NCBI RefSeq assembly: GCF_946415235.1
Contig: NZ_CAMKRR010000009.1
Coordinates: 1,276-65,275 of the forward strand
DNA length: 64,000 bases
From: an uncultured Ruminococcus sp.
GTDB lineage: Bacteria > Bacillota > Clostridia > Oscillospirales > Ruminococcaceae
Direction of reading: 5' to 3'
Part shown: piece after piece, positions 1 to 64,000 of the stretch
Numbering within the stretch: the stretch's first letter is position 1
Layout of the letters: every line of letters starts with the position of its first letter
Translations under genes and position numbers: made by a program
The notes under the pieces: model-generated
Database searches by the model: none
The model's input: the letters and a program-made list of their open reading frames with translations, nothing else
Told to the model about the DNA's origin: nothing

Positions 1-519
1 TATATCTACCTTTCCGATGATCTTATAACACTTCGCGGCAGAAAGTATCACAGCAAGCGAAATCACCTTGCAAGATTCAATGAGCTTGGTGCGGATTACT
101 CTTTTATGACAGAGAGAGACTTTGATGACTGTATCACATTCAGTACTCTGGAATATAACAGCAGATCTGCTGAAACCGACCATTCATTCGTTGCCGAACA
201 GTATGCCATCAACACATATTTCAATTATTTCGGAGAGCTCGGACTTCAGGGCGGTGTTATCCGTATTGACGGAAATGTCGCGGCATTTACTATCGGAGAC
301 AGACTTAATAACGATACATTCTGCGTACACATCGAAAAAGCCGATACCCGCTTCAACGGTATATACGCAGGTATAAACAACTGCTTTGCAGGATCTGCGG
401 CAAGCGGATATAAATATATTAACCGTGAAGAGGATCTCGGGATAGAGGGTCTTCGAAAGGCAAAGCAGTCCTATCACCCCGCCTTTCTCCTCAAAAAATA
501 TACAGTTACTTTTAAATGA
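1..519 (+). CDS. DUF2156-domain protein (aminoacyl-phosphatidylglycerol synthase C-terminal-like GNAT fold), 5' truncated by window edge
   Basis: Frame is open from base 1 (YIYLSDDLITLRGRKYHSKRNHLARFN) into ORF 106..519. Motifs L.G.KY..KRNH, HIEKA, YINREEDLGIEGLRKAKQSYHP are typical of DUF2156. Confidence 0.85.
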   Translation, partial: YIYLSDDLITLRGRKYHSKRNHLARFNELGADYSFMTERDFDDCITFSTLEYNSRSAETDHSFVAEQYAINTYFNYFGELGLQGGVIRIDGNVAAFTIGDRLNNDTFCVHIEKADTRFNGIYAGINNCFAGSAASGYKYINREEDLGIEGLRKAKQSYHPAFLLKKYTVTFK

Positions 520-532
520 AAGGAAAAATAAA

Positions 533-1075
533 ATGATATATGTTTTTCTCGCAAACGGATTTGAAGAGACGGAAGCTATCGCTCCTATTGATCTGCTCAG
601 ACGCGCAGGGAAAAAGGTAATAACAGTCGGCGTAGGCGACAATATTATTGTGGGCTCACACGGTATATCCGTTGTGACTGATACTATAGCTCAGGAAGCC
701 CCTCTCACAGACGAGCTTGAAATGATAGTTCTTCCGGGTGGCATGCCGGGAACTCTCAATCTTGAGAAGTCTGACTATGTACAGGCTGCCATAGATTACT
801 GTGTTTCAAACGGAAAATATATCGGTGCTATATGCGCTGCTCCATCAATACTTGGACACAAGGGACTCCTCAGAGGAAAGACTGCTGTCTGCTACGAAGG
901 CTTTGAAACTCAGCTTGAGGGTGCAAACATCGGAAGCAGCGGTGTTGCCGAGGACGGCATATTCATTACCGCAAGAGGCGCAGGCGTTGCTGTGGACTTC
1001 GGTCTCAAGCTTGTGGAAAAAGTTCATTCAAAGGAAGAAAGCCGCCGACAGCGTAATGCTATCTTATGTGACTGA
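533..1075 (+). CDS. DJ-1/PfpI (ThiJ/YajL) family glyoxalase/deglycase
   Basis: Motifs GFEETEA, LPGGMPG, AICAAP (nucleophile-elbow Cys), ITARGAG; RBS gaaagga. Confidence 0.92.
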   Translation: MIYVFLANGFEETEAIAPIDLLRRAGKKVITVGVGDNIIVGSHGISVVTDTIAQEAPLTDELEMIVLPGGMPGTLNLEKSDYVQAAIDYCVSNGKYIGAICAAPSILGHKGLLRGKTAVCYEGFETQLEGANIGSSGVAEDGIFITARGAGVAVDFGLKLVEKVHSKEESRRQRNAILCD

Positions 1076-1077
1076 TT

Positions 1078-1638
1078 ATGGATAATAAAAAAGAATTACG
1101 AAAAGAATTTTCACATCTTCGTGCGGAAATACGCGATAAGGTATCCAAGGATATGGATATCACGGAGCGTCTTCTGCAGGAAGAAAAAGTACTTGAAGCG
1201 GATACCATAATGCTTTACGCTTCGTTCGGCTCGGAAGTCGACACGTATCTGCTGATAGACAAGCTTATAGAAATAGGGAAAAATGTTGCCCTCCCCAAAT
1301 GCGGTCCCGAGCGCTCTATGACATTTCATCTGATTGGCTCGGTCGCTGATCTTCACGAGGGTATGTACCGTATCCCTGAGCCTGACAGTGCTCTTCCCCA
1401 GCCCGAAATGACTAATGATACCGTATGTATCATCCCGGGGCTTGCTTTTACCGAGGACGGCGGACGTCTCGGATACGGCGGAGGATATTATGATGAATTT
1501 ATCCTCGCTCACCCGAACCTTTATACGATCGGGCTTTCTTATGAAGAACTGATCGTTGAGCAGCTGCCGCTCATGCAGCATGACCTTAAGGTCGATCTTA
1601 TTGTAACAGAAGAAAGGACGGTGCTCTGCAATGACTGA
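1078..1638 (+). CDS. 5-formyltetrahydrofolate cyclo-ligase
   Basis: K..LRK start, Y.SFGSEV.T, IIPGLAF...G.RLGYGGGYYD, HD..VD.IVTE. Confidence 0.93.
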   Translation: MDNKKELRKEFSHLRAEIRDKVSKDMDITERLLQEEKVLEADTIMLYASFGSEVDTYLLIDKLIEIGKNVALPKCGPERSMTFHLIGSVADLHEGMYRIPEPDSALPQPEMTNDTVCIIPGLAFTEDGGRLGYGGGYYDEFILAHPNLYTIGLSYEELIVEQLPLMQHDLKVDLIVTEERTVLCND

Positions 1639-3169
1639 TAATAACGATATGATAAATGACATACTCAATCAGCTTGACAAAGAAAAAGCAGAGTCTGAAA
1701 ATAATAACGCAAATCCTGCTGCCGATACCGCTGAAAAAAATGATGATCAGCTTTCGGACACAAAGGATTTCGGCAGAAAATTTGCCGACACTCCCGATAT
1801 ATCGGCTGCTGCCGCTGAAAGGAGAAGCGAAGCTCCTGCTCCCGTAAGGCGAAATATAAGCAGCTCACCTCGTCCTGTCGGCAGAGCCGCTTCGGAAGGC
1901 TCCCACGAAAGACCTCAGGTGTCTCAGCGTCCGGGATCTCAATATCACATCAGCAACGACGACGTTCCTGTTCGCAATATTGCAGCTGTAAAACGCAATA
2001 CAGCTCACCACAAAAAGAAAAAGAAGAAAAAGAGCAGCAACAGACTTCCGGGTGTACTCATCCTGACTGTTTTCATTTTCGGTCTGTCCATCTGCCTTTC
2101 GCTCGTAATAATCGCATTCGGCAAGGATGTGCTCGGAATAGGCAAGGACGATTCCACAAAAATGATAACCATACCCGAAGGTGCCACATCTGACGACGTC
2201 TCGCAGCTCCTTTACGACGAGGGTATCATCAATTCACCCAAATGCTTCCGTCTTTTCTCAAAATTAAGGAACGATTCCGACAATTATCTCGCAGGAGAGC
2301 ATTTCGTAAGCCCGAATATGGCATACGAAACTATAATAAAAAATCTTACAACTTATGAGGACGAGGAGCAGAAGGAATCTGTTACCATTACATTTGTTGA
2401 AGGAATCAATATTTTTGAAGCTGCGGATCTGCTCCAGGAACAGGGAGTCTGCAACGCCTCTGATTTCATATACGCTTTCAATGCGGGCGGTTACGGATTT
2501 GATTTTGAAGAGGAACTCCCAAAGGATCACAATCCTCTGAAATTTGCGGACGGCAGAATGGAAGGCTACTTATTCCCCGATACCTATACATTCACTGTGG
2601 ATATGGAGCCCGAACAGGTATGCCAGAAAATATACTATAACTTCAATCAAAAGATCAGCGACAATAACCGCCTCAAGAGAATGAAGGAACTCGGATTGTC
2701 ACTCGATCAGCTCATTACTCTTGCTTCGATCGTTCAGAAGGAAGCTCCGTTCCGTGAGGATATGAACCATGTAGCAGGTGTATTCTGGAATCGTCTCGAA
2801 AAGCCAGAAGCCGAAACAGCAGGCTTCCTCCAGTCTGACCCGACTTCAAATTATTCCAAGTACGTTATAAAAACGCGCCTTGCAGTTCCCAACAAGGAAA
2901 TGATCGATGCCTACGATACGTATATAAGCAAGGGACTTCCTCCGGGAGCTATCTCAAATCCCGGACTTGACGCTATTGACGCTGTTCTTCAGAAAATGCA
3001 GACTGACGATTTCTATTTCGTTGCAAATATCTATACACGTGAGACCTTCTTCACAAAGACTCTTGATGAGCACAATGCAAAGGAGGAAGAGGTCAAGGCT
3101 GCTGTAGCGGCATACGAAGCTGAACAGGCAATACTCAAGGAACAGGAGGAAGCTAATGCAGCTGAATAA
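1631..3169 (+). CDS. mltG: Endolytic transglycosylase MltG (YceG-like) with long disordered N-terminus and one TM helix
   Basis: EGYLFPDTY, TLASIVQKEA, VFWNRL, LQSDPT, YDTY...GLPPGAISNPGLDAIDAVL, FYFV; poly-K followed by hydrophobic TM. Confidence 0.92.
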   Translation: MTDNNDMINDILNQLDKEKAESENNNANPAADTAEKNDDQLSDTKDFGRKFADTPDISAAAAERRSEAPAPVRRNISSSPRPVGRAASEGSHERPQVSQRPGSQYHISNDDVPVRNIAAVKRNTAHHKKKKKKKSSNRLPGVLILTVFIFGLSICLSLVIIAFGKDVLGIGKDDSTKMITIPEGATSDDVSQLLYDEGIINSPKCFRLFSKLRNDSDNYLAGEHFVSPNMAYETIIKNLTTYEDEEQKESVTITFVEGINIFEAADLLQEQGVCNASDFIYAFNAGGYGFDFEEELPKDHNPLKFADGRMEGYLFPDTYTFTVDMEPEQVCQKIYYNFNQKISDNNRLKRMKELGLSLDQLITLASIVQKEAPFREDMNHVAGVFWNRLEKPEAETAGFLQSDPTSNYSKYVIKTRLAVPNKEMIDAYDTYISKGLPPGAISNPGLDAIDAVLQKMQTDDFYFVANIYTRETFFTKTLDEHNAKEEEVKAAVAAYEAEQAILKEQEEANAAE

Positions 3170-4379
3170 TCTTGAGGTCCTTGCTCCCGCAGGCGATGAA
3201 GAACGCTTTAACGCCGCCATCGACTACGGAGCTGACGCTGTATACCTCGGACGAAAGCAGTTCGGAATGCGCGCTTCACCGATGAATTTCGATTATGAGC
3301 AGCTGTGCAATGCTGTACAGACTGCTCATGACCGCAATATAAAAGTATACCTTACCTGTAATACGCTCCCGAGGAACAATGAGATCCCTTTATTTGAGCA
3401 GTTCGTAAAAGAGGCGGTAGATGCTAAGGTAGATGCGCTTATAGTTGCTGATATCGGTCTGCTTTCCCTGATAAAGAAATATGCTCCCGATATGGAGATT
3501 CATATTTCCACTCAGACCGGCATCGTCAATTACGTTACCGCAAGGGAATTATACAATATGGGAGCGAAAAGAGTAGTTCTTGCAAGAGAGCTTTCGCTTG
3601 ATGAAATTGCGGAAATTAGAGCTAAAACAAGCAGCGATCTCGATATCGAGACCTTCGTGCACGGTGCAATGTGTGTTTCATTTTCGGGAAGATGCTTATT
3701 GTCACAGTACCTTGTGAACAGGGACGCGAACCGCGGTGAATGTGCTCAGCCATGCAGGTGGGGCTACCACCTTATGGAGGAAAAGCGTCCGAACGAGTTC
3801 TTCCCTGTTTTTGAAGATGAAAAAGGCACATATATCCTTAATTCAAAGGATATGTGCATGATAGAGCATATAGACAAGCTTGCAAAGGCAGGTGTTACAA
3901 GTCTTAAGATCGAGGGCAGGGCGAAATCTGCATATTATGTCGCTGTTGTAACCAATGCGTACAGAATGGCAGTCGATCATTATTACAAGGCTCCTGATAA
4001 CTTCATTCTCCCTGACTGGATTAGAGATGAAGTATATAAAGTGAGTCACAGGAAGTACTGCAACGGATTCTTCTTCGGAGTTCCAGAGGAATCACAGTAC
4101 TACGAAAACAGCGGTTATATCCGCAATTATGACGTTGTTGCGGTAGTTGAAAGCTGTGAAAACGGCACTGTATACTGTTCTCAGAGAAACCGTTTCTTCG
4201 CGGGAGATAAGGTAGAAATACTTGCTCCCTCACAGAAGCCTGCTGAACTTGTACTTGACAAGCTTTATGATGAAAATGGCGAAGAGATCGAAACTGCAAA
4301 CCATGCAATGATGAAGTTTTCATTCAGATCTGATCTCGTTTTCCCCAAAGGCACTGTTATCAGAAAAGAAACTACATAA
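3156..4379 (+). CDS. U32 family protein (TrhP/YrrO-like Fe-S tRNA hydroxylase family)
   Basis: EVLAPAG, GADAVY, HGAMCVSFSGRC, NRGECAQPCR, SLKIEGR; usual position downstream of mltG. Confidence 0.9.
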   Translation: MQLNNLEVLAPAGDEERFNAAIDYGADAVYLGRKQFGMRASPMNFDYEQLCNAVQTAHDRNIKVYLTCNTLPRNNEIPLFEQFVKEAVDAKVDALIVADIGLLSLIKKYAPDMEIHISTQTGIVNYVTARELYNMGAKRVVLARELSLDEIAEIRAKTSSDLDIETFVHGAMCVSFSGRCLLSQYLVNRDANRGECAQPCRWGYHLMEEKRPNEFFPVFEDEKGTYILNSKDMCMIEHIDKLAKAGVTSLKIEGRAKSAYYVAVVTNAYRMAVDHYYKAPDNFILPDWIRDEVYKVSHRKYCNGFFFGVPEESQYYENSGYIRNYDVVAVVESCENGTVYCSQRNRFFAGDKVEILAPSQKPAELVLDKLYDENGEEIETANHAMMKFSFRSDLVFPKGTVIRKETT

Positions 4380-4383
4380 AATT

Positions 4384-4414
4384 AAGGCTGATACATATTG
4401 TATCAGCCTTTTTT
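4384..4414. terminator. Bidirectional intrinsic terminator
   Basis: 12-bp stem aaggctgataca/tgtatcagcctt with tat loop and T-tract, between convergent genes. Confidence 0.85.
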
Positions 4415-4418
4415 GCAC

Positions 4419-4844
4419 TTATTTTTCTATCTTTTTGTAGTTTTTGTAGCCAAGCTCATCAAGTCGGTCCGTAAGCTTGTCCACTGTATTCTTTGCAGCG
4501 GTATCGTCAATTGTTACTTCAATCTGAACATCTTTTTCTTTTGAAGATATTTCCTTTATAAGTTCATCAAAAGAAAGCATACTGTTATTATAAACATATT
4601 CATTCTTTGAAATTGATATACTGATTACCTCTGCATTTGTTTTCCCTTCTGTTTCCTTTTCTGTTACTTTTTCTGATGTGATAGGTTCGGTCTTATCAGC
4701 TACTTCTGATACGCTTGTATCATTTTTTTCCTCACCTTTCTCTGATTTTTTTCCAAAGCCTCCAAATCCTTTAAAATGTAATAGCAGCAAAATAGCGGCT
4801 GCTATTAACGCTACAACTAAAACTATTGCTAAAAACTTTTTCAT
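4419..4844 (-). CDS. Membrane-anchored protein with ExbD/TolR-like extracytoplasmic domain
   Basis: N-terminal hydrophobic anchor, charged linker, then ISISISKNEYVYNN..LSFDELIKEI....VQIEVTIDDTA...TVDKLTDRLDELG, resembling the ExbD soluble fold. Confidence 0.55.
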   Translation of the reverse strand: MKKFLAIVLVVALIAAAILLLLHFKGFGGFGKKSEKGEEKNDTSVSEVADKTEPITSEKVTEKETEGKTNAEVISISISKNEYVYNNSMLSFDELIKEISSKEKDVQIEVTIDDTAAKNTVDKLTDRLDELGYKNYKKIEK

Positions 4845-4854
4845 ATAAATTACC

Positions 4855-5454
4855 TCACTTGTTTAAATTTGAAAAATATAGATTAGGATATTCGCGCTGA
4901 ATATCATCTATTGCTTCATCAATTGCTCTAAAAGCTTTTGCTGTGCCGTATTGTTCGCCATTATATGAAAGAATACAAAGATATGTATCATCAGTTGAAA
5001 ATCCCGATTGTTTCAAAATATCTTTGATTGAACCTTTTATATCATCAGTTTCTTTGGAATTAATTTCACAACGCATTTTTTTGCCATACGTAATAGTTAA
5101 GTTCCAGTTATCACTTTTATCGATAACTTCAAGGCGGAAATCAAAATACTCTCCTTTATCAAATGAATTCAATGCTTGCTGATTAGCAGCAGCATTTTCA
5201 TCCATTGATTCTATTCGGTTCCATTCCTTTGAAGCCTCTTCCCGCCATTCTTCTTGTTCCTTTTCATTTTCAAGCTGTTTTCTTTCGTTTTCCTCAATAA
5301 GCTCATTATACGAAGCTTCTGCTCTTTTGGCCTTATTAGTTACTTCCTCAGTGTCAATTGTACTGTATAAAACAAAAAAGAAAAGAATAATCATTATTAC
5401 GTCAAGCAAAGAAGTAAAATCAAGAATAACCTCACGTATTTTCATATTCTCCAC
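4855..5454 (-). CDS. ExbD/TolR/MotB-like single-TM protein with coiled coil
   Basis: ILDFTSLLDVIMIILFFFVL matches the ExbD/TolR TM signature (N/D)LTPL(I/L)DV..VLL.FF with the conserved Asp; start overlaps the upstream stop. Confidence 0.65.
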   Translation of the reverse strand: MENMKIREVILDFTSLLDVIMIILFFFVLYSTIDTEEVTNKAKRAEASYNELIEENERKQLENEKEQEEWREEASKEWNRIESMDENAAANQQALNSFDKGEYFDFRLEVIDKSDNWNLTITYGKKMRCEINSKETDDIKGSIKDILKQSGFSTDDTYLCILSYNGEQYGTAKAFRAIDEAIDDIQREYPNLYFSNLNK

Positions 5455-5963
5455 CTTGATTTATTCTTAAGTGATTCATCAATACCATATTTAATAAGTT
5501 TTTTCTTTAAAGACAAAAGTCTCTGTATTAAATCCTCAACATCAGCAAAATAATAAGCATTAACAATTTTATAACCAACGGCAAAAATAATGCCCCATGT
5601 TGTCGAAGTCAAAGCATCTAAAAAACTACTTTGTGCAGCATTAATCGCCGCTGTATCATTCATATCAATACTAAGAAGTGCAATAACTGTGCCAAACATT
5701 CCTAAAAGAGGGAAAATAGAAATCAAGGTTATAAAAACTGTATAACTTCTGTTTAAATGTTTATAGCTATCGAATATTTTATTGTTTTTTTCAGGATTAT
5801 TTGATAATTCGTCACTTTTTTCTTCCCAATCAAATATATCATTATCAACAAGATTTCTTAGTTTATTAACTTTTAAAACAACATACAATGTTATAAAGCC
5901 AAAAATCAATATATACATGTCAGATGAAATGATGCTTTTTAATAATTTTGCGATAATATTCAT
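5442..5963 (-). CDS. MotA/TolQ/ExbB proton-channel family protein
   Basis: ISIFPLLGMFGTVIALL and ALTSTTWGIIFAV match the family's last two TM helices. Confidence 0.85.
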   Translation of the reverse strand: MNIIAKLLKSIISSDMYILIFGFITLYVVLKVNKLRNLVDNDIFDWEEKSDELSNNPEKNNKIFDSYKHLNRSYTVFITLISIFPLLGMFGTVIALLSIDMNDTAAINAAQSSFLDALTSTTWGIIFAVGYKIVNAYYFADVEDLIQRLLSLKKKLIKYGIDESLKNKSRWRI

Positions 5964-5981
5964 TATATCACCTCATCTCCT

Positions 5982-6010
5982 ATTATACAGCATAAAACAA
6001 CAAAATGCAA
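5982..6010 (-). promoter_or_regulatory. SigA-type promoter for the ExbB/ExbD-like trio
   Basis: Minus strand TTGCAT-17 nt-TATAAT, then RBS gaggtga. Confidence 0.7.
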
Positions 6011-6030
6011 GATATTTTACGAATAACAAT

Positions 6031-6053
6031 AAAAAACTCCGCCAAAGCGGAGC
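6031..6053 (-). terminator. Intrinsic terminator
   Basis: Minus strand gctccgc-ttt-ggcggag followed by T6, just after the stop at 6063. Confidence 0.65.
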
Positions 6054-6062
6054 AAAATGAGC

Positions 6063-7094
6063 TTATTCGGTTTGCTTTTTTTCTCTTTTCATATTGATTA
6101 TATGCACTGCAAAGGTAACTCCAGCACCGAGAAGAAGTATCAGATAGAATGTAAGTCCTCGGCTGATGAGAAGCGCAGGTTTTACGAGTTCGACGCCAAA
6201 TATATCGGTAAAAGCCAGAAGGAAGCAGCCTTCAGAAATACCTGCCGCCCCGGGGAGCGGAAGCATTTCCACTGCAACTCCAATAAGGATCTGGAGTGTC
6301 AGGATATCAATAAATCTCGTACTGCTCAGTCCGTATGCCCTGTAAACTATCCACGTAATACTGAAAAGACAAATCCTTTGCGCCGCTGTGATAAGAAAGA
6401 CCTTGAACACAACAGAAAGGTTACGCTTGATATAATCAGCTCCCATAGCATAGGTATCACATATCCTTATGAGCTTTTCGGTATATTTTTCCTTGTTTTT
6501 CCTTTTCATTATCCTGATCTTCGTGAGCAGATCAACGACCTTTATGCCAAGAGCTCTTGCCCAAATGGGCTTTATAAATATCAGCAGAAGAGCAGCTATG
6601 AACGAAAGATTAAGAACAAACCCGAGAACGATCAGCCATTTCATATCTCCGGCGTATTGTCTCACTACATCAAAATTAAACGCAAGAAATCCAAGCGCCA
6701 TAAGAACAAGGACCGATTTATATGCTATAGTAATAAGAAGCATGATAAGCGTGGAATATCCGATCTTGATCTTGTCTTTTTTCATATGATACATCTGCAT
6801 CGGCTGACCGCCTGTGGACGAAGGCGTGATATAACTGAAAAAGAAACCGATAAACGAATATTTAAGGCATTTAAGAAAGCTCGTTCTCTGTTCGAGCACC
6901 CTGAGCATATAATGTATGATACTCGCTTCACCTGCAACAAACAGTACGGCAGCGCAAGCTCCCAAGGCGATCCACCGCGGCTTTGCACCTTTCAGATCGC
7001 GGATTATCTCGGGGAGCTCCTGCTCTTTAAAGATGAGATGGAGCGTAAAAAACGTTATAACAAGAATAAGACCGACATTCAACGCATATTTCAT
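6063..7094 (-). CDS. Lysylphosphatidylglycerol synthase TM-domain / YbhN (UPF0104) flippase-like membrane protein
   Basis: Multi-TM protein with FFSYITPSSTGGQPMQMY and PLPGAAGISEG motifs. Confidence 0.88.
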   Translation of the reverse strand: MKYALNVGLILVITFFTLHLIFKEQELPEIIRDLKGAKPRWIALGACAAVLFVAGEASIIHYMLRVLEQRTSFLKCLKYSFIGFFFSYITPSSTGGQPMQMYHMKKDKIKIGYSTLIMLLITIAYKSVLVLMALGFLAFNFDVVRQYAGDMKWLIVLGFVLNLSFIAALLLIFIKPIWARALGIKVVDLLTKIRIMKRKNKEKYTEKLIRICDTYAMGADYIKRNLSVVFKVFLITAAQRICLFSITWIVYRAYGLSSTRFIDILTLQILIGVAVEMLPLPGAAGISEGCFLLAFTDIFGVELVKPALLISRGLTFYLILLLGAGVTFAVHIINMKREKKQTE

Positions 7095-7227
7095 TATTTT
7101 TTTAATAATGTCACCCCCGCGCGAATGATCAGAAATGTATAGTTAGCAACTTTAATTATATCATAACACTTCTTTAATGTCAATATTCATGGATATACGT
7201 ACATATAGTTGATAGCATTAACAATAT

Positions 7228-9426
7228 TTATGATTTCTTATTCAATATTTTACGTTTATACTCAAGTGCGGTCATTCCCGTTTTATTTTTAAAAAGCTTC
7301 ATAAAATACGACTGCTCTGTATATCCGCACTTTTCTGCGACCTCACATACGTTCAGGTTAGTGCTTACAAGAAGTCTTTCCGCAAGGGCTATCCTTGCTG
7401 AAATAACATCCGTATTAAAGCTTACATCGACATATTTCTTATAAATATGCTGAAAATATGACTGACTGAGACGAAGCTTTTCAGCTTCATCCGCCGCATT
7501 CCAGTTAAGCTGGGGTTCTTCGTAGATATTATCATGCAGTTCAAGAATTATCGACATATAGATATTTCCCGCAAATCTCTGAGGATCACGGCTGTCCTCA
7601 AGCTTGCGTACAAGCTCGCTTATAAGCTCCTCGGGAGCAGATATGCTGCTTGTAACAGCTGTAAAATGTGATATCATAGGCGAAAGCTGTATTTCCTGAT
7701 GCTTTTCTATCATTTTTATGTTGGATTTGAGCGTGTTTATGAAAAGCTGCCCCGGGAACTCAGAACCGTCGCACTCCCCTATTATAAGGAATTCGTCCCT
7801 GCTTATCCTTGCAGCGAGCTCACCTCTGATGCAGGAAAGATTTACTGCCTGTGCAAAGGAAACATATATCTTTTTCTGATGTTCCTCACCAAGACTTCGC
7901 CTTGTCTGCTCGATATCCTCTATACTGTACAGTACACCGAAGTAATCCTTATCGCCGTCAAGCTTCTCCATATGGGATATTATGCCTTTTCTGCTGAATA
8001 GTCCAGTAAGTATGTCGCGTTCGGAAAGTCTCTGTATCTTATCATTCAGATACTTCTCATGTTCAAGCATTCTAATCCGCTCTATGCTGTCAGCGGCGAT
8101 CTGACAGAATTCACCGTAAAACTGCTCGAAGACTATTTCTTTATAGCTGTATCTCCTTACGCAGTAGCCAAAACTGTTGTCAAGGTAATGCAGAGGGGTA
8201 CAAAAATACGTCCTCGGCTCGGGTACGATATCTTTTTCGGGAATAATGCTTTCAAGTCTGAAATCCTTCGGAGTAGGATCACCCTTATAATCAACATGAG
8301 TGACAATACACTTCATTTTCTTGGTATAGCCGCTTTTTCTGTCCGAGATCTCAGACTTATTGTCCGCAAACATATCCTCGCAAAGACATATAAAGAAATC
8401 CCCTGATACGTCGAGAAGGTACATATTTCTCAGCATTGCTTCCGAAAATTCTCTGATATCCTTTACATTGCTCATGATAGAGGAATAATTGCTGTGCATG
8501 AAAATATTGGCTCTCATAGCCTTATCAAGCATTTTTTGGCTGATATCTGCATTTTGTGCAAGACTCTCCCTGCATCCGCAACTCGCTCCTATCCGCAGAT
8601 ACGGGTGAGTATGTACAGTCCTGTGCTTCTTATCTCCGCTTATAAGCTCATGCAGCCTGCATACAGCGTTTACTGCATTTTCAAGATATGCACCGCTGAA
8701 TGAAGTAAGGGATGGCTGATAATAGTTAACGTCCGGGTTTCCGTCATATCCGCCGACCGATATTTCCTCGGGTATGCGTATACCGTTTTTTATAAGTGTA
8801 AGGCACAACTGTAAAGCCATGTAGTCGCTTCCGCAGACAATTGCCTGCGGTTTTTTCAGCTCTCCCGAAACTATTTTCTCAGCAAATTCAATTGCCTTTC
8901 CTATCCAGAAATCGCCGTAAAAGATATGGTCATTACAAACTGAAAGTCCGTTTTCGTTCAAAGCGTCCTTAAATCCTTTTATTCTCTCTTCCGAATGTAC
9001 TTCGCCCTCGGGACCGCTAAGACAGTAAATATCCGTAAATCCATGCACTTTTATAAAATGCTCTGTCAGCTTTCGGAAGCATTCCCTGTCGTTCTGGAGA
9101 CAATCCTCAAAATGACCGCTCTGAAAGTCGAGTGAAACTACAGGGATGGTTTTCTCCTTCAGCATATTATCAAGTTTCTGAGCAAGAGCACCGCTGTAAA
9201 ACGAGCCGAGGTCCACAACTGCTCCGTCGAATTTGAGCTGAAATATGAGCGAATAGATATTTTCATCGCCCTTCATATAGTCTCCCCCGTCATCATAGTT
9301 GACAAAATGAGTAAGAACTATAAGATCGTAGCCAAGCATAGCCGACTGCTCGGACATTACCTTTATCATGCTCGTCTGATAAAGCGTATCAGTGTTTGCC
9401 GTTATAAGAGCCAGTCTTTTTCGCAT
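7228..9426 (-). CDS. Transcription regulator: LacI-type sugar-binding domain + degenerate GGDEF + C-terminal AraC HTH
   Basis: Start MRKRL at 9426 after ggagg. Sensor motifs HF...HG...I..LSGP, FYGDFW, QAIVCGSDYMA, ISVGGYDG; DILTGLFSR...RISRDEF; LSQSYFQHIYKK and VAEKCGY...YFMKLFK.KTGMTALEY. Confidence 0.85.
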   Translation of the reverse strand: MRKRLALITANTDTLYQTSMIKVMSEQSAMLGYDLIVLTHFVNYDDGGDYMKGDENIYSLIFQLKFDGAVVDLGSFYSGALAQKLDNMLKEKTIPVVSLDFQSGHFEDCLQNDRECFRKLTEHFIKVHGFTDIYCLSGPEGEVHSEERIKGFKDALNENGLSVCNDHIFYGDFWIGKAIEFAEKIVSGELKKPQAIVCGSDYMALQLCLTLIKNGIRIPEEISVGGYDGNPDVNYYQPSLTSFSGAYLENAVNAVCRLHELISGDKKHRTVHTHPYLRIGASCGCRESLAQNADISQKMLDKAMRANIFMHSNYSSIMSNVKDIREFSEAMLRNMYLLDVSGDFFICLCEDMFADNKSEISDRKSGYTKKMKCIVTHVDYKGDPTPKDFRLESIIPEKDIVPEPRTYFCTPLHYLDNSFGYCVRRYSYKEIVFEQFYGEFCQIAADSIERIRMLEHEKYLNDKIQRLSERDILTGLFSRKGIISHMEKLDGDKDYFGVLYSIEDIEQTRRSLGEEHQKKIYVSFAQAVNLSCIRGELAARISRDEFLIIGECDGSEFPGQLFINTLKSNIKMIEKHQEIQLSPMISHFTAVTSSISAPEELISELVRKLEDSRDPQRFAGNIYMSIILELHDNIYEEPQLNWNAADEAEKLRLSQSYFQHIYKKYVDVSFNTDVISARIALAERLLVSTNLNVCEVAEKCGYTEQSYFMKLFKNKTGMTALEYKRKILNKKS

Positions 9427-9458
9427 ACCGCACCTCCTGTACAATATTCTTCATTCCC

Positions 9459-9487
9459 ATTATACTATATTATAATTCTGAAATCAA
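9459..9487 (-). promoter_or_regulatory. SigA-type promoter of the AraC hybrid regulator
   Basis: Minus strand TTGATT-17-TATAAT. Confidence 0.7.
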
Positions 9488-9530
9488 CACAAAAAAGCTG
9501 AAATGTACATAATTGTAATTTGATACAGCA

Positions 9531-9559
9531 TTGAATTATACACTTGCATATTATATAAT
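9531..9559 (+). promoter_or_regulatory. SigA-type promoter of the GH5 cellulase (back-to-back with the regulator promoter)
   Basis: TTGAAT-17-TATAAT. Confidence 0.65.
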
Positions 9560-9621
9560 ATAATCATAATAATGTTTATTTCAATACCGTGCATTTAATA
9601 AAAATGAAAGGACGAAGTACA

Positions 9622-11751
9622 ATGAATAAATTTATAAAAAAAGGATGTACAGCTCTTATCGCTGTTGTTACCCTTGCTTCATCGCTGACGGCGTTTACAG
9701 ATCGCAGCGGTGATAAAAAAGCTGTGGCTCTGGCTGCTGTAAATATAAACAGCCCGATCGCTGAAAGCAGCAGCGTCAGTGCGGGCGCATATACGATCCC
9801 GGAGCTGAATATTCCCTCAAAGGATATCCCAAACACAGAGGGTATCAATTTCGTAAAGGATATGCGACTCGGCTGGAACCTCGGAAACACGCTGGACGCA
9901 ATCGATGATACAGGCTGGGTAGGCAGTGAAATGGGCATAGAGACCTGCTGGAACGGCGGCTACAAGACCTCAAAGGAAATGATAGACACTGTTAAAGCCG
10001 CAGGCTTCCGAACTGTAAGGATTCCCGTTTCATGGCACAATCACGTTGACGGAAGCTATAATATAACCAAGCAGTGGATGGACAGAGTTCAGGAAGTCGT
10101 TGATTACGCTATTGACGACGGTATGTACGTGATCCTCAATGTTCACCATGATAACGATCTGAAATATATGTATCCCGATTCTGCTCATTATGAGCAGTCA
10201 AAAAAGTATATGACAACTGTATGGTCACAGATAGCCGACCGCTTCAAGGACTATGACAACAAGCTCATATTTGAGACTATGAACGAGCCAAGACTTGTCG
10301 GACATCAGAATGAATGGTGGATAAATCCTTCAAACGGCGATTGTATCGACGCTATCAAGACTATAAACAAGCTCAATCAGGACGTACTTGATACTATCCG
10401 TTCATCAGGCGGCAATAACGGTACAAGATATGTAGCTGTTCCGGGTTATGACTGCTCCGTAGACGGTGCTACTAACGAGAATTTCAAGCTTCCTGCGGAT
10501 TCAGCTCAGAACAGACTGATAGTTGCCGTCCATGCATATCTCCCCTATGGATTTGCACTTGCAGAGGAAAGCGATTCTCAGAGCGTCAATTACTTCAATA
10601 TAAATACCGATACGGGAGAGATACAGCAGGCTATCGACAAGGTGTACAATCAGTACACTTCAAAGGGTATCCCCGTATATATCGGTGAATACGGTGCTCG
10701 TGACAAGGGCGGCAACGTACAGCCCCGTATTGACTGTGCCTCCTACTTCACAGCTTATGCATCCTCAAGAGGAATAACCTGCTGCTGGTGGGACGATATC
10801 AGCTTTATGCTCCTTGACAGATCAAACTGCACATGGAAGCAGCCTGAGATCGTTCAGGCAATAAATAAATATGCAAGAGGCGACGCTCAGTCAACTATCG
10901 TTACAACTGTTTCAAAGCCTGTAACTACCACAACAACTACCACGACTGCCCCTATTTCCGACAGCAGTAAGATATACGGCAAGAAAGGTTCGGAAGGAAG
11001 AGTCGACTTCGGCAAAGCTATCGGTGAGACTGCCTTTGTTGAAGTAAAATTCTCAAGCAATACAAACTTTATGAACGGCTGTCTCGGATTTTCACCTTCA
11101 ATTGACGGCAAGAATTACTGGGTAGCATATGTGTGGGAAACAAATAAGTCCGATACTATCACCATTGATATCAATTCACCAAAGCAGATAATGGACGTTT
11201 CTTCGACAGAAGCAGTTGCTATTACATATGAAGAAACCATCGCAAAGCTCGTTTCAATTATAAAAGAGCAGAAATCAGCTATTCTTCAGGCTTGGTACGC
11301 TTCCGACAAATCGGGCAAACAGATAGATCCTGCTGAATCAGGTGCTGAAAGTCTTGAAGCATTCATCGTTTCGGACAGAAATTCAAACGAAACAACTACC
11401 ACAACGACCACCTCCGAAACAACAACAACAACAACTACTACTACTACTGCTGCTGCTTCCACTGAGACTTCTTCGTCATCGACCTCCACAACCACGGAAA
11501 AAACCGAAAACATCAAGTATGGTGATTCAAACTGCGACGGTCAGATCGATCTTGCAGATGCTGTTCTTATCATGCAGGAGCTCGCAAATCCTTCACGCTA
11601 TGGTATAAACGGAACTGATGAAAAGCATATTACTGAGCTTGGCCTGAAAAACGCAGACTGCTATATGACCGGTGACGGTGTTACAAACAACGATGCTGTT
11701 GCGATACAGAAGTTCTGTCTCAACCTTTTGGAACAATTCCCTGCTTATTGA
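9622..11751 (+). CDS. Cellulosomal GH5 (subfamily 4-type) endoglucanase: signal peptide, GH5, Thr linker, ~135-aa CBM-like module, Thr linker, group-1-type dockerin
   Basis: Start MNKFIKK at 9622 after gaaagga. LGWNLGNTLDA, VRIPVSW, NVHHD, FETMNEPR (acid/base), IGEYGA (nucleophile). Dockerin GDSNCDGQIDLADAVLIMQELANPSRYG from 11521. Confidence 0.93.
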   Translation: MNKFIKKGCTALIAVVTLASSLTAFTDRSGDKKAVALAAVNINSPIAESSSVSAGAYTIPELNIPSKDIPNTEGINFVKDMRLGWNLGNTLDAIDDTGWVGSEMGIETCWNGGYKTSKEMIDTVKAAGFRTVRIPVSWHNHVDGSYNITKQWMDRVQEVVDYAIDDGMYVILNVHHDNDLKYMYPDSAHYEQSKKYMTTVWSQIADRFKDYDNKLIFETMNEPRLVGHQNEWWINPSNGDCIDAIKTINKLNQDVLDTIRSSGGNNGTRYVAVPGYDCSVDGATNENFKLPADSAQNRLIVAVHAYLPYGFALAEESDSQSVNYFNINTDTGEIQQAIDKVYNQYTSKGIPVYIGEYGARDKGGNVQPRIDCASYFTAYASSRGITCCWWDDISFMLLDRSNCTWKQPEIVQAINKYARGDAQSTIVTTVSKPVTTTTTTTTAPISDSSKIYGKKGSEGRVDFGKAIGETAFVEVKFSSNTNFMNGCLGFSPSIDGKNYWVAYVWETNKSDTITIDINSPKQIMDVSSTEAVAITYEETIAKLVSIIKEQKSAILQAWYASDKSGKQIDPAESGAESLEAFIVSDRNSNETTTTTTTSETTTTTTTTTTAAASTETSSSSTSTTTEKTENIKYGDSNCDGQIDLADAVLIMQELANPSRYGINGTDEKHITELGLKNADCYMTGDGVTNNDAVAIQKFCLNLLEQFPAY

Positions 11752-11775
11752 GATTTGAATATACCCTCCACTATA

Positions 11776-11814
11776 TTAAAAGGCTTTCATTGACTTGAGA
11801 GCCTTTTAATTTTT
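11776..11814 (+). terminator. Intrinsic terminator
   Basis: ttaaaaggctttca/tgagagccttttaa stem with T-rich tail. Confidence 0.75.
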
Positions 11815-11857
11815 GCACTCAATATGTTAATTATTTATAAATTATCAGCATCATTCA

Positions 11858-11886
11858 TTGAAAATACAGTAAAAATATGCTATAAT
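11858..11886 (+). promoter_or_regulatory. SigA-type promoter, extended -10
   Basis: TTGAAA-17-TATAAT with TG at the extended -10 position. Confidence 0.7.
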
Positions 11887-11965
11887 ATAAAAAATCATAA
11901 TATATGAGGAATACTGCTTGATCTTAACTTTTAAGTATTTCTTTTATCCTTTCTTACTAACTTAA

Positions 11966-13174
11966 ATGAAAGCGAGTGATCTAATGAATTTTACTTCCGA
12001 AGATATCAGGGCTGCTCTTAAAAAAGGCGAAATATGTGCTTATTATCAGCCTCAGTATGATACTGTCACAAGCAAGATCAAAAGTGCGGAAGCTCTCGCA
12101 CGATGGATCAAGCCTGACGGTTCGCTCATATCACCTTTCTTTTTCATTCCCGTTGCGGAAGAAACCGACCTCATCATGGACATCGACTGGCATATTGTTG
12201 AGCTCGTCTGCAATACACTCTGCAAACAGGAAGGATATGCGCGCCACAGGATTTCCATTAACTTCTCAAGACGTCATATCTATGAGGAAAACTTCACGGA
12301 AAAGCTTTCTAAGATCGTTGACAGCTACGAATTGCCTCATAAGCTAATTGAAATAGAAATTACCGAATCTGCAATGGTTAATGACGCTCAGAAGATACTT
12401 GAGTGGATAAATTCTGCAAGATCAGCAGGCTTCAGGATCGCTATAGACGATTTCGGAAGCGGACTTTCATCACTTCAGTTCGTCAAGGATGTTCCCGCAG
12501 ATGTTCTGAAAATAGACAAATCACTGCTCAGTCAGAACTGTGAGAACGAAAAAGAGCGTATAGTTCTTGAGAGTATATTCAATTTTGCTCACCGTCTGCA
12601 TATGCGTACGATCGCTGAAGGCGTGGAAACAAAGGAGCAGCTCGCATTTCTGCGTACCTGCGGATGCAACAGGATACAGGGCTATATCTTTGCAAAGCCT
12701 ATGCCGGAGGAGGACTATCTTGCAATATGCAAGCTTGATAAAAATGCGGAGGAACCTGCCGATATACTGCAGCTGCAAAGCCCCGCAAGCGCGATAAATC
12801 TTCTTATGGGAGTTATTTTCCGCCGATATCCCCTTGTTATATTCTCGAATCTTTCACGTAATACATTCTATATGATGGCATATCAGGATTTTACGTCAAC
12901 AAGCTGCCCGTCGGCAGGTATTTTTGATGAGCTGATCTTTCATGGGACTCAGACAATGTATCCCGATGATAAAGATATTTTTGCCTCAACATTTGACAGG
13001 TCAAATCTAATACGCGATTATGCAAACGGTAAGTCTGAGATACGCCTTGTTACTCGTCAGCTGGGAGACGACGGCATCTATCGGCGTGTAGAAACTACTG
13101 TATATTTCCTTAAAAGCGACTCGTCGGACGATCTCCTTACAATAACATTATGCGACAATCTTCCCGACGAATGA
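11966..13174 (+). CDS. EAL-domain c-di-GMP phosphodiesterase with C-terminal PAS-like domain (start may be 11984)
   Basis: YYQPQ, AEALARW, SINFS, EITES, DDFGSGLSS, KIDKS, AEGVET, QGY intact; C-terminal YPDD...R..GDDGIYRR is PAS-like. Confidence 0.9.
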   Translation: MKASDLMNFTSEDIRAALKKGEICAYYQPQYDTVTSKIKSAEALARWIKPDGSLISPFFFIPVAEETDLIMDIDWHIVELVCNTLCKQEGYARHRISINFSRRHIYEENFTEKLSKIVDSYELPHKLIEIEITESAMVNDAQKILEWINSARSAGFRIAIDDFGSGLSSLQFVKDVPADVLKIDKSLLSQNCENEKERIVLESIFNFAHRLHMRTIAEGVETKEQLAFLRTCGCNRIQGYIFAKPMPEEDYLAICKLDKNAEEPADILQLQSPASAINLLMGVIFRRYPLVIFSNLSRNTFYMMAYQDFTSTSCPSAGIFDELIFHGTQTMYPDDKDIFASTFDRSNLIRDYANGKSEIRLVTRQLGDDGIYRRVETTVYFLKSDSSDDLLTITLCDNLPDE

Positions 13175-13266
13175 TAATATTTGCTTTAAAATCCGCTATT
13201 TTACTTTTATTTACAAAATTACAGCAATTTTTGAACATTTAATGTCAATTCTGCTTAATTTTATTA

Positions 13267-13295
13267 TTGACTTTATATTAAAATTGTGATATTAT
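13267..13295 (+). promoter_or_regulatory. SigA-type promoter, extended -10
   Basis: TTGACT-17-TATTAT with TG. Confidence 0.7.
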
Positions 13296-13338
13296 TATAT
13301 TAGAGAAATAGTTCGTTCAGACCGAGGTGATTGATACT

Positions 13339-15228
13339 ATGAACGCAAAACTGAGAACTATTGCATTCTTCGGATGCAGCTTCACCAGCAGATACAGACA
13401 GGACCTGTGCAGAACATTTAATATTGCCGCGGAAGAGTTGAAGATCAACATAGTATACATCAACTCGCTCGGCAAAATAGGCAATAAAAACGCACAGTAC
13501 GGCGACTACGAGTTTGACCTGATAGATATGATCGACCTCAGACAGTTTGACGGTATAATTTTTGACGGCGAAGGCTACAATGTTGAGGGTATGGCGGAAA
13601 AGGTAATACACAAACTTAAAGAAGCATCATGCCCCGTTATATCCATAAGTACTCATGTAGATGGTTTTTATAATATCGAATTCAATGATACGGGCGGTAT
13701 CAGAATGCTTATAGAGCATTTTATCGATCATCACCACTTTACAAAGATCGGATTCATGTCAGGCTACCTTAGTCATCCCGACGCTCAGATACGACTTAAG
13801 GAGTTTCAGACAATTATGACTGAAAGAGGCCTGCCCGAAAACGGTGTAGGTATGTTTGAAGGTGATTTCTGGTTCCATAAGGGAGAAGAAGCCGCCGATT
13901 ACTTCCTTTCTCAGCCCGAAGTTCCGGAAGCTATCGTATGTGCAAATGACTATATGGCAATAGCACTTATCACTGCTCTGAAAAAAAGAGGTATACGTAT
14001 TCCCGATGATATTGCTATTTCGGGTTTTGACGGTACCTTTGAGGGACAGGAATTCCTTCCTCATCTTACTTCGGCAACGAGAGAGAGAGTTCAGATCGCA
14101 CGTAAGTCTCTTGCTCTTTTTGAGAGCCTTTGGAACAAAAAAGGCTTTGATATGGACCTGAATATTTCTTCAAAGGCAATATATAATCAGTCATGCGGCT
14201 GTTCAAAGCTCGATTATAAATTTGAAGCTGAAAATGTCAACAGAGTCTATGAGATAAACCGTAACTTCAGCTATAACCTGTACGATGCGGAATCGGCTCT
14301 TCTCAAGCTCAATAAGGTCGACAGCCTGCTGATGCTCGGCAATGTCTTCATCGAGACCTCCATAAATTTCGGCGATTACAATTCATTCTTCCTTATGCTT
14401 CATAAGGATACCAGCGGAAAGCTTTCCAGCGACAGTGATTTCCTCTGCCCGTCAGGTGAATTCACTCCTGCCGTGTGGATAGATAAAAAGAATGAATATA
14501 CCGAGTCAGAGCATTCGTTCAATGTATCATCGCTTATACCGAAATCATTATCGGATAAGCCTCACGTCTTTTATGTCATGAGCGTTCACTGTGTTGAAAG
14601 AATGTTCGGTTATGCGGTTATAGAAATGAACAGCAAGGAGATATTCAACGAGTTCTATAATGTCTGGCTCCTTAATATGGCAATGACAATTGAAACTCTT
14701 TATAAAAACGATAAGATCAGCAAGCTTATCGGGAAGCTTGAAAACCTCAGTATTCGTGACGGTCTTACAGGTATGCTCAACCGACGCGGGTTTGACGACC
14801 ATTCACGGGAGGCTATACGTCAGTTCACCTCCAGAAGAACAGTCTGCACCATGGTCATAGATATGGACGGTCTAAAGCATATTAACGACGATTACGGTCA
14901 CTACGAGGGCGACCGTGCTATCAAATCGGCCGCCGAGATCATCAATCAGTGCTGTGATTCTGGCGAAATTGCAGGCAGAGCCGGCGGTGATGAGTTCTAT
15001 ATCTTTGCACCGAAGTATTCGCAAAGGCAGCTCGACAGATTTATTGAACGTCTGCAAAGCGCTATAGAAAGGCACAATCGCCACTCCAATAAACCTTATA
15101 ATATCGAACTGAGTTTCGGTTCATTCCTGATTGAAACCGATTCAAACGCCAAGCTCGAGGATTATATCAAAATAAGCGACTCAAGAATGTATGAACAGAA
15201 ACTGTCCAAGCCTGGCAGAAGAAAATAA
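13339..15228 (+). CDS. Diguanylate cyclase with N-terminal LacI-type sugar-binding sensor domain
   Basis: ATG 13339 after gaggtga. Sensor FEGDFW, EAIVCANDYMA, IAISGFDG, SCGC; DGLTGMLNRRGF, DMDGLKHINDDYGHYEGD, intact RAGGDEF. Confidence 0.9.
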   Translation: MNAKLRTIAFFGCSFTSRYRQDLCRTFNIAAEELKINIVYINSLGKIGNKNAQYGDYEFDLIDMIDLRQFDGIIFDGEGYNVEGMAEKVIHKLKEASCPVISISTHVDGFYNIEFNDTGGIRMLIEHFIDHHHFTKIGFMSGYLSHPDAQIRLKEFQTIMTERGLPENGVGMFEGDFWFHKGEEAADYFLSQPEVPEAIVCANDYMAIALITALKKRGIRIPDDIAISGFDGTFEGQEFLPHLTSATRERVQIARKSLALFESLWNKKGFDMDLNISSKAIYNQSCGCSKLDYKFEAENVNRVYEINRNFSYNLYDAESALLKLNKVDSLLMLGNVFIETSINFGDYNSFFLMLHKDTSGKLSSDSDFLCPSGEFTPAVWIDKKNEYTESEHSFNVSSLIPKSLSDKPHVFYVMSVHCVERMFGYAVIEMNSKEIFNEFYNVWLLNMAMTIETLYKNDKISKLIGKLENLSIRDGLTGMLNRRGFDDHSREAIRQFTSRRTVCTMVIDMDGLKHINDDYGHYEGDRAIKSAAEIINQCCDSGEIAGRAGGDEFYIFAPKYSQRQLDRFIERLQSAIERHNRHSNKPYNIELSFGSFLIETDSNAKLEDYIKISDSRMYEQKLSKPGRRK

Positions 15229-15256
15229 AAATGTCCCCTTTCGGGGACATTTTTTA
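15226..15256. terminator. Bidirectional intrinsic terminator
   Basis: aaaaatgtcccc-tttc-ggggacattttt. Confidence 0.88.
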
Positions 15257-15313
15257 TGTATTGATGTTTTTTATCAATAAAACGAATTAAGCGACAGCGT
15301 TGATCTCCGAACA

Positions 15314-15898
15314 TTACAGTTCCTGATACATCATACCGTGCTTTGTACAGTACCAGACAAGTCTGCCTGATCTGTAAACAGGCATGGTTATCTGTATATT
15401 CCACTCGGGATACTGTTTAAATACTGTCACTGTATTATCCCTGACATATGCTACAAACGAGATATAATGCTCCTTTTTCATTTCATGGGCGGTGTGTATG
15501 TACAATTCACCGCCTATATCTTCAACTTTTAACCTCTCGCTTTCTTCGGCTTTTCTCGGCTCTAATGCAGTGAGCTTACTGCCGCAGCAGATTATGGACG
15601 CATCCGAAGTTGCTGTGATAATATTCCCGCATTTCGGACAAACATAGAATTTCATCTTTTTCATATTACCTTTCTCGCTTTCTTTACTTTCAATATTTCC
15701 CGATAATAGAACACTGATATCAGTCCCCAGTATGCCTGCGAGCTCTGAAAGGATGGATATATCGGGGCATCCGTGCCCTCTTTCCCATTTGGAAACAGCC
15801 TTATCGCTGACATTCAGTTTCTCCGCAAGCTGCTTCTGTGTGAGTTTGAGCTCGTTCCTGAGGGTCCTTATGAGCTCTCCCGTCTTTTCCTGATCCAT
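15314..15898 (-). CDS. XRE-family HTH regulator fused to a desulfoferrodoxin/superoxide-reductase-like domain
   Basis: Start MDQEKTG at 15898. LTQKQLAEKLNVSDKAVSKWERG.G.PD; C-terminal YVCPKCGN...CCG, HEM..EHYI, YCTKHG. Confidence 0.88.
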   Translation of the reverse strand: MDQEKTGELIRTLRNELKLTQKQLAEKLNVSDKAVSKWERGHGCPDISILSELAGILGTDISVLLSGNIESKESEKGNMKKMKFYVCPKCGNIITATSDASIICCGSKLTALEPRKAEESERLKVEDIGGELYIHTAHEMKKEHYISFVAYVRDNTVTVFKQYPEWNIQITMPVYRSGRLVWYCTKHGMMYQEL

Positions 15899-15938
15899 TT
15901 TATCACCTCTTTTTTGTTTCATAGCTCCTTCTTTTATA

Positions 15939-15982
15939 ATTATAGCTTAAAATAATATCACAGTCAATCTACGATCAGTAGA
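15939..15982 (-). promoter_or_regulatory. SigA promoter with adjacent palindromic operator candidate
   Basis: Minus strand TTGACT-17-TATAAT (15939-15967); palindrome TCTAC-N5-GTAGA at 15968-15982 abuts the -35. Confidence 0.7.
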
Positions 15983-15986
15983 GATG

Positions 15987-16024
15987 AAAAAAGTCTGTAT
16001 AAGATATTTTATACAGACTTTTTT
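15987..16024 (-). terminator. Intrinsic terminator of the GH43 gene
   Basis: 16-bp stem aaaaaagtctgtataa/ttatacagactttttt. Confidence 0.85.
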
Positions 16025-16032
16025 CTTTTTAT

Positions 16033-18573
16033 TTAATCATTTATGATGAGCTTACGCATAAGGCAAAGATCAAAAATATCTATTCTGTTGTCACGGCAAA
16101 GATCTCCGTTATGCCAGTTTGTCAGGCTGCCTCTTCCGAGAAGGAAACGCTGCATTACTGCGAGGTCAGCGACAGTAAATTCTCCGTCACCGTTAACATC
16201 ACCTTCTGCCTCGGCTTTCCCGCTTATTTCATCTGATGTAAGAGCGCATTTGTATATCTTTATATTGTCAATGCTTCCCTTGAAGTTACTGTCATCCGAG
16301 TAATACGACTTACCGAGATAACAGCTCGTTCCCGAACCCATATCGGCAAGCTGGCCGTGCGTTTCGGTCGTATGCAGGACTTTCCTGCCGTCAATATAAA
16401 GCTTTGTATCCGCCCCGTTCACAACAAGTGTATAATTATGCCATTCCGTACCGTTCAGATCGTACACAAGTTCTGTCTCATCGCGCCATGAATCAGTAGT
16501 TGCGGCAAATCTGAACAGATCTTTTGCAACACGGAAGAAAACGTACTTTTCATCGTTCTTTCCTGCGGCAAAGGTAAAGAAATTGCCATCGGACTCCGAT
16601 CTGATATCCATACTTACAGTATAGTCACGGCAGCCGTCAAGCATACCCGTCGGAAACACGGTGTATGACTCATCGCTTCCGTCGAAACAGAGCACATTTC
16701 CTTTCTGCTGATCCTGTATAACGGATACTCCTCCATTAAGACTAAGATTGCCAAGACTGCCTTCAAAATCTATGTCAACATAAGGCTTTGGCTTATCACA
16801 TTCACTTACAGGAATTCCGAAAACCTTTACTTCGTAAACTGTAGGTGTATACCAGTTATTGTCGGGATTGTTCTGAAGTGTGGCGTTTTGAACATTAAGC
16901 CGCACATACCGCGCTTTGCCCGAAAGCATATCACTGTTGAAGCCGTATGTTTTATTTACGGTCTCACTGCTTTTATCGGTATGGTCGAGTAGCTTTGTCC
17001 AGTTCACTCCGTCAAGGCTGCCTTCAACAGTATAGGTATAATAACCCTCAGAGCCCTTGCAGATATACCATGAGGTCTGTATATTGGAAAGCTTGCATAC
17101 CCTTTCAAGATCTACCTGCAAATAAAAAGGCCATTTCTTATAATCTCCTATAGCAGTAAAAGAGCTCTGATACGAACCGTCAAAGGCTTTGGAGGGTGAA
17201 CTGCTGCTCTTTGCAGCAAGTGATGATGAAGCAGGTCTGTCCTGTGAAAGCAGCTCACCCTGCTGAACAGGATAAAGCTCTCCCGTAGCTGTATTATACT
17301 TAAAATAAGGACAATAATCATAAAACGCAAAGCCGTTGTCGAAATAGAGCGGACAAAGTGTTGTTCCGCTCGTTGATGAAGATCTCAGCCAGCGGTAAGC
17401 GTGCATGATGTAATTCTTGTCCTGCATATTTACTATCCAGCCGGACTGTGACGAAAAAGTTGAAGTGTTTCCGATGCTGCGGAGCTCGCTCCACTCCCCC
17501 TTAAGATCTTTTGTCACGCTGTATGCACCGCTGCTCGGATACCAGCCTGCCGCCTGAGAGGTAAAGAGAAAATAATAGTCGTCTTTTTTTATAAGATTCG
17601 GGAATTCACGGTACTGATCCTCAAAAAGTGTGGTCACTACCTCAGTAACATCGCTGTAATCGTCGTTCATTCGGAATATATACATGGTCGCATTTGCTCC
17701 CTGCCCCTCTTTGTTGGCAGCTGCGATAAGATATCCCGAACCGTCATCATCAAAAAATATAGCCATATCACGTACCTGTATACCGAGCGGATTGTACACA
17801 TGATGCACGGTAAACTGTCCGCCCGGAGTTCCTGTGATAACAAGCGCCTTGCCGTCACTGTATCCGCTTGGCTTTTCCCAGTGCGCCCATACAACGACCT
17901 TGTTCTTTTCGGGAATATAGTCTATATGGACTGATTCTATCTTGCAGCTTGCAAGCGCGGAATTCTGTGAACTGTCAGCAGCATTTCTCTCGCTGCCAAA
18001 GTGTATACCGTCGCTTGAAACAGTCTCGGCAAGGTATATGTCGTCCTTCCCCGAATGTTTTTTCAAAGAGTAGCTGTAGTAGGTATTGCCGACTTTATAT
18101 CCGTTTGTATCATATTTAAGGCTGCTTCCCTTCTGATTGTCATACGTATTCAATCCCGAAGGCAGAACACATGGTGTAAGCGACTTTACCGAGGAACAAA
18201 GCTCCTTGCCTTTTGATGTGACTTTTAGCTGATAATAGTAAGTTGTTCCCATATCCATATCATTGTCACAGAATGAGTTTCCGTTTCCTTCATAGATACT
18301 GATAAAATTGCTCTCGGGATCTGTCGAGCGGTAAAGAGTATATTTGTCGGCTGAAAGAGTCGTTGCCCACTGTAGTTCCGCATGATCTGCGTTTTTACCG
18401 TCCGCAATGCAGAAAAGGTTTCCGACAAGTCCGATATCATCTGATACGGCGACCGACTCAGCCGATACATAATTATTTGCGTTTCCTTTAAAGCTGGTGC
18501 CTGTCAGCAGCATTGCCGAACTGCATACAGCAGCGGCAAAGAGCTTAAATAAGCTTTTTAGATAAACATTCAT
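16033..18573 (-). CDS. Cellulosomal GH43 (subfamily 24-like, galactanase-related) protein: signal peptide, FN3-like, GH43, F5/8-type C (CBM32-like), LamG/ConA-like, dockerin (group 3/6-type)
   Basis: KIES, WAHWE, RDM..F.DDDG.GY.I.AAN, REFP.L.K...YYFLFTS...GWYP and SQ align with Ct1,3Gal43A-type GH43_24. KAFDG...W...LQVDL...ARYVRL is F5/8C. GDVNGDGEFTVADL...NWHNGDLCRDNRIDIFDLCLMRK is the dockerin. Confidence 0.82.
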   Translation of the reverse strand: MNVYLKSLFKLFAAAVCSSAMLLTGTSFKGNANNYVSAESVAVSDDIGLVGNLFCIADGKNADHAELQWATTLSADKYTLYRSTDPESNFISIYEGNGNSFCDNDMDMGTTYYYQLKVTSKGKELCSSVKSLTPCVLPSGLNTYDNQKGSSLKYDTNGYKVGNTYYSYSLKKHSGKDDIYLAETVSSDGIHFGSERNAADSSQNSALASCKIESVHIDYIPEKNKVVVWAHWEKPSGYSDGKALVITGTPGGQFTVHHVYNPLGIQVRDMAIFFDDDGSGYLIAAANKEGQGANATMYIFRMNDDYSDVTEVVTTLFEDQYREFPNLIKKDDYYFLFTSQAAGWYPSSGAYSVTKDLKGEWSELRSIGNTSTFSSQSGWIVNMQDKNYIMHAYRWLRSSSTSGTTLCPLYFDNGFAFYDYCPYFKYNTATGELYPVQQGELLSQDRPASSSLAAKSSSSPSKAFDGSYQSSFTAIGDYKKWPFYLQVDLERVCKLSNIQTSWYICKGSEGYYTYTVEGSLDGVNWTKLLDHTDKSSETVNKTYGFNSDMLSGKARYVRLNVQNATLQNNPDNNWYTPTVYEVKVFGIPVSECDKPKPYVDIDFEGSLGNLSLNGGVSVIQDQQKGNVLCFDGSDESYTVFPTGMLDGCRDYTVSMDIRSESDGNFFTFAAGKNDEKYVFFRVAKDLFRFAATTDSWRDETELVYDLNGTEWHNYTLVVNGADTKLYIDGRKVLHTTETHGQLADMGSGTSCYLGKSYYSDDSNFKGSIDNIKIYKCALTSDEISGKAEAEGDVNGDGEFTVADLAVMQRFLLGRGSLTNWHNGDLCRDNRIDIFDLCLMRKLIIND

Positions 18574-18618
18574 TTCTGTAGTTCAACTCCTTTTTTATTA
18601 TTTTCTGTCAAGCATATT

Positions 18619-18647
18619 ATATCACGGCAAGGAATATATTGCAATAT
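18619..18647 (-). promoter_or_regulatory. SigA promoter of the GH43 gene with a 12-bp palindrome over the -35
   Basis: Minus strand TTGCAA-17-TATAAT; perfect palindrome ATATTGCAATAT at 18636-18647. Confidence 0.6.
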
Positions 18648-18734
18648 TTCTATGGAATTTATCTTTACATATCTTTCATATTTATGGTATAATGTTATCA
18701 TAAAATATACGCTGATAAAAAGGAGGTATAAGCT

Positions 18735-19130
18735 TTGAAACGTGAATTGGGCATAGCAAGGTGTGGACTTGCCTGCTGTTTATGTTCGGAAAATGTTAAA
18801 TGCAAGGGCTGCGGTCAGGATGGTTTTCTTGAGCTTGACTGGTGCAAGGACGCAGAATGGTGTGAAAACAGGAAATGCTGCATATCAAAAGATGTCATGG
18901 GATGTTACGAATGTCCTGACAGTCAATGCAGGAAAGGCTTGTTCTCGGATAAAATAAAGGCTCTGGCATTTACAGAGTTTGCACGCAGATACGGCAAGGA
19001 ATATTTGCTTGACTGCCTTGAAAAAAATGAAAAGGCCGGGATAGTATATCACCGTGAAGGCATTATAGGAGACTATGACGAATTCGACGATATCGAGAAG
19101 CTGATGGAATTTATCAGAAACGGCAGATAA
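18735..19130 (+). CDS. DUF3795-family Cys-rich (putative metal-binding) protein
   Basis: TTG start after aggaggt; CGLACCLC...C.GC, C...CC...GC.EC....C pattern. Confidence 0.75.
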   Translation: MKRELGIARCGLACCLCSENVKCKGCGQDGFLELDWCKDAEWCENRKCCISKDVMGCYECPDSQCRKGLFSDKIKALAFTEFARRYGKEYLLDCLEKNEKAGIVYHREGIIGDYDEFDDIEKLMEFIRNGR

Positions 19131-19138
19131 GAAAGTGA

Positions 19139-19660
19139 GTGAAAGCAATGAATATAGAGTTTATCGCACAGTTAAAAAAATACGATGACTTTTTGAAGAC
19201 ATACAGTGAAGGAAATGAAAAGCAGCTTTATAACAGTAAATCACTGCTTTTTTATTCACTGGCCAACAACGTCCCCGAAGAGCGGTATAAAATAAGTATG
19301 TTCCTTTTGAACAAAGATACCGATGCCTGCGGTACGAATGAGTGCGGCGAGAACCTTTTTCATGTCCTTTTATCAAGAGTAAAGCATGATCTCCCTCAGA
19401 CTGTCGAGCTTTGCCGTATCCTTATGGCTAAAGGAGCAGACATAAATCAAGCTGACGAAAAAGGCCGTGTTCCGCTGCAATACATAATAAACATGAAATA
19501 TACCGATGAGGAGCTGCATGAGCTTTATGATCTGTGGTTTTCTCACGGCAAGGTCATAGTCGATCATAAGAACGACTGGGGAAAGACTCCTTTAGAGCTC
19601 ATGGAAAACCTGCCTTACAGGAAAAAGCTGTATGAAATTGCCAAGGGTCAGTCTCTCTGA
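19139..19660 (+). CDS. Ankyrin-repeat protein
   Basis: GENLFHVLL, LMAKGADINQADEKGRVPLQY, KNDWGKTPLEL. Confidence 0.75.
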   Translation: MKAMNIEFIAQLKKYDDFLKTYSEGNEKQLYNSKSLLFYSLANNVPEERYKISMFLLNKDTDACGTNECGENLFHVLLSRVKHDLPQTVELCRILMAKGADINQADEKGRVPLQYIINMKYTDEELHELYDLWFSHGKVIVDHKNDWGKTPLELMENLPYRKKLYEIAKGQSL

Positions 19661-19696
19661 TTTAAGGCGGATCAATATTATTTCAAGGAGATAAAA

Positions 19697-20164
19697 ATGG
19701 GATTTCTTGTACACACGCTGGAATATAAAGGCGGTCCAGTAAATGAAGCTGTCTGTCCGAGAAATTATAACTGTAACGACTATGAAAAGTACAGGAAGAT
19801 CTACGAGGACTGCTTCTATCCGATGAGAAGCTCGCTGGGACTGCCCCGTGAATGCTGCAAAAGCAGTGATGAACTTGCTGAAATTCAGGACAGCATTTTT
19901 ATTCTTGAAGACAACGGGAACATCATCGGTTCGGTTGCTGTTTATGGTAATGAGATCGACGATCTTTTTGTATCCTCCGAATATCAGCGCAAAGGCTGCG
20001 GACTTAAGCTTCTTAAATTCGCAATAGCTTATCTGCAAAAGAAGAACACTGACAGAATAAAACTCCGCGTCGCTGATGTTAACAGGACGGCGCTTTCACT
20101 GTATCTGAAAAACGGATTTGTTATTGCCGAAACAAAAGAGATCGCAGCATCTTATCAGGACTGA
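19697..20164 (+). CDS. GNAT-family N-acetyltransferase
   Basis: LFVSSEYQRKGCGLKLL (acetyl-CoA motif A), N..AL.LY.K.GF. Confidence 0.88.
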   Translation: MGFLVHTLEYKGGPVNEAVCPRNYNCNDYEKYRKIYEDCFYPMRSSLGLPRECCKSSDELAEIQDSIFILEDNGNIIGSVAVYGNEIDDLFVSSEYQRKGCGLKLLKFAIAYLQKKNTDRIKLRVADVNRTALSLYLKNGFVIAETKEIAASYQD

Positions 20165-20191
20165 TACAAATATATATGTCAAACGAAGCTT

Positions 20192-20217
20192 AAAGCAGCC
20201 TTTTCGGCTGCTTTTTT
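20192..20217 (+). terminator. Intrinsic terminator
   Basis: aaagcagcc-ttttc-ggctgcttt plus T-tract. Confidence 0.85.
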
Positions 20218-20373
20218 ATTTAGAATTCATTGTAATAATCCACAAAAACATCAATAGAGTTTTGTTGAAACCTTACTAACATATTATGATTTAAGGTTAT
20301 TTTAAGCTTCAAAAACTATTATACAATCATACATATAAATGTACTTGCATTTTATTTTAGGAGGATGATTTAA

Positions 20374-23280
20374 ATGAGCAAAAAACACATTCTGGCAGGT
20401 ATCCTGTCAGCTGTTGTCTTAGGAAGTGTCTCAGCTGCATCGGCAGCTGCCGCTGACACTCTCTACGGCGACGCAAACTGCGACGGTACAGTTGATATGT
20501 CTGACGCTGTGCTTATAATGCAGTCGCTGGCTAACCCCGGAAAATACGGAGTAAACGGTACTGATTCAAAGCACATCACACAGGTAGGAATCGACTTTGC
20601 CGATGTATGTGAGAACGGTAACGGTCTTACCACAAATGACGCCCTCTCAATACAGAATTATCTCCTGGGCAACATAAAGTCACTGCCCGAATCTTACAAG
20701 AGTGATTCTTCATCAGACGAGGATGAAAAGGAAACGGTCAAGACCAAGATCCACCTCAGTGATTCAGGCATCACGATCGACGGTGAGTATGCAGCTGCAG
20801 ACGGTTCCAAGGTAACTATCACACACTCGGGCGAATTTACCATCGACGGTACTCTCTCTGACGGTCAGATCTGCGTTGATATCCCTGACGAAAAGACAGA
20901 TAAGGATACAGTTAAGCTTGTTCTCAAAGGCGTAAACATCACAGGCAGCAGTGCTCCTGCTATCCTTGTAAGCAATGCTGACAAGACCTCGATCACAGCA
21001 GCTGACGGAACCGAGAACATCATCTCTGACGGCACATCGGCTTACACAGGCGACGAGGCCGAGAGCGCTGTTATCGAAGCCAAGGACGATCTTACCATCA
21101 AGGGCGGCGACAACGGCACAGGTACTCTCACTATCAATGCAAATATCCAGCCTGCTATCGTCTGCAACAACGATCTCAAGATCACAGGCGGTATCCTTAA
21201 CGTAAATACTCTCAACGAGGCTCAGGACGTTTCTCCCGATACTATCAAGGGCAAGGGCTCCGTTACGGTAAAGGGCGGCACGATCAATATCGTTTCAAAG
21301 GGCGACGGTATCAAGTCCTCCAAGGGCGAGGTTGTCATTGAAGACGGTACTATAGTTATAAAGGCAAGCAAGGACGCTATACAGGCTGAAACAGACATCA
21401 CTATCGCAGGCGGCGATATCGCTGCATTCGGCGACAAGGGACTTACAGCCGCAGGCAACGTAAATATCACAGGCGGCAGCGTAGTTGCTACAGCTTCCGA
21501 TAATCAGTGTGAAACCCTTGCTTCAACGGAACAGGCAGCACTTATGCTCGACTTTACAAAGGAATGGAGCAAAAACAATCCTATTTCTGTAACCGATCCA
21601 TCAAACAAGGTCCTCATTGAGAAGAATACTCTCAAGAAGTATAAGTATGCTATCGTTTCTTCACCTGATATCGCTTCAGGCGAGCTTAAGGTATTCGCAG
21701 GCGGAATCAAGATGAAGCACAGTGAGGGCAGCACCTTCAAGAGCGGCAAGCCTGCCAAGTACACAGAAGTAAACAACGATATGGATAACGAGGAGCAGCT
21801 TTATGAGGAGCTCTTCAGCCAGGAAAAGATACATAAGATAGACATTCAGATAGATGAAGCTGTATGGGATAATCTCCTGAAAACAGCAAGCAAGGAAGAA
21901 TGGACTCCTTGTGATGTTGTTATCGACGGTGAAACTATCAGGAACGCCGGTATCAGAGCGAAGGGAAACAGCTCTCTTATGATGGCTAAGGACGGCAAAT
22001 ACAGCTTCCGTCTGAAGCTCGACAAATATGATAAGGAAAACAACTATCACGGCTTGACAGAGTTCTGCATGAACAATATGCTCATGGACGCTTCATGCCT
22101 CAGAGATATAATCTGCTACAACGCAATGTACGAGGTCGGCGGTGTTGCTCCTCATGCAGCTCACACAGATATGTACCTCAACGGTAACCTCTACAGCTTC
22201 TATCTCCTTGCAGAGCAGCCGGGTACTACACTTGCAGAGCGCTATGCTGTTGATGATGACTCCGTTCTCTACAAGGCAACAGAAAAAACAGGAAACGAAA
22301 ACGGCGGCTGGGGCGGCTTTGGCGGCGACAGCTACTGCTCATTCACGGAGAATATGCCTCTGGACAGATTCGATGTTAAATTCGGAACTGACGATGAATA
22401 CTCACATATCCAGGATGTAAAAACAGCTATCAATAAGCTCACACCAACAGACTACAAGTTTATCGAGGACGTTATCGACGTACCAAGCTTCCTCAAGGGC
22501 TTTGCCGTAAACTCAATATTCTGCAACTACGACAGCTATAACGGCTCACTTGCTCATAACTACTACCTCATGTATTCAGGAGGCAGGATGCACTTTGTAG
22601 GCTGGGATTACAACCTCTGTCTCGGAAACTTCACAGGCGGTGCAAACTCGGTAACTTCCGACATTAAGACAAGTCTTTATCAGTCAACTATTGAGGATCG
22701 TCCTCTTGCCAAGCTTCTTCAGGTACCTGAGTACTATGATATGTATGTTGACATAGTAAAGGACATCATCAACTATTACAGTGATCCCGAAAAGTATGTT
22801 GCTGACTATTCAAAGAAGATACGTTCACACGTAGAAGCTGATCCGCGCTTTGAATTCACTATCGAGGACTTCGATACAAACACCTCAGCAAGCGAAGAAG
22901 GACTCCAGTACAGTGAAGAAGATACAGGCAATGCCTGGGGCAACTGGGGCGGCTTCGGCGGCGGTGATGCTAACGGCGAAGGCGGGGCCTGGGGCGGCTT
23001 CGGCGGCGGAGATGCCAACGGTGAAGGCGGTGCCTGGGGCGACTTCGGCGGCGGAGATGCCAACGGTGAAGGCGGTGCCTGGGGCGGCTTCGGCGGAGAC
23101 GCAAGCTTCGACTGGGCTAACATGGACTGGGAAAACATGGATTGGAGCAACATGGACTGGGGCGACATGGACTGGGGTGATATGGACTTCGGCGGCGGTA
23201 TGTTCGGCGGCGGTCAGACTTCAGTTGTTGACTTCCTTATCAAGAGATTTGAAATAATCCTTGAAGCTCTCAAAGATTAA
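20374..23280 (+). CDS. Secreted protein: N-terminal group-1-type dockerin, Cthe_2159-like beta-helix carbohydrate-binding domain, CotH-family kinase, C-terminal Gly/Trp-rich repeats
   Basis: Signal peptide ending AAAA-D; GDANCDGTVDMSDAVLIMQSLANPGKYG; VTITHSGEFTIDGTLSDGQI.V, ITIAGGDI (beta-helix); GIRAKGNSS, YSFRLKLDKY, NYDSY, HNYYL, GWDYN (CotH). Confidence 0.88.
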   Translation: MSKKHILAGILSAVVLGSVSAASAAAADTLYGDANCDGTVDMSDAVLIMQSLANPGKYGVNGTDSKHITQVGIDFADVCENGNGLTTNDALSIQNYLLGNIKSLPESYKSDSSSDEDEKETVKTKIHLSDSGITIDGEYAAADGSKVTITHSGEFTIDGTLSDGQICVDIPDEKTDKDTVKLVLKGVNITGSSAPAILVSNADKTSITAADGTENIISDGTSAYTGDEAESAVIEAKDDLTIKGGDNGTGTLTINANIQPAIVCNNDLKITGGILNVNTLNEAQDVSPDTIKGKGSVTVKGGTINIVSKGDGIKSSKGEVVIEDGTIVIKASKDAIQAETDITIAGGDIAAFGDKGLTAAGNVNITGGSVVATASDNQCETLASTEQAALMLDFTKEWSKNNPISVTDPSNKVLIEKNTLKKYKYAIVSSPDIASGELKVFAGGIKMKHSEGSTFKSGKPAKYTEVNNDMDNEEQLYEELFSQEKIHKIDIQIDEAVWDNLLKTASKEEWTPCDVVIDGETIRNAGIRAKGNSSLMMAKDGKYSFRLKLDKYDKENNYHGLTEFCMNNMLMDASCLRDIICYNAMYEVGGVAPHAAHTDMYLNGNLYSFYLLAEQPGTTLAERYAVDDDSVLYKATEKTGNENGGWGGFGGDSYCSFTENMPLDRFDVKFGTDDEYSHIQDVKTAINKLTPTDYKFIEDVIDVPSFLKGFAVNSIFCNYDSYNGSLAHNYYLMYSGGRMHFVGWDYNLCLGNFTGGANSVTSDIKTSLYQSTIEDRPLAKLLQVPEYYDMYVDIVKDIINYYSDPEKYVADYSKKIRSHVEADPRFEFTIEDFDTNTSASEEGLQYSEEDTGNAWGNWGGFGGGDANGEGGAWGGFGGGDANGEGGAWGDFGGGDANGEGGAWGGFGGDASFDWANMDWENMDWSNMDWGDMDWGDMDFGGGMFGGGQTSVVDFLIKRFEIILEALKD
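22945..23100 (+). repeat. Intragenic 45-bp tandem repeat x3.5 encoding (WGGFGGGDANGEGGA)n
   Basis: Units start at 22945, 22990, 23035 and 23080 (partial). Confidence 0.95.
23110..23190 (+). repeat. Intragenic 15-bp tandem repeat x5.4 encoding (DWxxM)n
   Basis: gactgggctaacatg, gactgggaaaacatg, gattggagcaacatg, gactggggcgacatg, gactggggtgatatg, gacttc. Confidence 0.95.
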
Positions 23281-23296
23281 TCGGATTTAAAAACTA

Positions 23297-23332
23297 AAAA
23301 GCCATGTAAGGTTTATTCCTTACATGGCTTTT
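23297..23332. terminator. Bidirectional intrinsic terminator
   Basis: 15-bp stem aaaagccatgtaagg/ccttacatggctttt between convergent genes. Confidence 0.88.
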
Positions 23333-23346
23333 CCTTTAGCGTTCTG

Positions 23347-25653
23347 TCAGCCCTGAACCGAATTTTTTGCATAAGTGCTGAGTATGGAAGCAGCGTCTAC
23401 ACTGTCTACGATACCGTCTGTATTCAGGTCTGCCATATACTGCATCTGTGCTTCTGTTACAGTACTTACCTCTGCATTTACAGAAGACTGTGCGTAGTAA
23501 TTAAGTACCTTGCTTGCATCAACGGCTGTAACATTGCCGTCAAAGTCAACATCTCCCGCTTCCTTGTCCTTGCAGAGCTTTTCGATATATGGTCTGATAT
23601 CGCTGAGGTCTGTAAAGCCTTTCTTCTCAACAAGTTCAAGGTAGTATATATCCAGCTGATAATCAGGTATATCATTGTACAAGTCATCCACATACATAAA
23701 GATCATGAAATCAACAAACGTGCCTGCGATTCCGTCATTGTCAAGATCGACCTGCGTATCTATAAAGTTCCACTGATCTGCAGGAAGAATACTGTTTTCA
23801 GCGGTTATACCATTGCGAAGGTCTGATATATAAAGCATGAAAGAATATGAATCAAATCCGTCTATCTTTCCGTCCTTGTTTATATCATAAAGATGACTTG
23901 TAAGGCCGCTGTCACAGTCAGCCTTTGCCTTCTTGTCTACTGCTATGAGGACATCATTATTGTTCATATATTCATAGTCCATGATAGCAGTATACAATTT
24001 CGGGGATTCCTTCTGGCCTGTGAGATCAACACCTGACTTTATAAAATAGCGGTTTGCTATCGACAGCAAACTGTTGACGAATTGATGAGCAACAGGTATA
24101 TCGCAGAGCTTTAAATTGCTGCGGTACTGCATATAATACACACTTGTCGTATTGATATAATCCAGCTCTGTACTGTTCATGATATATCTTCCTATCATGT
24201 CAAATACCGTCACATTGCCCAGAGCCGGGCCGAACTTTTTATAATCTATAAAGGAGTATACATAGTCATAGATCGGCTCGCACTTGTCCCAGAGCTTCTG
24301 CTTTTCATCTTCGGGAAGCGTGAGAAGCTCTCTGAGCTTCACATCAAAATTGTAATTGGTCTGACACAGTATTCCTTCGCCCGTGGTTATCGTATTGAAG
24401 CGCATGAAATACTCTTCTTTCACAATAGAGCTGGTCTGGAAATCATCGGCAGAGGCTACATCATAGATGTAGATATCATAGAGATCTCTCAGGTCTGTTA
24501 TGCCGTCTTCATTCACGTCGAAGCTGTAATTCCTGCTCCTGGCGTCATCAGCAAATCTCTTGTAGTATGCGTCGTTGTACTTAAAGGTATCTTCCCATTC
24601 TATACCGTTAAGATATTTTTTGAAGCAAAGCTCAACAAAGCTGTTAATATTTCCCTCGGAGCCGTATGGATAGCACGAGTCAATAAACTCGTTGATCTTC
24701 AGCTTTTCCTTTACGTCTTCGGGAGCGTCATCAGAGACACTTCTTGTAATATATTCATAAGAATTTTTAATCCATGGAGTTAAATAATTATAGGAATCAT
24801 AATAAGCTTTGAACTGCTCCTCAGAGAATTTGTAAATAAACATCTCACTGATAAGAGCACTGTCGGCAGAGTCGATCTTTCCGTCCTTATTTACATCTCC
24901 TTTTGCCTCGCATCTTTCCGCATAGCCTTCGGGCAGCGATGAAGGCTCGTTCACATAGGTAAAGAGCGCATAAGCGTCGAAAGGATCTGTCTTGCCGCTG
25001 CCGTCAAAGTCAAAGAGCATCGGATTCTCATCAATGTAATTGACAGACTCTGCCAGCGGATCAAGCTCATTCGGAGTATAAAGTTCTTCTGCGTATGCAT
25101 TCATATTAACTCCGCTTGATGCAAGAGCTGCTGCTGAAAGAGCAGCAAGATACTTTTTAACATTATTTACTTTCATTCTGATTACCTCCATACAATCATT
25201 TTCATTGATATCAGCCATATCTGTCGTTTGTGTCTGAGAAGCAGCTGTTGTTTCGGCAGCTGAAGCTGCTTTTGTCAAAGCAGATGATATCATTGAGGAC
25301 GTACCTTTTGCCGTGGAAGAAACAGTTGTTACTTCTTTGACCTTTCCCGACGCCTTAACAGTTGTTGTATAAGTCGTCACAGGAAAAGAAGAAGTATCAT
25401 TTACTGTAGTTATGATCTCAGACACTGACACAGTCGTATCGTCTGTTATCAGTATATTATCCGTATCATTTACAGCAGGCTTGTTCCCGAACGATGAAAA
25501 GTGCACAACTCCCGCTGTTAATACGCTGACAGCAGCTGCAGCTGAAACAGCCGCACAGGCTTTTTTAATATGTATATGTTTTAATCTCTTTTGTTCAAGA
25601 TGCTCATCCCGTATCCTGAATACGGCATCGGCGATGTCTTTAGTATCTCTCAT
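23347..25653 (-). CDS. Anti-sigma-factor-like membrane protein with Ser/Thr stalk, internal second signal peptide, several dockerin-like Ca2+ loops and C-terminal group-4-type dockerin
   Basis: Translationally coupled to the ECF sigma stop; short basic N-tail plus TM (ACAAVSAAAAVSVLTAGVV); C-terminal GDVDFDGNVTAVDASKVLNYYA...ADLNTDGIVDSVDAASILSTYA. Confidence 0.8.
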   Translation of the reverse strand: MRDTKDIADAVFRIRDEHLEQKRLKHIHIKKACAAVSAAAAVSVLTAGVVHFSSFGNKPAVNDTDNILITDDTTVSVSEIITTVNDTSSFPVTTYTTTVKASGKVKEVTTVSSTAKGTSSMISSALTKAASAAETTAASQTQTTDMADINENDCMEVIRMKVNNVKKYLAALSAAALASSGVNMNAYAEELYTPNELDPLAESVNYIDENPMLFDFDGSGKTDPFDAYALFTYVNEPSSLPEGYAERCEAKGDVNKDGKIDSADSALISEMFIYKFSEEQFKAYYDSYNYLTPWIKNSYEYITRSVSDDAPEDVKEKLKINEFIDSCYPYGSEGNINSFVELCFKKYLNGIEWEDTFKYNDAYYKRFADDARSRNYSFDVNEDGITDLRDLYDIYIYDVASADDFQTSSIVKEEYFMRFNTITTGEGILCQTNYNFDVKLRELLTLPEDEKQKLWDKCEPIYDYVYSFIDYKKFGPALGNVTVFDMIGRYIMNSTELDYINTTSVYYMQYRSNLKLCDIPVAHQFVNSLLSIANRYFIKSGVDLTGQKESPKLYTAIMDYEYMNNNDVLIAVDKKAKADCDSGLTSHLYDINKDGKIDGFDSYSFMLYISDLRNGITAENSILPADQWNFIDTQVDLDNDGIAGTFVDFMIFMYVDDLYNDIPDYQLDIYYLELVEKKGFTDLSDIRPYIEKLCKDKEAGDVDFDGNVTAVDASKVLNYYAQSSVNAEVSTVTEAQMQYMADLNTDGIVDSVDAASILSTYAKNSVQG
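25174..25189 (-). promoter_or_regulatory. Internal in-frame ribosome-binding site and ATG (codon 160)
   Basis: Minus strand GGAGGT-aatcaga-ATG at 25176, in frame, immediately followed by MKVNNVKKYLAALSAAALASSGVNMNAYA. Confidence 0.65.
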
Positions 25654-26194
25654 ATATAAAGCCCTTCCTTTCCAGTTCTGTTTTCAACGACTTTCTCGCT
25701 CTGAAAATAAGATCGCTGACCTGTCGTCTGGCTTTGTGCATTATCTTAGCGATATCCGAAGTATCAAGGTCCTCAAAATACATGAGGTAGAGCACCTGAT
25801 AATAATCAGGATTAAGCCGTTTCATCGCTTTATAAAGCTCTGCTTTCTGCTCTTCCATGAAAAATTCCTTTTCAGTATCTGTTACATCGGATATGTTAAG
25901 CTGTTCATCAAGAGACAAATCTGATAATTTCTTGTTCTTCCTAAGATGGTCGATAGCGCAGTTCCTTGCGATAGTGAACAGCCACGTTTTAAATGAGCAT
26001 TTGCCCTTGAAGGCAGGCTTCTTTATAGCAAGCTTAACAAAGGTATCCTGCATTATATCCTCAGCAAGGCTCATATTGTTCACTATACTATTAAGGTAAA
26101 GCGACATTCCCTCATGATATTCGTCAATTATTTCTATTAATCCATTATCATCACCATCAAGGAAACGGCGGTAGCGCTCTGCATCGTTTCCCAT
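25640..26194 (-). CDS. ECF sigma-70 factor
   Basis: AEDIMQDTFVKL, SFKTWLFTIARNCAIDHLRK (region 2); L..L.....QVLYLMYFEDL...DIA.IM (region 4). Confidence 0.93.
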   Translation of the reverse strand: MGNDAERYRRFLDGDDNGLIEIIDEYHEGMSLYLNSIVNNMSLAEDIMQDTFVKLAIKKPAFKGKCSFKTWLFTIARNCAIDHLRKNKKLSDLSLDEQLNISDVTDTEKEFFMEEQKAELYKAMKRLNPDYYQVLYLMYFEDLDTSDIAKIMHKARRQVSDLIFRARKSLKTELERKGFIYERY

Positions 26195-26236
26195 TAGATT
26201 ACCCCCTTATTTTTTTAAGGCAAATTTGCTTTATAT

Positions 26237-26324
26237 CTATTAGACGTATGAAATGTAAAATTTACGCACATGAATTTTCCTTTTTTCTCAATTATATAAT
26301 AGCACCATATTGAGAGACTGTCAA
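26237..26324 (-). promoter_or_regulatory. Tandem promoters for the leftward ECF operon: SigA-type plus candidate ECF-type
   Basis: Minus strand TTGACA-17-TATTAT with TG (26296-26324); downstream TGCGTAAATTTT-N10-CGTCTAATAG (26237-26268) resembles CGTC-type ECF -10 elements. Confidence 0.55.
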
Positions 26325-26386
26325 TCACACATACTTCAAAAATGTTTAATACTGATCAACATCCAAACCTGTATCCTATCATAAGG

Positions 26387-26472
26387 TTGAAAAATACACG
26401 GATATGGTATATAATAAAATAAGTTTCCCAAAAAAATGTGTTACACTTTTGAGCGTCACAGCAAGTATATAT
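26387..26472 (+). promoter_or_regulatory. Tandem promoters for the rightward ECF operon: SigA-type plus candidate ECF-type
   Basis: TTGAAA-17-TATAAT (26387-26415); downstream TGTTACACTTTT...GTATATA (about 26439-26471) is a possible ECF promoter. Confidence 0.5.
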
Positions 26473-26526
26473 TATGAAAGCACTTACAGCGCGCCAGGCT
26501 TTTTAATAAAACAAAGGGGTGGTCCT

Positions 26527-27102
26527 ATGACTGACAAAGAATATCGCAGAATATACGCCAATGATCCGCAAAAAGCCCAGACTGAACTGTTTGATGAATA
26601 CCTGAATTATGTTTATGCCATAGTTTACAACAAACTTCGCAGCTGCGGCAGCCGTGAAGATGTTGAGGAATGTGTGGGTGATGTTTTTTCAGCTGTTTTT
26701 ATAAGCTATGACCATAACGGAAGCTTCAGCGGCGATCTGAAAGGCCTTATAGGAACTATTGCAAACCGCACGGCTGTACAGAGGTACCGAAAGCTCGTCC
26801 GTAACTGCAATACAGTATATATAGAAAACGAGACATCGGAAATTGCAGATACGGAATGTATCGAGGAGAATGCAGAACGCAGTGTTTTGAAGAATACGCT
26901 CTTAAAGCTTATAAAAAGCCTCGGAGAGCCCGATTCGGACATTATAATACAGAAGTACTATTATAATATGAATTCTAAGGAAATAGCGGATAAACATTCA
27001 ATGTCCCCCGAATCAGTGAGAATGAGATGCAGCAGAGCCCTGAAAAAGCTTAAGGCTCTTCTTGCTGATGAAGGCTACGATATGAAGGAGGGAAATATAT
27101 GA
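26527..27102 (+). CDS. ECF sigma-70 factor
   Basis: Start MTDKEY at 26527 after aggggtg. DVEECVGDVF, DLKGLIGTIA.R.A...YRK; L...D..IIIQKYYYNMNSKEIA....SPESVRMRCSRA.KKLK. Confidence 0.92.
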   Translation: MTDKEYRRIYANDPQKAQTELFDEYLNYVYAIVYNKLRSCGSREDVEECVGDVFSAVFISYDHNGSFSGDLKGLIGTIANRTAVQRYRKLVRNCNTVYIENETSEIADTECIEENAERSVLKNTLLKLIKSLGEPDSDIIIQKYYYNMNSKEIADKHSMSPESVRMRCSRALKKLKALLADEGYDMKEGNI

Positions 27103-28253
27103 GCGAAAATAGAAAAATAGGCTTTGATGTCCTCGAAAACTCCGATATAAACACCATAGAGCAATTAGGTACAGATAAAATGAATATTGATAAAAGCGCA
27201 CGAGACAGAATGCTCAAAAATACAATGCAGAAATATGAAAACGAGAAGAAAAAGCTCAGTATTTCGCAGACTGCAGCGGATGCAGACAACGAATCGGCTG
27301 ATTCCGTAACAGGGGTTGAGATGTATGATCGCAGAAAAGCACCGCATATCATTTATATCGTTTTATGTTCAGCAGCAGCAGTCGCACTGGCGGTCGGAAG
27401 CATAGCTATGTTCAGTCGTCAGAAAAATATTACTCCCGATATCAAAAACCCTGTAGCTGAAATGACTTCCACTGTATCAACAACTACTGTTACAGGCACT
27501 TCTGCGGCGGCTTCAACGGTCAATTCCGCTGAAACATCAAAGCTCACGGAAACGAAAACAACTGCAAATATTTCAGTACAAAGCACAACAGCAGAAGAAG
27601 CTTCCACAACAGCCGCTGTTACAGAAACTACTGCCGAACAGACGCAGTCAAACACAGCTGTATCAGCACCGTACAAAAATCCTCATACAGACCGCACCGA
27701 TATCTCTCAGGAAGAGCTGGAAGCTGCGGCTGTCAGAGCAGTCAGGGGGCTTATACGTGATAATACGGAGTTCCAAAACCTTAATCCACAGATGGAGTTT
27801 ACATTCAGCTATGCATTCTATGACGTAAACGCTGATTCAGTACCCGAACTGTTTATCACAAAAAGGTATGTTCTCCAGGAACAATATATGTACGTATACG
27901 ACGGAAACGAATATGTTTCGGCGCGCTTCAACGGTCATAACATTGACGGCAGTGAGAAAGTACATGATGTAACAATTGATAATATTGATGTATTAACTGC
28001 CCCAAATACTATAGCTATGCTCGGACACCAGGCAGGGGCTCAATCATTTATTATATACATGGATTCTGATAATACCATTACTCCGTTACACGAATACACA
28101 TATTACAGATATTATGAAAACGGCAGATTGACGGAAGAGAACTTATCCGATACAGAACTTTTGATGTTCAAGCGCTTTTGCGATGAATATAAAGCCTATG
28201 AACGCGTGAAGTTGAACTGGACGGTTTATAACGACACAAATTCTGCAGAGTAA
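27099..28253 (+). CDS. Cognate anti-sigma-factor-like single-pass membrane protein with Ser/Thr stalk and uncharacterised extracellular domain
   Basis: 4-bp overlap with the sigma stop; cytoplasmic ~80 aa, VTGVEMYDRRK then TM (IIYIVLCSAAAVALAVGSIAMF), T/S-rich linker, YAFYDVNADSVPELFI domain. Confidence 0.75.
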   Translation: MSENRKIGFDVLENSDINTIEQLGTDKMNIDKSARDRMLKNTMQKYENEKKKLSISQTAADADNESADSVTGVEMYDRRKAPHIIYIVLCSAAAVALAVGSIAMFSRQKNITPDIKNPVAEMTSTVSTTTVTGTSAAASTVNSAETSKLTETKTTANISVQSTTAEEASTTAAVTETTAEQTQSNTAVSAPYKNPHTDRTDISQEELEAAAVRAVRGLIRDNTEFQNLNPQMEFTFSYAFYDVNADSVPELFITKRYVLQEQYMYVYDGNEYVSARFNGHNIDGSEKVHDVTIDNIDVLTAPNTIAMLGHQAGAQSFIIYMDSDNTITPLHEYTYYRYYENGRLTEENLSDTELLMFKRFCDEYKAYERVKLNWTVYNDTNSAE

Positions 28254-28637
28254 CCGCGGTCAAACAGCTTTTCGGAATAATTGCTCTAATAAGTCATAAA
28301 ATATGTATGCGTCCTTAAAAATTTGTACGGACATAAGAAAGCTTTATAAAATTTGAAAAATGTTTATTACAAGTATAATTCGCTCTTAAAATATCCATAT
28401 AGTATAAGTGTGATAATATTAAACATACTGCAAACTACGAGTTATCCGTAATTTGTCCACAAAACTCTGTCAAACATATCATAACAAATAGGATAAATAT
28501 ACAATTTGTTTAGTAGATTTTGTAGCAGTATCACGAATATGATTAACAAAATGTGACTTTTCTCAAAAAGGTATTTACAAATTACGATATAGAGAGTATT
28601 ATAAATACATAATTTATTTCTTTTAGGGGGCATTTTT

Positions 28638-28973
28638 ATGAGATTATTTTCAATGTTAGGCGAGATCTATGACGACGTTGTTACAGGAAGAAACACCTAT
28701 ATGTACGACGATGACTATGACTGCCTTTACCTGCCGGTCAGCAAGGAGTTCGTTACTCACGGACTTGAGAAACAGTGTGATGATTGTGGAGTTCTTATCT
28801 TTACAATGGATCACGACTTCAATTATACTCTTGACAGTATTCTGATTGATCAGGACGAGCAGCCGCGCGATCTGAGAGAGGAAATTGCTGAATATACCGA
28901 GCATTATGAGCTCATTGAGCAGTATTATGAGCTCAGCAGTGCGCTCTCTCATGTGTTTTGCAGAATTAATTGA
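28638..28973 (+). CDS. Hypothetical acidic protein (111 aa)
   Basis: RBS aggggc, coding-like composition, followed by a terminator; no motif recognised. Confidence 0.7.
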   Translation: MRLFSMLGEIYDDVVTGRNTYMYDDDYDCLYLPVSKEFVTHGLEKQCDDCGVLIFTMDHDFNYTLDSILIDQDEQPRDLREEIAEYTEHYELIEQYYELSSALSHVFCRIN

Positions 28974-28979
28974 ATCGGA

Positions 28980-29010
28980 AAAACCGCCTTATGACTGATA
29001 AGGCGGTTTT
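28980..29010 (+). terminator. Intrinsic terminator
   Basis: aaaaccgccttat-gactg-ataaggcggtttt. Confidence 0.85.
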
Positions 29011-29087
29011 GCTGTCTAATGGGGTTCGGAATGATGGCAAGCTCTTTTGTATCATTTATTCCAAAATCATTATACCGGTATCTAATG

Positions 29088-29116
29088 AAAGCAGCTTCAT
29101 AACGGAGCTGCTTTTT
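29088..29116. terminator. Second, orphan terminator-like hairpin
   Basis: aaagcagcttc-ataac-ggagctgcttt plus T-tract, with no annotated gene ending before it. Confidence 0.6.
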
Positions 29117-29170
29117 ATATTATTATCTCACATAAATCAACATAAAAAGCTCAAAAATTTTAGTCAGGTA

Positions 29171-29199
29171 TTGCAATTAAGGAAATATTATGCTATCAT
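29171..29199 (+). promoter_or_regulatory. SigA promoter of the GH9-like gene
   Basis: TTGCAA-17-TATCAT with TG; followed by a short 5' hairpin ttacagc...gctgtaa. Confidence 0.65.
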
Positions 29200-29262
29200 A
29201 TAATTACAGCTTGTATCTGATTTGGCTGTAACATTTTTACGTGAAACAAGGGAGGGTATTTC

Positions 29263-32200
29263 ATGCAAAAAAATTTCTCAAAAAGGATCATTGCAGGATT
29301 ACTGGCATCTGCAATGGTGATGCCTGGAACTGTCGGTACGTTGAAGCCCCTGCAAGCTTCCGCTTATGAAGTGTTGGGAGAGACTACATTCGACCATAAG
29401 ATCCTTCCGTGGCATACTGCAGAGGCAAGTCCTGCAAAGCAGTATTTCGAGCTTTCTGAGGGAACTGTCCGCATTCTTATACAGGTGCCCGAAGGAGCTG
29501 ATAAGGAAAAGTGGGATCTCCAGTTCAGGCACAGAAATCTTAACTTCCAAAAAGGACATGAGTACAAAGTAAGCTTTAAGGCAAAGAGCAGCAGAAATGG
29601 CTTTGAGCTTTGCTCAAAGATCGGAAACATCAAGGGCGATGAAGAGTATTTTCAGCTTGACGGTGAAACCAATGCTATGCATATGGGACCTCATATGGGA
29701 GGTCAATGGTATATGTCAGCTGTAAAGCTCTCTACAGAGTGGCAGACATTTGAGGGTATATTCAAGCCTACAAGTGATCTTGAAGCTGTTGAGTGGTGCT
29801 TCCAGTATGCAAAGGGTACACAGTATCAGGGCAATGCTCAGGCAGGAGATGAACTGTGGTTCGATGATATGTCCATTGAAGATCTGACAGACGACATATC
29901 CACTCAGAATACATTTAAATTCGGCTATACAACCCGAAAATACAGCGGTCTGGGATATAATTACATCTCTGTCAATCAGCTCGGATACTATCAGGGACTT
30001 GAAAAAATCGCAACACTCGGAGATAATAAAGGCGATATCGTCCACGATATGCCTACCATAGAGCTTGAAAGTAATGAGCACTATGTCTATGAGATCGTAA
30101 GCACAGCTGACGATAAGGTAGTTTACACAGGCGAAACATCATTTGCCGTAAAGGATTACGACTCGGGCGACACCGTGTGCAAGATCGACTTTACTGAGTT
30201 CAACGAAACAGGCGAATACTACATTCGCATTAAAGGCAAAGAATGGAGATCGTTCCCGTTCAGGATAGGAAATGATATCTACAGCGATAAAGAAAATGAT
30301 CTGCTGACCAATGCACTCAATTATTTCTATCAGAACCGCGGCGGCATTAAGATCGAGTCCAAATATATCACATCAGGCGATAAATCCAAACTTGCACATA
30401 ATTACGACCGTGATGAATCCGTTGGATTTGTACAGACAAGCTGGCAGTCATGCAATTTCGATAGTGTAAAAATGGCAGAGCAGAACAGCTCTTCAAGAAT
30501 TGATACGAGCGGCGGCTGGTTCTCGGGAGCTAATTTCGACAAGAGCATGAAAGAGAGCGGCATCGCACTCTGGACACTGCAAAATCTGTATGAGCGTGCA
30601 GCGCTTATCGAAAAAAGCGCAAATAAATTCGCAGACGGCTCGGGTACAGTCGTTATTCCCGAAACGGGCAACAAAATACCCGATATTTTGGACGAATGCA
30701 GATATGAGCTTGACTATATGTCTAAGATGAAGGTACAGCCTGATGAAGAAACATGGGGCAAATATGCAGGTTTGTATTATAACGGCATAAAGGGCGTTGA
30801 ATTTGAACCTCTCCCCAAGGATTATGAGCATGAGTACCATGCATGCTATATCGTTCAGCCCCCGACATTTGCTGCAACTCTGAACTACGCTGCCTGTGCG
30901 GCACAGGGCGCACGACTCTGGGAGCCCTATGACAAGGAATACGCAGCAGAGCTTCTTAAAAGCGCCAAGGAAGCATATCGGGCTTACAAAGAACAGTTTT
31001 ATTTGGCAAGCCCTAATGAAGAAAGCAATAAAGTTTCACTGTACGAGCCATCGTCAATAAAAAGAACAGGCCCGTCAGGTGACACGTATATAGAGGACGA
31101 CGCTTACTGGGCAGCCTGCGAGCTCTACATCACCGCAAAGGAAGTGGACGACTCAGACGCTGAGAGCTACTTAAAGGACCTTTCCGACTATTCAGACGCA
31201 TTCAAGGTAAAGCCAAGAAACGGTATTAATACCGGTGTAGCGGGAGAGCCCTCATTTACACTGTTCAACAGTGATGGAACAGCATCCGCAGGTTCACTTT
31301 CCATGCTGCTCAACAAACCTCTGATCCCCGATGAACAGTACAAAACACTGAACGGCTCCTTGCTCGACACAGCAGATGAATACATCAATGAAGAAGATTA
31401 TCAGGGCTACGGCATACCCTATAAGTATGACGGTCCCGGATTTGCGGCATACAGCGGAGACCTTTATGACATAGTTTATCATGGTTTTGAGACCGATTCC
31501 AATCAGCGCGCTGTAAATAATATGCTGGCTATGGCTTATGCCTACGACCTTACAGGAGAAAGCAAATACCTTAACGGTGTGGCAAAGGGCATGGATTATA
31601 TCTTCGGAAACAATCCTCTGGCGTTCTCCTATGTAACAGGCTGCGGATCGTATCATGTAAAAAATCCGTCTCACAGATACTGGCTGAATGAGTTGGATCC
31701 TTATCTGCCGCAGGCGCCTGACGGCGTACTTGTAAGCGGTCCTAACGCAATGCCTATGGATCAGTATATGCGTGCCCTCGGATTTAACGACAACAGAACT
31801 TCCGCTGATCCGTCTGAGAGGTACTATGCTGATTCTGTTGAGGCATGGTCTACGAATTCGACCTCTCTCGGCTGCAATGCTTCACTTGCATGGCTGGTTT
31901 CATTCATGCAGGACGAGGCTTCGGACACAGTTGACGAGCCTGCCGCAACAGGCGATGTGAATGCTGACGGTGAATTCAATGTCGCTGATGTCGTACTTCT
32001 CCAAAAATGGCTGCTTGCTGCTCCGAATGCAAAGCTCACAAAATGGAAGGCAGCTGATTTCTTCAAAGATAATAAGCTTGATGTATTCGACCTGACACTT
32101 ATGAAAAAAGCACTTGTAAGCCAAAATACACAGGACTACATCGAGCCTGACGAGCGCTTTGAATACGGTACGCCGTGTACTGTTGACTGGGACGGTCTGA

Positions 32201-32937
32201 AACTGTATAAAGGCCCTGATGAAAGCTATGAAGTCATCACTACAATCCCTAATAATGCACACCTAAATGAAATAGGCTATCAGGAGGGCAACAATGACTG
32301 GCTGTTTACTGAATACAAAGGTCAGTATGGCTGGATACAAACAAGAATAAACGGTCATAGTACTATATATTATGCTGCGGTCGCCAAGAAGCCTGTTATT
32401 TACCTTTATCCTGAAGAGGAGACTGATGTTCATGTGGAGCTGGAGCTGACAGAAGCCGATCTCTCAACAACCTATCCGAAGTACAATAACGGCTGGGACG
32501 TAACAGCGTTACCTGACGGTTCGCTTCTCAACAAGGCTGACGGAACACATCACAAGTATCTTTTCTGGGACGCAGTAAACTGCCGCACAAGATTTGACTT
32601 CTCAGAGGGATTCTGTGTTGCGGGAAGCGATACAGAGAACTTCCTCAAGGAAAAACTCGCGTATATGGGCTTAACAGAGGAAGAAATGAACGAATTCATC
32701 GTGTACTGGCTGCCTTTAATGGAGCATAACAAGTATAACCTCATTTCTTTCCAGGGTGATGCTTATACGAATTCTGCGAAGCTGAACATCACTCCGACAC
32801 CTGACAGTGTGCTTCGTGTATTCATGGCTTATGTTCCTCTCGAAGAGGCAGTCGAGACCGAACCTCAGCAGCTTGAAGGCTTTGAAAGAAAAGGCTTCAC
32901 AGTTGTTGAATGGGGCGGCAGCGAGATCAGATCATAA
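29263..32937 (+). CDS. Catalytically degenerate GH9-fold cellulosomal protein: signal peptide, CBM4, Ig-like, GH9*, dockerin (group 3/6-type), SH3b-like, C-terminal KPVIYLYP domain
   Basis: CBM4 LGETTFD..LPWHT..S, WDLQFRHR; Ig YISVNQLGY; GH9 scaffold LNYFYQNR, YWAACELY, MDY.FG.NP...SYVTG. Catalytic motifs replaced (see findings). Dockerin at 31951; GL.LY.GP..SY.VI..IP...WL.TEY.GQYGWI. Confidence 0.88.
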   Translation: MQKNFSKRIIAGLLASAMVMPGTVGTLKPLQASAYEVLGETTFDHKILPWHTAEASPAKQYFELSEGTVRILIQVPEGADKEKWDLQFRHRNLNFQKGHEYKVSFKAKSSRNGFELCSKIGNIKGDEEYFQLDGETNAMHMGPHMGGQWYMSAVKLSTEWQTFEGIFKPTSDLEAVEWCFQYAKGTQYQGNAQAGDELWFDDMSIEDLTDDISTQNTFKFGYTTRKYSGLGYNYISVNQLGYYQGLEKIATLGDNKGDIVHDMPTIELESNEHYVYEIVSTADDKVVYTGETSFAVKDYDSGDTVCKIDFTEFNETGEYYIRIKGKEWRSFPFRIGNDIYSDKENDLLTNALNYFYQNRGGIKIESKYITSGDKSKLAHNYDRDESVGFVQTSWQSCNFDSVKMAEQNSSSRIDTSGGWFSGANFDKSMKESGIALWTLQNLYERAALIEKSANKFADGSGTVVIPETGNKIPDILDECRYELDYMSKMKVQPDEETWGKYAGLYYNGIKGVEFEPLPKDYEHEYHACYIVQPPTFAATLNYAACAAQGARLWEPYDKEYAAELLKSAKEAYRAYKEQFYLASPNEESNKVSLYEPSSIKRTGPSGDTYIEDDAYWAACELYITAKEVDDSDAESYLKDLSDYSDAFKVKPRNGINTGVAGEPSFTLFNSDGTASAGSLSMLLNKPLIPDEQYKTLNGSLLDTADEYINEEDYQGYGIPYKYDGPGFAAYSGDLYDIVYHGFETDSNQRAVNNMLAMAYAYDLTGESKYLNGVAKGMDYIFGNNPLAFSYVTGCGSYHVKNPSHRYWLNELDPYLPQAPDGVLVSGPNAMPMDQYMRALGFNDNRTSADPSERYYADSVEAWSTNSTSLGCNASLAWLVSFMQDEASDTVDEPAATGDVNADGEFNVADVVLLQKWLLAAPNAKLTKWKAADFFKDNKLDVFDLTLMKKALVSQNTQDYIEPDERFEYGTPCTVDWDGLKLYKGPDESYEVITTIPNNAHLNEIGYQEGNNDWLFTEYKGQYGWIQTRINGHSTIYYAAVAKKPVIYLYPEEETDVHVELELTEADLSTTYPKYNNGWDVTALPDGSLLNKADGTHHKYLFWDAVNCRTRFDFSEGFCVAGSDTENFLKEKLAYMGLTEEEMNEFIVYWLPLMEHNKYNLISFQGDAYTNSAKLNITPTPDSVLRVFMAYVPLEEAVETEPQQLEGFERKGFTVVEWGGSEIRS

Positions 32938-32975
32938 AACTTATCCCGTTATCAACACAAAAAATCAATAAATAT

Positions 32976-33012
32976 AAAAGGCTGTATGACCGATCGGGTC
33001 ATACAGCCTTTT
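32976..33012. terminator. Bidirectional intrinsic terminator
   Basis: 16-bp stem aaaaggctgtatgacc/ggtcatacagcctttt. Confidence 0.88.
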
Positions 33013-33057
33013 GTCATACACTTATATTTGCTCTGAAAAATAGTCTTTAAGCTTTTG

Positions 33058-35298
33058 TCAGTCTCCCAAAGAATTTACAAGCTTTTCGGCGTCCTCTGCC
33101 GACATGGGACGTCCCCATATATAGCCCTGTACGTAGTCACAGCCTATACTGCGGAGCGCTTCAAGCTGTTCCTCTTCTTCAACACCCTCTGAGATCACGT
33201 CAAGCCCCATAATATGACCCATTGATATGATAGCTGCAACATACTGCTTCGAGGACTCGTTGGCATTGATCTTGTCTATAAAGGATTTATCTATTTTAAG
33301 AAGATTTGCAGGTATCTTATTGAGATAGCTCAGCGACGAATATCCTGTTCCGAAGTCATCTATCGCAAGCTTTACGCCCATTTCCCTGAGCTTATTTATG
33401 CATTGCAGAGCCTTGTCAGCCGAATCTATCAGTATGGACTCGGTTATCTCGATCTCGAAATGCTCCGGAGAGATACCGCTTTTATCAATAAGAGAATGGA
33501 TTTCATCCAGAAAATCATTCTTCATAAGATGTCTTACCGACGCATTAAGGCTCAAAGTGAGGTCAAGTCCTGTTTTTTTGATAAGACTGCTGAAAAAAGC
33601 CGATGATTTCTTAAACACCATATTGTCAACGCGGTCAATAAGCCCGACTTTTTCCGCGATCGGTATGAACTCTCCAGGAGAAATAAAGTTGCCGTCAGAG
33701 TCCTTCATGCGGGCAAGGGCTTCAAATCCGCGGAGCTTATGAGCCATATCGTACTGCGGCTGCAAGTTGAAGAAAATAGTGTCATTCTCAAGGGCGTTCC
33801 TTATCTTATTCTCTATTTCGAGTGTACGTTCATTTTTTACGGCATCAGACGAGAACTTCAAAATATGATCGCTGCTGTTGGCTTTTTTTATGGCATTCAT
33901 TGCAAGAGTGGCATTTGAAATAAGTGAATCTGCCGTAACAGCATCAGTCGGATATTCGGCATATCCGAAGCTTGCTGTAACATACAGGTCACAGCCGTCC
34001 ACGACAAGCTGTTCGCTGAGTGCATCTGCATATGATATTATCGTATTTCTGACCTCTTCCTGAGTCTTGTATCCAAAGATTATAAGCAGGAATTCATCGC
34101 CGTTTATTCGTGTCACATAATCAGAAGAGCCTGAAGCTGCATTATCAGAAACTGCTTTCCAGCGTTTTGCGATCTCTATGAGCACCTTATTTCCTGCCTC
34201 GAGCCCCAATGTCACGTTTACGCTTTTAAAATGGTTAAGATCTATGGATACAACCGTAAACCTTTCTTCACGCCTGATAAGATCAGCAATGTAATCAGTG
34301 CACGCAAAACGGTTCGGCAGCCCTGTCAGAGCATCGGTATAACTCATATACTGAAGACGCTTTATCACTTTGAAACGTGCAATATGCGAAGAAATGAAAA
34401 ATGTAGTGAGTTCGAGAGTTTCCTTGATACGCATAGTTTTGTTCGTATCAAAATTTGTAGCCCATATGTATCCGAGGACTTCATGCCCCTGCCTCAGCGG
34501 AAACAGTACTACACTTTCAACGCCTGCTTCTACAAGAGTAAGATACCATGGATTATTTATCTTGCTGACATAATCCATATCATCTTTATTCTTGATAATG
34601 ATACAGTCGCCTTCCTCCCCTATCATGCTCTTCCATGAAGTCGCAATATCGTAGAAGTTTGAAAAATTCGTAACACGTTTCAGATGACTTTCTGCTCTGA
34701 AGTCTGTTGCAAGGATAGAAAATGTCCTGTCACTGTCGTTAAGCAAAAGCACAGTACAGCCTTCCGCGTTGCATATCTGACGTATCTCCGTAATTACTCC
34801 TTCCATCGCCTCTTCGAGGTCGTTGGACCTGTGAAGCTTGATACAGGTCTTGAGAACATCGTTTGATGTCTGGGCTGTATAAAGAGTATCAAGGACAACA
34901 TCAGCATTCTGATTTGTAGTGGCGGTATAGGTACAATAAAAGGTATTACCGTCCTCAAAGTCTATCGGCATTGCGTAAATATCAAGCCATATATCGACAT
35001 TATTAAGGTATACATAGGTATGTACAGGCGTTTTCTGCACCGCAGCGCGAAAACACGCATCTTCAAAGCTGCGATTTTTCGGGAAATACTTATAATATAA
35101 CGTGTTCGGGACAAATTTTTTTCCCGCATCGGGAGCAACATGGAAATCATCATTTTCAAGGCGCATCTCTATCATTTCGATATATTTTTCATTACCCGCA
35201 ACAAAACGTATATCTCCGTATCCCCTTTCAGCTTTCTTCTCTACAGATACGATACAGGTAGGTGAAAAAAACGAATCCGCAAACTTCTGAAAATCCAT
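33058..35298 (-). CDS. GAF-like + GGDEF (NGDEF variant) + EAL c-di-GMP enzyme
   Basis: Start MDFQKF at 35298. AEGCTVLLL...VLFPLRQG..VLGYIWATN (GAF-like); DALTGLPNR, RINGDEF; QPQY, FEALAR, DDFGTGYSSLSYL, KIDKSF, EGVE. Confidence 0.9.
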   Translation of the reverse strand: MDFQKFADSFFSPTCIVSVEKKAERGYGDIRFVAGNEKYIEMIEMRLENDDFHVAPDAGKKFVPNTLYYKYFPKNRSFEDACFRAAVQKTPVHTYVYLNNVDIWLDIYAMPIDFEDGNTFYCTYTATTNQNADVVLDTLYTAQTSNDVLKTCIKLHRSNDLEEAMEGVITEIRQICNAEGCTVLLLNDSDRTFSILATDFRAESHLKRVTNFSNFYDIATSWKSMIGEEGDCIIIKNKDDMDYVSKINNPWYLTLVEAGVESVVLFPLRQGHEVLGYIWATNFDTNKTMRIKETLELTTFFISSHIARFKVIKRLQYMSYTDALTGLPNRFACTDYIADLIRREERFTVVSIDLNHFKSVNVTLGLEAGNKVLIEIAKRWKAVSDNAASGSSDYVTRINGDEFLLIIFGYKTQEEVRNTIISYADALSEQLVVDGCDLYVTASFGYAEYPTDAVTADSLISNATLAMNAIKKANSSDHILKFSSDAVKNERTLEIENKIRNALENDTIFFNLQPQYDMAHKLRGFEALARMKDSDGNFISPGEFIPIAEKVGLIDRVDNMVFKKSSAFFSSLIKKTGLDLTLSLNASVRHLMKNDFLDEIHSLIDKSGISPEHFEIEITESILIDSADKALQCINKLREMGVKLAIDDFGTGYSSLSYLNKIPANLLKIDKSFIDKINANESSKQYVAAIISMGHIMGLDVISEGVEEEEQLEALRSIGCDYVQGYIWGRPMSAEDAEKLVNSLGD

Positions 35299-35568
35299 AT
35301 TGTCTTCCCCTCCCATTTTATAAAAATTATAAAGAATATCCATAAAACAGATAAATATATTAATTGTAAAACAATGTGCTGAATTAAACGATTTAAATCA
35401 ATCACAGATATTGTATTCCATTAATTCTTATATAAATTCTACCATTTTTGCACAATTAATTCAATCTAAAATTATAAAAGTTTACAAAGTATAAAAAATA
35501 ATTGGCATTTCATACAAAGCATGAAGCTTTGGTTTGTATGTTAAGACAATTATAAGCTTAGGTACAAA

Positions 35569-35596
35569 AAAGAGCTTTTCATATAAAAAGCTCTTT
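35569..35596 (-). terminator. Intrinsic terminator of the two-component/ABC operon
   Basis: aaagagctttt-catat-aaaaagctcttt abutting the kinase stop. Confidence 0.6.
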
Positions 35597-36462
35597 CATA
35601 GTATTATCCTTATCTCCAGCCTCTGATCCTCGTATACGGCGGAAATAGTTCCTCCCATATGCTCCACAAGTGTTCGTGCGATCGAAAGCCCGAGTCCTGT
35701 GGAGTTCCTTGCCGCCTCAACAGTATAAAACCTGTCAAATAGCCGCTCCACCTCGACGGCTGAAAGATTTTGTGCTTTGTTCGCAAAAACGATCTCACCC
35801 GAATCGGAAAGTGTTATCTCAAGATCGCCGTCACTGTACTTCATAGCGTTGTTCATCAGATTTGAAAATACTCTTTCGAGACAAGCTTTATTCAGCATAC
35901 GATCTATTGTATTTACGGTGATATCGACCTTTGGAACTATCCCCTTCTCGTCCAGAGCTCCGCAGTATCCCATAATGCAGTCCTCAAGCACTTGTTTGAC
36001 GTTGACCTTCTGTATTTCAACCTTTGCTTCATCCGATACTATTACGGAATAACGGAAAAGCTCCTCTGTCAGCTGCTTCATAATCTCTGTTCGTTCGGCT
36101 ATTATCTCAAGATAGCTGTCGATAAGCTCTCTGTCATCGGTTTTCTTTATCATATACAGATAGCCGCAGATCGCTGTCAGAGGAGTACGAAGGTCATGGG
36201 AAATATTCGTTACGGCCTTTTTCAGCTCGGTGTTGCCCTGATGATACTGAAGATGTTCTTTTCGCAGTACGCGAAGCTGATCATTTATACTTGAAGCAAG
36301 ATCACGCATATCTTTGTCATGAGAAGATACATCTATAAGTGTATTGGTATCATTTTTCAGTCTGTCAGCAAATTCATCAGTTATCTCCCTTGCCGTTTTT
36401 TTCAGCAATATTATCTTGACAACTGCCGCGATGAGCAGTATTGCCAACAGACTGTATATCAT
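35596..36462 (-). CDS. Sensor histidine kinase (intramembrane-sensing type, single short TM)
   Basis: NISHDLRTPLTAI (H-box), NLMNNAMKY, RLFDRFY, TGLGLSIA. Confidence 0.93.
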   Translation of the reverse strand: MIYSLLAILLIAAVVKIILLKKTAREITDEFADRLKNDTNTLIDVSSHDKDMRDLASSINDQLRVLRKEHLQYHQGNTELKKAVTNISHDLRTPLTAICGYLYMIKKTDDRELIDSYLEIIAERTEIMKQLTEELFRYSVIVSDEAKVEIQKVNVKQVLEDCIMGYCGALDEKGIVPKVDITVNTIDRMLNKACLERVFSNLMNNAMKYSDGDLEITLSDSGEIVFANKAQNLSAVEVERLFDRFYTVEAARNSTGLGLSIARTLVEHMGGTISAVYEDQRLEIRIIL

Positions 36463-36475
36463 AATAATCCCTCCG

Positions 36476-37228
36476 TCATTTAAGATCGGTTTTTCTGAAA
36501 TATATCATTCCGCAGGTAAATACCAGTGCAGTTTCAAGCACCATAACTCCCAAAGCGGGCAGGAAGCTGTAATTTACAGCGGCTCCGTTTGTAAGTATAG
36601 CTTCGGGAACATCGCAATTCTTGATATTCATACAAACAAGCGTCGGCAGAAAATATCCGAGCTTCTGCGGAAAATCGTTTATCGCGGACGCACCGGCACT
36701 TAAAAGTATGAGTGCCTGATTGCCGAGATATATTGCGAGGAAGCTCTTCACGCCTTTGAATACAACGCAGAACAGCTGTGATATAGTTGCAAATAATATC
36801 ACATGGAATGTCGTTAGGACAACGCCCTCTGCTACATTCTTCGCAACAATGCCTTCTGTATTGCCAAATTTTACAGTTATCGCTATCAGACTCAATGCCA
36901 TTATCAGATACAGCGACACAGAAAATACAACTGATGCCGCCCAGTCTGCGATATACACGCTGCTGCGCTTATGTCCGACTGTTATCTGATTGCGTATAGT
37001 TCCGTTTGTGAACAGCGGATAATTAAAAAGTGCGATGATTATGCCGACATAATGCGGAAAAACAAGATATGACGCAATGTAAGGGAGCTGAAATATAGAC
37101 GGCTTGTCTTTGTGTACTGCCGCTGCTCCGATACTGACCAGAAGCATGAGAACTGCAAGAATACGGTAAATATTCCATTTACCAAGTCTGCTGAAATAAG
37201 CATGGAACAGTTTAAACATGGTCAGCAC
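36476..37228 (-). CDS. ABC transporter permease (lantibiotic/bacitracin resistance-type, ABC-2)
   Basis: Six TM segments, GTIRNQITVGHKR motif, downstream of an ABC ATPase. Confidence 0.85.
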   Translation of the reverse strand: MLTMFKLFHAYFSRLGKWNIYRILAVLMLLVSIGAAAVHKDKPSIFQLPYIASYLVFPHYVGIIIALFNYPLFTNGTIRNQITVGHKRSSVYIADWAASVVFSVSLYLIMALSLIAITVKFGNTEGIVAKNVAEGVVLTTFHVILFATISQLFCVVFKGVKSFLAIYLGNQALILLSAGASAINDFPQKLGYFLPTLVCMNIKNCDVPEAILTNGAAVNYSFLPALGVMVLETALVFTCGMIYFRKTDLK

Positions 37229-38126
37229 CTCCTACCAGAGAGATGTAGAAGCTTTCAAGGCTTTCATCATGCTCCTCCATATTCAGTATCTCACAGCCCT
37301 CATTTGCAAGTGCAAGAGAAAGCTGTGTAATATTGGGCTTCGCATAGATATCAGCGGTCTTTTCATCGTTGATCCTGTACTCTGTATCCATCCTGTCAAG
37401 CACAGTGGAAAGTACAGAGGTATCGGTAACTGTAACTCTCATACACTTTCGGCATGAAGCATCCAGCTCCTCAGCGCTCATCTCACGGATCATCCTGCCG
37501 TTGTTTATAAAGCCGTAATGTGTGGCAAGCTTTGAAAGCTCGTCAAGTATATGTGAAGAAATAAGCACAGTTATCTTTTTCTCATGGTTTAGTTTGAGTA
37601 TAAGCTCTCGTATCTCCACGATACCCTCGGGATCAAGACCGTTTACAGGCTCATCGAGCACAAGGAAATCGGGGCTTCCGCAGAGCGCAACGGCTATTCC
37701 GAGGCGCTGACGCATACCAAGAGAAAAGTTTCTCACTTTTTTGCTTCCTGTGTTTCCGAGTCCTACCAGCTTCAAGAGCTCTGGAATACCGCTGTAATCG
37801 GGAAGTCCGAGTACCTGATACTGCTGCCTGAGGTTCTCCTCTGCCGTCATATCGGAATATATGGACGGAGTCTCAACTACAGAGCCGATCCTGCGTCTTG
37901 AACTGTTGATATTCCCGTCTGAATATTTGTTTCCGTAAAGCTCGAAATCACCGTCGGAAGGCATCTGCATACCACAGACAATGCGGATAAGAGTAGTCTT
38001 TCCCGCACCGTTCCTGCCTACAAAACCGTAGACAGAACCCTTCGGGACATTCATTGTCAGACCATCAAGAGCTTTGCATTTTTTATATTGCTTGCATATA
38101 TTATTTGTTTTCAGTACATAATCCAT
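37212..38126 (-). CDS. ABC transporter ATP-binding protein (BcrA-like)
   Basis: Start MDYVL at 38126 after aggagg. GRNGAGKTT, FSLGMRQRLGIA, LVLDEPVNGLDP, ISSH. Confidence 0.94.
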   Translation of the reverse strand: MDYVLKTNNICKQYKKCKALDGLTMNVPKGSVYGFVGRNGAGKTTLIRIVCGMQMPSDGDFELYGNKYSDGNINSSRRRIGSVVETPSIYSDMTAEENLRQQYQVLGLPDYSGIPELLKLVGLGNTGSKKVRNFSLGMRQRLGIAVALCGSPDFLVLDEPVNGLDPEGIVEIRELILKLNHEKKITVLISSHILDELSKLATHYGFINNGRMIREMSAEELDASCRKCMRVTVTDTSVLSTVLDRMDTEYRINDEKTADIYAKPNITQLSLALANEGCEILNMEEHDESLESFYISLVGGADHV

Positions 38127-38156
38127 TGCAAGACCTCCTTTTGTGTTTCTGTAAAC

Positions 38157-38212
38157 AGTATAGCACACAAAAGTCAAGAAAGCGGACAAGAGATCGTCAA
38201 GATTTCGTCAAG
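38157..38212 (-). promoter_or_regulatory. Extended -10 promoter with four tandem CTTGAC boxes (candidate OmpR-family binding sites)
   Basis: Plus-strand gtcaag/gacaag at 38173, 38185, 38196, 38207 (spacing 12/11/11); minus strand TGc-TATACT at 38157-38165. Confidence 0.6.
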
Positions 38213-38867
38213 TTTTTAGTCTGAAGCCTATACCATATACAGCTTCGATATGATCCTTTCCGCTGATCGCCTGCAATTTGTGGCGTATATTGCTGATATG
38301 CTGCTTCAATGAACGCTCGGTGCAGTCAGGTGTGTCATAACTTATCTTTTCAAGTATCGTACTTTTCCCGACAGCTGTATGTGAATTCTGCATCAGCAGC
38401 TTAAGTATGGCACATTCTGTTCTTGTGAGCCGAACCTCACCCTTACCTGTCAAAACGGTCATGGTATCACACATAAGGGTGAGTTCGCCTGCTGTTATGC
38501 TGATCTCATCACTTTCATTCCTTCGGCGAAGCTGTACCGTTATCCTTGCAAGGAGCTCCTGTATATCAAAGGGCTTGGTTATATAATCAGCTGCTCCGCT
38601 GAGCAGAAGTTCGACCTTATCGGCAGTATCTGCCTTTGCACTTACCACGATCACGGGGATATCCTTTATCTTCTTAAGGACCTCTTCTCCCGATATCCCG
38701 GGCAGCATAAGGTCAAGAAGTATGAGATCGGGTTTGTTCTGCGATAAAAGCATTACCGCCTCTGTTCCCGAATAAGCTCTTGAAATGGTATAGCCCTCAT
38801 CACCGAGGACTTTGGCAAGCATATCACCTATGCTCTGATCGTCATCTATTATCATTATATTTGGCAT
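38208..38867 (-). CDS. OmpR-family response regulator
   Basis: Start MPNIM at 38867. IIDDD, LLDLMLPG, GAADYITKPF, LTRTE..ILKLLM, VYGIGFRL. Confidence 0.94.
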   Translation of the reverse strand: MPNIMIIDDDQSIGDMLAKVLGDEGYTISRAYSGTEAVMLLSQNKPDLILLDLMLPGISGEEVLKKIKDIPVIVVSAKADTADKVELLLSGAADYITKPFDIQELLARITVQLRRRNESDEISITAGELTLMCDTMTVLTGKGEVRLTRTECAILKLLMQNSHTAVGKSTILEKISYDTPDCTERSLKQHISNIRHKLQAISGKDHIEAVYGIGFRLKT

Positions 38868-38892
38868 ATATACACCTCTTCCTGTGTTTAAT

Positions 38893-38921
38893 ATTATAAC
38901 ATTTATTAACTCAGATTTCAA
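38893..38921 (-). promoter_or_regulatory. SigA promoter of the response regulator
   Basis: Minus strand TTGAAA-17-TATAAT with TG. Confidence 0.7.
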
Positions 38922-39049
38922 GCAGCTGCTGAATTTGCTTTTTGTTTATATATATGACATAAGCATTGACAAAAGGATATACTTCTGATATCATTAATAA
39001 AGCGATATTACATGAGTTTATTTCTATACTCAGTGAAAGGATAAAGATA

Positions 39050-39790
39050 ATGACTGAAATTCAACTTATGCCCCTTGAAAAATCAGATTGCGAGCAGTTT
39101 ATAAAGGATAATCAGGAAGCATTCAATTACGGTGCACTTGAGGAATTCGGCAAGCGTGACGACCACTTTGAAGAAGAGGGCGAAATCATTTCACGTAAAA
39201 CGATAATTAACGCCATTGATGAGGGCAAAGCGTACCGTATAATGCAGGGAAGCTCTGCTTTCGGCGGTGTTGTTGTCAAAACAGAGTACGATCAGGGAGA
39301 GCTTGAGCTTCTCTTTGTTTCACCTTCTGTCCACAGCAAGGGCATCGGCTATGCGGCATGGTGTGCTGTGGAAGAGATGTATCACGAAGTCACGGTCTGG
39401 AGAACTGTTACTCCGTATTTTGAAAAACGCAACATACATTTCTATGTAAACCGCTGCGGCTTCCATATCGTTGAGTATTTTAATGAGCATCACTGCTTCC
39501 CTGACGATAATGAAGAAGGAATGTATGATATGTTCGCGTTTGAAAAGATACTGCCCGCAACTCCTGCTTCAATACAGGAGCAGATCAGGCGTATCACTTA
39601 CTTTGAAAATGTAATGAAAAAGGCTGACAATGGTTCTCCCGAGCTGCTAAGGCAGCTTTCGGATTATTACGGCAGCGCTGCATGGAAGCGAGACTTTGCC
39701 GCAGATGAAGCAGGGCTTCTCCCGAAAGAGCTTAAACGCGGTGTTCTTTCAGAAGACGGGATCTATGATCTGCTTGAAAAATTCAGATAA
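39050..39790 (+). CDS. GNAT acetyltransferase fused to a DUF4298-like C-terminal domain
   Basis: ATG 39050 after gaaagga. LFVSPSVHSKGIG, TPYFEKRNIHFYVN.CGF; C-terminal QI.RI..FE...L..YY.S..W..D..ADEAG..P..LKRGVLSEDG.Y.LL. Confidence 0.8.
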   Translation: MTEIQLMPLEKSDCEQFIKDNQEAFNYGALEEFGKRDDHFEEEGEIISRKTIINAIDEGKAYRIMQGSSAFGGVVVKTEYDQGELELLFVSPSVHSKGIGYAAWCAVEEMYHEVTVWRTVTPYFEKRNIHFYVNRCGFHIVEYFNEHHCFPDDNEEGMYDMFAFEKILPATPASIQEQIRRITYFENVMKKADNGSPELLRQLSDYYGSAAWKRDFAADEAGLLPKELKRGVLSEDGIYDLLEKFR

Positions 39791-39797
39791 TAAAATC

Positions 39798-39842
39798 TCC
39801 CCCTCACATTATGAAATTTTCTGCTACATAATGTGAGGGGGA
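39798..39842. terminator. Long hairpin between convergent genes (probable bidirectional terminator)
   Basis: Perfect 16-bp stem tccccctcacattatg/cataatgtgaggggga, 13-nt loop. Confidence 0.75.
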
Positions 39843-39930
39843 TAAAACATTTATTCATATGATAGTTTTTTGTATCAGCACGATGAGCTAACCTCATCTT
39901 CTAAACTTCACGATATTCTTGCCTTATCCG

Positions 39931-42183
39931 TCATTTTTTGCTTTGTCTGTTAATCAGTCCGATATATTGCTGCCTTGTTATACCGCCGTATTTATCAGCA
40001 AAATCGTCAACTGTACAATCATTCGGCAATCCGAGAAAGTTCATGACAAGGTTGAATTTATCCCTGTTCTCGGGCAGCAGCAGATTATGCCTTATCATAT
40101 GTTTAGGTGACTCTTTAAGTATATCATCAAGTGTCCTTCCGCATAAATCACCACGGATACCCAATGACACTCCGCCTTCAAAATACTTTCCCTCGTCAAG
40201 TAACCGACGTATATCGTCAGAGACATTCTCCCACGGTATCTCAAACGAAACAAATCCCCACTCCACATATAATGCTCTTGGGTTATTCATCTTTGGTTTA
40301 GGTTCCTTAGGAGACATCTTGACCAAAACTTCCGCCGTAAACGGATTGAAATGCTCGTTCTTTTTTATCTGTCTCGCAAGCTGGAGCTGAAACTGGATAT
40401 CATCGGGAACAAGCTCTTTATGTGCAACTATGGGATGTGTGCCCCATAATATGTCACAGTCGGAGCAAAGCTCTGGTGGACACAGTGCCATGCCTGAAAG
40501 CTCTTTTTCGGTCATATCCTTATCAGTCGTCACAAAGTCATACATTCTCACTATCACAGGCTGCATCATAATATAACGGAAGCTGTGCACTTCGGGCAGC
40601 TCCTTCCATTTCTCGATCTCTCTTGTTTTGCCTAAGATCAGACCATATGTATAATGCCGCCTGTCGACCTGGCAGCGGAATATATCTCCTGCCCTGAATT
40701 TTACCGTCTGATGTTCCATGCTCCTTACAGTTGCGATACGCTCAAAATAATCATCGGGACAGGTCGGGATATAATATCGCATAAACTCGTGGAAATCCTC
40801 ATCGGACATTATCTTACGCACACGGTCTTTTTCTCCGATCATGACTTCCTGATTGTTTCTCAGATTTCTTACAATAATATAGCTCTTTTCATTCTGAAGG
40901 AAGATAAAGAACTCACATCCGAACGGCTTTACTGCCATAACATTTGTAGGCGTAACACGTTTTGCTCTGCCTCTTGAAGTAAGCGGCAGCAGCATGGTTC
41001 TGTTATCTGTTTCAAGACGTGTATCAAATTCATTGTAGCTTCTGCTAATATATGAACCATCATCTTTTACAGAGTATTCTTCATATATCACCTTGACGAT
41101 GATATTGCCCTCATAAAACAGAACTGTTCGCTTTTTCAGGCAGCCTGTCACGCTGTACACGGACACTTTTTCCCAGCTCGGATCAACAGGATCAAGCGCA
41201 AGATAACGCCGTTCTTCATCACTGAGCATTATGCAGTAAACTCCATCGTTAAAATACTGCTCCGCTTTTGACTCCGTTTTCTTTTCGTGAGCTTTTATGC
41301 TTTCACTTACAGAAACAACAGCGTTCCGGGGATCAAGTCTGCTGCCGCTGAAGCTGCCGAATATCTCTTTTACCGCCTGATAGTTCACGCCGTCTTTTCC
41401 TCGCCAGAAATTAAGTGGATAGAAGGTCAGACCGTCCCTGCCCATGCCGTGTTCGGTATAATTTACATAGCCGCGGAGAAATCCCTTGTTCTCAGCCCCC
41501 TCCAATATACCGCAGACGGAAAGTATGCCCAATATACAGTGGATAGCGTTACCCGTAGCATCGAAGAATTTTCTCTTGCGTATTTCTGCCAGCAAGGCAG
41601 TATCCATGTTATGAGGCTTCATTCCCTTAACGCAGGCAAATATACCGTTCAGTATGCGGTAGTCCTCATCACAGGGCTCAACAGCAGGCAATTTTACAAA
41701 CTCACGCAGATCATTAAGCACATATTCGGCACAGGTATAATCAGGCTCCCTGCCATACTGCTTTGGCGGAAGATAACGAAAAACATTATAATCGTTCCAG
41801 TCAACATTTTCCTTGGTATCAAGTCCGTGGCTGCACCCGCAGACAACACAAACAGGAGAGCTCCATTCTGTCTTTTTCCCACCGTCAGATATCATTTCAT
41901 GCTCTGGGAGGGCTTTCGACCACACAAGACTTGAAAGTGCAGAACGGTATCTCATATCTCCGCTCGAAAGACTGTACAGGAAAGCCTTTGCAGCAGCTTC
42001 AAGTGATATTTGTTTTGAAAGTGCTTTGATCTCTGCTATGATCTCACTGTGTGTCACAGCAGAATCAGGTACAAGGACGCCGCTTTTTACAGCATTTGCC
42101 TTTTCACATTCCGACGGCTGTCCCTCACGCATATATGAAAGGTAGTATTTTTTCAGAAATGCCAATGCTTTCTTGTCGATCAT
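39931..42183 (-). CDS. Fusion of an uncharacterised ~290-aa N-terminal domain with an Imm26 (immunity 26)-like protein
   Basis: C-terminal half: LSDEERRYLALDPV..SW, KFRAGDIFRCQVDRRHYTYGLILGK (Imm26-like GDIF...YG). N-half: AFLYSLS...RSALSS, CVVCG, YPL.FWRG.DG. Confidence 0.6.
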   Translation of the reverse strand: MIDKKALAFLKKYYLSYMREGQPSECEKANAVKSGVLVPDSAVTHSEIIAEIKALSKQISLEAAAKAFLYSLSSGDMRYRSALSSLVWSKALPEHEMISDGGKKTEWSSPVCVVCGCSHGLDTKENVDWNDYNVFRYLPPKQYGREPDYTCAEYVLNDLREFVKLPAVEPCDEDYRILNGIFACVKGMKPHNMDTALLAEIRKRKFFDATGNAIHCILGILSVCGILEGAENKGFLRGYVNYTEHGMGRDGLTFYPLNFWRGKDGVNYQAVKEIFGSFSGSRLDPRNAVVSVSESIKAHEKKTESKAEQYFNDGVYCIMLSDEERRYLALDPVDPSWEKVSVYSVTGCLKKRTVLFYEGNIIVKVIYEEYSVKDDGSYISRSYNEFDTRLETDNRTMLLPLTSRGRAKRVTPTNVMAVKPFGCEFFIFLQNEKSYIIVRNLRNNQEVMIGEKDRVRKIMSDEDFHEFMRYYIPTCPDDYFERIATVRSMEHQTVKFRAGDIFRCQVDRRHYTYGLILGKTREIEKWKELPEVHSFRYIMMQPVIVRMYDFVTTDKDMTEKELSGMALCPPELCSDCDILWGTHPIVAHKELVPDDIQFQLQLARQIKKNEHFNPFTAEVLVKMSPKEPKPKMNNPRALYVEWGFVSFEIPWENVSDDIRRLLDEGKYFEGGVSLGIRGDLCGRTLDDILKESPKHMIRHNLLLPENRDKFNLVMNFLGLPNDCTVDDFADKYGGITRQQYIGLINRQSKK

Positions 42184-42563
42184 AACCGCAGCCTCCCTTG
42201 ACTTTTTTTATTACTTAATTATACTGTTTATCTGACACAACTTTGCAAAATAATAAAATGCTTTTATAATTTATCTGAATTATAGCATATGAGTGCTGTA
42301 ATGTCAAGGATAGCTCCTCTAACCCCGTATAGTTTCTGATGAAAGATGAACGGTTGTTAAAAACATATTAAAGTACAGACAGAGCTATGTATAATTTTAT
42401 ATATAAACATATTAAAGAAATATACAAATCATATTATTTTTAATGTTTGTAAAGTTGTTAACACATCCTAACGTATTTTTTGTATTTAGAAAGTCCTTTT
42501 GTAATATTTCAGGCTCAGGCTGTTTAATTTCTTTATTTTTTGTAGGAACTTTTTACTTTAATA

Positions 42564-42592
42564 TTGACTTGAATGAACAAATGTGATAATAT
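42564..42592 (+). promoter_or_regulatory. Candidate SigA promoter about 280 nt upstream of the papain-like gene
   Basis: TTGACT-17-TAATAT. Confidence 0.5.
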
Positions 42593-42869
42593 ATATATAA
42601 AGATTTTATATGGCATTCTTTACATAATGTCAATATGAAGATGTATTCATACTTAAGACAGATATAAAAATCAACAAATCGAATTACTTAGAACAATATG
42701 AATATTATCGTAAAAACTGTTGTACTTTTTCGGCTTTGCTTTCTTTCATGCAGTTATATCAAAAGTGTTTTTTATGCGGGTAAGGCTGAAAGGACTTCAT
42801 AACTAACGGTTAAAAGCTTGATAAATATTTTTATTACAGCTTTAATAATATTTTCAAAGGAGAATTGGT

Positions 42870-44564
42870 ATGGAAAAAAGGAAAATCATCAGTGCAGTAA
42901 TGGCATTAGCTGTTGTTGCATCACAAACAATGGGGGGTATTCCAAAAAGTGCTTCAAAAAACGCTGACGGTAAGCTGACTGCGTATGCCTATAACGAAAG
43001 CATCCGCGGCAAGTGGCTCAAGGACGAAGCAACAGGAAAATGGATGTACAAGCATCTTGACGGCTCTTACACCAAAAACGGCTATGAATATATCAATGGT
43101 CTGTTATGTCAGTTTGACGAAAACGGTTTACTGAAATCGGATCTGAGCAAGCTTATCGACAAGCTTCGCCGCCTTGATCCAAACAATAATATAAAGTATA
43201 AGTTCGTTGACGGAGCAGATAACTGGTCTTTCAGAAACTCCCCCGATAACTTCGGCGAAACATACTACATGAGGGAAGACTACTGGAACAAGCTCATGGA
43301 TGGATTAAAATATACTGAGAAGACACGTATAATAAAAAATGTCCAGAACGGTACATGGGCAGGTTCATGCTATGGTATGGCAGCTACTTCCGTACTTGCA
43401 AGCAGCGGAATCCTTAAGCCTGAGAAATGGCAGGACAATGCTGATTTCCTCCACGATATCGCAGGTCCTCCTTCAGATGAAGTCAAGTCTCTCATCAATT
43501 ATTATTTCTCACTGCAGCTTACTGATTATGATAATCAGAAAATGACACTTGCTCTTTATTTATCCGAGCCATACAAGCTCAATAAGCTTATCCGCAGCGT
43601 AGAAGGCGGAGCTTCTACACTTTTGTGTTTCTATGGTTATTTTGACGGACTTTATCAGGCAGGTCATGCCGTTGTGGCATATGACGTTGAATATGATACA
43701 TTCGTTAAGGAGGGTATCACTTACAACGGAAGAATAAAAATATATGATAATAACTTCATAGATTTCAATGAAGATTATTGCTTGTATTTCGACACTTCAG
43801 ACGGCTCATGGGCTATCCCAGGTTATCAGTTAAGCTCAAAATACGGTGATTATCTCGGATTAATAACAAACGATATTGATTTTATAAATCATCACGGATA
43901 TATCGACGGAACAGAAGATGGTGTGATCGGCAAATTTATCCCCACACTACAATCCGCACCTATAAAGAGCAAATATAATATATCCAAGTCATCAAATATT
44001 CGCGTCGGATATTCCGATAATATCGCATCAGATGATGATATCAAGGTTATGCCTGCTTTGGGAGATAACAATTTCAAAAACAGCTCGCTCATGTTTGCGT
44101 TGAGAGATTCTGCCGCAAGCTATGTATTAAAGCTTCAGGAGCCTGAGAAAATTGATCTTGCTTTATCGTATGAAAACAGCTTGCTCAGCGCAGCTTCTTC
44201 TTCAGGAGCAGCTGCTAAGTTCTCACCTAAAGACTGTGTTGCTGTCAACGGTAAAAACACAGATTATGAGCTCGGTATCGTTCTCAATGAAGGATACAAG
44301 GTCACAGACTGGTACAGCTTTACAGTCAAGGGCTGCGGAGTAAATGATGCAGCTCTCAGAAAAGCAGAAAACGGTTATATACTCGAAGCTACAAATCTTA
44401 AAAATGTTTCCGCAAACGCATTTAATGACGATGCCAAAGCTAACGTAACATTTTCTACCGATTATCCTAAGGTATTCCTGTATGAAAAAGACGAGAATAC
44501 TATCGGAGTTGCTGTAGATACAGACAATAACGGTTCATTTGAGACAGAAGTAAAGGTTAACTGA
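42870..44564 (+). CDS. Secreted papain-like cysteine peptidase-fold protein with an N-terminal cell-wall-binding-like repeat, no dockerin
   Basis: Signal peptide; GKWMYKHLDGSYTKNGYEYINGLLCQFDENG (choline/glucan-binding repeat-like); WSF.N, GSCYGMA (Cys), AGHAVVAY (His), IYDNN (Asp/Asn); ends VDTDNNGSFET. Confidence 0.75.
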   Translation: MEKRKIISAVMALAVVASQTMGGIPKSASKNADGKLTAYAYNESIRGKWLKDEATGKWMYKHLDGSYTKNGYEYINGLLCQFDENGLLKSDLSKLIDKLRRLDPNNNIKYKFVDGADNWSFRNSPDNFGETYYMREDYWNKLMDGLKYTEKTRIIKNVQNGTWAGSCYGMAATSVLASSGILKPEKWQDNADFLHDIAGPPSDEVKSLINYYFSLQLTDYDNQKMTLALYLSEPYKLNKLIRSVEGGASTLLCFYGYFDGLYQAGHAVVAYDVEYDTFVKEGITYNGRIKIYDNNFIDFNEDYCLYFDTSDGSWAIPGYQLSSKYGDYLGLITNDIDFINHHGYIDGTEDGVIGKFIPTLQSAPIKSKYNISKSSNIRVGYSDNIASDDDIKVMPALGDNNFKNSSLMFALRDSAASYVLKLQEPEKIDLALSYENSLLSAASSSGAAAKFSPKDCVAVNGKNTDYELGIVLNEGYKVTDWYSFTVKGCGVNDAALRKAENGYILEATNLKNVSANAFNDDAKANVTFSTDYPKVFLYEKDENTIGVAVDTDNNGSFETEVKVN

Positions 44565-44599
44565 AAAAGGTAAACATTCAGAATGTTGCTAAAAATTTC

Positions 44600-44636
44600 G
44601 GCTGCGTGACCATTAAGGTCACGCAGCCTTTCTTTT
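44600..44636 (+). terminator. Intrinsic terminator
   Basis: 12-bp stem ggctgcgtgacc/ggtcacgcagcc plus tttctttt. Confidence 0.88.
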
Positions 44637-44739
44637 CATAAGAACTTCATACATCTTTTTATTACAGTATATTTGACACACCGACACTCTACAGAAAGCA
44701 ATTTCAGACTCACAATGTCAAATACCAACAATAATTGGC

Positions 44740-44768
44740 TTGCTTTGTTATATTTAATGATGTAAAAT
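44740..44768 (+). promoter_or_regulatory. SigA promoter, extended -10
   Basis: TTGCTT-17-TAAAAT with TG. Confidence 0.55.
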
Positions 44769-44822
44769 TATTATAGTGGATAATTGTATCCTGACATTTT
44801 ATTTTACCTCGGAGGTGTATTT

Positions 44823-47645
44823 ATGACATTCAGTGTATTTAAACGCATTATTTCTGCGGGAACTGCTGCCATATGCTTTGCGGCTGCTGTACCAACAGTA
44901 CCGCTCACGGCAAATGCCGTAAATAATAAAATCACTTCATACGAAGGCTACGATTATGAATACTGGACCGACTCGAATGATAATGCTGTTTCATTCGATA
45001 TTGATAAAAAGGGCGGTTTTGATGCGGAATGGGACGCAAATGGCAACTGCTTCTTTGCTAAAGGCCTGATATATCAAAAGCCGATTTCAAACAATTACAA
45101 AATAGACTACGACTTATCGGTGAATTTTGCTCCTGTACAGAATGAAGCTTCAGACGTTGCCTCCACATATGTATGTGCTTATGGTTACCTTAAAGACCCT
45201 GCCGCTGAATTCTTCTTTATGGACTGTGGTTATAATTTGCCGAGCTACGGAACCATGGAGAATTGTACTTCATTAGGCAGCGTTGATATTGACGGCAAGA
45301 CTTATGATCTTTACACTCAGAAAAGATATGGACACACTATTGACGGTTCCTTTTCATATCCTGTATACTTAAGCGTCCGCAGAGGCGGAGAAATGAAATG
45401 CAGTTCCGATCCTGACAGCGAAAAAAACAGCTATTCAGGTCAGATAGACGTTGGTGCACATTTTTACGCTCTTGAAGAACTCGGACAGGCAGTAGGTGAC
45501 CTTGACAGGCTCTCCCTGAATGTGGAATCCTACAGGTGCAGCGGCACAGCAAAGCTCAACAGCTGCGAGATAACTGAATATCAGACACAGAATGACCACC
45601 CTCGGGTATCAGGCACCTTTGAAAAAGACGGCTATACTTACACCTACAGCTCTTCGTGCAGGCCGTCCAAAATAGATATACGCCCGGATCAATCCTCCAT
45701 CAACAAGGAATTTGACTACAGATGGCAGGATGGTACAAATACGATCACAAAGACATTTCTTGATGAGCCTGAAAAAATAGGTAGAAGTGATCTTATTATT
45801 TTCAAAAACGACTTTTCATTTGAGTTGAAAGGCGATGATACAGACAGCAAAAGCTTCGACGGTATACTCGAGCTCGAGATGAACAACTCTCAGAAGCTGT
45901 ATCTTGCTGATACAGCCACAGACTTCGGCGAAGATAAGATAGCTGCTTTATACAGTAAAAAAGGCATAGAGCCAAAGCTTATTGCTTCACTTACAAACAA
46001 AAATATTTTAGACCTTCCCGATACTATATATGACGCCCGCAAGCAGGAAATGAGAGTTTATTCATATACAGTAAAGAACGGAAGCATCGAAGAAAAACAC
46101 ACCGATTACTGGATAACAAATTATCAAAATGATTTTTATTTCTACAATAATTACACTTTTAAAATCTGCGGAGAAAAGATAGCCTGCAATATACCATATA
46201 AATGCTATAATATCATCAAAATATCTGATTTATTAAATTATCTTGAGGAATACGGCCTTTCAGCCGATACAATAAAAAAAGCTTCCTACACATTTAATTC
46301 CGAAGGCTTCGGAGGTTCTCTTTCCGTAAACTCTCTTAAACTGGATATTACTCACTTCCCCGACGGACCGTATAATTACTCTCCCGAATTCTACGGTCAG
46401 AATGATTTTACCATTAAGTCCAACAAAAACGGTCTGTTTGACTTCAGCTGGAATAATACGGAATTCGGAGGCTGCACAGCTTTAGCGGAAAAGCATTTTG
46501 ACGGCAGCGGTCTTGATCTCTCAGAGGTCAAAAGTATCGTTGCGGATTACAGCGTAACTGTCGATTCTGTTGAGGTATACGGACAGACTTACGACGAGAC
46601 AGCGGTATATTTGCGCGGAAAGCTCCCGATACCTGACGCTTCGAGGAATGAATTATACATCGACATTGCTTACTTCGCAAACACACCTAACCTGAAAAAA
46701 AGAATAAAACCTATTTCGTCCGATAACTCCATCGAAGATCACGGCAATATCTATGATCTTTACGTTAATTCAAAGGATGAATTGAACGGATTTACTGTTT
46801 TGGGCTTCATAAGCAACGAAGATGCTCTCATAAATCAGTTCTGGAGCCTTGATAACGATCCTCCCGTTAACGGCGAAGAGACTGCTTCATTCAGCGGTTC
46901 AATTGATATCACAAAGCATATCGCCGAATACAGTAAAGCTTTCGGCAGCGATACATGGGATATTCTCAGTGATCTTGCTATCTGTGCGGAAGTAAACCAC
47001 TCGGCAGGTACTGTTTCTGTTGAAAAATTTGATATAACCGTGACATACAAGGACGGAACCGTAAAAAAATATAAACCGTATAATACTTCATCCGATACAG
47101 ATGAAGTAATCAAAGGTGATGCCAACGATGACGGAGTATTCAGTCTGTCAGATGTTGTTACATTGCAGAGATGGCTGCTCAGTGCAAAAAATGCTATGAT
47201 CGCAAACTGGAAAGCTGCTGACCTTAATAACGATGATAAGCTTGATGTGTTCGACCTTTGTCAGATGAGGAAAGAAGTTCTCCTGATGATAAAAACGCCT
47301 GCTGCTGTAAGTATCAACGAAACAGGCGGATACAAAGGAGTAAACAAGACATGGAAGGTATATGAGGATAAAGGCAAATTCTTCATGTATTATGATGATT
47401 TAAAGGGCTTAAAAGGCGCAGATCCGATCATCACTGAAATAACCGAAGAAGAATACGGTTTGATAATGGCTCAGGACTACGAATTAAATCCCCCTTATTA
47501 TCAGGTTATGGACGGATACAATTTCAAGTCGGTTATCACCTACAAAGACGGTACCGAAAAGACGACGAAAGCAGATATGTATGATATCGTTATAATACTC
47601 GATAAGCTTTTTGCGAAATATAACCCCGAAATAGAATTATGGTAA
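44823..47645 (+). CDS. Secreted protein with tandem divergent GH11 (xylanase)-fold repeats, dockerin (group 3/6-type) and a C-terminal ~120-aa domain
   Basis: ATG 44823 after ggaggtg. Repeat 1: GYDYEYW, SYVCAYGY...PAAEFF, DGKTYDLY, SVR, SGQIDVGAHF, NVESYRCSG. Repeat 3: GNIYDLY, NQFWS, SGSIDITKH. Dockerin at 47115. Confidence 0.78.
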   Translation: MTFSVFKRIISAGTAAICFAAAVPTVPLTANAVNNKITSYEGYDYEYWTDSNDNAVSFDIDKKGGFDAEWDANGNCFFAKGLIYQKPISNNYKIDYDLSVNFAPVQNEASDVASTYVCAYGYLKDPAAEFFFMDCGYNLPSYGTMENCTSLGSVDIDGKTYDLYTQKRYGHTIDGSFSYPVYLSVRRGGEMKCSSDPDSEKNSYSGQIDVGAHFYALEELGQAVGDLDRLSLNVESYRCSGTAKLNSCEITEYQTQNDHPRVSGTFEKDGYTYTYSSSCRPSKIDIRPDQSSINKEFDYRWQDGTNTITKTFLDEPEKIGRSDLIIFKNDFSFELKGDDTDSKSFDGILELEMNNSQKLYLADTATDFGEDKIAALYSKKGIEPKLIASLTNKNILDLPDTIYDARKQEMRVYSYTVKNGSIEEKHTDYWITNYQNDFYFYNNYTFKICGEKIACNIPYKCYNIIKISDLLNYLEEYGLSADTIKKASYTFNSEGFGGSLSVNSLKLDITHFPDGPYNYSPEFYGQNDFTIKSNKNGLFDFSWNNTEFGGCTALAEKHFDGSGLDLSEVKSIVADYSVTVDSVEVYGQTYDETAVYLRGKLPIPDASRNELYIDIAYFANTPNLKKRIKPISSDNSIEDHGNIYDLYVNSKDELNGFTVLGFISNEDALINQFWSLDNDPPVNGEETASFSGSIDITKHIAEYSKAFGSDTWDILSDLAICAEVNHSAGTVSVEKFDITVTYKDGTVKKYKPYNTSSDTDEVIKGDANDDGVFSLSDVVTLQRWLLSAKNAMIANWKAADLNNDDKLDVFDLCQMRKEVLLMIKTPAAVSINETGGYKGVNKTWKVYEDKGKFFMYYDDLKGLKGADPIITEITEEEYGLIMAQDYELNPPYYQVMDGYNFKSVITYKDGTEKTTKADMYDIVIILDKLFAKYNPEIELW

Positions 47646-47652
47646 AAAAACA

Positions 47653-47679
47653 GTGCCTCCCTACGGAGGCACATTTTTT
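47653..47679. terminator. Bidirectional intrinsic terminator
   Basis: gtgcctcc-ctac-ggaggcac flanked by A7 and a T-tract. Confidence 0.85.
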
Positions 47680-47682
47680 ATG

Positions 47683-48882
47683 CTATTCAAACAGCTTTCT
47701 GAACCTTTTCATTGCTTCAATGGTATTTTCTTTATTGTTGAAAGCTGTTAATCTGAACCAGTGATCACCGTTCTTGCCGAAGCCCACACCAGGAGTACCT
47801 ACCACTCCTGCCTTTTCGAGCATATGATCGAAGAAAGTCCAGCTGTCCATACCGAAGGGACACTCGAACCATATATACGGCGAATTTATCCCGCCTGTAA
47901 ACCTGATGCCAAGTTCACTCATGGTGTCGGATATAATACGGGCATTTTCCATATAGCAGGCAGTCATAGCCTTTGTTTCTTTTTGACCCTCTTCGCTGAA
48001 AACAGCCTCTGCAGCTCTCTGAACGATGTAGGGAACGCCATTGAATTTTGTAGTCTGACGTCTGTTCCACATCTTGTTGAGGCTCATTTCCCTTCCGTCA
48101 GGTGAAAGTGACTTTATAGCCTTTGGAACTATTGTATATCCGCAGCGAGTACCTGTAAAGCCCGCTGTCTTTGAAAGCGAACAGAACTCCACCGCGCACT
48201 TCTTTGCACCTTCGATGCAGTATATCGTCCTCGGGAGCTCATCGTCAGATATGAAGCTCTCATAGGCTGAATCAAAGAGGATAACGGCGTCATTTTCAAG
48301 AGCATAATCCACCCATTCACGCAGCTGCTGCTTGTTATAGCAGGCGCCTGTTGGATTGTTTGGAGAGCAGAGATAAATGATATCCGTATGGATGCTCCTG
48401 TCGGGCATGGGAAGGAATTCATTCTCCGCTGAACCGTTAATGTAGACGATGTTTCTGCCGTTCATGGTATTCGTGTCAACATAAACAGGATAAACCGGAT
48501 CGGGTATGAGTACGGTATTGTCAGCCGAAAACAGATCAGTTATGTTTCCTGTATCGGACTTTGCACCGTCTGATACGAATATCTCGTCCTCGTCAACGTC
48601 CGCGCCGAGTTCCCTGTAATGTCCTGCTATAGCCTTTCTGAGGAAGTCATATCCCTGCTCGGGACCGTAGCCGCGGAATGTTTCGGCTTTGCCCATTTCA
48701 TCGGCAGCTGCGTGCATAGCCTGAACTACCGACTTGCCCAGAGGCAGTGTAACATCGCCGATACCAAGCCTGATAACATCCCTTTCGGGATGCTTTTCTT
48801 TAAAAGTGCTTACTCTCTTTGCCACCTCACTGAACAGATAGCTTTCTTTCAGATCAAGAAATCTCTCATTAAACCTTGCCAT
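47683..48882 (-). CDS. dapL: LL-diaminopimelate aminotransferase
   Basis: Start MARFN at 48882. [57 protein letters not shown]. Confidence 0.95.
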
Positions 48883-49717
48883 AGTACTCTCCCTCAAATG
48901 TATATTCAGCAGGACCTGTCATATAAATATGTCCGTCCGCTTCCTTCCATTCAATCACCAGCTCACCGCCGAGAAGCTCTACTCTCACAGGCTTGCGCGG
49001 GCATATCCCTTTAAGACAAGCCGCAGCGACTGTTGCACAGGTGCCTGTTCCACAGGCAAACGTCTCTCCTGTACCTCTCTCCCATACACGCATTTTCAGG
49101 TGATTGGGAGAAACAACTTCCGCAAACTCGATATTTGCCTTGTGAGGGAAATGATCGTCACATTCAAAAACTTTTCCGAATTTTTCAACTTCAAAGCCGC
49201 TGACGTTCTCACCGATAAATGTTACAGCATGGGGATTTCCCATAGAAACACAGGTAAACCTAAACTCCCTGCCGTATGCTGAAAGTGAAAGATCGGTAAC
49301 AGGCGATGCTTCGGCTATAACAGGAACCTCCGACGCTTCAGTGACAGGAGCTCCCATATCAACGGTAAGAGTACGTGCCATGTCGTTCTCATCGGTATGG
49401 ACTTCGATAGTCTTTATTCCCGCAAGAGTCTCAACAGTTACAACAGGCTTATGAATGATGCCCTTGTCGTAAACGTATTTTGCAACGCAGCGTATGGCGT
49501 TGCCGCACATCTCCGATTCGCTGCCGTCGGGATTGAACATACGCATACGGCAGTCGGCTGTGTCACTCGGAAGTATCAGTACAAGACCGTCGGAGCCAAT
49601 TCCGAAATGGCGGTCACTTACTGCTCTTGAAAGCTGCTCGGGAGAGCTTACGCTCTCCTCGAAACAGTTGACATAAACATAGTCATTGCCGCAGCCGTGC
49701 ATTTTGTTGAATTTCAT
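48869..49717 (-). CDS. dapF: Diaminopimelate epimerase
   Basis: [47 protein letters not shown]. Confidence 0.97.
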
Positions 49718-49722
49718 TTATA

Positions 49723-51810
49723 TCACACTCCGAAAAGAAGTTTGTCGTATGCAGGGAATGGATAATAGTCCTCCGCAGTTATTGTCTCGGCTTTGTCGGC
49801 TGCTGCACGGAGCTTATCCATTGCAGGGATCATCTTGTCACGTACAAACTCTGATTCCTTGATTATATCTCCGATGGTTTTCAGCTTTGCAACAGCTGCT
49901 TCAAGCTTTACAGCTGCATCGTCCATTTCATCAATGCGGACTGACAGCTCCTCAACGAGCTTGGTCTCGTACTTGCAGGCTGCCTTTGATACGCTCTTCT
50001 TGACTGCAACAGCAGAAGCCGTATCAGCAGCAAACTTTGCTACAGCAGGGATTATCTCCTTGCGAGCCATATCGACCATGGTCTGTGCCTCGATATTTAC
50101 AGACTTGACATAGTTTTCAAGCATGATATCGCGGCGTGAATAGATCTCTGCCTCCGTAAAGATACCGTGTGATGTGAGCATTTCAATATTCTTTTTGTCA
50201 CATATCTTAGGCATACAGTCGGCAGTAGTCCTCAGGTTGGAAAGTCCGCGCTTTTCGGCTTCCTTGACCCACTTGTCATCATAGCCGTTTCCGTTGAAGA
50301 TTATGCGCTTGTGTTCCTTGATGGTATTCTTTATGAGTTCGTGGAGAGCCTTGTTGAAGTCCTTTGCTCCTTCGAGCTTGTCAGCGAACTGCTTTAATAC
50401 CTCCGCAACTGCACCGTTCAGATGGATATTGGCGCATGATATGCTGTTGGACGATCCAAGCATACGGAACTCAAACTTATTGCCTGTGAATGCAAAAGGA
50501 GATGTACGGTTACGGTCTGTTGTGTCCTTGCTGAACTGAGGAAGCACATCAACACCCAGTTTCATTTTCTCCTTGGCTGTACCGCCGTAGGGCTTGTCAT
50601 TCTCGATAGCCTCAAGTATAGCTGTAAGCTCATCACCAAGGAATATTGAAATAATAGCGGGAGGAGCTTCGTTTGCACCGAGACGGTGGTCATTGCCTGC
50701 TGTAGCAACTGAAAGTCTCAGTAGATCCTGATAGTCGTCAACTGCCTTGATAACAGCAGCAAGGAAGAGCAGGAACTGTGCATTCTCATAAGGTGTTTCT
50801 CCGGGAGAAAGAAGATTTACGCCCGTATCTGTGGAGATGGACCAGTTGTTGTGCTTGCCCGAGCCATTTACGCCCTCGAATGGCTTTTCGTGAAGCAGGC
50901 AAACAAGCCCGTGACGCTCGGCTACCTTCTTCATAACCTCCATTGTGAGCTGATTGTGGTCGGCAGCAATATTTGTAGTTTTGTAAATAGGAGCAAGCTC
51001 GTGCTGTGCGGGAGCGACTTCATTGTGCTTTGTCTTTGCAAGGATACCGAGCTTCCAGAGCTCCTTGTCAAGATCAGCCATAAATTCGGATACTCTCGAC
51101 TTTATGGAACCGAAATAGTGATCTTCCATTTCCTGTCCCTTCGGAGGCATTGCACCGAAAAGGGTACGTCCTGTCATTATGAGGTCTTTCCTCTTCTTGT
51201 ACATGTCACGGTCAACGAGGAAGTATTCCTGCTCGGGACCTACCGATGTGCGGACGCTTCTGACGCTTTCGTTTCCGAACAGCTTAAGAACACGAAGTGC
51301 CTGCTTGTTGAGTGCTTCCATTGAGCGGAGAAGCGGAACCTTCTTGTCGAGAGCCTCACCTGTATATGAGCAGAAAGCGGTAGGTATGTAAAGTGTTCCG
51401 TCCTTGATGAATGCATATGAAGTCGGATCCCATGCAGTATATCCACGTGCTTCAAAGGTAGCGCGGAGTCCGCCCGAAGGGAATGACGAAGCATCAGGCT
51501 CGCCCTTTACAAGCTCCTTGCCCGAGAATTCCATGATAACTCTTCCGTCGGGTGCAGGAGTGATAAAGCTGTCGTGCTTCTCGGCTGTAACGCCTGTCAT
51601 TGGCTGGAACCAGTGAGTATAGTGAGTTGCACCTTTCTCGATAGCCCAGTCCTTCATGGCTGCCGCAACAACATTTGCAACGGACAGATCAAGGGGCGTT
51701 CCCCTGTCAATCGTCCTTTTCAGAGACTTGTAGACCTTCTCTGAGAGGGTTGCTTTCATGACTCTCTCATCGAATACCATTGAACCAAAATAATCTGTTA
51801 CCTTTTCCAT
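49723..51810 (-). CDS. glnA: Glutamine synthetase type III (catalytic motifs intact)
   Basis: Start MEKVT at 51810. [74 protein letters not shown]. Confidence 0.96.
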
Positions 51811-51825
51811 TTTTATTTCCTCCAT

Positions 51826-53427
<1,602 letters not shown>

Positions 53428-53454
53428 TTATGCTCCTTGAAATACATTTATGAT

Positions 53455-53511
53455 AAAGGCAGTCTGCGGAGTATGGGAGATTCAGGTTTAATAATATCCG
53501 CAGACGCCCTT
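53455..53511 (-). other. Long hairpin in the pyrG 5' leader
   Basis: aaaggc-agtctgcgga ... tccgcagac-gccctt with a ~26-nt loop, just upstream of the pyrG RBS. Confidence 0.6.
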
Positions 53512-53610
53512 AACAGCTTATGAACGTTCATGCTCCTTCGAATTGCGGAACGATGTAAGTATCATGCATGGCTTGATAAAAAACAAATGGGTGCAGAAGT
53601 CCTGAGACTT

Positions 53611-53689
53611 CATACACCCCTTTGTGTATGGAATTAGCGCTTAAACCAAAAAAGAGAGCTACGGATACCATATCCGCAGCTCCCTTGCT
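53611..53689 (-). promoter_or_regulatory. pyrG-operon attenuator: ANTAR-type hairpin / terminator / second ANTAR-type hairpin
   Basis: Minus strand AGC-AAGGGA-GCU (53689-53678) overlaps the 5' arm of a 14-bp terminator (53684-53654) with U-tract; then CAUACAC-AAAGGG-GUGUAUG (53630-53611). Confidence 0.75.
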
Positions 53690-53701
53690 GTTTACAATGC
53701 C

Positions 53702-53730
53702 ATTATAGACCTTTGTGGGAGATTTGTCAA
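53702..53730 (-). promoter_or_regulatory. Consensus SigA promoter of the pyrG-glnA-dapF-dapL operon
   Basis: Minus strand TTGACA-17-TATAAT. Confidence 0.88.
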
Positions 53731-53831
53731 TAGCTTTTCTGAAATTTGACGTATCGCATATTTTTATTTAATAGTTAGCATATAATAACTGTATAAATTT
53801 CACGAAAGCGCCGAAATAACCAATTTTCCTA

Positions 53832-53860
53832 TTGACATTTCCACTTTAACGTGATAAGAT
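53832..53860 (+). promoter_or_regulatory. SigA promoter of the gltB operon
   Basis: TTGACA-17-TAAGAT with TG. Confidence 0.82.
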
Positions 53861-53869
53861 ATTTTTAGC

Positions 53870-53948
53870 AACAAAGACGTTCGTACAGGCTTACTGTCTG
53901 TATGGACGTCTTTTTTATTATGCGATGCGGATCAATGGCGCTCCGTAT
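53870..53948 (+). promoter_or_regulatory. gltB-operon attenuator: ANTAR-type hairpin / terminator / second ANTAR-type hairpin
   Basis: AAC-AAAGAC-GUU (53870-53881) overlaps the 5' arm of a 14-bp terminator (53875-53911) with U6; then AUGCGGAUC-AAUGGC-GCUCCGUAU (53925-53948) next to the RBS. Confidence 0.78.
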
Positions 53949-53959
53949 CGGAAAGGCAA

Positions 53960-56900
53960 GTGAATGATATGGATAATTTCAGGAGGGAAGCTCCATATGT
54001 GCAGCAGGGCCTTTACGACCCGAGATTTGAACATGATAACTGCGGAATAGGTGCAGTTGTAAACATCAAGGGCGAGGCATCAAGATATGTCGTTGACAGT
54101 GCTCTTACTATAGTTGAAAAGCTTGAGCACCGTGCAGGCAAGGATGCTGAGGGCAAAACCGGTGACGGCGTGGGAATACTTGTGCAGATGCCCTACAGCT
54201 TTTTTACAGAAGAGATAAAAAAACTGGGTGCCGAACTCGGTGAAAACGGTGACTTCGGTGTAGGTATGTTTTTCTTCCCGCAGAATGAACTCAGACGCGA
54301 CCGTGCAAAGAAGCTTTTTGAAAAAATAACCGACAATAACGGCATGGACTTTATATGCTGGAGAGAAGTGCCTACTTCTCCTTCAATACTCGGTCATAAA
54401 GCGCTCAGCAGTATGCCGTGTATCATGCAGGCTTTTCTAAGGCGTCCAGAAAACTGCAAAAGAGGTCTCGATTTTGACCGCAGGCTCTTCATTGCAAGAC
54501 GTGAGTTCGAGCAGTCAAACGAGGATACTTATGTATGTTCCCTTTCAAGCCGTACTATAGTTTATAAGGGTATGTTCCTCGTTGACGAGCTGAGAAGGTT
54601 CTATGCCGATCTCCGCAGTGAGGACTTCACATCTGCTATAGCAATGGTGCACTCGCGTTTCTCGACGAATACTAATCCAAGCTGGCAGAAGGCTCACCCG
54701 AACCGCTTTATCGTTCACAACGGTGAGATCAATACGATTACAGGCAATGCAGACAAAATGCTCGCCCGTGAGGAGACAATGACCTGTGAAACGCTGAAAA
54801 ACGATATGCACAGGATACTTCCTGCTATAAATGTAAACGGTTCCGACTCCGCGAGACTTGACAATGCTCTCGAATTTATGGTAATGTCGGGTATGCCGCT
54901 TCCTCTTGCGGTTATGATAACTATACCCGAGCCGTGGAAAAATGACAAGACCATATCCAAGGCAAAGTATGACTTCTACCAGTACTATGCTACAATGATG
55001 GAGCCATGGGACGGTCCTGCTTCCATTCTTTTCTCCGACGGTGACGTTATGGGAGCCGTTCTCGACAGGAACGGCCTCCGTCCTTCAAGATACTGCATAA
55101 CAAGCGACGGGTTTCTTATTCTTTCATCAGAGACGGGCTGCATAGATATCGCACCTGAGAATATTGTGAAAAAAGACCGTCTCCGTCCGGGAAAAATGCT
55201 CCTTGCAGACACAAAGCAGGGACGTATCATAGAGGACGACGAGATCAAGAATACTTATGCATCACGTCAGCCATACGGCGAATGGCTCGATGCAAACCTT
55301 GTACGTCTCCATGATCTGCATATCCCGAACAAGGGAGTTCAGACCTACTCCAAAGACGAGCTTGCGAAGCTCCACAAGGCTTTCGGCTACTCCTACGAGG
55401 ATATCCGCACATCTATTCTGCCAATGGCTGAAAAAGGAGCTGAGCCCATTGCTTCCATGGGAAGCGATATACCGCTCCCTCCGCTTGATAAGCAGTCTCC
55501 TCCCCTTTTCAACTACTTCCGTCAGCTATTCGCACAGGTAACAAATCCGCCCTTTGACGCTATCCGTGAAGAGATAGTTACCGACACCAGCGTATACATA
55601 GGCAAGGACGGAAATATCCTCGAAGAATGTCCCGAAAACTGCCATGTACTCAAGATCGAAAACCCAATCCTTACAGAGACGGATATGCTCAAGATAAAAG
55701 CCCTTGACCGTAAAGGGCTGAAAAGCGCAGTTATCCCGATAACCTACTACATCGGAACATCTCTTGACAAGGCTATCGAGCGTCTTTTCATCGAAGCTGA
55801 CAAGGCTTACCGCGACGGTGCATCCATTCTTATCCTTTCGGACCGCGGTGTTGACGAGTACCACTGCCCGATACCATCACTCCTTGCAGTTTCAGCACTC
55901 CAGCAGCATCTCGTTTCCACAAAGAAGCGCACGGCAGTTGCCATGATCCTTGAATCGGCTGAGCCAAGAGAGGTACACCATTTTGCTGCACTTCTCGGCT
56001 ATGGTGCGTGTGCTGTAAATCCGTACCTTGCACACGAAACTATCCGTTCACTTATCGAAGAAGGTTCTCTCGACAAGGATTTCTATGCTGCCGAGGACGA
56101 CTACAACAGTGCTATACTCCACGGTATAGTAAAAATAGCTTCAAAAATGGGAATCTCCACTATACAGTCCTATCAGGGCAGCAAGCTTTTTGAGGCAGTT
56201 GGTATCTCACAGGAGCTTATCGACAGCTGCTTTGCAGGTACTGTAAGCCGTATAGGCGGTATCGGACTTGCTGATATAAGCCGCCGCACAGAGGCTCTCC
56301 ACACAGCTGCTTATGATCCGCTGGGACTCCATGTGAGCAGCGAAGTAAAGAGCGCAGGCAGTCACAAGCTCCGCAGCGGAAAGAGCGATCACCTTTACAC
56401 TCCCGAGACCATACATCTGCTTCAGCAGGCAGCGTGGACAGGCAGCTATGAGACATTTAAGAAGTATTCCGAAGCTCTTACCCGTGAGGATAACGAGCTT
56501 ACGCTCCGCAGTCTCCTTGACTTCAATTTTGACAGTGCAAATGAGATACCGCTGGACGAGGTCGAGTCTGTTGAGAGCATTTGCACACGCTTCAAGACAG
56601 GCGCCATGTCATACGGCTCTATTTCGCAGGAAGCTCATGAGTGCATGGCTGTTGCCATGAACAGTATAGGCGGAAAATCCAACAGCGGCGAGGGCGGTGA
56701 AAGTCCCGAGCGTCTGAGATCTGATAAATGTTCCGCTATCAAGCAGGTTGCTTCGGGACGTTTCGGCGTTACCTCGGAATATCTGGTTTCAGCACAGGAG
56801 ATACAGATAAAAATGGCACAGGGTGCAAAGCCCGGTGAGGGCGGACATCTTCCCTCGGGAAAGGTCTATCCCTGGATTGCCAAAACTCGTCATTCAACAG

Positions 56901-58504
56901 CAGGCGTTGGTCTTATTTCTCCTCCGCCCCACCATGATATCTACTCTATCGAAGATCTTGCACAGCTTATCTACGATCTCAAAAATGCCAACGACAAGGC
57001 TCGTATCTCAGTAAAACTCGTATCCGAGGCAGGCGTAGGAACTGTTGCGGCAGGCGTTGCAAAGGCAGGAGCACAGGTCATCCTTATTTCGGGCTACGAC
57101 GGAGGTACGGGAGCGGCTCCAAAGAGCTCCATATACAATGCAGGACTTCCGTGGGAGCTTGGACTTGCCGAGGCTCATCAGACACTTATGCTCAACGGTC
57201 TGCGTTCAAGAGTACGTATTGAAACAGACGGCAAGCTCATGACAGGTCGTGATGTACTTGTTGCAGCTCTTCTCGGTGCCGAGGAATTCGGCTTTGCAAC
57301 AGCTCCGCTGGTAACAATGGGCTGTGTTATGATGAGGGTCTGCAACCTCGACACCTGCCCTATGGGTATAGCAACACAGAATCCCGAGCTCAGGAAGCGT
57401 TTCCGCGGAAAGCCTGAATATATCATAAACTTCATGCACTTCATAGCACAGGAGCTCCGTGAATATATGGCTAAGCTCGGAATACGCACAGTTGACGAGC
57501 TTGTGGGACGCACAGATTTTCTCCGCATAAAGGACAGTGCGGCTGAAAAGAATATCGACTTTACCAATATACTTGCAAACAGCACAGTTGACAGCAAAAA
57601 ACATTTTGTCGCTGACGATATTTACGATTTTGAACTTGACAAGACCATAGACCGCCGTGTTATAATAAAGAAGCTGGGAAGTGCGCTGAAAAACGGAACT
57701 TCCAAGTCGATTTCCATTAACGTTGTGAATACAGACCGCTCCGTAGGAACTCTCACAGGTGCGGAGATAACACGGATCCACGGTGAAAACGTACTTGCTG
57801 ACGATACATTTACAGTGATATGCACTGGCAGCGGCGGACAGTCCTTCGGCGCTTTCATACCTAAAGGACTTACACTGGAGCTTTGCGGTGACAGCAACGA
57901 TTACTTCGGAAAGGGACTGTCGGGCGGCAAGCTGATACTCTGTCCGCCTAAGGGTTCAGCATTCAAAGCTGACGAGAATATCATCGTCGGAAATGTGGCT
58001 CTCTACGGAGCTACCTCGGGCAAGGCATTCATCAACGGCGTTGCAGGCGAACGCTTCTGCGTAAGGAATTCGGGAGCTACTGCAGTCTGCGAGGGCGTGG
58101 GTGACCACGGCTGCGAGTACATGACAGGCGGACGTGCCGTTATTCTCGGACGAACAGGAAAGAACTTTGCAGCAGGTATGTCGGGCGGTATAGCATATGT
58201 CCTCGACGAGGAGCATGATCTCTATACACGTCTCAACAAAGCTTTGGTTTCCCTTGAAACCGTCATCGATGAAGAAGACATCGCAGAGCTTAAGGCCATG
58301 ATCTCCGAACACGCAGAGGCTACAGGTTCTGAAAAGGCAAAGCAGATACTTGCTGATTTCGAGCGCTATCTGCCATGCTTCAAGAAGGTTATACCCCACG
58401 ATTTTGCGAAGATACAAACCACAGTAACAAAACTTGAAAAATCAGGCGTGAGCAGCGAACAGGCTATGATAGAAGCATTCGAGCTCATCAGAAAGGAGGC
58501 GTGA
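53960..58504 (+). CDS. gltB: Glutamate synthase large subunit (start GTG 53960 or ATG 53969)
   Basis: EHDNCGIG, HSRFSTNT.PSW, EPWDGPA, GAMSYGSIS, QGAKPGEGGHLP, CVMMRVCNLDTCP.GIATQ, GXGXG C-terminus. Confidence 0.98.
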   Translation: MNDMDNFRREAPYVQQGLYDPRFEHDNCGIGAVVNIKGEASRYVVDSALTIVEKLEHRAGKDAEGKTGDGVGILVQMPYSFFTEEIKKLGAELGENGDFGVGMFFFPQNELRRDRAKKLFEKITDNNGMDFICWREVPTSPSILGHKALSSMPCIMQAFLRRPENCKRGLDFDRRLFIARREFEQSNEDTYVCSLSSRTIVYKGMFLVDELRRFYADLRSEDFTSAIAMVHSRFSTNTNPSWQKAHPNRFIVHNGEINTITGNADKMLAREETMTCETLKNDMHRILPAINVNGSDSARLDNALEFMVMSGMPLPLAVMITIPEPWKNDKTISKAKYDFYQYYATMMEPWDGPASILFSDGDVMGAVLDRNGLRPSRYCITSDGFLILSSETGCIDIAPENIVKKDRLRPGKMLLADTKQGRIIEDDEIKNTYASRQPYGEWLDANLVRLHDLHIPNKGVQTYSKDELAKLHKAFGYSYEDIRTSILPMAEKGAEPIASMGSDIPLPPLDKQSPPLFNYFRQLFAQVTNPPFDAIREEIVTDTSVYIGKDGNILEECPENCHVLKIENPILTETDMLKIKALDRKGLKSAVIPITYYIGTSLDKAIERLFIEADKAYRDGASILILSDRGVDEYHCPIPSLLAVSALQQHLVSTKKRTAVAMILESAEPREVHHFAALLGYGACAVNPYLAHETIRSLIEEGSLDKDFYAAEDDYNSAILHGIVKIASKMGISTIQSYQGSKLFEAVGISQELIDSCFAGTVSRIGGIGLADISRRTEALHTAAYDPLGLHVSSEVKSAGSHKLRSGKSDHLYTPETIHLLQQAAWTGSYETFKKYSEALTREDNELTLRSLLDFNFDSANEIPLDEVESVESICTRFKTGAMSYGSISQEAHECMAVAMNSIGGKSNSGEGGESPERLRSDKCSAIKQVASGRFGVTSEYLVSAQEIQIKMAQGAKPGEGGHLPSGKVYPWIAKTRHSTAGVGLISPPPHHDIYSIEDLAQLIYDLKNANDKARISVKLVSEAGVGTVAAGVAKAGAQVILISGYDGGTGAAPKSSIYNAGLPWELGLAEAHQTLMLNGLRSRVRIETDGKLMTGRDVLVAALLGAEEFGFATAPLVTMGCVMMRVCNLDTCPMGIATQNPELRKRFRGKPEYIINFMHFIAQELREYMAKLGIRTVDELVGRTDFLRIKDSAAEKNIDFTNILANSTVDSKKHFVADDIYDFELDKTIDRRVIIKKLGSALKNGTSKSISINVVNTDRSVGTLTGAEITRIHGENVLADDTFTVICTGSGGQSFGAFIPKGLTLELCGDSNDYFGKGLSGGKLILCPPKGSAFKADENIIVGNVALYGATSGKAFINGVAGERFCVRNSGATAVCEGVGDHGCEYMTGGRAVILGRTGKNFAAGMSGGIAYVLDEEHDLYTRLNKALVSLETVIDEEDIAELKAMISEHAEATGSEKAKQILADFERYLPCFKKVIPHDFAKIQTTVTKLEKSGVSSEQAMIEAFELIRKEA

Positions 58505-58507
58505 GCC

Positions 58508-59992
58508 ATGGGAAAAGCTACAGGATTTCTTGAATATTCAAGAACGGAAACAACTGCAAAGGAGCCTCTTGAGCGCATAAAGAACTTTAATGAGTTCCAT
58601 ATTCCGCTCAGTGAAGAGCACCGCCGCGAACAGGCTTCACGCTGCATGGACTGCGGAGTCCCCTTCTGTCAGAACGGTAAAATGCTCTGCGGCATGATAT
58701 CAGGCTGCCCGCTGAACAACCTCATTCCCGAATGGAACGATCTGCTTTATCACGGTCAGAAAGAATTGGCGCTGAACCGTCTGCTCATGACCAACAACTT
58801 CCCCGAGTTCACATCAAGGGTATGTCCAGCACTCTGTGAAAAGGCTTGTATCTGCGGTGTTAACGATTCACCCGTAACTACAAAGGAGAACGAGAATTCA
58901 ATCATCGAATTCGGCTTCGCAAAGGGTCTTATGCAGCCGCAGATACCCGCTGTAAGGAGCGGCAAGTATGTCGCAGTCATAGGCTCTGGTCCCTCGGGAC
59001 TTGCTGCTGCTGATACTCTCAATAAGCGCGGTCACAGTGTAACTGTATTTGAGCGCTCCGACCGTGTCGGTGGTCTGCTTATGTACGGTATCCCTAATAT
59101 GAAGCTTGAAAAGCATATCATAGAGCGCCGAGTTGAGCTCATGAAAGCTGAGGGCGTTGAATTCAGAACGAATTCAAATGTGGGCGAAAATGTTTCCGCC
59201 GATGAAATACTCGGCAGCTTTGATGCTGTCGTACTTGCCTGCGGTTCGTCAAATCCCCGTGATATAAAAGCTGAAGGACGTGACGCAGAGGGCATATACT
59301 TCGCAGTGGATTTCCTCAAAGCAACTACAAAGAGCCTGCTTGACTCAGAGCTTACAGACGGCAAGTTTATTTCCGCCAAGGACAAGAACGTTGTTATCAT
59401 AGGAGGAGGCGATACAGGTAATGACTGTGTCGGAACTTCCGTCCGTCATGGCTGCAAGTCAGTTGTTCAGCTTGAAATGATGCCTAAGCTCCCCGACGAG
59501 AGAGCCGAGAACAACCCATTCCCCGAGTGGCCGAGAGTCTGCAAGACCGATTACGGTCAGGAAGAAGCAATAGCGCTATTCGGACATGATCCGCGAATCT
59601 ACTGCACAACAGTCAAGGAATTCATCAAGGACGAAAGCGGCAAGCTTTCTGCTATAAAGGCAGTAAAGCTAAGCTACGGCACAGATCCCGAAACTGGCAG
59701 ACGCACTATGAACGAGATCGAAGGAAGCGAAGAGATCATCCCCTGCGAGCTTTGTCTCATTGCAGCAGGATTTCTCGGCTGTCAGCAGTATATCGCAGAC
59801 GCTTTCGGCGTATCACTTGACCAGCGCACAAACGTAAAAACAGCACCCGGCAAACATTCCACAGATGTTGATAAGGTATTCACAGCAGGCGATATGCACA
59901 TAGGACAGTCCCTTGTGGTCCGTGCTATCCGTGAGGGACGCGACGCCGCGGCAGAGGTCGATGAATACCTTATGGGATACACCAATTTATGA
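58508..59992 (+). CDS. gltD: Glutamate synthase small subunit
   Basis: QASRCMDCGVPFC, NNFPEFT.RVCPA.CE..C, GSGPSGL, GGGDTGNDC, VF.AGD...GQSLVV.AI.EGR. Confidence 0.97.
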   Translation: MGKATGFLEYSRTETTAKEPLERIKNFNEFHIPLSEEHRREQASRCMDCGVPFCQNGKMLCGMISGCPLNNLIPEWNDLLYHGQKELALNRLLMTNNFPEFTSRVCPALCEKACICGVNDSPVTTKENENSIIEFGFAKGLMQPQIPAVRSGKYVAVIGSGPSGLAAADTLNKRGHSVTVFERSDRVGGLLMYGIPNMKLEKHIIERRVELMKAEGVEFRTNSNVGENVSADEILGSFDAVVLACGSSNPRDIKAEGRDAEGIYFAVDFLKATTKSLLDSELTDGKFISAKDKNVVIIGGGDTGNDCVGTSVRHGCKSVVQLEMMPKLPDERAENNPFPEWPRVCKTDYGQEEAIALFGHDPRIYCTTVKEFIKDESGKLSAIKAVKLSYGTDPETGRRTMNEIEGSEEIIPCELCLIAAGFLGCQQYIADAFGVSLDQRTNVKTAPGKHSTDVDKVFTAGDMHIGQSLVVRAIREGRDAAAEVDEYLMGYTNL

Positions 59993-60005
59993 TACGGAGG
60001 CTAAA

Positions 60006-61280
60006 ATGATCTATTCAGAAAATGAGATATTGCAGTATATTGAGGAAAATGACGTTAAGTTCGTAAAGCTTACATTCTGCGACTTGAAAGGCAGACTAAA
60101 AAACATATCTGTCCTTTCATCAGAGCTTGCAATGACCTTTGAGCGCGGAGTCCGCATAACCGCTAAGAAAATAGCAGGCTTCGAGGCAGCAAACGGAAAA
60201 GATCTTTTCCTCTTCCCCGACGCTCAGACAATGACTGTTCTCCCGTGGAGACCTCAGCAGGGCAGAGTAATCAGAATGTTCTGCTATATCCGTTACGCTG
60301 ACGGCACTCCGTTCGAGGGAGACGGCAGATACTTCCTCAAAAAGGCAATGAAAGCGGCAGTTGCGGCAGGCTACTGCTTCCGCTTCGGAACATCATGCGA
60401 ATTCACGCTTTTCCATAAGGACGCAAACGGGCTCCCGACAAAAACTCCCCATGATTATGCGGGCTACTGCGATGTTGCTCCCGACGACAAGGGTGAGAAT
60501 ATACGCCGCGATGTTTGCCTCACTCTCGAACAGATGGGTATACATCCCATATCATCTCGCCATGAGAGCGGCTGCGGACAGCATGAGATAGACTTCAATG
60601 CCTCATCTGCATTAAAAGCGGCTGATACGTTCCTCAGTTTCAAATCCGCTGTAAAATCTGTAGCGGAGACACACGATGTCCACGCAAGCTTCATGCCAAA
60701 GCCTCTTCGCAGCGACTGCGGCAACGGTATGCATATCAGCTTCAATGTCTTCCCCGACAATGATATGCTAGAGGAAACAAAAAACAATAATGAACTTCTT
60801 AAAAGTGCAGCAGCAGGTATAATGAAGCATATCCGTGAATTTACTCTTTTCACGAATTCGACTGTGAATTCTTACGAAAGGCTCGGTGAATTCACTGCTC
60901 CCCGTGACGTAATCTGGTCAGACGAGGAAGGAGCTCAGCTTATACGCATTAATCCTGAAAGCGAAAACACCTGTGTTGAATTACGTGCCGCCGATTGTGT
61001 GTGCGATCCGTATTTCGTTCTCGGTCTGATGATATATTCGGCACTTGAGGGCATCGAAGGAAAGCTTGCACTGCCCGAAAAGAACAGCGGCACGGAACGT
61101 CTTCCCTCAAACCTTGAGGAAGCGGCCTCCTGCACGGAAAGTTCTGATTTTGTTAAGAAATACGTGCCGTCAAATATACTTGATGTGCTGATATATTACA
61201 GTCATGAAGAGTGGCGCGTGTATTCTTCGGCATATGACAAGGATGCATTTGAGGAAAAACACTATTTTTACAGTCTCTGA
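60006..61280 (+). CDS. Glutamine synthetase type I-like protein with degenerate active site (probable pseudo-enzyme)
   Basis: ATG 60006 after ggagg. GS-I scaffold (VKFVKL.F.DL.G.LKN, FPD..T..VLPW, GQHEI, FMPKP, GMH, ELR) with GPExEF changed to GTSCEF, GYEAP to EFTAP and NR to EG. Confidence 0.82.
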   Translation: MIYSENEILQYIEENDVKFVKLTFCDLKGRLKNISVLSSELAMTFERGVRITAKKIAGFEAANGKDLFLFPDAQTMTVLPWRPQQGRVIRMFCYIRYADGTPFEGDGRYFLKKAMKAAVAAGYCFRFGTSCEFTLFHKDANGLPTKTPHDYAGYCDVAPDDKGENIRRDVCLTLEQMGIHPISSRHESGCGQHEIDFNASSALKAADTFLSFKSAVKSVAETHDVHASFMPKPLRSDCGNGMHISFNVFPDNDMLEETKNNNELLKSAAAGIMKHIREFTLFTNSTVNSYERLGEFTAPRDVIWSDEEGAQLIRINPESENTCVELRAADCVCDPYFVLGLMIYSALEGIEGKLALPEKNSGTERLPSNLEEAASCTESSDFVKKYVPSNILDVLIYYSHEEWRVYSSAYDKDAFEEKHYFYSL

Positions 61281-61292
61281 CGGAGGTAAGCT

Positions 61293-61874
61293 TTGGAAAA
61301 AATTCTTGTAGTTTCAAGTAATAAGACCGCCTCTGAAGCTCTTGTGAATTTCCTCCGTGATTCATTCAGATGTACGCCCAAACTCGTCGAATCAGCCTAT
61401 CAGGCAAAGACAGTTTTCGACGCCGACCCGTCTGTGGAGCTCGCAGTTATCAACTCTCCGCTTATGGACGAATCGGGCTTTGAGCTTGCGGAATACATCA
61501 TCGAAAATACCACTGCAAACTGCATTTTCATGATAAAAGAGGAGCAGACAGAAAAAATTGCAGGACGAGCCGAAAAGACAGGTATTATCATAGTCGGCAA
61601 GCCGTTCAGCCGTACTCTCCTTTACCAGCTTGTGAAAACTCTTGATATCGCCGTAAACCGTTCACTGAAGCTTTACGAGGAGAACCGTCGTCTTGAAGAA
61701 AAGATCGACGAGATACAGACGATTGACAAGGCAAAGTTCATGCTCATGCAGTACAAGGGTATGACAGAGGATGAAGCACACGCTTATCTTGAACAGTACG
61801 CTATGAATAAACGCAAGAAGAAAAGTCTTGCGGCTCTGGCAATAATCGATAAGCTGAGTGAGCAATACTTATAA
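61293..61874 (+). CDS. ANTAR-domain RNA-binding antiterminator with pseudo-receiver domain
   Basis: TTG after ggaggt. Receiver fold lacks the acidic pocket (VVSSN) and has Asn54 at the phospho-Asp position; KPF retained; coiled coil; IDKAKFMLM...GMTEDEAHAYLEQYAMNKR. Confidence 0.92.
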   Translation: MEKILVVSSNKTASEALVNFLRDSFRCTPKLVESAYQAKTVFDADPSVELAVINSPLMDESGFELAEYIIENTTANCIFMIKEEQTEKIAGRAEKTGIIIVGKPFSRTLLYQLVKTLDIAVNRSLKLYEENRRLEEKIDEIQTIDKAKFMLMQYKGMTEDEAHAYLEQYAMNKRKKKSLAALAIIDKLSEQYL

Positions 61875-61888
61875 GTGAGGCGTAGGAA

Positions 61889-63310
61889 ATGTTTGACAGT
61901 ATCCACGAAGAATGCGGTGTTTTCGGAATATACGAAAACAAAACTTCTGACGTTGCCGCATCTGTATATTTCGGGCTGTATGCGCTCCAGCACAGAGGTC
62001 AGGAGAGCTGCGGCATAACTGTCTGTGATGACGGTATCTTCAGGCATAAGCGTGCAGACGGACTTGTCTCCGAGGTGTTCGGCAGAGAAGAGCTCGACAA
62101 GCTCGGCAACGGAAACATGGCTGTAGGACACGTCCGTTACTCCACAACAGGCGGACATAATCACAATAATATCCAGCCCCTTGTAATACGCCATATCAAG
62201 GGCAATATGGCGCTCGTTCATAACGGCAATCTTGTCAATGCGGCAGAACTCCGCCGTTCCTTTGAGATGTCGGGAGCTATCTTTCACGGCACCTCGGACA
62301 CAGAGGCGATAGCTTATTCCATAGTGCGTGAACGACTTACAACAGGTTCGACCGAACAGGCTGTTGAACGTGCAATGCCCAGCATCAAGGGAGCATACTC
62401 ATGCATACTCATGACTGCTACAAAGCTGATAGCCTTTCGTGACCCGGACGGCTTCCGTCCGCTGTGTATCGGCAGAACTCATGACGGAGCTTATGTTGTT
62501 GCTTCCGAGTCCTGCGCTCTTGAAACAGTGGGTGCGGAGTTCCTGCGTGATATTGACGCGGGAGAAATTGTCGTCATAGGCAGGGACGGATTGCAGTCCA
62601 TACGCACAAACTGCACAACAAGGCGCAATATCTGCATTTTCGAGTACATCTACTTTGCTCGTCCCGATTCTGTTATCGAGGGCATATCAGTTCACCACGC
62701 GAGACTTTCTGCAGGTAGGCTCCTTGCAAAAAGCAGTCCTGTTGATGCAGATATAGTTATCGGCGTTCCCGATTCGGGACTTGATGCGGCTCTCGGTTAT
62801 GCCAACGAAAGCGGTATACCATACGGTATCGGCTTCATCAAGAACAAATACATCGGCCGCAGCTTCATTCAGCCCGAACAGCACCAGCGCGAAAACGCAG
62901 TAAAGATAAAGCTTAACGCCGTCCGTGAGAGCGTTTCGGGCAAGCGCGTTATAATGATTGATGATTCCATAGTCCGCGGCACTACAAGCGCAAGGATAGT
63001 AAAGCTGCTGCGCGAAGCAGGAGCAAAGGAAGTTCATGTCCGCATCTCTTCACCACCTTTTCTTCACACCTGCCACTTCGGCACGGATATCGACTCGGAG
63101 GAGAATCTCATTGCCGGCAAATGCAGCTCAACAGATGAGATAGCAAAGTATATCGGCGCTGACAGTCTTGCATACCTGCCTGTTGAATGTCTCGGTGAGC
63201 TCGTTGACAACCGTTTCGGCTACTGCAAGGGCTGCTTCACAGGAGCTTATCCCGTAGACATTTCAGGTGCAGGGAGCAAAAATAAGTTCGACGAGAAAAT
63301 ACACAAATAA
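61889..63310 (+). CDS. purF: Amidophosphoribosyltransferase
   Basis: HEECGVFG, LQHRGQE, GHVRYST, HNGNL, VPDSG, IDDSIVRGTT, GTDI. Confidence 0.97.
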   Translation: MFDSIHEECGVFGIYENKTSDVAASVYFGLYALQHRGQESCGITVCDDGIFRHKRADGLVSEVFGREELDKLGNGNMAVGHVRYSTTGGHNHNNIQPLVIRHIKGNMALVHNGNLVNAAELRRSFEMSGAIFHGTSDTEAIAYSIVRERLTTGSTEQAVERAMPSIKGAYSCILMTATKLIAFRDPDGFRPLCIGRTHDGAYVVASESCALETVGAEFLRDIDAGEIVVIGRDGLQSIRTNCTTRRNICIFEYIYFARPDSVIEGISVHHARLSAGRLLAKSSPVDADIVIGVPDSGLDAALGYANESGIPYGIGFIKNKYIGRSFIQPEQHQRENAVKIKLNAVRESVSGKRVIMIDDSIVRGTTSARIVKLLREAGAKEVHVRISSPPFLHTCHFGTDIDSEENLIAGKCSSTDEIAKYIGADSLAYLPVECLGELVDNRFGYCKGCFTGAYPVDISGAGSKNKFDEKIHK

Positions 63311-63340
63311 ACTGCGGAACAGAAACGCTTCAAAATAAGC

Positions 63341-63366
63341 CTTGTACATCAATGGCGATGTACAAG
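63341..63366 (+). promoter_or_regulatory. ANTAR-type hairpin upstream of asnB
   Basis: Perfect 10-bp stem CUUGUACAUC-AAUGGC-GAUGUACAAG. Confidence 0.7.
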
Positions 63367-63408
63367 TGATATCAAGTAAAATATACCTATTATTCGGAGG
63401 GATTTACT

Positions 63409-64000
63409 ATGTGTACGATAATGGCATACTGCGGTGTAGGCGGTATGGAAAAGGTCACGGAGGGACTTAAAGCAACAGTCTCACGCGGACCTGACGATCA
63501 GAGAATAACTGAAGTTGCAGGAGGAGTACTCGGATTTCAGAGACTGTCCATAATGGGACTTACTCCCGAGGGGATGCAGCCATTTGAACTTGATGGCAGC
63601 TCTGTTATATGCAACGGCGAGATATATGGTTTCAGAAAGCTGCGCGATGAACTCATCAAAAAGGGCTACAGCTTTAAAAGTGACAGTGACTGCGAGATAC
63701 TTCTTCCGCTTTATAAGGAATACGGTACTGATATGTTCGCAAAGCTTGACGCTGAGTTTGCCTGCGTGATATACGACGGCGCAGCGAAAGAATTCATTGC
63801 AGCCCGTGACCCCATAGGCATTCGTCCGCTGTACTACGGCAAGTCCTATGACGGCACGATCGTCTTTGCAAGTGAAGCAAAGAACCTTGTCAGGATTTGC
63901 AGAAAGGTAATGCCTTTCCCGCCAGGTCACTACTTCAAGGGCGGAGAATTTCACTGCTACTGCGACATCACAGCTGTTGACAAGGTCATTCACGATGATA
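63409..64000 (+). CDS. asnB: Asparagine synthase (glutamine-hydrolysing), 3' truncated; absent from the supplied ORF track
   Basis: ggaggg RBS, then MCTIMAY...RGPD...GFQRLSIMGL...QPF...CNGEIY...SDCE.LLPLY...LDAEFA...ARDPIGIRPLYYG...FASEAK.L...FPPGHY. Confidence 0.95.
   Translation, partial: MCTIMAYCGVGGMEKVTEGLKATVSRGPDDQRITEVAGGVLGFQRLSIMGLTPEGMQPFELDGSSVICNGEIYGFRKLRDELIKKGYSFKSDSDCEILLPLYKEYGTDMFAKLDAEFACVIYDGAAKEFIAARDPIGIRPLYYGKSYDGTIVFASEAKNLVRICRKVMPFPPGHYFKGGEFHCYCDITAVDKVIHDD

Follow-up and report, generated by a model that had tools for sequence, protein, structure and literature searches.

An internal ribosome-binding site and signal peptide conserved within an ECF-coupled membrane-protein gene of Ruminococcus probably yield tethered and secreted forms of one dockerin protein

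In a gene of an uncultured rumen Ruminococcus sp., the complete Shine-Dalgarno (SD) sequence, start codon and export signal of a cellulosome protein lie in frame inside the coding sequence of a membrane protein, so that the gene probably specifies both a tethered sensor and a free secreted copy of one domain. We put the probability at roughly 60% that this one gene gives rise to a tethered anti-sigma-like form of 768 aa and to a secreted precursor of 609 aa. An earlier note on this DNA had proposed these two products with these lengths, which are correct, and comparison with relatives supports the proposal through synonymous constraint on the SD, retention of ATG or TTG at the internal start, and homologous starts in stand-alone genes.

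Results

Locus and sigma factor gene

The gene lies on the minus strand of the window (the whole 64,000-nucleotide stretch of DNA that was analysed), next to a gene for an ECF sigma factor, with the following elements around it:

26296..26324, minus strand: sigma-70-type promoter-like site, TTGACA-17-TATTAT with TG, 5' of the sigma gene, in a block kept in orthologs
26241..26267, minus strand: candidate ECF-type promoter, GCGTAAA-N15-CGTCTA, invariant in 13 orthologous upstream regions
25640..26194, minus strand: ECF sigma factor gene, 184 aa, with Pfam Sigma70_r2 and r4_2 (PF04542, PF08281)
25662..25673, minus strand: primary ribosome-binding site, GGAAAGGAAGGG, within the 3' end of the sigma gene, duplex energy -8.6 kcal/mol
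23347..25653, minus strand: long reading frame of 768 aa, presumed tethered anti-sigma-like form, uninterrupted and full length in ~30 homologs, the most distant 33% identical
23296..23333, minus strand: intrinsic terminator-like hairpin at the operon end, a 16-bp stem followed by a T run

The sigma protein scored 94 bits against TIGR02937 (cut-off 42.9), and the Pfam and TIGR02937 searches placed only regions 2 and 4 in it, as in the ECF type. Its orthologs (77–93% identical) always lie directly upstream of orthologs of the long frame, and in every such locus that extends far enough, as well as in the paralog families, the long frame overlaps the sigma gene or comes right after it. In the window, the sigma stop and the ATG of the long frame overlap by 14 nt, and the primary ribosome-binding site is kept in all orthologs. 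The motif GCGTAA-N15-CGTCTA with the same spacing occurs once in the 3.4-Mb genome, before the sigma operon, and this candidate is probably the operon's autoregulated promoter; it is a single motif derived by hand, on which the regulon claim made below is built.

The long reading frame

The long product is divided as follows:

25561..25653, minus strand: basic tail, residues 1–31, presumed cytoplasmic sigma-binding part, ending KRLKHIHIKK
25498..25560, minus strand: hydrophobic segment 1, residues 32–52, predicted membrane anchor, with the same tail and anchor in paralogs
25219..25497, minus strand: Ser/Thr-rich stalk, residues 53–145, hypervariable with in-frame indels, disordered in the AlphaFold model
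25177..25218, minus strand: junction, residues 146–159, conserved at the DNA level, formerly the 5' leader of the secreted-protein gene
23614..25089, minus strand: all-helical ectodomain with several dockerin-like calcium loops, AlphaFold pLDDT ~90 over residues 190–680
23386..23559, minus strand: C-terminal type I dockerin, residues 699–756, PF00404, E = 5.8e-15

The anti-sigma-like beginning that had been noted (basic tail, hydrophobic segment, Ser/Thr stalk), together with its coupling to an ECF sigma gene, agrees with residues 1–145 and the 14-nt overlap. Mean pairwise identity was 0.75 in the tail vs 0.27 in the stalk; the conservation of the tail (75%) resembles that of the sigma factor, whereas the remainder of the long protein diverges. 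Neither the whole protein nor five N-terminal tails matched an anti-sigma domain (zf-HC2, RskA, RsiV-type and others) in Pfam or NCBIfam at E values up to 10, and the anti-sigma label is a presumption drawn from gene context, as is the binding of the sigma factor by the tail. Among paralogs, sigma identity and tail identity were uncorrelated in a small set (r = 0.03, n = 15 pairs). Paralogs with the same tail and anchor carry a long Thr-rich stalk and lack the second hydrophobic segment.

A Pfam search of the 768-aa protein returned Dockerin_1 as the sole family, and a Foldseek search of the ectodomain fold against the PDB likewise matched the dockerin alone, to the Clostridium thermocellum dockerin 2ccl_B (probability 1.0, TM 0.70). 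This duplicated calcium-binding loop-helix module marks the protein as a predicted cellulosome component by both sequence and predicted structure.

The frame is open throughout: a stop before codon 160, which would have split it into two genes, is absent. The isolate genomes YAD2003, YL228, Y1 and MA2007 carry the same open frame, and the fused frame is therefore not an assembly artefact. The open frame, the 75% conserved tail and the constant adjacency of the sigma gene argue that the long form, too, is under selection.

The internal start and its signal peptide

Within this frame lies a second set of initiation and export signals:

25184..25189, minus strand: internal SD, GGAGGT, duplex energy -10.6 kcal/mol, 7-nt spacer to the ATG, (A/G)AGGAGG in orthologs
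25174..25176, minus strand: internal start codon, Met160, ATG in 18/19 orthologs and TTG in 1, Met in 33/33 remote relatives inspected
25090..25176, minus strand: predicted Sec-type signal peptide, residues 160–188, predicted cleavage AYA|EE, from conservation and homology to stand-alone N-termini
23347..25176, minus strand: putative short reading frame, 609-aa precursor (580 aa once cleaved), deduced from the internal start, the same product as in the stand-alone relatives L080–L084

Codons 155–160, encoding MEVIRM, read ATG GAG GTA ATC AGA ATG, so that the described order of GGAGGT, 7 nt, ATG and a Sec-type signal ending AYA|EE is found exactly in the DNA. The signal sequence, MKVNNVKK / YLAALSAAALASSGV / NMNAYA|EE, was called by inspection, by its conservation and by its homology to the signals at the N-termini of stand-alone relatives; it fits the Sec pattern of a basic n-region, a core of 10–15 hydrophobic residues and, at -3 and -1, small side chains. 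K161, K166, Y168, A170, A176 and A188 are invariant and A186 is at least 90% conserved. Identity is 67% in the signal region vs 52% in the ectodomain, and conservation this high appears odd for a plain signal peptide.

In the organism's own genome, 52 in-frame internal GGAGG-N5-9-ATG sites occur among 2058 long ORFs. By a crude filter, 4 of the 52 are signal-like, and of these Met160 alone is followed by a short Ala-rich core that ends in AxA and lies in a stretch which is soluble apart from it. Among sampled internal in-frame ATGs, only 0.2% are preceded by an SD that equals the one of Met160 in strength, and the internal site is stronger than the primary one in 18 of 19 orthologs and equal to it in the remaining one. 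RNA around the internal start has no significant folding (z = 0.27). A small TGATT/AATCA stem around the internal SD is invariant. No sigma-70-type site was found near Met160; an ECF-type or weak promoter there is conceivable.

Selection on the internal SD and start

Among 19 distinct orthologs (pairwise protein identity 34–99%, median 52%), the DNA before Met160 reads (A/G)AGGAGGTAATCAGA-ATG in 17, with near SD variants in the other two, and the only ortholog without Met160 has TTG, which is also a start codon. The synonymous-site constraint to be expected of a functional internal site is present: codons 153–159 have the lowest synonymous codon diversity of the gene, 0.037 against a gene mean of 0.389 (permutation p ~1e-4), and variation is normal in the codons just 3' of these. 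In the paralog families, the peptides ERS, EGS, EGG and KEE all spell an SD 6–11 nt 5' of the ATG, and the signature foreseen by the earlier note (EV, ER or GG plus M before an internal signal) recurs in dozens of relatives. ERS is encoded as GAAAGGAG[TC] in 13/13 junctions, compared with 7% of ERS tripeptides genome-wide. In 22 of 25 lineages the energy of the SD duplex lies between -7.9 and -12.9 kcal/mol, and -8 is reached by 2.2% of background internal ATGs. Judging by these frequencies, the internal element is more than chance, and the codon usage indicates that the SD and start codon are maintained by selection irrespective of the encoded peptide.

Stand-alone, fused and SD-less relatives

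The stand-alone relatives L080–L084 have neither the stub nor an adjacent sigma gene. They share with the gene of the window the signal peptide, the helical multi-loop domain and the dockerin, and begin at a Met homologous to Met160 behind the same GAAAGGAGT, with a stop 5–23 codons upstream; unlike them, the gene studied here has a stub and a sigma neighbour and no stop upstream of the internal start. The suggestion that an anti-sigma stub became fused to a formerly separate secreted gene thus holds as history, and, on the comparative evidence, the fused internal element is not a dead relic. Despite the hypervariable, indel-rich stalk, none of ~45 distinct sigma-linked genes has a stop between stalk and SD; given the stops upstream in the stand-alone genes, this points to selection for the covalent link.

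The same design is found with at least three tail types that are unrelated to one another, at up to nine hits per genome and in about half of the genus genomes, and a genome search at family level gave no match outside the genus at E <= 1e-30. The junction sequence is unchanged even where the sigma and tail module has been swapped (L043). P0076, which is a remote relative, has an unrelated ORF at its N-terminus, in which neither anchor nor stalk is evident and which runs on into the same SD-ATG-signal. Three candidates that start at the internal Met, P0029, P0030 and P0049, were rejected as separate genes, all being contig-end truncations; the full-length versions of P0029 and P0030 are L043 and L042.

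Three fused lineages (the C31 family, L060 and L075/77) lack the SD yet retain the Met and the hydrophobic segment, so the segment may matter in the long form too, or initiation may be only part of the explanation. By our own classification of lineages, the AxA site is degraded in two of these three and in none of the SD-bearing ones; this joint decay of SD and cleavage site speaks for two products.

Discussion

Alternative explanations

The main rival, already raised in the earlier note and in our view unlikely, would have only the 768-aa protein made, with the embedded AxA as a signal-peptidase site-1 cut after which the ectodomain is released, the anti-sigma degraded and the sigma factor freed; the SD would then be a remnant or serve another role. 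Conservation of A186, A188 and the hydrophobic core, retention of the hydrophobic segment in SD-less lineages, and conservation of the signal-like region beyond that of the ectodomain all agree with such a cut. The AxA lies 136 residues past the anchor (ends at 188 vs 52), and an extracellular remnant of that length would be too long for a site-2 protease unless trimmed. Given that the stalk would be outside the cell, the second segment could not cross the membrane in the N-in/C-out orientation that signal peptidase needs. Cleavage by signal peptidase at site 1 is known for RsiV and RsiP (PMC4183432, PMC6066255, PMC8844934), where the site is directly behind a single anchor, and our protein resembles these two in that, being ECF anti-sigma-like, it has an AxA-type site in its extracytoplasmic part (PMC4183432, PMC8844934). 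It differs from them in that the site comes after a second hydrophobic segment and 136 residues further out, and in having no domain homology, as Pfam found neither the DUF4179/DUF3298 domains of RsiV nor the PepSY domain of RsiP. Nor does cleavage by itself account for the constraint at synonymous sites of the SD, for the rare AGG/GGG codons being used there exclusively, or for the retention of ATG or TTG. The distance from the anchor and the selection on the SD make cleavage fit less well than initiation at Met160.

We regard as less probable still that two units simply share one frame, the stub being a complete anti-sigma and the secreted protein coming from the internal start, with read-through tolerated and functionless. 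The genome also holds paralogous stubs that have just a small domain at the C-terminus, sigma and tail modules are swappable onto the same junction, and P0076 joins an unrelated ORF to the same signals, as independent units would allow. The contrast between ~45 sigma-linked genes without a stop and the stand-alone genes with one close upstream speaks against it.

It is highly improbable that the SD-like sequence is a programmed ribosome pause in the long form (for instance, timing membrane targeting) or that the internal element is a neutral relic of recent fusion: SD-like pause sites have been proposed for membrane-protein mRNAs (and later disputed) and the fusion history is real, but constraint across orthologs down to 34% identity and several paralog families excludes a neutral relic, a pause needs no in-frame ATG or TTG at optimal spacing and no signal peptide with AxA, and in the stand-alone relatives this very sequence serves as the true ribosome-binding site.

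Proposed mechanism

Under the preferred reading of one gene with two products, a two-gene operon would be transcribed from its own sigma-70-type promoter and, probably, from an autoregulated ECF promoter, and its second gene read from two starts. Initiation at the first, weaker site, overlapping the region of the sigma stop, would give the 768-aa single-pass membrane protein, whose cytoplasmic basic tail is presumed to hold the sigma factor and which would expose outside the cell a stalk of ~95 Ser/Thr-rich residues followed by the whole secreted protein, including the uncleaved signal-like helix. Initiation at the second, stronger site, GGAGGT-7 nt-ATG at Met160, would give the 609-aa precursor, which we expect Sec to export, with cleavage at AYA|EE, and which could dock into the cellulosome through its C-terminal dockerin. 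The gene arose when an anti-sigma stub was joined in frame to a gene for a secreted dockerin protein. The tethered copy would act as a sensor whose binding surfaces are identical to those of the free protein.

Given that the genome's only clear match to the ECF motif precedes this operon, the free protein may be the operon's output; a decoy or effector role for it, as in the earlier note, is conjecture. We tentatively suggest, as a doubtful extension, a closed loop for cellulosome assembly in which product equals sensor: the sole target of the sigma factor would be its own operon, with the secreted dockerin protein as output, and the tethered copy would report whether a partner (a cohesin or another surface site) is still vacant or has been taken up by the secreted copy, so that each such operon might keep one cellulosome slot filled. 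On this reading, making a sensor from the very protein that is sensed may be a general strategy of bacteria.

Comparison with known systems

In-frame internal initiation frees a diffusible domain from the gene of the membrane sensor ArcB (doi 10.1101/520783). As in ArcB/ArcB-C, IF2 and ClpB (Meydan et al., doi 10.1101/520783), an SD and start inside an ORF would here yield an N-terminally truncated isoform; unlike in ArcB, the short isoform would have its own signal peptide and be exported, the shared domain would be extracellular rather than cytoplasmic, and our case is comparative rather than experimental.

The locus resembles ECF/anti-sigma pairs under regulated proteolysis (RsiW, RsiV, RsiP and RseA, with single-pass anti-sigma factors) in its overlapping genes, short cytoplasmic tail, one anchor, extracytoplasmic domain and probably autoregulated promoter. 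In contrast to these, it has no recognisable anti-sigma domain and has a long Ser/Thr stalk, and a whole secreted protein, complete with start signals and signal peptide, makes up its extracytoplasmic part. With the biomass sensors RsgI/SigI and Rsi24C/Sig24C of C. thermocellum (PMC6056542, PMC10328401) it shares a (here presumed) membrane anti-sigma with outer cellulosome-type modules in a cellulosome producer; unlike in those systems, the sigma factor is of the ECF and not the SigI type, and the outer part ends in a dockerin and contains an internal start. In the 768-aa protein, there was no RsgI_N domain or CBM (by Pfam), no GH sensor and no conserved autoproteolytic domain. In the literature, we found no description of a dockerin-bearing anti-sigma or of an anti-sigma with an internal signal peptide.

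Significance

These genes encode a large class of membrane proteins, ECF-coupled and apparently undescribed so far, in which the sensing domain would itself be a cellulosome component. If both products are made, they would offer a clear case of one bacterial reading frame kept for tethered and free versions of an extracellular domain, with the ribosome-binding site written into the protein as conserved ERS, EGS or EEV peptides. Given that annotation pipelines give the long form only, the secreted product would be missed in every genome. Ruminococcus flavefaciens has more than 200 dockerin proteins, and their regulation is an acknowledged open question (PMC4081043). The clostridial SigI/RsgI sensors do not explain this regulation, and the class described here, widespread in the genus, may provide a concrete and testable entry to it.

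Operon and Protein Layout

The long open reading frame (ORF) lies directly downstream of an ECF sigma factor gene, whose stop codon sits 14 nt inside it.

Features of the operon and of the 768-aa protein (coordinates in the window)
25640..26194, minus strand: ECF sigma factor gene, 184 aa, directly upstream of the long ORF (Pfam regions 2 and 4; TIGR02937 at 94 bits, above cut-off)
23347..25653, minus strand: long ORF, 768 aa
Residues 1-31: basic tail, ending KRLKHIHIKK
Residues 32-52: hydrophobic segment
Residues 53-145: Ser/Thr-rich stretch
Codons 155-160: ATG GAG GTA ATC AGA ATG
25189-25184, minus strand: internal Shine-Dalgarno (SD) GGAGGT, 7-nt spacer to ATG
25176-25174, minus strand: internal start ATG (Met160)
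From Met160: signal-like segment MKVNNVKK / YLAALSAAALASSGV / NMNAYA, predicted cut AYA, then EE

The earlier note had described this arrangement, from the tail, hydrophobic segment and Ser/Thr stretch to GGAGGT-7 nt-ATG and the signal-like segment, and all of it was confirmed in the sequence; the lengths given there for the two products (768 and 609 aa) are correct. The ectodomain is predicted to be all-helical (AlphaFold pLDDT about 90 over residues 190-680), with no fold match in the PDB by Foldseek, and is followed by a C-terminal type I dockerin (PF00404; Foldseek probability 1.0 to a Clostridium thermocellum dockerin). A sigma-70-like promoter precedes the sigma gene, and past the 768-aa ORF lies a hairpin resembling a terminator. 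Pfam and NCBIfam family searches recognised no anti-sigma domain in the 768-aa protein.

We favor, with a probability of about 0.6 and from sequence comparison, the reading that this one gene has two starts, which would yield a tethered anti-sigma-like form and a secreted form in one operon with the sigma factor. Bacteria are known to initiate translation internally and in frame, and the nearest analogue is ArcB-C, a diffusible domain made from the gene for the membrane sensor ArcB (doi 10.1101/520783). Extracytoplasmic sensor domains are likewise familiar from ECF anti-sigma factors, among them cellulosome-related examples from clostridia (PMC6056542, PMC10328401). The Ruminococcus gene has the sequence features expected both of internal initiation and of an ECF-coupled membrane partner, but membership tests place it outside RsiV/RsiP, the anti-sigma factors cut at site 1 by signal peptidase, and outside RsgI/SigI. 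Our literature search found no paper on a dockerin-bearing anti-sigma factor or on one with an embedded signal peptide, and sigma factors go unmentioned in the main R. flavefaciens dockerin surveys.

Divergent from the operon, a second ECF sigma factor (232 aa, with an N-terminal extension) is encoded with a 384-aa partner (26404-28253, plus strand) that has an anchor, a Ser/Thr stalk and a C-terminal domain without family match, and no internal signal peptide. On the other side (20374-23280, plus strand), a 968-aa protein combines an N-terminal dockerin, a Cthe_2159 domain and a CotH kinase domain, and ends in GG(F/W)GGGDANGEGGAWG and NMDW repeats.

Selection on the Internal Start

In-frame internal GGAGG-N5-9-ATG sites are not rare in this genome, where 52 of them lie within 2058 ORFs of 250 aa or more. 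A crude filter flagged four as signal-like, and by eye only the present site has a short Ala-rich core ending in AxA within an otherwise soluble stretch. Its duplex with the anti-SD reaches -10.6 kcal/mol, and an SD of at least this strength is found before just 0.2% of the internal in-frame ATGs sampled.

A protein search returned about 30 full-length homologs (760-818 aa, down to 33% identity), occurring in Ruminococcus flavefaciens and close relatives. Ortholog DNA was taken from species genomes and metagenomes, giving 19 distinct orthologs with a median pairwise protein identity of 52%. At the internal Met, 17 of the 19 carry (A/G)AGGAGGTAATCAGA-ATG and the remaining two close SD variants; Met160 is replaced in one ortholog only, there by TTG, itself a start codon. 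The synonymous-site constraint that had been proposed as a check is present: diversity over codons 153-159 is 0.037 vs. a gene mean of 0.389, by far the lowest window across 316 conserved degenerate codon columns (permutation p about 1e-4, which overstates independence as the lineages are related), and codons right after the internal ATG vary normally. Given this minimum and the retention of SD and start across orthologs, we infer that selection acts on the nucleotides and not merely on the peptide EEVIR. Duplex strength at the internal site exceeds that at the primary start in 18 of the 19 orthologs and equals it in the other (-10.6 to -12.9 vs. -7.9 to -12.4 kcal/mol). Among homologs, A188 of the AxA is invariant and A186 at least 90% conserved.

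RNA folding around the internal start was not significant. TGATT and AATCA flank the SD (25177-25196, minus strand), a potential 5-bp stem with the SD in a 10-nt loop, and this sequence recurs in most orthologs.

The Same Element Across a Superfamily

An exhaustive HMMER search revealed a large superfamily of dozens of proteins (680-1340 aa) with at least three unrelated tail types, each followed by an anchor and Ser/Thr stalk. Past the stalk come a purine-rich peptide (ERS, EGS, EGG, EEV, or KEE), M-K-K, a signal-like segment, a helical multi-loop domain and a dockerin, and some members also carry leucine-rich repeats; these peptide families match the anticipated signature of an SD-encoding peptide and Met ahead of an internal signal. 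The junction Met was present in 33 of 33 proteins inspected. Of 162 genomes of the genus, 84 contain one subfamily (P0065-type), with as many as 9 hits in a single genome. Remoter relatives have other tails and other junction peptides, yet SD, ATG, Lys/Arg, hydrophobic core and AxA stand at the equivalent place.

Junctions in remoter relatives
Locus L022: GGAAAAGGAGGAAAAT-ATG
Locus L023: AAGGAGG-N11-ATG
Locus L035 (two genes) and the own-genome paralog on contig C7: GAAAGGAGT-N6-ATG
Locus L044: GAGGAGGAAATAAGA-ATG

The junction ERS is written GAAAGGAG[TC] in all 13 distinct sequences of the retrieved DNA vs. 7% of the ERS tripeptides across the own genome, where AGG makes up 19% of Arg codons and GGG 6% of Gly codons. 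SD duplex energies lie between -7.9 and -12.9 kcal/mol in 22 of 25 lineages, which are related to one another and not independent samples; background internal sites average -2.4 kcal/mol, with just 2.2% reaching -8.

One paralog family (own-genome contig C31:4141-6153, minus strand; loci L050-L055) has the same design with both the SD (GAAGTGAAGATAGAT-ATG, -2.4 kcal/mol) and the AxA lost. What remains are the Met and a hydrophobic segment, RIPVFLSALTAS, whose conservation may point to a role in the long form.

Production of the long form only, cleaved by signal peptidase in the manner of RsiV and RsiP, would accommodate the three fused lineages that lack an SD and retain Met and hydrophobic segment, as well as a signal region better conserved than the ectodomain. 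We consider it unlikely, as the cut site would lie 136 residues past the anchor, in the wrong topology, and selection on the SD would be left unexplained. Moreover, the AxA is also degraded in two of the three SD-less lineages (small numbers, by our own classification), and the cleavage site is thereby linked to the internal start.

Conservation and Topology of the Long Form

Mean identity is 75% in the tail and only 27% in the stalk, which has many indels, and the sigma factor is 77-93% identical across orthologs vs. about 50% for its partner. At every locus where this was checkable, the primary start lies across the sigma stop or next to it. A stop codon ahead of the SD, which would have indicated two separate genes, occurs in none of about 45 distinct sigma-linked genes, and this universal absence renders it quite improbable that two units share a frame by accident.

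Own-genome paralogs share the tail type and the anchor; their stalks are long and Thr-rich, and a small C-terminal domain is all that follows. Given this likeness, the first hydrophobic segment is probably a real membrane anchor with the stalk outside, which would therefore place the second hydrophobic segment outside the membrane in the long form; its translocation is plausible because it is short and Ala-rich. Three further sigma-coupled stubs with this tail type (C60:2308-3651, C82:11658-12779, and C29:15074-16141, plus strand) have Thr-rich stalks of up to about 300 residues and each a small unannotated C-terminal domain; one has a Gly-rich GGYAGG repeat.

Origin by Fusion, and Probable Module Exchange

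Stand-alone genes of the ectodomain superfamily were found at five loci, four of them distinct (L080-L084; genomes G160, G176, G236, G166, and G241), with neither an anti-sigma stub nor a nearby sigma gene. They start at the homologous Met, with a stop codon 5-23 codons upstream and GAAAGGAGT or AAAGGAGTA before the start, serving as a conventional ribosome-binding site in a 5' leader. Because these genes share them, the internal SD, ATG and signal are homologous to the genuine start and secretion signal of an ordinary exported protein. Judged by these sequences, the fused gene is historically an in-frame fusion of a stub with a secreted-protein gene, which bears out as history an alternative raised in the earlier note. 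This homology to real starts, along with deep conservation, makes it scarcely credible that the SD-like sequence is a pause site or neutral relic.

Locus L043 (2460-3620) pairs another sigma factor (43% identity) and another tail (MREWDEITRDLIRRRDD...) with the same junction, TTDISEIDCEEVIRMKV, and the same ectodomain. Modules were apparently exchanged by recombination inside the stalk, and on that reading the locus shows that modules of fused genes still move. Protein P0076 (1027 aa) has the same purine-rich junction, Met and signal peptide, here continuing in frame from an unrelated N-terminal ORF in which neither a membrane anchor nor a Ser/Thr stalk is evident, perhaps the result of an insertion ahead of a stand-alone gene. 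Two independent metagenome contigs (L009:1-30, L010:1-30) break off at the identical point, exactly 22 nt before the internal ATG, where the conserved junction borders on the hypervariable stalk, an indication that different stalk variants occur together in samples and interrupt assembly.

Proposed Mechanism

Under the two-start reading, one operon would give three proteins: the sigma factor, the tethered anti-sigma-like form and the secreted form. Translation of the tethered form would be coupled to that of the sigma factor, and the secreted form would be more strongly initiated, at the internal site. The latter would be expected to be cut at AYA before EE, and its dockerin should allow it to enter the cellulosome. 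All orthologs retain the sigma-70-type promoter upstream of the sigma gene, and downstream of it an invariant, ECF-promoter-like block, TGCGTAAA-N15-CGTCTAAT. At this spacing, the hand-derived motif GCGTAA-N15-CGTCTA has a single site in the 3.4-Mb genome (window 26241-26267), and this uniqueness suggests autoregulation of the operon and a regulon of minimal size. That the secreted and tethered forms compete for one partner, as product feedback, is a doubtful extension. If the operon is autoregulated with a minimal regulon, the secreted protein would be its output and the tethered copy its sensor.

Follow-up and report, generated by a model that had tools for sequence, protein, structure and literature searches.

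The window analyzed, a 64,000-nucleotide stretch of DNA from an uncultured Ruminococcus sp., contains a gene on the forward strand (29263..32937, stop codon included) for a 1224-amino-acid cellulosomal protein with a degenerate module of glycoside hydrolase family 9 (GH9), referred to here as pseudo-GH9. A sequence-only reading of this DNA had described the gene as free of frameshifts and stops, with a good promoter and ribosome-binding site. The gene is indeed one open frame, and the positions assigned to its features all proved exact when rechecked by residue-by-residue alignment to CbhA. The ribosome-binding site, AAGGGAGGG, can be read directly from the forward strand (29248..29256), 6 nt before the ATG. 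A consensus scan also found a promoter-like site on this strand (29171..29199; TTGCAA-17 nt-TATCAT with TG upstream), but such sites are no commoner in the region than in shuffled sequence, so this promoter is only plausible.

A sequence scan places terminators on both sides of the gene. Downstream, a palindrome whose 16-bp stem is flanked by A/T runs at either end (32976..33012, reverse strand) lies between the pseudo-GH9 gene and a convergent GGDEF-EAL gene and is probably a bidirectional terminator, and two terminator-like hairpins separate the pseudo-GH9 gene from an upstream ECF-type sigma/anti-sigma-like pair (26404-28253) and a 111-aa ORF. The possibility that this pair and the ORF form a conserved functional unit with pseudo-GH9 was rejected: these neighbors are kept solely in a 97%-identical contig, and neither the 1.5-kb regions flanking the 80% and 64% relatives nor the contig of the 86% ortholog contains them.

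The modules of pseudo-GH9, all encoded on the forward strand, begin with a signal peptide (aa 1-34; 29263..29364), recognized in the translation by its K/R-rich start, hydrophobic core and A-S-A followed by Y. Pfam identifies an apparently intact CBM4 module (aa 40-178; 29380..29796; CBM_4_9, 37.3 bits), an Ig-like CelD_N module (aa 233-326; 29959..30240; 69 bits), a GH9-fold module that is catalytically degenerate (aa 346-878; 30298..31896) and, directly after it, a short type-I-like dockerin (aa 897-951; 31951..32115). The GH9 module scores 193.1 bits against PF00759 (Glyco_hydro_9; cut-off 27.7) over model positions 3-443 of 444, the lowest score among the 11 GH9 genes of its genome. The dockerin lies above its own Pfam cut-off (Dockerin_1, 31.9 vs 22.9 bits) and has a canonical first Ca loop, DVNADGEFNVAD, as expected of a cellulosomal protein. 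This is the CelK-type module order CBM4-Ig-GH9-dockerin that the sequence-only reading had proposed, which stands as far as it goes but omits a bacterial SH3 domain (SH3b; SH3_3, aa 977-1026; 32191..32340; 28.3 bits vs a cut-off of 27) and a conserved, uncharacterized C-terminal domain of 185 aa, called X here (aa ~1040-1224; 32380..32934). The whole protein reaches 373.7 bits against the CelK equivalog model NCBIfam NF049990, for which the cut-off is 1700. The modules differ in how much they retain of the positions that are conserved in canonical paralogs: the CBM4 keeps 57 of 62 (92%), including 14 of the 16 conserved aromatic or His residues, and the Ig module keeps all 35 (100%), compared with 66% for the GH9 module.

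The residues needed for GH9 catalysis were compared with CbhA (1UT9) and its E-to-Q variant (1RQ5), the best PDB matches of pseudo-GH9 (E ~1e-72). Within the DAGD box, the C-terminal Asp is the catalytic base and the N-terminal Asp an essential helper, and the catalytic carboxylates are reported to be strictly conserved in characterized GH9 cellulases (PMC6032398). At the corresponding positions (aa 417-428; 30511..30546), GGWYDAGDHGKY of CbhA is replaced by GGWFSGANFDKS, with the two Asp residues changed to S421 and N424 and a His to F425; the DAGD signature of PROSITE PS60032 thus gives way to SGAN, which fails at both fixed positions of the pattern. The catalytic acid is also gone, since the segment WSTNEITVNWNA of CbhA reads WSTNSTSLGCNA in pseudo-GH9, and Ser866 (31858..31860) occupies the exact column that holds the Glu of the C-terminal TNE motif in 1UT9 and the substituted Gln in 1RQ5. 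In addition, TDSN replaces WGSN (aa 744-747; 31492..31503), with loss of the Trp at T744, and NPSHR replaces the His-His-Arg box NPHHR of ruminococcal canonical paralogs, which is NPHDR in CbhA (aa 801-805; 31663..31677); here the first His is S803, and the second His and the Arg are kept.

The eight positions examined in these motifs (D, D, H, W, H, H, R and E) are invariant in 42 of 42 canonical relatives, and 9 of the source genome's 11 GH9 genes retain DAGD, which argues that the changes in pseudo-GH9 did not arise by chance. More broadly, 84 of the 226 GH9 positions that are invariant in these relatives are altered, among them W670S, W744T, W871C, Y605S, Y428S and H507N, and the altered positions cluster in the DAGDHGKYVVN, WGSN, NPHHR, SGGPN and TNEVTINW segments. 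The proposed loss of both DAGD Asp residues, the acid Glu, the NPHHR His and the WGSN Trp is therefore upheld by alignment to a CbhA-type enzyme. Because the whole catalytic apparatus is lost (the DAGD Asp pair, the acid Glu, the first NPHHR His and several cleft aromatics), pseudo-GH9 is predicted not to hydrolyze beta-1,4-glucan by the GH9 inverting mechanism.

Comparison with the 120 nearest sequence clusters, 78 degenerate and 42 canonical, shows that pseudo-GH9 is not a one-off but belongs to a ruminococcal clade that is both large and old. The degenerate proteins, which comprise at least 78 clusters from at least 14 Ruminococcus species, diverge deeply (50-60% identity) and have expanded within genomes to several copies (genome G086, for example, has four); one member, WP_028517708.1, is carried by a cultured R. 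flavefaciens strain. All three carboxylates (D, D and E) are kept in only 4 of the 78, versus all 42 canonical clusters, and 22 degenerate members keep none; about a third retain both the base Asp and the acid Glu, so some of these relatives may be weakly active. Even the eight closest orthologs (≥79% identity) vary between N and D at the base position and among S, E and G at the acid position, and across the degenerate clade residue 866 is a Glu in only 44%. The degenerate sequences form one clade adjoining the canonical one (FastTree 99; IQ-TREE SH-aLRT 76.8 for all 36 sampled degenerate rows and 98 for an inner 27), with the mild circularity that the groups were defined by motif and the tree was built with the motif columns included. 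Parsimony requires 11, 17 and 17 changes at the first Asp, the second Asp and the Glu, respectively, versus only 3 at H803 and 2 at W744, which implies early hits at the latter two positions and drift of the carboxylates afterwards. The clade also has a signature of its own near the old active site (M429, E431, R480, V824, Y855 and L869, each at least 82% conserved), evidence of some new constraint in that region, which might reflect a new binding site or, with lower probability, a new arrangement for catalysis. Literature searches for a described pseudo-GH9, for an inactive cellulosomal GH9 protein and for clade-member accessions gave nothing relevant, so this clade appears to have gone unremarked, pseudo-glycosidases as a kind being already known.

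The GH9 module has a dN/dS (ω) of 0.17-0.21 against four orthologs at unsaturated dS of 0.08-0.57 (0.17 at dS 0.08, 0.18 at dS 0.50 and 0.19-0.21 at dS ~0.55), equal to the 0.21 found when the canonical paralog is compared between the same two genomes, and the full-length protein has an ω of 0.17-0.22 in the four comparisons. Values are 0.05-0.16 for the CBM4 and 0.07-0.10 for the X domain. At codons of the former active site ω is 0.24-0.25 in pairs that exclude the query, the background rate of non-conserved GH9 positions, and 52% of these positions vary among the eight close orthologs; this rate shows relaxed constraint at the former active site, with no signal of positive selection. An apparent case for positive selection on the old cleft was rejected, since the ω of 0.38-0.44 behind it is found solely in pairs that include the query and reflects ascertainment bias. 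The earlier suggestion of a pseudo-enzyme under selection is thus well supported: residues essential for catalysis are lost, dN/dS is well below 1, and intact orthologs and paralogs are found in many species.

The C-terminal tail further separates the degenerate proteins from their canonical relatives, as SH3-X follows the dockerin in 10 of 14 degenerate loci and in none of 15 canonical loci among species representatives, and the tail is common to other non-canonical cellulosomal proteins. AF2 models the SH3 domain with pLDDT 84-95; for X, an alignment of 14 near-identical rows gave pLDDT <50, and one of 73 diverse rows gave 95. X has homologs in 6,635 cluster representatives, no sequence match in Pfam, NCBIfam or the PDB, no match in a fold search of the PDB (best E 0.27) and, in BFVD, a single match to an uncharacterized giant-virus protein. 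The genes next to two stand-alone X homologs are housekeeping genes and were uninformative, and the idea that X is a Cys/His enzyme was dropped when neither C nor H proved conserved across the wider family. With a confident model and no solved structural neighbor, X is among the larger uncharacterized extracellular domain families of gut Firmicutes.

The dockerin also points to a difference in cellulosomal placement. With a Phe in each of its Ca loops and a Trp in c1 and another in d, it fits R. flavefaciens group 6a, an assignment made from a verbal description of another strain (PMC2930009), whereas the dockerin of the canonical paralog (locus L008) is of group-1 type, VLIMQSLANPNKY...ALRIQEFLL. 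In strain FD-1, dockerins of groups 3 and 6 bind ScaC only (PMC5301203). By analogy, pseudo-GH9 may use a different cohesin from its active paralog, that of a ScaC adaptor.

Taken together, the following account can be proposed, to which we would assign a probability of about 65%. In this rumen bacterium, a Ruminococcus belonging to the R. flavefaciens group, a CelK/CbhA-type CBM4-Ig-GH9 cellobiohydrolase, whose canonical paralog is still in the genome, would have been duplicated, and one copy would have lost catalysis while ordinary purifying selection preserved its GH9 module as a folded (alpha/alpha)6 body. The product would be a secreted, dockerin-bearing cellulosome subunit that plugs into a cohesin unlike that of the active paralog, and, as its CBM4 and Ig modules are intact, its role would most likely be non-catalytic glycan binding or targeting, with the CBM4 as the presumptive binding module. 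The residue losses, selection, clade membership and architecture on which this account draws have been shown, and the more limited statement that the protein is a conserved, non-hydrolytic pseudo-GH9 is, taken alone, highly probable. Cellulose binding, a role the sequence-only reading had entertained, is not favored for the GH9 cleft because several conserved aromatic and His residues have been lost from the cleft and it evolves at the background rate; the CBM4 is the likelier binder.

A related view, possible but the less expected one, is that the GH9 module itself is lectin-like or wall-loosening, its remodeled cleft binding, or prying apart, some plant glycan that is not a lone cellulose chain, so that the diversity of the clade would represent diversified ligand recognition comparable to that of chi-lectins (GH18) and expansins (GH45-like). 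Ten positions that are clade-conserved yet non-canonical are consistent with this, M429, E431, V824, Y855 and L869 among them adjoining the old catalytic loops, as are the retention of GGW, H804, WSTN and N872, the maintenance of a 545-aa fold at ω ~0.2, and the several copies per genome expected of a recognition family; however, three conserved cleft Trp residues and several Tyr and His residues have become small or polar in the query, and the former active site shows no non-synonymous excess and already varies among close orthologs. It is improbable that the protein is still an enzyme, whether with the catalytic roles moved to other residues (E431 or D426 could serve as the base, for example) or through another chemistry on another substrate. 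New acids do occur just after the old base, E431 in 82% of the clade and D426 in 44% of the clade and in 8 of 8 close orthologs, the GH9 module is under purifying selection equal to that of the active paralog, and mechanistically divergent GH families exist, GH97 being an example (PMC2670981). Nevertheless, no conserved carboxylate substitutes for the acid, the residue at the base position is N in some close orthologs and D in others, sugar-stacking aromatics are lost, and characterized GH9 cellulases are reported with strictly conserved catalytic carboxylates (PMC6032398); the new chemistry once suggested for this protein finds no support.

Simple decay, in which a recently inactivated cellulase gene is heading for loss, might be suspected from sporadic relatives with an in-frame stop (for example, C29 and C34 of genome G009) and from one Doc-SH3-X cassette in the source genome (C44) that is broken by 2 TGA codons. 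The low dN/dS, far under 1, and the intact orthologs already refute this reading: 1220-aa orthologs or paralogs are intact in at least 14 species, the clade is deep, and a 97%-identical copy with the same neighbors is present in an independent assembly.

The cellulolytic capacity of rumen genomes and metagenomes is routinely gauged from counts of GH9 genes. Of the source genome's 11 GH9 genes, 2 lack the catalytic machinery, and about two thirds (78 of 120) of the nearest sequence clusters are degenerate. The concern that automated pipelines would miscount such proteins is justified, as clade members are listed in public databases under names such as ‘glycoside hydrolase family 9 protein’ or ‘Endoglucanase’. 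In PMC2721979 and PMC2930009, on the R. flavefaciens cellulosome, every CBM4-GH9 protein is likewise treated as an enzyme. The existence of dead cellulases as a conserved and expanded family whose dockerin has been swapped suggests that non-catalytic subunits derived from enzymes are recruited into cellulosomes, and it provides a concrete set of proteins with which to probe what such subunits contribute by targeting, adhesion, loosening or regulation. A bolder and tentative proposal is that the degenerate CBM4-Ig-GH9 proteins might be a distinct class of non-catalytic subunits, GH9-fold lectins or adaptors with remodeled clefts that have diversified to recognize different structures of the plant wall, routed to a ScaC-type cohesin unlike that of active cellulases and in many cases tied to the cell surface by the SH3b domain and the new-fold domain; if true, some of what is counted in rumen ruminococci as ‘GH9 cellulase’ repertoire would be a system for substrate recognition or adhesion and not hydrolytic capacity.

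Several known systems resemble pseudo-GH9. CbhA/CelK of Clostridium (Acetivibrio) thermocellum (1UT9, 1RQ5; NF049990) and the R. albus 8 CBM4-Ig-GH9 cellobiohydrolases Ra3055, Ra1589 and Ra1743 (PMC5066209) share its module order and fold family, with the dockerin after the catalytic module, but pseudo-GH9 has other residues in place of all the catalytic ones and of several cleft aromatics, its dockerin is of another type, and an SH3b and X tail is added. The canonical ruminococcal CBM4-Ig-GH9 proteins, including the paralog in the same genome (G000:C32, locus L008), form the sister clade at 50-56% identity and are nearly identical to pseudo-GH9 at conserved CBM4 and Ig positions; unlike it, they have a dockerin of group-1 type, preceded by a Thr-rich linker, and in no case an SH3-X tail. 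Cel9V of Clostridium cellulolyticum is likewise a cellulosomal CBM4-Ig-GH9-dockerin protein, reportedly found by Ravachol et al. 2014 (J Biol Chem 289:7335) to be inactive on all tested substrates, free or complexed, and reported as 78% identical to the active Cel9E; it is a single gene, not a large clade, and is not known to carry an SH3-X tail. Beetle GH45 copies without catalytic residues (PMC6509783) are among the classical pseudo-glycosidases, as are expansins (GH45-like) and chi-lectins (GH18-like). These proteins illustrate how a glycoside hydrolase fold can be kept under selection without its catalytic carboxylates and bind carbohydrate, but they differ in fold and family and use the old cleft as the binding site, whereas pseudo-GH9 has lost its cleft aromatics and carries a separate CBM4.

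The pseudo-GH9 protein (here called the query) lacks every residue that defines GH9 catalysis, as well as several conserved aromatics of the cleft. Its closest PDB relatives are the CbhA structures 1RQ5 and 1UT9 (E about 1e-72), and in the CbhA alignment GGWYDAGDHGKY is replaced by GGWFSGANFDKS, WGSN by TDSN, NPHDR by NPSHR (ruminococcal paralogs have NPHHR) and WSTNEITVNWNA by WSTNSTSLGCNA; the losses in DAGD, WGSN, NPHHR and the acid Glu reported by the sequence-only reading are thus confirmed, and its nucleotide coordinates were exact. The acid column holds E in 1UT9, Q in 1RQ5, the inactive E795Q variant built for substrate trapping, and Ser in the query. Of the two DAGD aspartates, the C-terminal one serves as catalytic base and the N-terminal one as an essential helper (PMC6032398). 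This motif is present in 9 of the 11 GH9 genes of the query genome and absent from the query and from G000:C139. When positions conserved in ≥95% of canonical sequences (CBM4-Ig-GH9 relatives that keep the catalytic motifs) were scored per module, the query kept 57/62 in CBM4 (92%) and 35/35 in Ig (100%), both of which are intact, and 187/282 in GH9 (66%). The GH9 losses cluster in the DAGDHGKYVVN, KLT.LAT, GGGPY, WGSN, NPHHR, SGGPN and TNEVTINW segments, with replacements that include W670S, W744T, W871C, Y605S, Y428S, H507N and H425F, so that much of the conservation of the catalytic centre is lost beyond the carboxylates. The query is predicted not to hydrolyse glycans.

The G000:C139 gene (821-3454, locus L010) encodes a second degenerate CBM4-Ig-GH9 protein of 1099 aa, with DPEN for DAGD, IGSN for WGSN, FPVDE for NPHHR and VNS for TNE, a much longer branch, a group-1-type dockerin and a C-terminal extension of another kind.

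The query gene is intact, as had been claimed: a single ORF of 1224 codons (29263..32937, + strand) without interruption. The earlier description of a good promoter and RBS stands for the strong RBS, AAGGGAGGG, 6 nt 5' of the ATG; the sigma-70-like site with a TG extension upstream (TTGCAA-17-TATCAT, 29171-29199) is only a plausible promoter, since such sites are no more frequent in this region than in shuffled sequence. Two terminator-like hairpins lie upstream, and a 16-bp palindromic hairpin downstream is common to the convergent GGDEF-EAL gene. The first 34 residues resemble a Sec signal peptide (ending in A-S-A, with Y next) and are followed by Pfam matches to CBM_4_9 (aa 40-178), CelD_N/Ig (aa 233-326), Glyco_hydro_9 (aa 346-878, 193 bits), Dockerin_1 (aa 897-951) and SH3_3 (aa 977-1026; 32191-32340), with no Pfam match in the ~185 residues C-terminal of SH3. 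The product is a complete dockerin-bearing protein and is probably secreted. On the same strand upstream (26404-28973) are a gene for an ECF-like sigma factor with region 2 and region 4 matches, an overlapping gene for a 384-aa Thr/Ser-rich, anti-sigma-like membrane protein without a family match, and a 111-aa acidic ORF. Their linkage to the GH9 gene was seen only in a 97%-identical contig, in which identity falls to 89% for the anti-sigma-like protein, compared with 98-99% for its neighbours.

Loss of the catalytic motifs extends well beyond this gene. Searching with residues 230-890 gave 912 relatives, and the best 120 (clusters) were all from Ruminococcus or Oscillospiraceae. Read in register, these divided into 42 canonical clusters, in which eight diagnostic positions (D, D, H, W, H, H, R, E) are all invariant, and 78 degenerate clusters, which keep the first Asp (D1) in 9, the second (D2) in 47 and the Glu in 34, all three in 4 and none in 22. 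In Ig-GH9 trees the degenerate set forms a single clade beside the canonical one, with a FastTree support of 99 for 74 rows and, under an IQ-TREE mixture model, an SH-aLRT of 76.8 for all 36 degenerate rows sampled and 98 for the inner 27, with the mild circularity that groups were set by motifs whose columns are also in the tree. Branch lengths are several-fold greater among the degenerate sequences. Parsimony requires 2-3 changes for W744 and H803, compared with 11, 17 and 17 for D1, D2 and E, a contrast that fits an inactivating remodelling early on, after which the other carboxylates were lost repeatedly and independently. N or D is found even among the eight closest orthologs (79-97% identity) at the base position and S, E or G at the acid position. 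Among 29 species-representative genomes of the genus, the best locus is degenerate in 14, and several genomes carry three or four copies. The clade is deep, multi-species and multi-copy, with catalytic positions that vary freely.

Simple decay was considered as an origin of these changes and rejected. The dN/dS comparison across orthologs that the sequence-only reading had named beforehand (here Nei-Gojobori on codon alignments) gave GH9-module ω values well below 1: 0.17 against the 97% copy from an independent assembly (dS 0.08), 0.18 against an 86% ortholog (dS 0.50) and 0.19-0.21 against three 80% orthologs in G086, G052 and G031 (dS about 0.55). The same module of the canonical paralog, compared between G000 and G052, gave 0.21 (dS 0.43). 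The dead copy is thus as constrained as the live one, which supports the earlier view of a pseudo-enzyme under selection. When GH9 positions were grouped by their conservation in canonical sequences, the canonical-invariant positions retained by the query had ω 0.03-0.08, and the 84 that it has changed had 0.24-0.25 in pairs without the query, as did the non-conserved rest of the domain (0.24-0.25). Constraint on the old active site has thus fallen from absolute to background level, and nothing points to positive selection at the 84 positions in those pairs. Values of 0.38-0.44 at changed positions in query-containing pairs are an ascertainment effect.

We propose that the query has a non-catalytic role as a subunit for binding or targeting, mainly via its CBM4, and that the 545-aa GH9 body may be retained as a structural partner of the Ig/CBM4 unit. 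Alternatively, the GH9 body could itself be a remodelled binding surface with a lectin or loosening function. The degenerate clade has its own signature near the old catalytic loops (G388, M429, E431, R480, Y560, L564, A756, V824, Y855 and L869, each 81-94%), which shows that some new constraint exists there; the background ω of the changed positions also has to be weighed, and we regard this alternative as improbable, if worth keeping in mind. Some clade members keep carboxylates and may retain weak activity. Residual or novel catalysis is unlikely for the query, since not even its close orthologs share a carboxylate in place of the acid.

A CBM4-based binding subunit might also occupy a different place in the cellulosome, as the dockerin of the query differs in type from that of its canonical paralog (L008, G000:C32). 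L008 ends in a Thr-rich linker and a dockerin with VLIMQSLANPNKY...ALRIQEFLL, the R. flavefaciens group-1 signature, and the query dockerin is short and directly follows GH9; its two Ca loops each contain Phe, and its segments c1 and d contain Trp, the published description of group 6a (PMC2930009). Dockerins of group 1 in strain FD-1 recognise ScaA and ScaB1-4, and those of groups 3 and 6 only the ScaC adaptor (PMC5301203). By analogy with that strain, from which the partner is taken, the query would dock on a ScaC-type cohesin and be attached elsewhere than the active enzyme.

The C-terminal tail is also specific. The cassette of dockerin, SH3b and the ~185-aa domain X (Doc-SH3-X, aa 894-1224) occurs in 10/14 degenerate versus 0/15 canonical CBM4-GH9 loci of species representatives, on many proteins genus-wide and on at least four others of the query genome (69-77% identity). 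The intact carriers are also non-canonical: two paralogs of about 850 aa (G000:C62, L057; G000:C58, L058) have no Pfam match in their N-terminal 500 residues, and a 1089-aa protein (G000:C24:487-3753, L059) has a marginal GH11 match (30.5 bits, cut-off 27). A fifth copy (G000:C44:13342-14144, L055/L056) is broken by two TGA codons and a frame change and is probably a pseudogene or assembly error. In the SH3 segment of the query (32191-32340), dS against the 80% orthologs (loci L014, L016 and L015) is 0.10-0.28, compared with about 0.6 elsewhere in the gene, and ω of this short segment (about 60 codons) is 0.5-1.0, which may reflect gene conversion among paralogous cassettes.

Domain X (aa ~1040-1224; 32380-32934) has ω 0.07-0.10 and, searched alone, 6,635 cluster representatives, in all of which it is C-terminal, often behind SH3_3. 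It also exists on its own, in secreted or membrane proteins about 220 aa long that carry an N-terminal hydrophobic segment and share about 60% identity across Oscillospiraceae. No match was found in Pfam, NCBIfam or PDB. An AF2 model from a 73-row alignment was confident (pLDDT 95, pTM 0.89), and Foldseek gave no neighbour in the PDB (lowest E 0.27, TM below 0.2) and, in BFVD, one uncharacterised giant-virus protein (Terrestrivirus, TM 0.76). A cell-wall association, suggested by the SH3b neighbour, is speculation.

The original observation is confirmed, and its reading is supported and extended: a whole unrecognised clade is concerned, the reading of GH9 counts should change, and a large uncharacterised domain family, X, comes along with it. 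In PMC2721979, PMC2930009 and PMC4081043, which cover the genome and cellulosome of R. flavefaciens, every CBM4-GH9 protein counts as a cellulase and lost residues go unmentioned. Clade members are annotated in databases as 'glycoside hydrolase family 9 protein' or 'Endoglucanase', the miscounting that had been predicted for automated pipelines, and no relevant account of a GH9 pseudoenzyme turned up in full-text searches. The query is a GH9 protein by homology and shares the CelK/CbhA architecture, but it lacks the GH9 catalytic features and scores 374 bits against the NF049990 equivalog, for which the cut-off is 1700. For function, the closest known precedent is Cel9V from C. cellulolyticum, which has CBM4-Ig-GH9-dockerin architecture and is reportedly inactive on all substrates tested, and the conceptual kinship of the query is with pseudo-glycosidases such as expansins and chi-lectins.

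Follow-up and report, generated by a model that had tools for sequence, protein, structure and literature searches.

The window, a stretch of 64,000 nucleotides of DNA from an uncultured Ruminococcus sp. of the rumen, ends in an operon that encodes the two subunits of glutamate synthase, a glutamine-synthetase-like protein, an ANTAR-domain protein, PurF and AsnB (Table 1). That the ANTAR gene lies in the gltB operon was proposed in an earlier note on this DNA and is borne out, both by the domain match and by a scan of positions 54000 to 64000, in which no plus-strand terminator was found between gltB and asnB. The ANTAR protein aligns to EutV, Rv1626, AmiR and NasR and keeps the Met of AMNKR; a His stands at the position of EutV Tyr164, as in AmiR, and the AmiR structure 1qo0 was matched. 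A second pair of glutamine-synthetase-like and ANTAR genes, 36% identical, is present on contig 4 of the same genome (G000), and most genomes of the genus carry two ANTAR genes.

Table 1. Features of the gltB operon, its leader and the neighbouring pyrG leader, in window coordinates.
Feature	Positions	Strand	Details
pyrG leader module 2	53578..53630	-	CAUACAC-AAAGGG-GUGUAUG (53630-53611) overlaps second terminator (53625-53583), U-run 53582-53578; MFE fold
pyrG leader module 1	53652..53690	-	CAGC-AAGGGA-GCUG (53690-53677) overlaps terminator 1 (53686-53652, then U-run)
gltB operon promoter, sigma-70-type	53832..53860	+	10/12 matches, TG present
P1, weak 3-bp hexaloop hairpin	53870..53881	+	AAC-AAAGAC-GUU; loop A1, G4; C-G closure
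Intrinsic terminator	53873..53916	+	stem 53873-53913, loop GCUUA, U6 53911-53916
P2, stable stand-alone ANTAR-type hexaloop hairpin	53923..53950	+	CGAUGCGGAUC-AAUGGC-GCUCCGUAUCG; 3' of terminator, ends at Shine-Dalgarno
Shine-Dalgarno, spacer and gltB start	53950..53971	+	GGAAAGG 53950-53956, ATG 53969-53971; nearly invariant in genus
gltB, glutamate synthase large subunit	53969..58504	+	NF008730, 1685.7 bits
gltD, glutamate synthase small subunit	58508..59992	+	TIGR01317, 678 bits
Glutamine-synthetase-like protein, presumed sensor partner	59913..61280	+	Gln-synt_C, Gln-synt_N; below GlnA cut-off; coordinates of the listed ORF, true start probably later
ANTAR-domain protein, receiver-like N-terminus, presumed reader of P1 and P2	61293..61874	+	PF03861, 7.8e-15
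purF, amidophosphoribosyltransferase	61889..63310	+	TIGR01134; same operon
P2-class hairpin between purF and asnB	63341..63366	+	CUUGUACAUC-AAUGGC-GAUGUACAAG; 42 nt before asnB ATG
asnB, glutamine-hydrolysing asparagine synthase	63409..63999	+	NF006949, TIGR01536; 5' part, runs off window

P1, P2 and the terminator of the gltB leader

The predicted promoter of the operon combines a -35 element TTGACA (53832-53837), a 17-nt spacer and a TG-extended -10 element TAAGAT (53855-53860), and the -35 together with a -10 of the form TGnTAA(G/T)AT is conserved among the leaders of the genus. Transcription is predicted to start near 53867, which places P1 at the 5' end of the transcript, about 3 nt after the start. 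Folded alone P1 is unstable (+1.3 kcal/mol). Its loop and 3' arm (53873-53881) form the first 9 nt of the 5' arm of the terminator, an overlap that makes P1 the candidate antiterminator; the two structures are mutually exclusive, as is expected of an ANTAR target. The terminator itself is of the intrinsic type, a G+C-containing stem-loop with a U-run directly after it, and folds alone to -26.3 kcal/mol with a 5-nt loop and 7 G-C pairs. Its stem comprises 18 pairs when G-U pairs and the A-U pairs into the U-run are counted, and the 14 bp given previously were an undercount. The leader region as a whole is far more stable than its shuffles (z = -5.5). By sequence, P1 and the terminator together make up an ANTAR-type attenuator with a single hairpin, and protein-controlled stop signals of this kind are known.

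P2 is a hairpin of 10 pairs with one U.C mismatch under its closing C-G pair and a folding energy of -12.4 kcal/mol. It starts 41 nt after the end of P1 and 7 nt past the U-run, and its 3' end is the first G of the Shine-Dalgarno sequence, leaving the core of that sequence and the AUG uncovered. The conserved start codon of gltB is the ATG at 53969 and not the GTG at 53960. The positions that the earlier note assigned to P1, the terminator, P2 and the ribosome site are correct to the base, and its view that both hairpins resemble ANTAR targets also holds: each has a hexaloop with A1 and G4, a C-G closure and a stem of at least 3 bp (3 in P1, 10 in P2).

The same note described the gltB leader as repeating the layout of the pyrG leader, and in this it was mistaken. 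The second pyrG hairpin overlaps, and is the antiterminator of, its own terminator, and a third such module lies downstream; the pyrG leader is a row of tandem attenuators, unlike the hairpin-terminator-hairpin order at gltB. Behind P2 there is no U-run, and no plus-strand terminator was found from 54000 to 64000. A hidden, pyrG-like second terminator after P2 was rejected, since the sole downstream complement to the P2 loop and 3' arm is an imperfect match at codons 8-11.

Several other readings of the leader were likewise set aside. A canonical partner hairpin upstream of P1 was rejected because the transcript, here as in relatives, begins only some 3 nt before P1 and leaves no room for one, and the terminator apex is no second ANTAR hairpin, since neither GCUUA nor ACUAU, the loops found there, has the A1/G4 pattern. 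Sequestration of the ribosome site by alternative pairing is suggested by the minimum-energy fold, which pairs AAAGGC with GCCUUU at codons 17-18, but relatives read GACUUU and the pairing is unconserved. A 15-codon open reading frame (53920-53967) runs through P2 and ends a single nucleotide short of the gltB AUG; it was rejected as a leader peptide, its start codon being absent from leaders L030, L031 and L035. A cmscan of 50000-64000 against Rfam, with E up to 10, returned only four chance-level matches and none in the elements of the leader.

Conservation and covariation of the leader hairpins

Every one of the 28 usable gltB leaders from the genus has P1 and the terminator, as do 17 of the 26 gltB leaders from other genera of the family. 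P1 stems in relatives have 3-7 bp and vary in sequence yet still pair, and the closing C-G is invariant; covariation at the family level is 0.34 against 0.19, in a set preselected for at least 3 pairs, so that the inner pairs hold by construction. The terminator appears, with compensatory changes, in the RNAalifold consensus structure of 24 leaders from the genus, and the same calculation predicted both the terminator and P2 unprompted.

P2 is kept in 26 of the 28 leaders of the genus, and in these 26 it likewise follows P1 at a distance, beyond the U-run; throughout the genus it lies directly against the Shine-Dalgarno sequence. Among 22 distinct sequences from the genus its covariation is 0.60, against 0.18 when the sequences are shuffled and no more than 0.15 when the register is slid, with double, compensatory changes at 10 of 11 pairs around an invariant apex, C-AA.G..-G. 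Hairpins with a consensus loop and at least 9 pairs occur in this genome at about 2e-4 per 60-nt window, and this rarity, together with the covariation across the genus, excludes chance as the source of P2. Conservation of the second hairpin had been set beforehand as a check that could refute the earlier proposal; P2 is conserved with covariation, and the refutation fails. None of 22 P2 and 34 P1 sequences departs from A1, A2 and G4, and a loop that stays fixed while its stems change freely argues for sequence-specific recognition.

P2 was not found in the 26 gltB leaders sampled from other genera. Its absence there and from 2 of the 28 leaders of the genus indicates that it is dispensable for basic control. 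In this genome, P1-plus-terminator leaders precede two amt genes, pyrG-glnN, nadE and the genes for citrate synthase, a class-I amidotransferase-like hydrolase and a GNAT protein, and at least five leaders other than that of gltB have P1 and a terminator with no P2. Altogether, these P2-less leaders in the family and in this genome strongly back the earlier suggestion that one hairpin is enough for the termination decision. P2 is made only after that decision and would therefore take no part in it. We give about even chances to a reading of the sequence in which the termination decision falls to P1, while P2, as a second ANTAR site, would act later, on translation or on the fate of the mRNA.

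Alternatively, P2 could aid antitermination. In line with the dimer locking that the earlier note had considered, it might capture the second subunit of a dimer still bound to P1 and so lock out the terminator; in a variant, it might hold ANTAR dimers on tethered nascent transcripts near the promoter, where they would raise the local concentration for the next polymerase. Dimers are the active form of ANTAR proteins, with EutV shifting between two hairpins (PMC8934654), and the P1 loops of this P2-bearing genus (AAAGAC or AAGGAC) deviate from the optimal AAWGGC. However, P2 is absent when termination is decided, most P1-plus-terminator leaders of the family and of this genome lack it, and hairpins of the same kind at four other genes of this genome (below) stand without an upstream terminator. 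Moreover, 20 additional nucleotides in the EutV linker abolish function (PMC8934654), and some 41 nt separate P1 from P2. We regard a contribution of P2 to antitermination as highly improbable and favor its action as a later, separate site.

Long-stem hexaloop hairpins at nitrogen-assimilation genes

In the whole genome of 3.4 Mb there are exactly five C-AAUGGC-G hairpins of 8 or more pairs, against 0.25 expected from shuffles. Each of them is placed 0-42 nt ahead of a start codon or across it, and all of the genes concerned (gltB, asnB, asnA, ddh and gdhA) are nitrogen-assimilating; their products, GOGAT, AsnB, AsnA, Ddh and GDH, are the five enzymes through which ammonia or amide nitrogen enters amino acids. 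The asnB, asnA and ddh hairpins are conserved with compensatory changes, and at asnB covariation is 0.665 versus 0.277, with double changes at 8 of 10 pairs. The gdhA hairpin, the only one of the class that covers a start codon, carries that codon inside its loop and is identical over 28 nt in 29 of 30 genomes, a geometry that fits action on translation. Repression at P2, which the gdhA geometry suggests, would oppose activation by the same protein at P1.

In this genome no terminator lies upstream of the asnB, asnA, ddh or gdhA hairpins. In the relatives L068, L076 and L080, by contrast, asnB has its own promoter, followed by P1 and a terminator and then by a P2-type hairpin, so that on sequence the gltB layout appears to have arisen again at another gene. 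Stems in the stand-alone class have 8-13 bp, as opposed to 3-7 bp in the terminator-linked hairpins, and the loop AAUGGC is shared between the two, since the citrate synthase antiterminator carries it as well. The distance from hairpin to start codon is 18 nt at gltB, 19-25 at ddh, 28-41 at asnA and about 31-42 at asnB, a variation that excludes simple steric occlusion of the ribosome site as the common mechanism.

This variation would also suit a role that does not depend on position. P2 could be a decoy, one always-folded hairpin of high affinity on every full-length operon mRNA, that soaks up free ANTAR protein, damps the self-induction of the operon and sharpens its threshold, with no direct effect on gltB translation. 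Such titration would be helped by the stability of P2 and by its best-consensus loop, set beside an unstable P1 with an AAAGAC or AAGGAC loop, and by the presence of the ANTAR gene on the same transcript; it has a precedent in the EutX/Rli55 sRNA, which sequesters EutV (PMC8934654). However, a decoy could sit anywhere in an mRNA, and all five hairpins are found just upstream of or on start codons, one of them containing the start codon, while P2 keeps its place against the Shine-Dalgarno sequence across the genus. We consider titration unlikely and prefer a local action of P2 as an ANTAR site on its own message.

A stable hairpin directly before a ribosome site might also need no ANTAR protein. 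P2 could stabilise the 5' end left by cleavage in the AU-rich linker UUUUUUAUUAUG, insulate the Shine-Dalgarno sequence from the U-rich 3' arm of the terminator, whose CCUUU/UCUUU could pair with the AAAGG of the ribosome site, or be read by a non-ANTAR factor; the ddh hairpin, whose first nucleotide falls near +1 to +3 of the message, resembles a classical 5' stabiliser. Yet a purely structural element has no need of an invariant loop and closing pair, and here the stems vary while C-AA.G..-G is fixed. The loop, moreover, corresponds to those of the antiterminator hairpins in this regulon, and all five strict copies stand at nitrogen-assimilation genes. These observations make a protein-independent role decidedly unlikely and favor recognition of P2 by an ANTAR protein.

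Two ANTAR proteins might also share the targets between them. The operon-encoded regulator could read the terminator-linked hairpins and the product of the second gene pair the stand-alone AAUGGC hairpins, so that transcription and translation would answer different nitrogen signals. The two gene pairs, and the differences in stem length and preferred loop between the hairpin classes, would fit such a division, under which activation at P1 and a possible repression at P2 would no longer conflict. However, the hairpins at gltB, asnB and asnA are retained in G131, a genome of 99% completeness in which one ANTAR gene is seen, G022 has two ANTAR genes and lacks the hairpins at gltB and asnB, and the loops overlap between the classes. 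The idea that the P2 class is read only by the second paralogue is weakened by these two genomes, and we hold a division of labour between two regulators to be very unlikely. With a single ANTAR protein as the preferred reader, we propose, at somewhat less than even odds, that the constitutively folded C-AAUGGC-G hairpins are single ANTAR targets and form a distinct post-transcriptional arm of the clostridial nitrogen regulon, placed at the starts of the GOGAT, AsnB, AsnA, GDH and Ddh genes. At gltB, and at asnB in relatives, this arm would stand in series behind an attenuator, one RNA-binding protein gating first the transcription and then the translation or stability of the same mRNA.

A proposed two-step model and known ANTAR systems

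We envision a scenario in which P1 and P2 present the same protein-binding signal, the hexaloop C-AA(A/U/G)G(G/A)N-G. By default the 18-bp terminator would form and transcription would stop at U6. When active, the NitR-type ANTAR protein of the operon, its activity presumably set by the glutamine-synthetase-like partner, would clamp the otherwise unstable P1 and deny the terminator the 9 nt at the base of its stem, allowing read-through into gltBD, the glutamine-synthetase-like gene, the ANTAR gene, purF and asnB. P2, a second binding site of high quality that is folded at all times, would most likely bind the same protein on the full-length mRNA and set translation initiation or mRNA fate as a second, serial control step. 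The layout of the leader, its conservation and covariation and the regulon around it are established from sequence; binding to either hairpin, the action of P2 and the direction of that action are what we infer here. The positive feedback suggested earlier keeps its basis, the ANTAR gene within the operon, and is too simple as a description, in that the gene for the glutamine-synthetase-like partner would be co-induced with it. In the Pseudomonas aeruginosa system, likewise, amiC is co-induced with amiR.

ANTAR regulators are widespread and how they recognise RNA is debated. Genetics points to two close hairpins, and EutV needs two that are 5-12 nt apart (PMC3369931), a requirement that leaves single-hairpin antitermination a putative mechanism. 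The EutV-RNA structure points to one hexaloop as the minimal binding unit, and stand-alone sites were predicted from it (PMC8934654). The gltB locus offers a natural test case of both aspects, a one-hairpin attenuator conserved across a bacterial family and a covariation-supported stand-alone hairpin placed to act only after transcription. If the model is correct, one protein would control both the termination of a message and its translation or stability, the nitrogen regulon of bacteria that are major degraders of fibre in the rumen would be defined, and the P2 class would represent the stand-alone hexaloop targets that exist so far as a prediction of Walshe et al. (2022). In practice, searches for ANTAR targets should drop the requirement for a second hairpin or a terminator.

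Set beside characterised systems, the gltB leader shares with the EutV/EutW-controlled eut leaders of Enterococcus faecalis the A1/G4 hexaloops, the conserved closing pairs and a hairpin exclusive with the terminator (PMC3369931, PMC8934654); there too the ANTAR protein is encoded with its target genes and a single hexaloop is the contacted unit. The canonical dual-hexaloop layout (Ramesh et al. 2012), however, has both hairpins upstream of the terminator 3' arm, joined by a 5-12 nt linker, and in eut the 3' hairpin is the one that overlaps the terminator. The gltB leader departs from this, with a single 5'-terminal hairpin overlapping the terminator and the second some 41 nt away, beyond the U-run and beside the ribosome site. 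Its regulator, moreover, comes without a kinase partner and with a glutamine-synthetase-like neighbour.

The control of the regulator would resemble that in AmiR/AmiC, which acts on the amiE leader of P. aeruginosa and in which a pseudo-receiver ANTAR protein is controlled by a partner and not by phosphorylation. In both systems the terminator precedes the two genes whose products control it, so that the system regulates itself, but AmiC is a periplasmic-binding-protein-like amide sensor and not a glutamine synthetase homologue; we know of no stand-alone ribosome-site hairpin described for that system. In Clostridium saccharobutylicum the ANTAR regulator NitR is coupled with glutamine synthetase and glutamate synthase genes in the glnA-nitR-gltAB cluster, a clostridial nitrogen cluster of the same pairing. 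To our knowledge the RNA targets of NitR were never defined and no second hairpin at a ribosome site was reported there; our reading of the literature found neither RNA targets of NitR nor, for Firmicutes, a ribosome site with a single ANTAR hairpin.

Similar to P2 in placement are the actinobacterial ANTAR RNAs, terminator-less hairpins at or near the ribosome site that act on translation and repress it (PMC8164766; bioRxiv 10.1101/660928). These are dual hairpins over the start region, defined by overlap with the ribosome site or start codon, and are read by a phosphorylated response regulator with no attenuator involved, whereas the P2 class consists of single hairpins 0-42 nt upstream, and P2 itself lacks the defining overlap. 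EutX/Rli55 is another ANTAR-binding hairpin that is no antiterminator and could sequester its regulator (PMC8934654); it is a separate, riboswitch-controlled sRNA, whereas P2 is part of the regulated mRNA. Against these precedents P1 and the terminator are already known in kind, and P2 is the new part of the gltB leader.

Two hairpins in the gltB leader

The 540-bp region between pyrG and gltB contains two strong predicted promoters that point outwards, and the gltB leader folds much better than its shuffles (z = -5.5). An earlier note had described two hexaloop hairpins here, P1 overlapping a terminator and P2 downstream of it and touching the Shine-Dalgarno sequence of gltB; rechecking the elements, positions and energies confirmed both hairpins and the accuracy of the description. 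Folded alone, P1 is unstable (+1.3 kcal/mol), and the terminator and P2 reach -26.3 and -12.4 kcal/mol. These values indicate that P1, unstable by itself, would form only with protein and that P2, by prediction, folds unaided. GTG 53960, the gltB start in the ORF listing, was set aside, because orthologue alignment and an invariant GAAAGGCAAGUGAAUGAUAUG block favour the downstream ATG. A 15-codon ORF (53920-53967; MRCGSMALRIGKASE) covers P2 and stops 1 nt short of the gltB AUG; it is probably non-functional, as its start codon is absent in three close relatives.

Features of the pyrG/gltB region and stand-alone hairpins (window positions unless a contig of this genome is named)
Feature	Position	Strand	Detail
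pyrG	51826-53421	minus	divergent from gltB
Opposite-strand genes			pyrG, type III glutamine synthetase, dapF
pyrG-glnN leader	53454-53700	minus	
pyrG hairpin 2	53630-53611	minus	CAUACAC-AAAGGG-GUGUAUG
pyrG second terminator	53625-53578	minus	ACAAAGGGGUGUAUGAAGUC-UCAG-GACUUCUGCACCCAUUUGU, then five U
pyrG third module	about 53512-53454	minus	AAGGGC and terminator-like stem
gltB promoter	TTGACA at 53832; TG-extended TAAGAT to 53860	plus	spacer 17 nt
gltB transcript start (predicted)	near 53867	plus	
P1	53870-53881	plus	AAC-AAAGAC-GUU
gltB-leader terminator	stem 53873-53913; U6 53911-53916	plus	18 pairs
Linker			AU-rich, 6 nt, between U-run and P2
P2 (class member 1)	53923-53950	plus	CGAUGCGGAUC-AAUGGC-GCUCCGUAUCG
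gltB Shine-Dalgarno	53950-53956	plus	GGAAAGG
gltB start codon	53969	plus	ATG
Gene order from gltB		plus	gltB, gltD, glutamine-synthetase-like gene, ANTAR-domain gene, purF, asnB
asnB hairpin (member 2)	63341-63366		CUUGUACAUC-AAUGGC-GAUGUACAAG; purF-asnB intercistronic; apex as in P2
asnA hairpin (member 3)	contig 22, 4653-4682 (L120)		31 nt upstream of asnA (aspartate-ammonia ligase)
ddh hairpin (member 4)	contig 79, 4530-4553 (L150)		mRNA 5' end, about +1; diaminopimelate dehydrogenase
gdhA hairpin (member 5)	contig 31, 28476-28503 (L090)		start codon within loop

The P1-terminator module and the pyrG leader

The comparison drew on gltB loci fetched from 121 family genomes and 61 genus genomes. 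Sufficient upstream sequence was available for 28 genus leaders, and every one has a hexaloop hairpin that supplies, with its loop and 3' arm, the beginning of the terminator; outside the genus the arrangement recurs in 17 of the 26 leaders compared. The P1 stems vary yet pair (GAAC/GUUC, GGC/GUC, AGC/GCU, GAC/GUC) beneath an invariant apex, C-AA.G..-G; covariation is 0.34 versus 0.19 in shuffles, in a set selected for at least 3 pairs and hence subject to ascertainment bias. In leaders whose promoters were inspected, the P1-type hairpin begins at most about 10 nt from the predicted transcript start, and since the transcript begins just before P1, an upstream partner hairpin is impossible. As judged from sequence, P1 with its terminator is a conserved single-hairpin attenuator of the ANTAR type. 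Polymerase would reach the U-run ahead of P2 synthesis, so that P1 alone would decide termination, a view backed by the large number of leaders without P2.

Other operons of this genome begin with the same module, namely those for two ammonium transporters, glutamine-dependent NAD synthase, citrate synthase, a class-I amidotransferase-like hydrolase, a GNAT acetyltransferase and a membrane protein. Four single-hairpin attenuators fall within 5 kb of contig 118 (1486-6100), heading the NAD synthase, acetyltransferase, membrane protein and citrate synthase genes. Control of citrate synthase, if true, would tie 2-oxoglutarate supply to the nitrogen regulon.

The proposal that gltB and pyrG share one hairpin-terminator-hairpin layout fails. 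Folding of the pyrG leader shows that its second hairpin provides the 5' arm of a second terminator, so pyrG consists of repeated hairpin-plus-terminator units, the hairpin after one terminator being the next antiterminator. P2, in contrast, has no terminator partner by folding or in a plus-strand scan of 54000-64000. Clear U-runs mark pyrG modules 1 and 2; this genome has a degenerate version of the third antiterminator hairpin, which loci L031 and L038 of relatives keep intact. Relatives' pyrG leaders visibly keep the tandem design, with weaker second U-runs. Across the pyrG-glnN leader the hexaloop hairpins AAGGGA, AAAGGG and AAGGGC each overlap a terminator-like stem. The tandem design also precedes the genes of two ammonium transporter paralogues, on contig 92 (near 7008) and contig 100 (near 8151), each about 600 aa long and seemingly extended at the C terminus; their leaders are near-copies of the pyrG type that share the identical CAUACAC-AAAGGG-GUGUAUG hairpin and have second stems without a good U-run.

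P2 and the stand-alone AAUGGC hairpins

P2 occurs in 26 of the 28 genus leaders, at GltB identities down to 75%; it is missing or replaced in loci L002 and L055 and was not found in 26 gltB leaders of other genera. When 22 distinct sequences are aligned without gaps and anchored on the loop, 10 of 11 pairs show changes on both sides, 84.7% of cells are paired, and C11, A12, A13, G15 and G18 are invariant. Covariation is 0.60, versus 0.18 in shuffles (reached by 0 of 500) and at most 0.15 in slid registers, and from 24 leaders aligned simply with MAFFT, RNAalifold recovered the terminator and P2. The earlier note had staked its proposal partly on conservation of the second hairpin, and P2 proves conserved with covariation.

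Once polymerase has read through, the mRNA would carry P2, a stable and optimal version of the binding signal, right beside the ribosome site. P2 is most economically read as a second ANTAR site that would affect translation initiation or mRNA fate; a close alternative is that it serves as a decoy or titration site.

P2 belongs to a wider class. The motif CAAUGGCG occurs 92 times in this genome with stems of at least 8 pairs under only five, compared with a mean of 0.25 such hairpins in twenty shuffled genomes. The adjacent genes, confirmed by NCBIfam, all encode enzymes that channel ammonia or amide nitrogen into amino acids. Of 30 asnB loci in the genus, 18 keep the asnB hairpin, with covariation (0.665 versus 0.277; changes on both sides at 8 of 10 pairs). 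The asnA and ddh hairpins lie 20-40 nt ahead of the start codons without a terminator, and most genus loci keep them, with compensatory changes. In 29 of 30 genus genomes the 28-nt gdhA element has one and the same sequence, even at synonymous sites, while its flanks drift; the 11-bp A/U-rich stem closing its AAUGGC hexaloop spans the final two G of the Shine-Dalgarno sequence and codons 2-5. The element is a candidate operator through which an ANTAR protein would act directly on translation. This geometry favours action on translation; the variable spacing of the asnA and asnB hairpins speaks against a single, simple steric mechanism. Stand-alone hairpins have stems of 8-13 bp and nearly always the loop AAUGGC; terminator-linked hairpins have stems of 3-7 bp and varied loops. 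At asnB in loci L068, L076 and L080, a dedicated promoter is followed by P1 with its terminator and then a P2-type hairpin, and thus the gltB layout arose or was retained at a second gene. A possible weaker member is UCCGC-AAUGAU-GCGGA (contig 11, 26005-26020, minus strand), a short hairpin 30 nt upstream of the purC ribosome site. Within the finding, the stand-alone class is the part that merits experiment.

The ANTAR proteins and known systems

Intergenic gaps from gltB to asnB are tight, and the search for a plus-strand terminator across 54000-64000 found none. The ANTAR-domain gene in this row (PF03861, E = 7.8e-15) had led the earlier note to propose positive feedback, which we judge to be not that simple; its reading of ANTAR-type signals, of one hairpin being enough and of a plausible role for P2 after termination holds up. 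A second pair lies on contig 4 (about 105530-107200, locus L089), where an ANTAR gene (189 aa) comes directly after another glutamine-synthetase-like gene; the ANTAR proteins of the two pairs are 36% identical, and two ANTAR genes are present in most genus genomes. Involvement of this paralogue in reading the hairpins is possible but not favoured, as one genome that is nearly complete keeps the hairpins with only one ANTAR gene, and one genome with two lacks those of gltB and asnB.

The operon's ANTAR protein can be aligned to EutV, Rv1626, AmiR and NasR and retains the Met of the AMNKR motif; like AmiR, it has His at the site of the guanine-stacking Tyr of EutV. The published ANTAR requirement is for two hairpins spaced 5-12 nt apart (PMC3369931), and the gltB leader, with the single hairpin P1 at its terminator, departs from this eut-type rule. 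The single-hairpin attenuator agrees with structural work that identifies a lone hexaloop as the unit of binding (PMC8934654).

Follow-up and report, generated by a model that had tools for sequence, protein, structure and literature searches.

The closest described counterparts of the locus analysed here are the glnA-nitR(-gltAB) cluster of C. saccharobutylicum NCP262 and the Clo1313_2030-2036 cluster of C. thermocellum, in both of which a type I glutamine synthetase (GS-I) gene is followed by an ANTAR gene and linked to glutamate synthase (GOGAT). In C. thermocellum, the ANTAR regulator Clo1313_2030 adjoins glnA (Clo1313_2031) and GOGAT (PMC4676874), and the title of Rydzak 2017, as cited in PMC9888227, states that deletion of glnA deregulates nitrogen metabolism in this species. 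When nitrogen is limiting, GS/GOGAT induction has been attributed, as a proposal, to the antiterminator (PMC6316151, citing Stutz 2007; PMC4676874), and nitrogen sensing by NitR in Clostridia was still “not fully understood” according to a 2018 review (PMC6316151). In AmiC-AmiR of Pseudomonas aeruginosa and NasS-NasT of Paracoccus denitrificans, the ANTAR protein likewise has a receiver-like domain that cannot be phosphorylated and is sequestered by a co-encoded ligand-binding protein until ligand arrives (PMC3369931; PMC3795266). These sensors have a periplasmic-binding-protein fold and recognize amides or nitrate, whereas the candidate sensor presented below has an oligomeric GS fold and would bind its partner directly. 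GS itself is an established nitrogen sensor in Bacillus subtilis, where a GS I-alpha controls TnrA and GlnR by direct contact (PMC6316151); that enzyme is fully active, with glutamine feedback through Arg62 and Glu304, and its targets are DNA-binding MerR-type factors and not, as would be the case here, an RNA-binding ANTAR protein. The GS I-alpha enzymes of the archaea Methanosarcina mazei (GlnA1) and Methanothermococcus thermolithotrophicus (MtGS) are also active, and in these 2-oxoglutarate (2-OG) switches on catalysis or assembly.

The 64,000-nt stretch of an uncultured rumen Ruminococcus sp. genome that was analysed (the window) shows matching synteny, with the same-strand order gltB-gltD-GS-like-ANTAR. 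The operon starts with gltB (53969..58504, + strand; ATG at 53969 as likely start), encoding the large subunit of glutamate synthase, and continues with gltD for the small subunit (58508..59992, +), a GS-I-like gene with a product of 424 aa (60006..61280, +) and, after a 12-nt gap, a gene for an ANTAR protein of 193 aa (61293..61874, +) with a TTG start and a GGAGG ribosome-binding site 5 nt upstream. It is followed 14 nt later by purF, encoding glutamine amidophosphoribosyltransferase (61889..63310, +; TIGR01134, 510 bits), and by asnB, encoding a glutamine-dependent asparagine synthase that continues beyond the window end (63409..64000, +). On the opposite strand lie pyrG, for the glutamine-hydrolysing CTP synthase (51826..53421, −), and glnN, for a type III GS (GSIII; 49723..51825, −). 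The glnN product has three GSIII Pfam domains and all GSIII catalytic motifs, and aligned end-to-end with B. fragilis GSIII (3O6X). An earlier note on this DNA had described an intact GSIII across the divergent promoter; its catalytic motifs are indeed all present, but glnN is the second gene of its operon, behind pyrG, and does not lie directly at the promoter. Three GSIII genes were found in the genome, and GSIII occurred in 28 of 30 genomes bearing the GS-like/ANTAR pair. Judged by sequence, the GS-like partner, which has lost catalytic residues, does not appear to be the organism’s working glutamine synthetase. The locus thus departs from the glnA-nitR clusters, in which GS is described as a working enzyme, in having a GS partner without catalytic residues and leaving the chemistry to GSIII, as well as in its GOGAT, which is of the large bacterial gltBD type, and in the presence of two such pairs in one genome.

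The GS fold of the 60006..61280 product was recognized by Pfam (PF03951, 58.5 bits; PF00120, 235 bits), with B. subtilis GS as its closest solved relative (275 bits), whereas the GlnA equivalog TIGR00653 scored 268.4 bits, below its cut-off of 429.15. Residue mapping (B. subtilis GS numbering) revealed replacement of Glu132 by Ser (codon 60393-60395), of the flap residue Glu304 by Thr (60894-60896), of Asn315-Arg316 by Glu-Gly (60927-60932), of Asp53-Gly-Ser-Ser by Thr-Ala-Lys-Lys (from 60159) and of NGSG by CGNG (from 60717; Asn240 to Cys), while Glu134, His188-Glu189, His195-Glu196, His245, Arg298, Arg321, Glu333 and Arg335 are kept; each residue reading of the earlier note was confirmed at the position it gave. 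Functionally, the n1 metal site (E134, E189, E196) is complete and the n2 site (E132, H245, E333) is incomplete, the ammonium-handling residues D53, S55, S56 and Glu304 are Thr, Lys, Lys and Thr, the beta-phosphate contact Arg316 is Gly309 and the adenine-stacking aromatic Tyr201 is Ala199 in the window protein. The substitutions are shared by 121 protein clusters at 77-91% identity, in which Ser130 (the position of Glu132) and Glu308 are invariant (121/121), Gly309 is found in 120 and Cys238 in 118. The n1 triad, H245, R298, E333 and R335 likewise occur in nearly every one of these clusters (118-121 of 121). With its catalytic residues gone, a normal GS role appears impossible for this protein.

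The ANTAR domain of the neighbouring product was well supported (PF03861, 54.8 bits against a threshold of 27.3), and a PDB search returned EutV, Rv1626, AmiR (1QO0) and NasR as structure matches. Its receiver match remained below threshold (19.4 bits, cut-off 30.2); the phospho-acceptor position is Asn54 and the acidic pair is Ser8-Ser9, with Lys103-Pro104 kept. As judged from these residues, the protein cannot be phosphorylated, and from about 42.9 kb to the end of the contig no kinase gene was found, both in agreement with what had been noted earlier. The same features recur among paired ANTAR proteins, 87 of 106 having Asn and only 7 Asp at the acceptor position and 99 of 106 having Ser at the first acidic-pocket position, indicating that the pseudo-receiver characterizes the GS-linked ANTAR family at large and is not special to the dead GS.

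The pairing extends well beyond this genome. In 45 Clostridia genomes, a GS-like gene followed by an ANTAR domain was found in every case (45/45), and 47 of the 49 ANTAR domains lay directly 3′ of a GS-like gene. About 100 of 106 loci had this gene order, including loci from Treponema, Sphaerochaeta and Erysipelotrichales MAGs, and the gaps were of 2-70 nt in more than 100 loci across phyla, even where neighbouring genes differ. A second, more degenerate pair is present in the same genome away from any nitrogen gene. A GS-I-like gene followed by an ANTAR gene is a near-universal clostridial pair, to the point of being obligate. The tree placed the window protein in a clade of 11 (98% support) sharing E132S, and catalytic residue losses in the family amounted to at least 8 changes, through all of which the gene pair persists; catalytic residues were lost several times independently. 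Neither the pairing nor the pseudo-receiver is restricted to degenerate GS, both being seen too where the GS-like partner has its full set of catalytic residues, which makes the dead GS the end point of a broader GS/NitR module and not a separate invention. Since many family members keep all catalytic residues and the C. saccharobutylicum GlnA is reportedly active, a role as sensor does not follow from the pairing by itself.

Candidate RNA targets of the ANTAR protein were located in the leaders of both operons. The gltB promoter (53832..53860, +; TTGACA, 17-nt spacer, TG-TAAGAT) is conserved in relatives, and about 3 nt past the predicted transcription start begins a hairpin, AAC[AAAGAC]GUU (53870..53881, +), recovered in relatives and in the genome scan. 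Its 3′ strand forms the base of the 5′ arm of an 18-bp intrinsic terminator with U-tract (53873..53919, +; z = −5.9, compensatory changes in relatives), making it a candidate antiterminator; its stem and loop positions A1, A2 and G4 are invariant in eight relatives and loop position 3 varies. A second hairpin predicted by folding (53924..53949, +; hexaloop AAUGGC, C-G closed) abuts the ribosome-binding site GGAAAGG, and in relatives a G-C pair of its stem is A-U with the loop conserved. Downstream of the divergent pyrG-glnN promoter (53702..53730, −; TTGACA, 17-nt spacer, TATAAT), the hairpin CAGC[AAGGGA]GCUG (53677..53690, −; stem invariant in 8/8, loop A1, A2 and G4 invariant) overlaps the 5′ arm of terminator T1 (53646..53686, −; U-tract, four pairs with compensatory changes), and the hairpin CAUACAC[AAAGGG]GUGUAUG (53611..53630, −) overlaps that of terminator T2 (53578..53620, −; U-tract). 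Of five hexaloop hairpins listed in the earlier note, four were confirmed as conserved C-[AANGNN]-G hairpins. Genome-wide, hairpins of this type competing with terminators were found in the leaders of gltB, pyrG-glnN, two amtB genes and nadE, and the scan gave 20 matches compared with 5 in a reversed-sequence control. The overlapped terminators covary; the stems of the hexaloop hairpins are invariant and so lend the hairpins themselves no covariation support. No known RNA family reached Rfam gathering thresholds in the window.

These leaders resemble the EutV/EutW targets, which likewise have hexaloops with A1 and G4, conserved closing pairs and a hairpin mutually exclusive with the terminator (PMC3369931, Ramesh et al. 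2012). EutV, however, has a kinase and is a genuine response regulator, and the RNA it recognizes is a tandem P1-P2 pair joined by a linker of 5-12 nt, whereas here there is one hairpin per terminator, the first lying very close to the transcript start. A canonical tandem P1-P2 target in the gltB leader was rejected since the transcript begins about 3 nt before the first hairpin. The C-[AANGNN]-G hairpin/terminator leaders are conserved, and as ANTAR-type RNA targets they appear to be real.

The earlier note had proposed that the dead GS is a sensor of glutamine, glutamate or a nucleotide that sequesters or releases the ANTAR protein. In this version, the same partnership with another ligand, sensing would take place at the remnant active site, much as feedback-inhibited B. 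subtilis GS controls TnrA and GlnR. The substrate ligands are partly kept, those of the glutamate carboxylate among them, and the near-invariance of the n1 triad, H245, R298, E333 and R335 across the 121 clusters points to part of the substrate pocket being under selection. Against this, the residues by which B. subtilis GS recognizes glutamine are absent, Arg62 being missing family-wide and Glu304 being Thr (PMC10799026), Asn240 and the Asp50′ loop are gone, and neither Arg316 nor Tyr201 is left to contact ATP. The allosteric 2-OG pocket tells otherwise. The residues F24, R26, R87, R172, R173 and S189 described for M. mazei GlnA1 (PMC11957540) and MtGS (PMC10799026) align with F19, K21, R82, R167, R168 and S184 of the window protein, the only difference being the Arg26-to-Lys change of its clade, and the residues that block this site in B. 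subtilis GS are missing, with a small S35 at the blocking position. Each of the pocket residues is found in 111-112 of the 112 family members and, in the 22 degenerate proteins specifically, retention stands at 100% for the pocket (R and K counted as equivalent) compared with 68% for the catalytic residues. An apparently canonical clostridial GS-I (the first ORF of locus L011) has the same pocket, from which it follows that the pocket is ancestral and was not acquired for sensing. The best-conserved ligand site of the GS-like protein thus appears to be the allosteric 2-OG pocket and not the glutamine/glutamate/nucleotide site, and we regard sensing at the remnant active site as an unlikely basis for the switch.

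We lean instead towards a GS-derived sensor, probably of 2-OG, that would gate the ANTAR protein; contact between the two, the ligand bound and the direction of control are our inference. The GS-like oligomer would read nitrogen status, most likely through the inter-subunit 2-OG pocket and perhaps together with glutamine or glutamate bound in what remains of the active site, and would hold or release the co-translated ANTAR protein via its pseudo-receiver, which would act as a phosphorylation-blind protein-interaction module. In contrast to the archaeal enzymes, where 2-OG acts on catalysis or assembly, catalysis is gone here and the output would be the partner protein. Free ANTAR protein would bind the short C-[AANGNN]-G hairpins at the leader 5′ ends and keep the overlapping terminators from forming, thereby switching on gltBD with the sensor pair, purF and asnB, pyrG-glnN and two amtB-PII genes, and probably also nadE and citrate synthase, with glutamine synthesis proper carried out by GSIII. 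By analogy with AmiC-AmiR and NasS-NasT, sequestration of the ANTAR protein when nitrogen is sufficient would be the favoured sign of control. It would also fit the derepression reportedly seen in a C. thermocellum delta-glnA strain, in which polar effects on the downstream ANTAR gene may play a part.

The adjacency of the two genes could also reflect co-regulation only, the ANTAR protein being controlled by the PII domain of AmtB-PII, by another protein or by a small molecule on its pseudo-receiver, and the GS-like protein having an unrelated role as a divergent ligase or as a modulator of GSIII, GOGAT or the amidotransferases of the operon. The operon is rich in glutamine-using enzymes, other ligase activities are known to have evolved in GS-like proteins, and a gamma-glutamylputrescine synthetase match (NCBIfam) reached 158 bits, far short of its cut-off. 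A search for natural GS-ANTAR fusions with the ANTAR half of the read-through protein, word-based and of low sensitivity for so divergent a query, gave no match at E <= 1e-5 among proteins of 343-1090 aa. When the two genes were modelled by AlphaFold2 as one in-frame read-through chain (36 paired in-frame relatives), both halves folded (mean pLDDT 86.7) with no confident docking, the pTM of 0.68 being about that of two independently folded parts; with a linker of 5 residues and GS being a dodecamer, this is not decisive. In the literature, no paper was found reporting direct binding between a GS-like protein and an ANTAR protein or proposing GS as an ANTAR partner. On the other hand, co-regulation does not readily account for a pair that survives with short gaps in more than 100 loci despite differing neighbours, for the GS linkage of nearly all ANTAR genes (47/49) or for the second pair away from any nitrogen gene, and a protein that has lost an n2 ligand, the beta-phosphate Arg and the adenine-stacking residue is unlikely to be an ATP-dependent ligase of any kind. 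Soluble PII as the ANTAR partner is weakened by the finding that the genome has no free PII protein, both of its PII domains being fused to AmtB. Taken together, mere co-regulation seems improbable to us, and a direct partnership between the GS-like and ANTAR proteins remains the preferred reading.

The loss of several catalytic residues could suggest a decaying pseudogene, a reading that is rejected as vanishingly improbable given the intact frame and good ribosome-binding site, the 121 clusters in which the substitutions themselves are fixed, the confidently folded model and a dN/dS of at most about 0.05-0.11, an upper-bound estimate owing to saturation of dS among the relatives compared. 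The dN of 0.11-0.24, with dS saturated, is comparable to the values of the neighbouring gltD and purF, and the substitutions in the GS-like protein reflect neither chance nor decay, the protein being under strong purifying selection.

The comparative pattern, in which the pair is obligate, the receiver universally blind to phosphorylation, catalysis repeatedly lost and the 2-OG pocket strictly retained, makes the sensing question directly testable. If the proposed gating is true, a GS-derived pseudoenzyme would join the short list of ANTAR sensors, a moonlighting enzyme-sensor would be seen turning into a pure receptor, and nitrogen control would be explained in abundant fibre-degrading rumen and gut bacteria as well as in ethanol-engineered C. 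thermocellum. More tentatively, and with rather less conviction than for the locus itself, the whole ANTAR-linked GS-I family of Clostridia, with its spirochaete and Erysipelotrichales offshoots, may primarily be a cytoplasmic 2-OG receptor that gates NitR-type antiterminators by direct contact and fills the role of soluble PII, the dead versions having become fully specialised once GSIII took over catalysis. If true, such a family-wide receptor would serve as the principal nitrogen switch in a large proportion of the Firmicutes that inhabit gut and rumen.

The window (positions 1276–65275 of contig C9) comes from a genome (G000) that resembles Ruminococcus flavefaciens, its closest proteins carrying the names R. 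flavefaciens or Ruminococcus sp. The forward strand of the window carries gltB (53969–58504), gltD (58508–59992), the GS-like gene (60006–61280), the ANTAR gene (61293–61874), purF (61889–63310) and asnB (63409 onward), with successive gaps of 3, 13, 12, 14 and 98 nt, while pyrG (53421–51826) and the GSIII gene glnN (51825–49723) run divergently on the reverse strand. No histidine kinase was found from about 42.9 kb to the contig end, in agreement with the earlier note, which had described a kinase-free cluster. The GS-like and ANTAR genes share a reading frame, with only TGA, two codons and TAA between them (61278–61292), a layout also present in most close relatives (start-to-start spacing 1290 nt).

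The GS-like protein matched both GS Pfam domains and scored 268 bits against the GlnA equivalog model (cut-off 429). The lost catalytic residues fell where previously claimed, exact to the codon coordinates, both when the protein was aligned to B. subtilis GS (4LNF) by phmmer and in an alignment of 26 sequences. In B. subtilis numbering, these are Asp53 to Thr (codon 60159), Ser55 and Ser56 to Lys, Glu132 to Ser (60393), Asn240 to Cys (60717), Glu304 to Thr (60894) and Asn315-Arg316 to Glu-Gly (60927–60932). The adenine-stacking aromatic residue (Tyr201 in B. subtilis, Phe204 in M. mazei) is Ala. The n1 site is intact (Glu134, Glu189, Glu196), and His245, Arg298, Arg321, Glu333, Arg335 and Tyr156 are also retained. 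Across 121 protein clusters of 77–91% identity the substitutions are fixed, with Ser130 (window-protein numbering) in all 121, Glu308 in 121, Gly309 in 120, Cys238 in 118 and Thr or Ser at position 297 in 119, and the retained ligands are equally fixed. Among seven loci of the window clade, the GS-like gene showed dN values of 0.11–0.24 with dS saturated at ≥2, giving an omega of roughly 0.05–0.11 at most given that saturation, close to gltD (dN 0.10–0.22) and purF. These fixed states and rates rule out a decaying gene and argue that a protein under selection is encoded. In the window-protein clade, ten cysteines reach ≥90% conservation, C124, C131, C155, C190, C238, C331 and C333 among them; C155, C190, C238 and C331 occur only in the degenerate clade, in or close to active-site motifs, with C238 standing for Asn240 and C190 for Pro192, and these cysteines may make up a metal or redox site.

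The ANTAR protein matched PF03861 with 54.8 bits, its receiver-domain match falling under threshold. As proposed earlier, the receiver lacks a phosphorylation site: Asn54 occupies the acceptor position, with the same spacing to Gly62 as from Asp to Gly in true receivers, and Ser8-Ser9 replace the acidic pair; Lys103-Pro104 are still there. Of 106 partner ANTAR proteins, 87 have Asn and seven have Asp at the acceptor position, and 99 have Ser at the first position of the acidic pocket, which indicates that the pseudo-receiver is a trait of the entire NitR-type family. Such a trait would imply a partner other than a kinase.

The GS-like protein was searched in 200 genomes of the class and the ANTAR model then in 45 of the positive genomes. 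An ANTAR domain lay directly downstream of a GS-like match in 45/45 genomes, and 47 of the 49 ANTAR domains were so placed. In a set combining these loci with 80 further named loci, the same order held in about 100 of 106, wherever the contig reaches far enough. Split GOGAT, glnN, pyrG, purF and asnB are the usual neighbors, and some of the pair-bearing loci come from MAGs with the labels Treponema, Sphaerochaeta and Erysipelotrichales. G000 carries a second pair on contig C4 (105321–106616 and 106625–107194), next to rpoD, a GGDEF/EAL protein gene, ychF and efp and with no nitrogen genes. Its GS-like protein (431 aa) is more damaged than that of the window (E132K, E189K, H245S, E304Y, R316C) and groups with that of locus L071 with 100% support; in its ANTAR protein (189 aa), too, Asn occupies the acceptor position.

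When 12 catalytic positions were scored in 112 GS-like proteins, 26 kept all of them, 64 deviated at the Glu304 flap only and 22 were degenerate in differing ways. The flap-only deviants are mostly a well-supported, ANTAR-linked clade of 62 shorter proteins (~403 aa; loci L012–L109) in which the flap, usually Lys, is the sole catalytic residue lost. In a maximum-likelihood tree, 11 degenerate proteins that share Glu132 to Ser, the window protein among them, formed a clade with 98% support. As examples of the degenerate proteins, the n1 ligands are gone at loci L010, L013 and L015, and other combinations occur at L050, L064, L065, L071 and L110. The degenerate state requires at least eight changes on the tree, three of them forced by well-supported branches, pointing to repeated catalytic decay in ANTAR-linked GS-like proteins. 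Compared with B. subtilis GS, the whole family has Asn at His195 and Ser, Pro or Ala at Asn240, and lacks Arg62.

Real GS activity appears to reside outside the GS-like protein. The divergent glnN aligned over its full length to B. fragilis GSIII and retains the ExE, QHE, NGSG-H, NEAPP and E-x-R motifs, bearing out the claim of an intact GSIII. G000 has three GSIII genes, and GSIII is present in 28 of 30 pair-bearing genomes, the remaining two carrying a canonical GS-I. At locus L011 (genome G192, C1:2277607–2280980; no GSIII), a canonical GS-I with a B. subtilis-like signature including Arg62, His195 and Asn240 lies directly upstream of the ANTAR-linked gene, an arrangement that suggests an enzyme copy next to a sensor copy.

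As to the signal, the 2-oxoglutarate (2-OG) pocket comprises F24, R26, R87, R172′, R173′ and S189′ in M. mazei GlnA1 (PMC11957540) and Arg20, Arg88, Arg174, Arg175, Ser191 and Phe18 in MtGS, with a small residue at 34 (PMC10799026). An alignment to chain 8UFJ_A, taken from its matching residue numbers to be M. mazei GlnA1, gave a constant offset of +5. By this offset the pocket of the window protein consists of F19, K21 (R26 in GlnA1), R82, R167, R168 and S184, and Ser35 occupies the blocking position. In B. subtilis GS, into which 2-OG cannot fit according to the MtGS authors (PMC10799026), the stacking residue is Tyr, the blocking residue Glu and the Arg87 equivalent Thr. Among 112 family members, the pocket showed F in 112, R/K in 112, R82 in 111, R167 and R168 in 112 and S184 in 111. 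In the 22 degenerate proteins it was 92% identical (100% with R/K taken as equivalent), as against 68% of catalytic positions surviving. The only two PII domains in G000 are both fused to AmtB, which leaves no soluble PII to read 2-OG. From these comparisons the signal is most likely 2-OG rather than the glutamine, glutamate or nucleotides suggested previously.

The gltB promoter (53832–53860, +) is followed, ~3 nt past the predicted start, by the hairpin AAC[AAAGAC]GUU (53870–53881), whose 3′ strand is the base of the 18-bp leader terminator (53873–53913 plus U-tract); a second, C-G closed hairpin with hexaloop AAUGGC (53924–53949) abuts the ribosome-binding site. On the reverse strand, CAGC[AAGGGA]GCUG (53690–53677) accompanies terminator T1, and CAUACAC[AAAGGG]GUGUAUG (53630–53611) forms a second module with terminator T2. 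Across seven related contigs and two paralogous G000 leaders, neither the hairpin stems nor loop positions 1, 2 and 4 change, and position 3 is variable; the stems, being invariant, gave no covariation signal. The terminators were 97.5% paired and showed four compensatory pairs, with covariation above that of all 500 shuffles and all slid controls. ANTAR proteins recognize the loop and closing pairs (PMC3369931), with which the invariant stems would be consistent. A long hairpin (GGGCGUCUGCGGAUAUU...CUCCGCAGACUGCC; 53440–53510, −) just 5′ of the pyrG ribosome-binding site was found only where pyrG adjoins the leader (the window and locus L113), and may be a separate, possibly CTP-responsive, pyrG attenuator on top of the ANTAR modules.

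Terminator-overlapping C-[AANGNN]-G hairpins numbered 20 in a genome-wide scan, versus five in the reversed genome. Dual leaders near-identical to that of pyrG-glnN precede two amtB-PII fusion genes (C92:7004–8970 and C100:8147–10800), the C100 copy being followed by another GSIII gene (a second glnN); in most relatives an amtB-PII gene lies between the shared promoter region and pyrG, where G000 has none. Further hairpins on contig C118, at 6079 (+), 2891 and 1499 (−), precede genes for a glutamine-dependent NAD synthetase (one hairpin), a FUSC/HAD membrane protein and citrate synthase, so that the regulon may reach 2-OG supply.

Contact between the GS-like and ANTAR proteins is putative. The fusion search returned no natural GS-like/ANTAR fusions, and when the two genes were modelled by AlphaFold2 as one in-frame read-through protein, using 36 paired relatives, each half folded well but the pTM was 0.68, so that no docking was confident. 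In the papers found by literature search, such contact was neither proposed nor tested. Deletion of glnA in C. thermocellum reportedly derepresses nitrogen genes despite raised glutamine. The glnA-nitR(-gltAB) cluster has been described, its sensing mechanism being “not fully understood” (PMC6316151), ANTAR regulons covering nitrogen genes are known (PMC3369931), the ANTAR regulator Clo1313_2030 adjoins glnA (Clo1313_2031) and GOGAT (PMC4676874), and by its title one paper reports that C. thermocellum glnA deletion “deregulates nitrogen metabolism” (Rydzak 2017, cited in PMC9888227). The best reading, much strengthened by comparison, has a pseudoenzyme of GS origin as the partner of an ANTAR protein blind to phosphorylation; the earlier proposal of a dead-GS sensor is partly supported, with glutamine or nucleotides a less likely signal than 2-OG. 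Partner-switch ANTAR regulation and the glnA-nitR cluster are already known and the window system is a variant of these, its pair standing at one extreme of a widespread GS/NitR module and not forming a system of its own.
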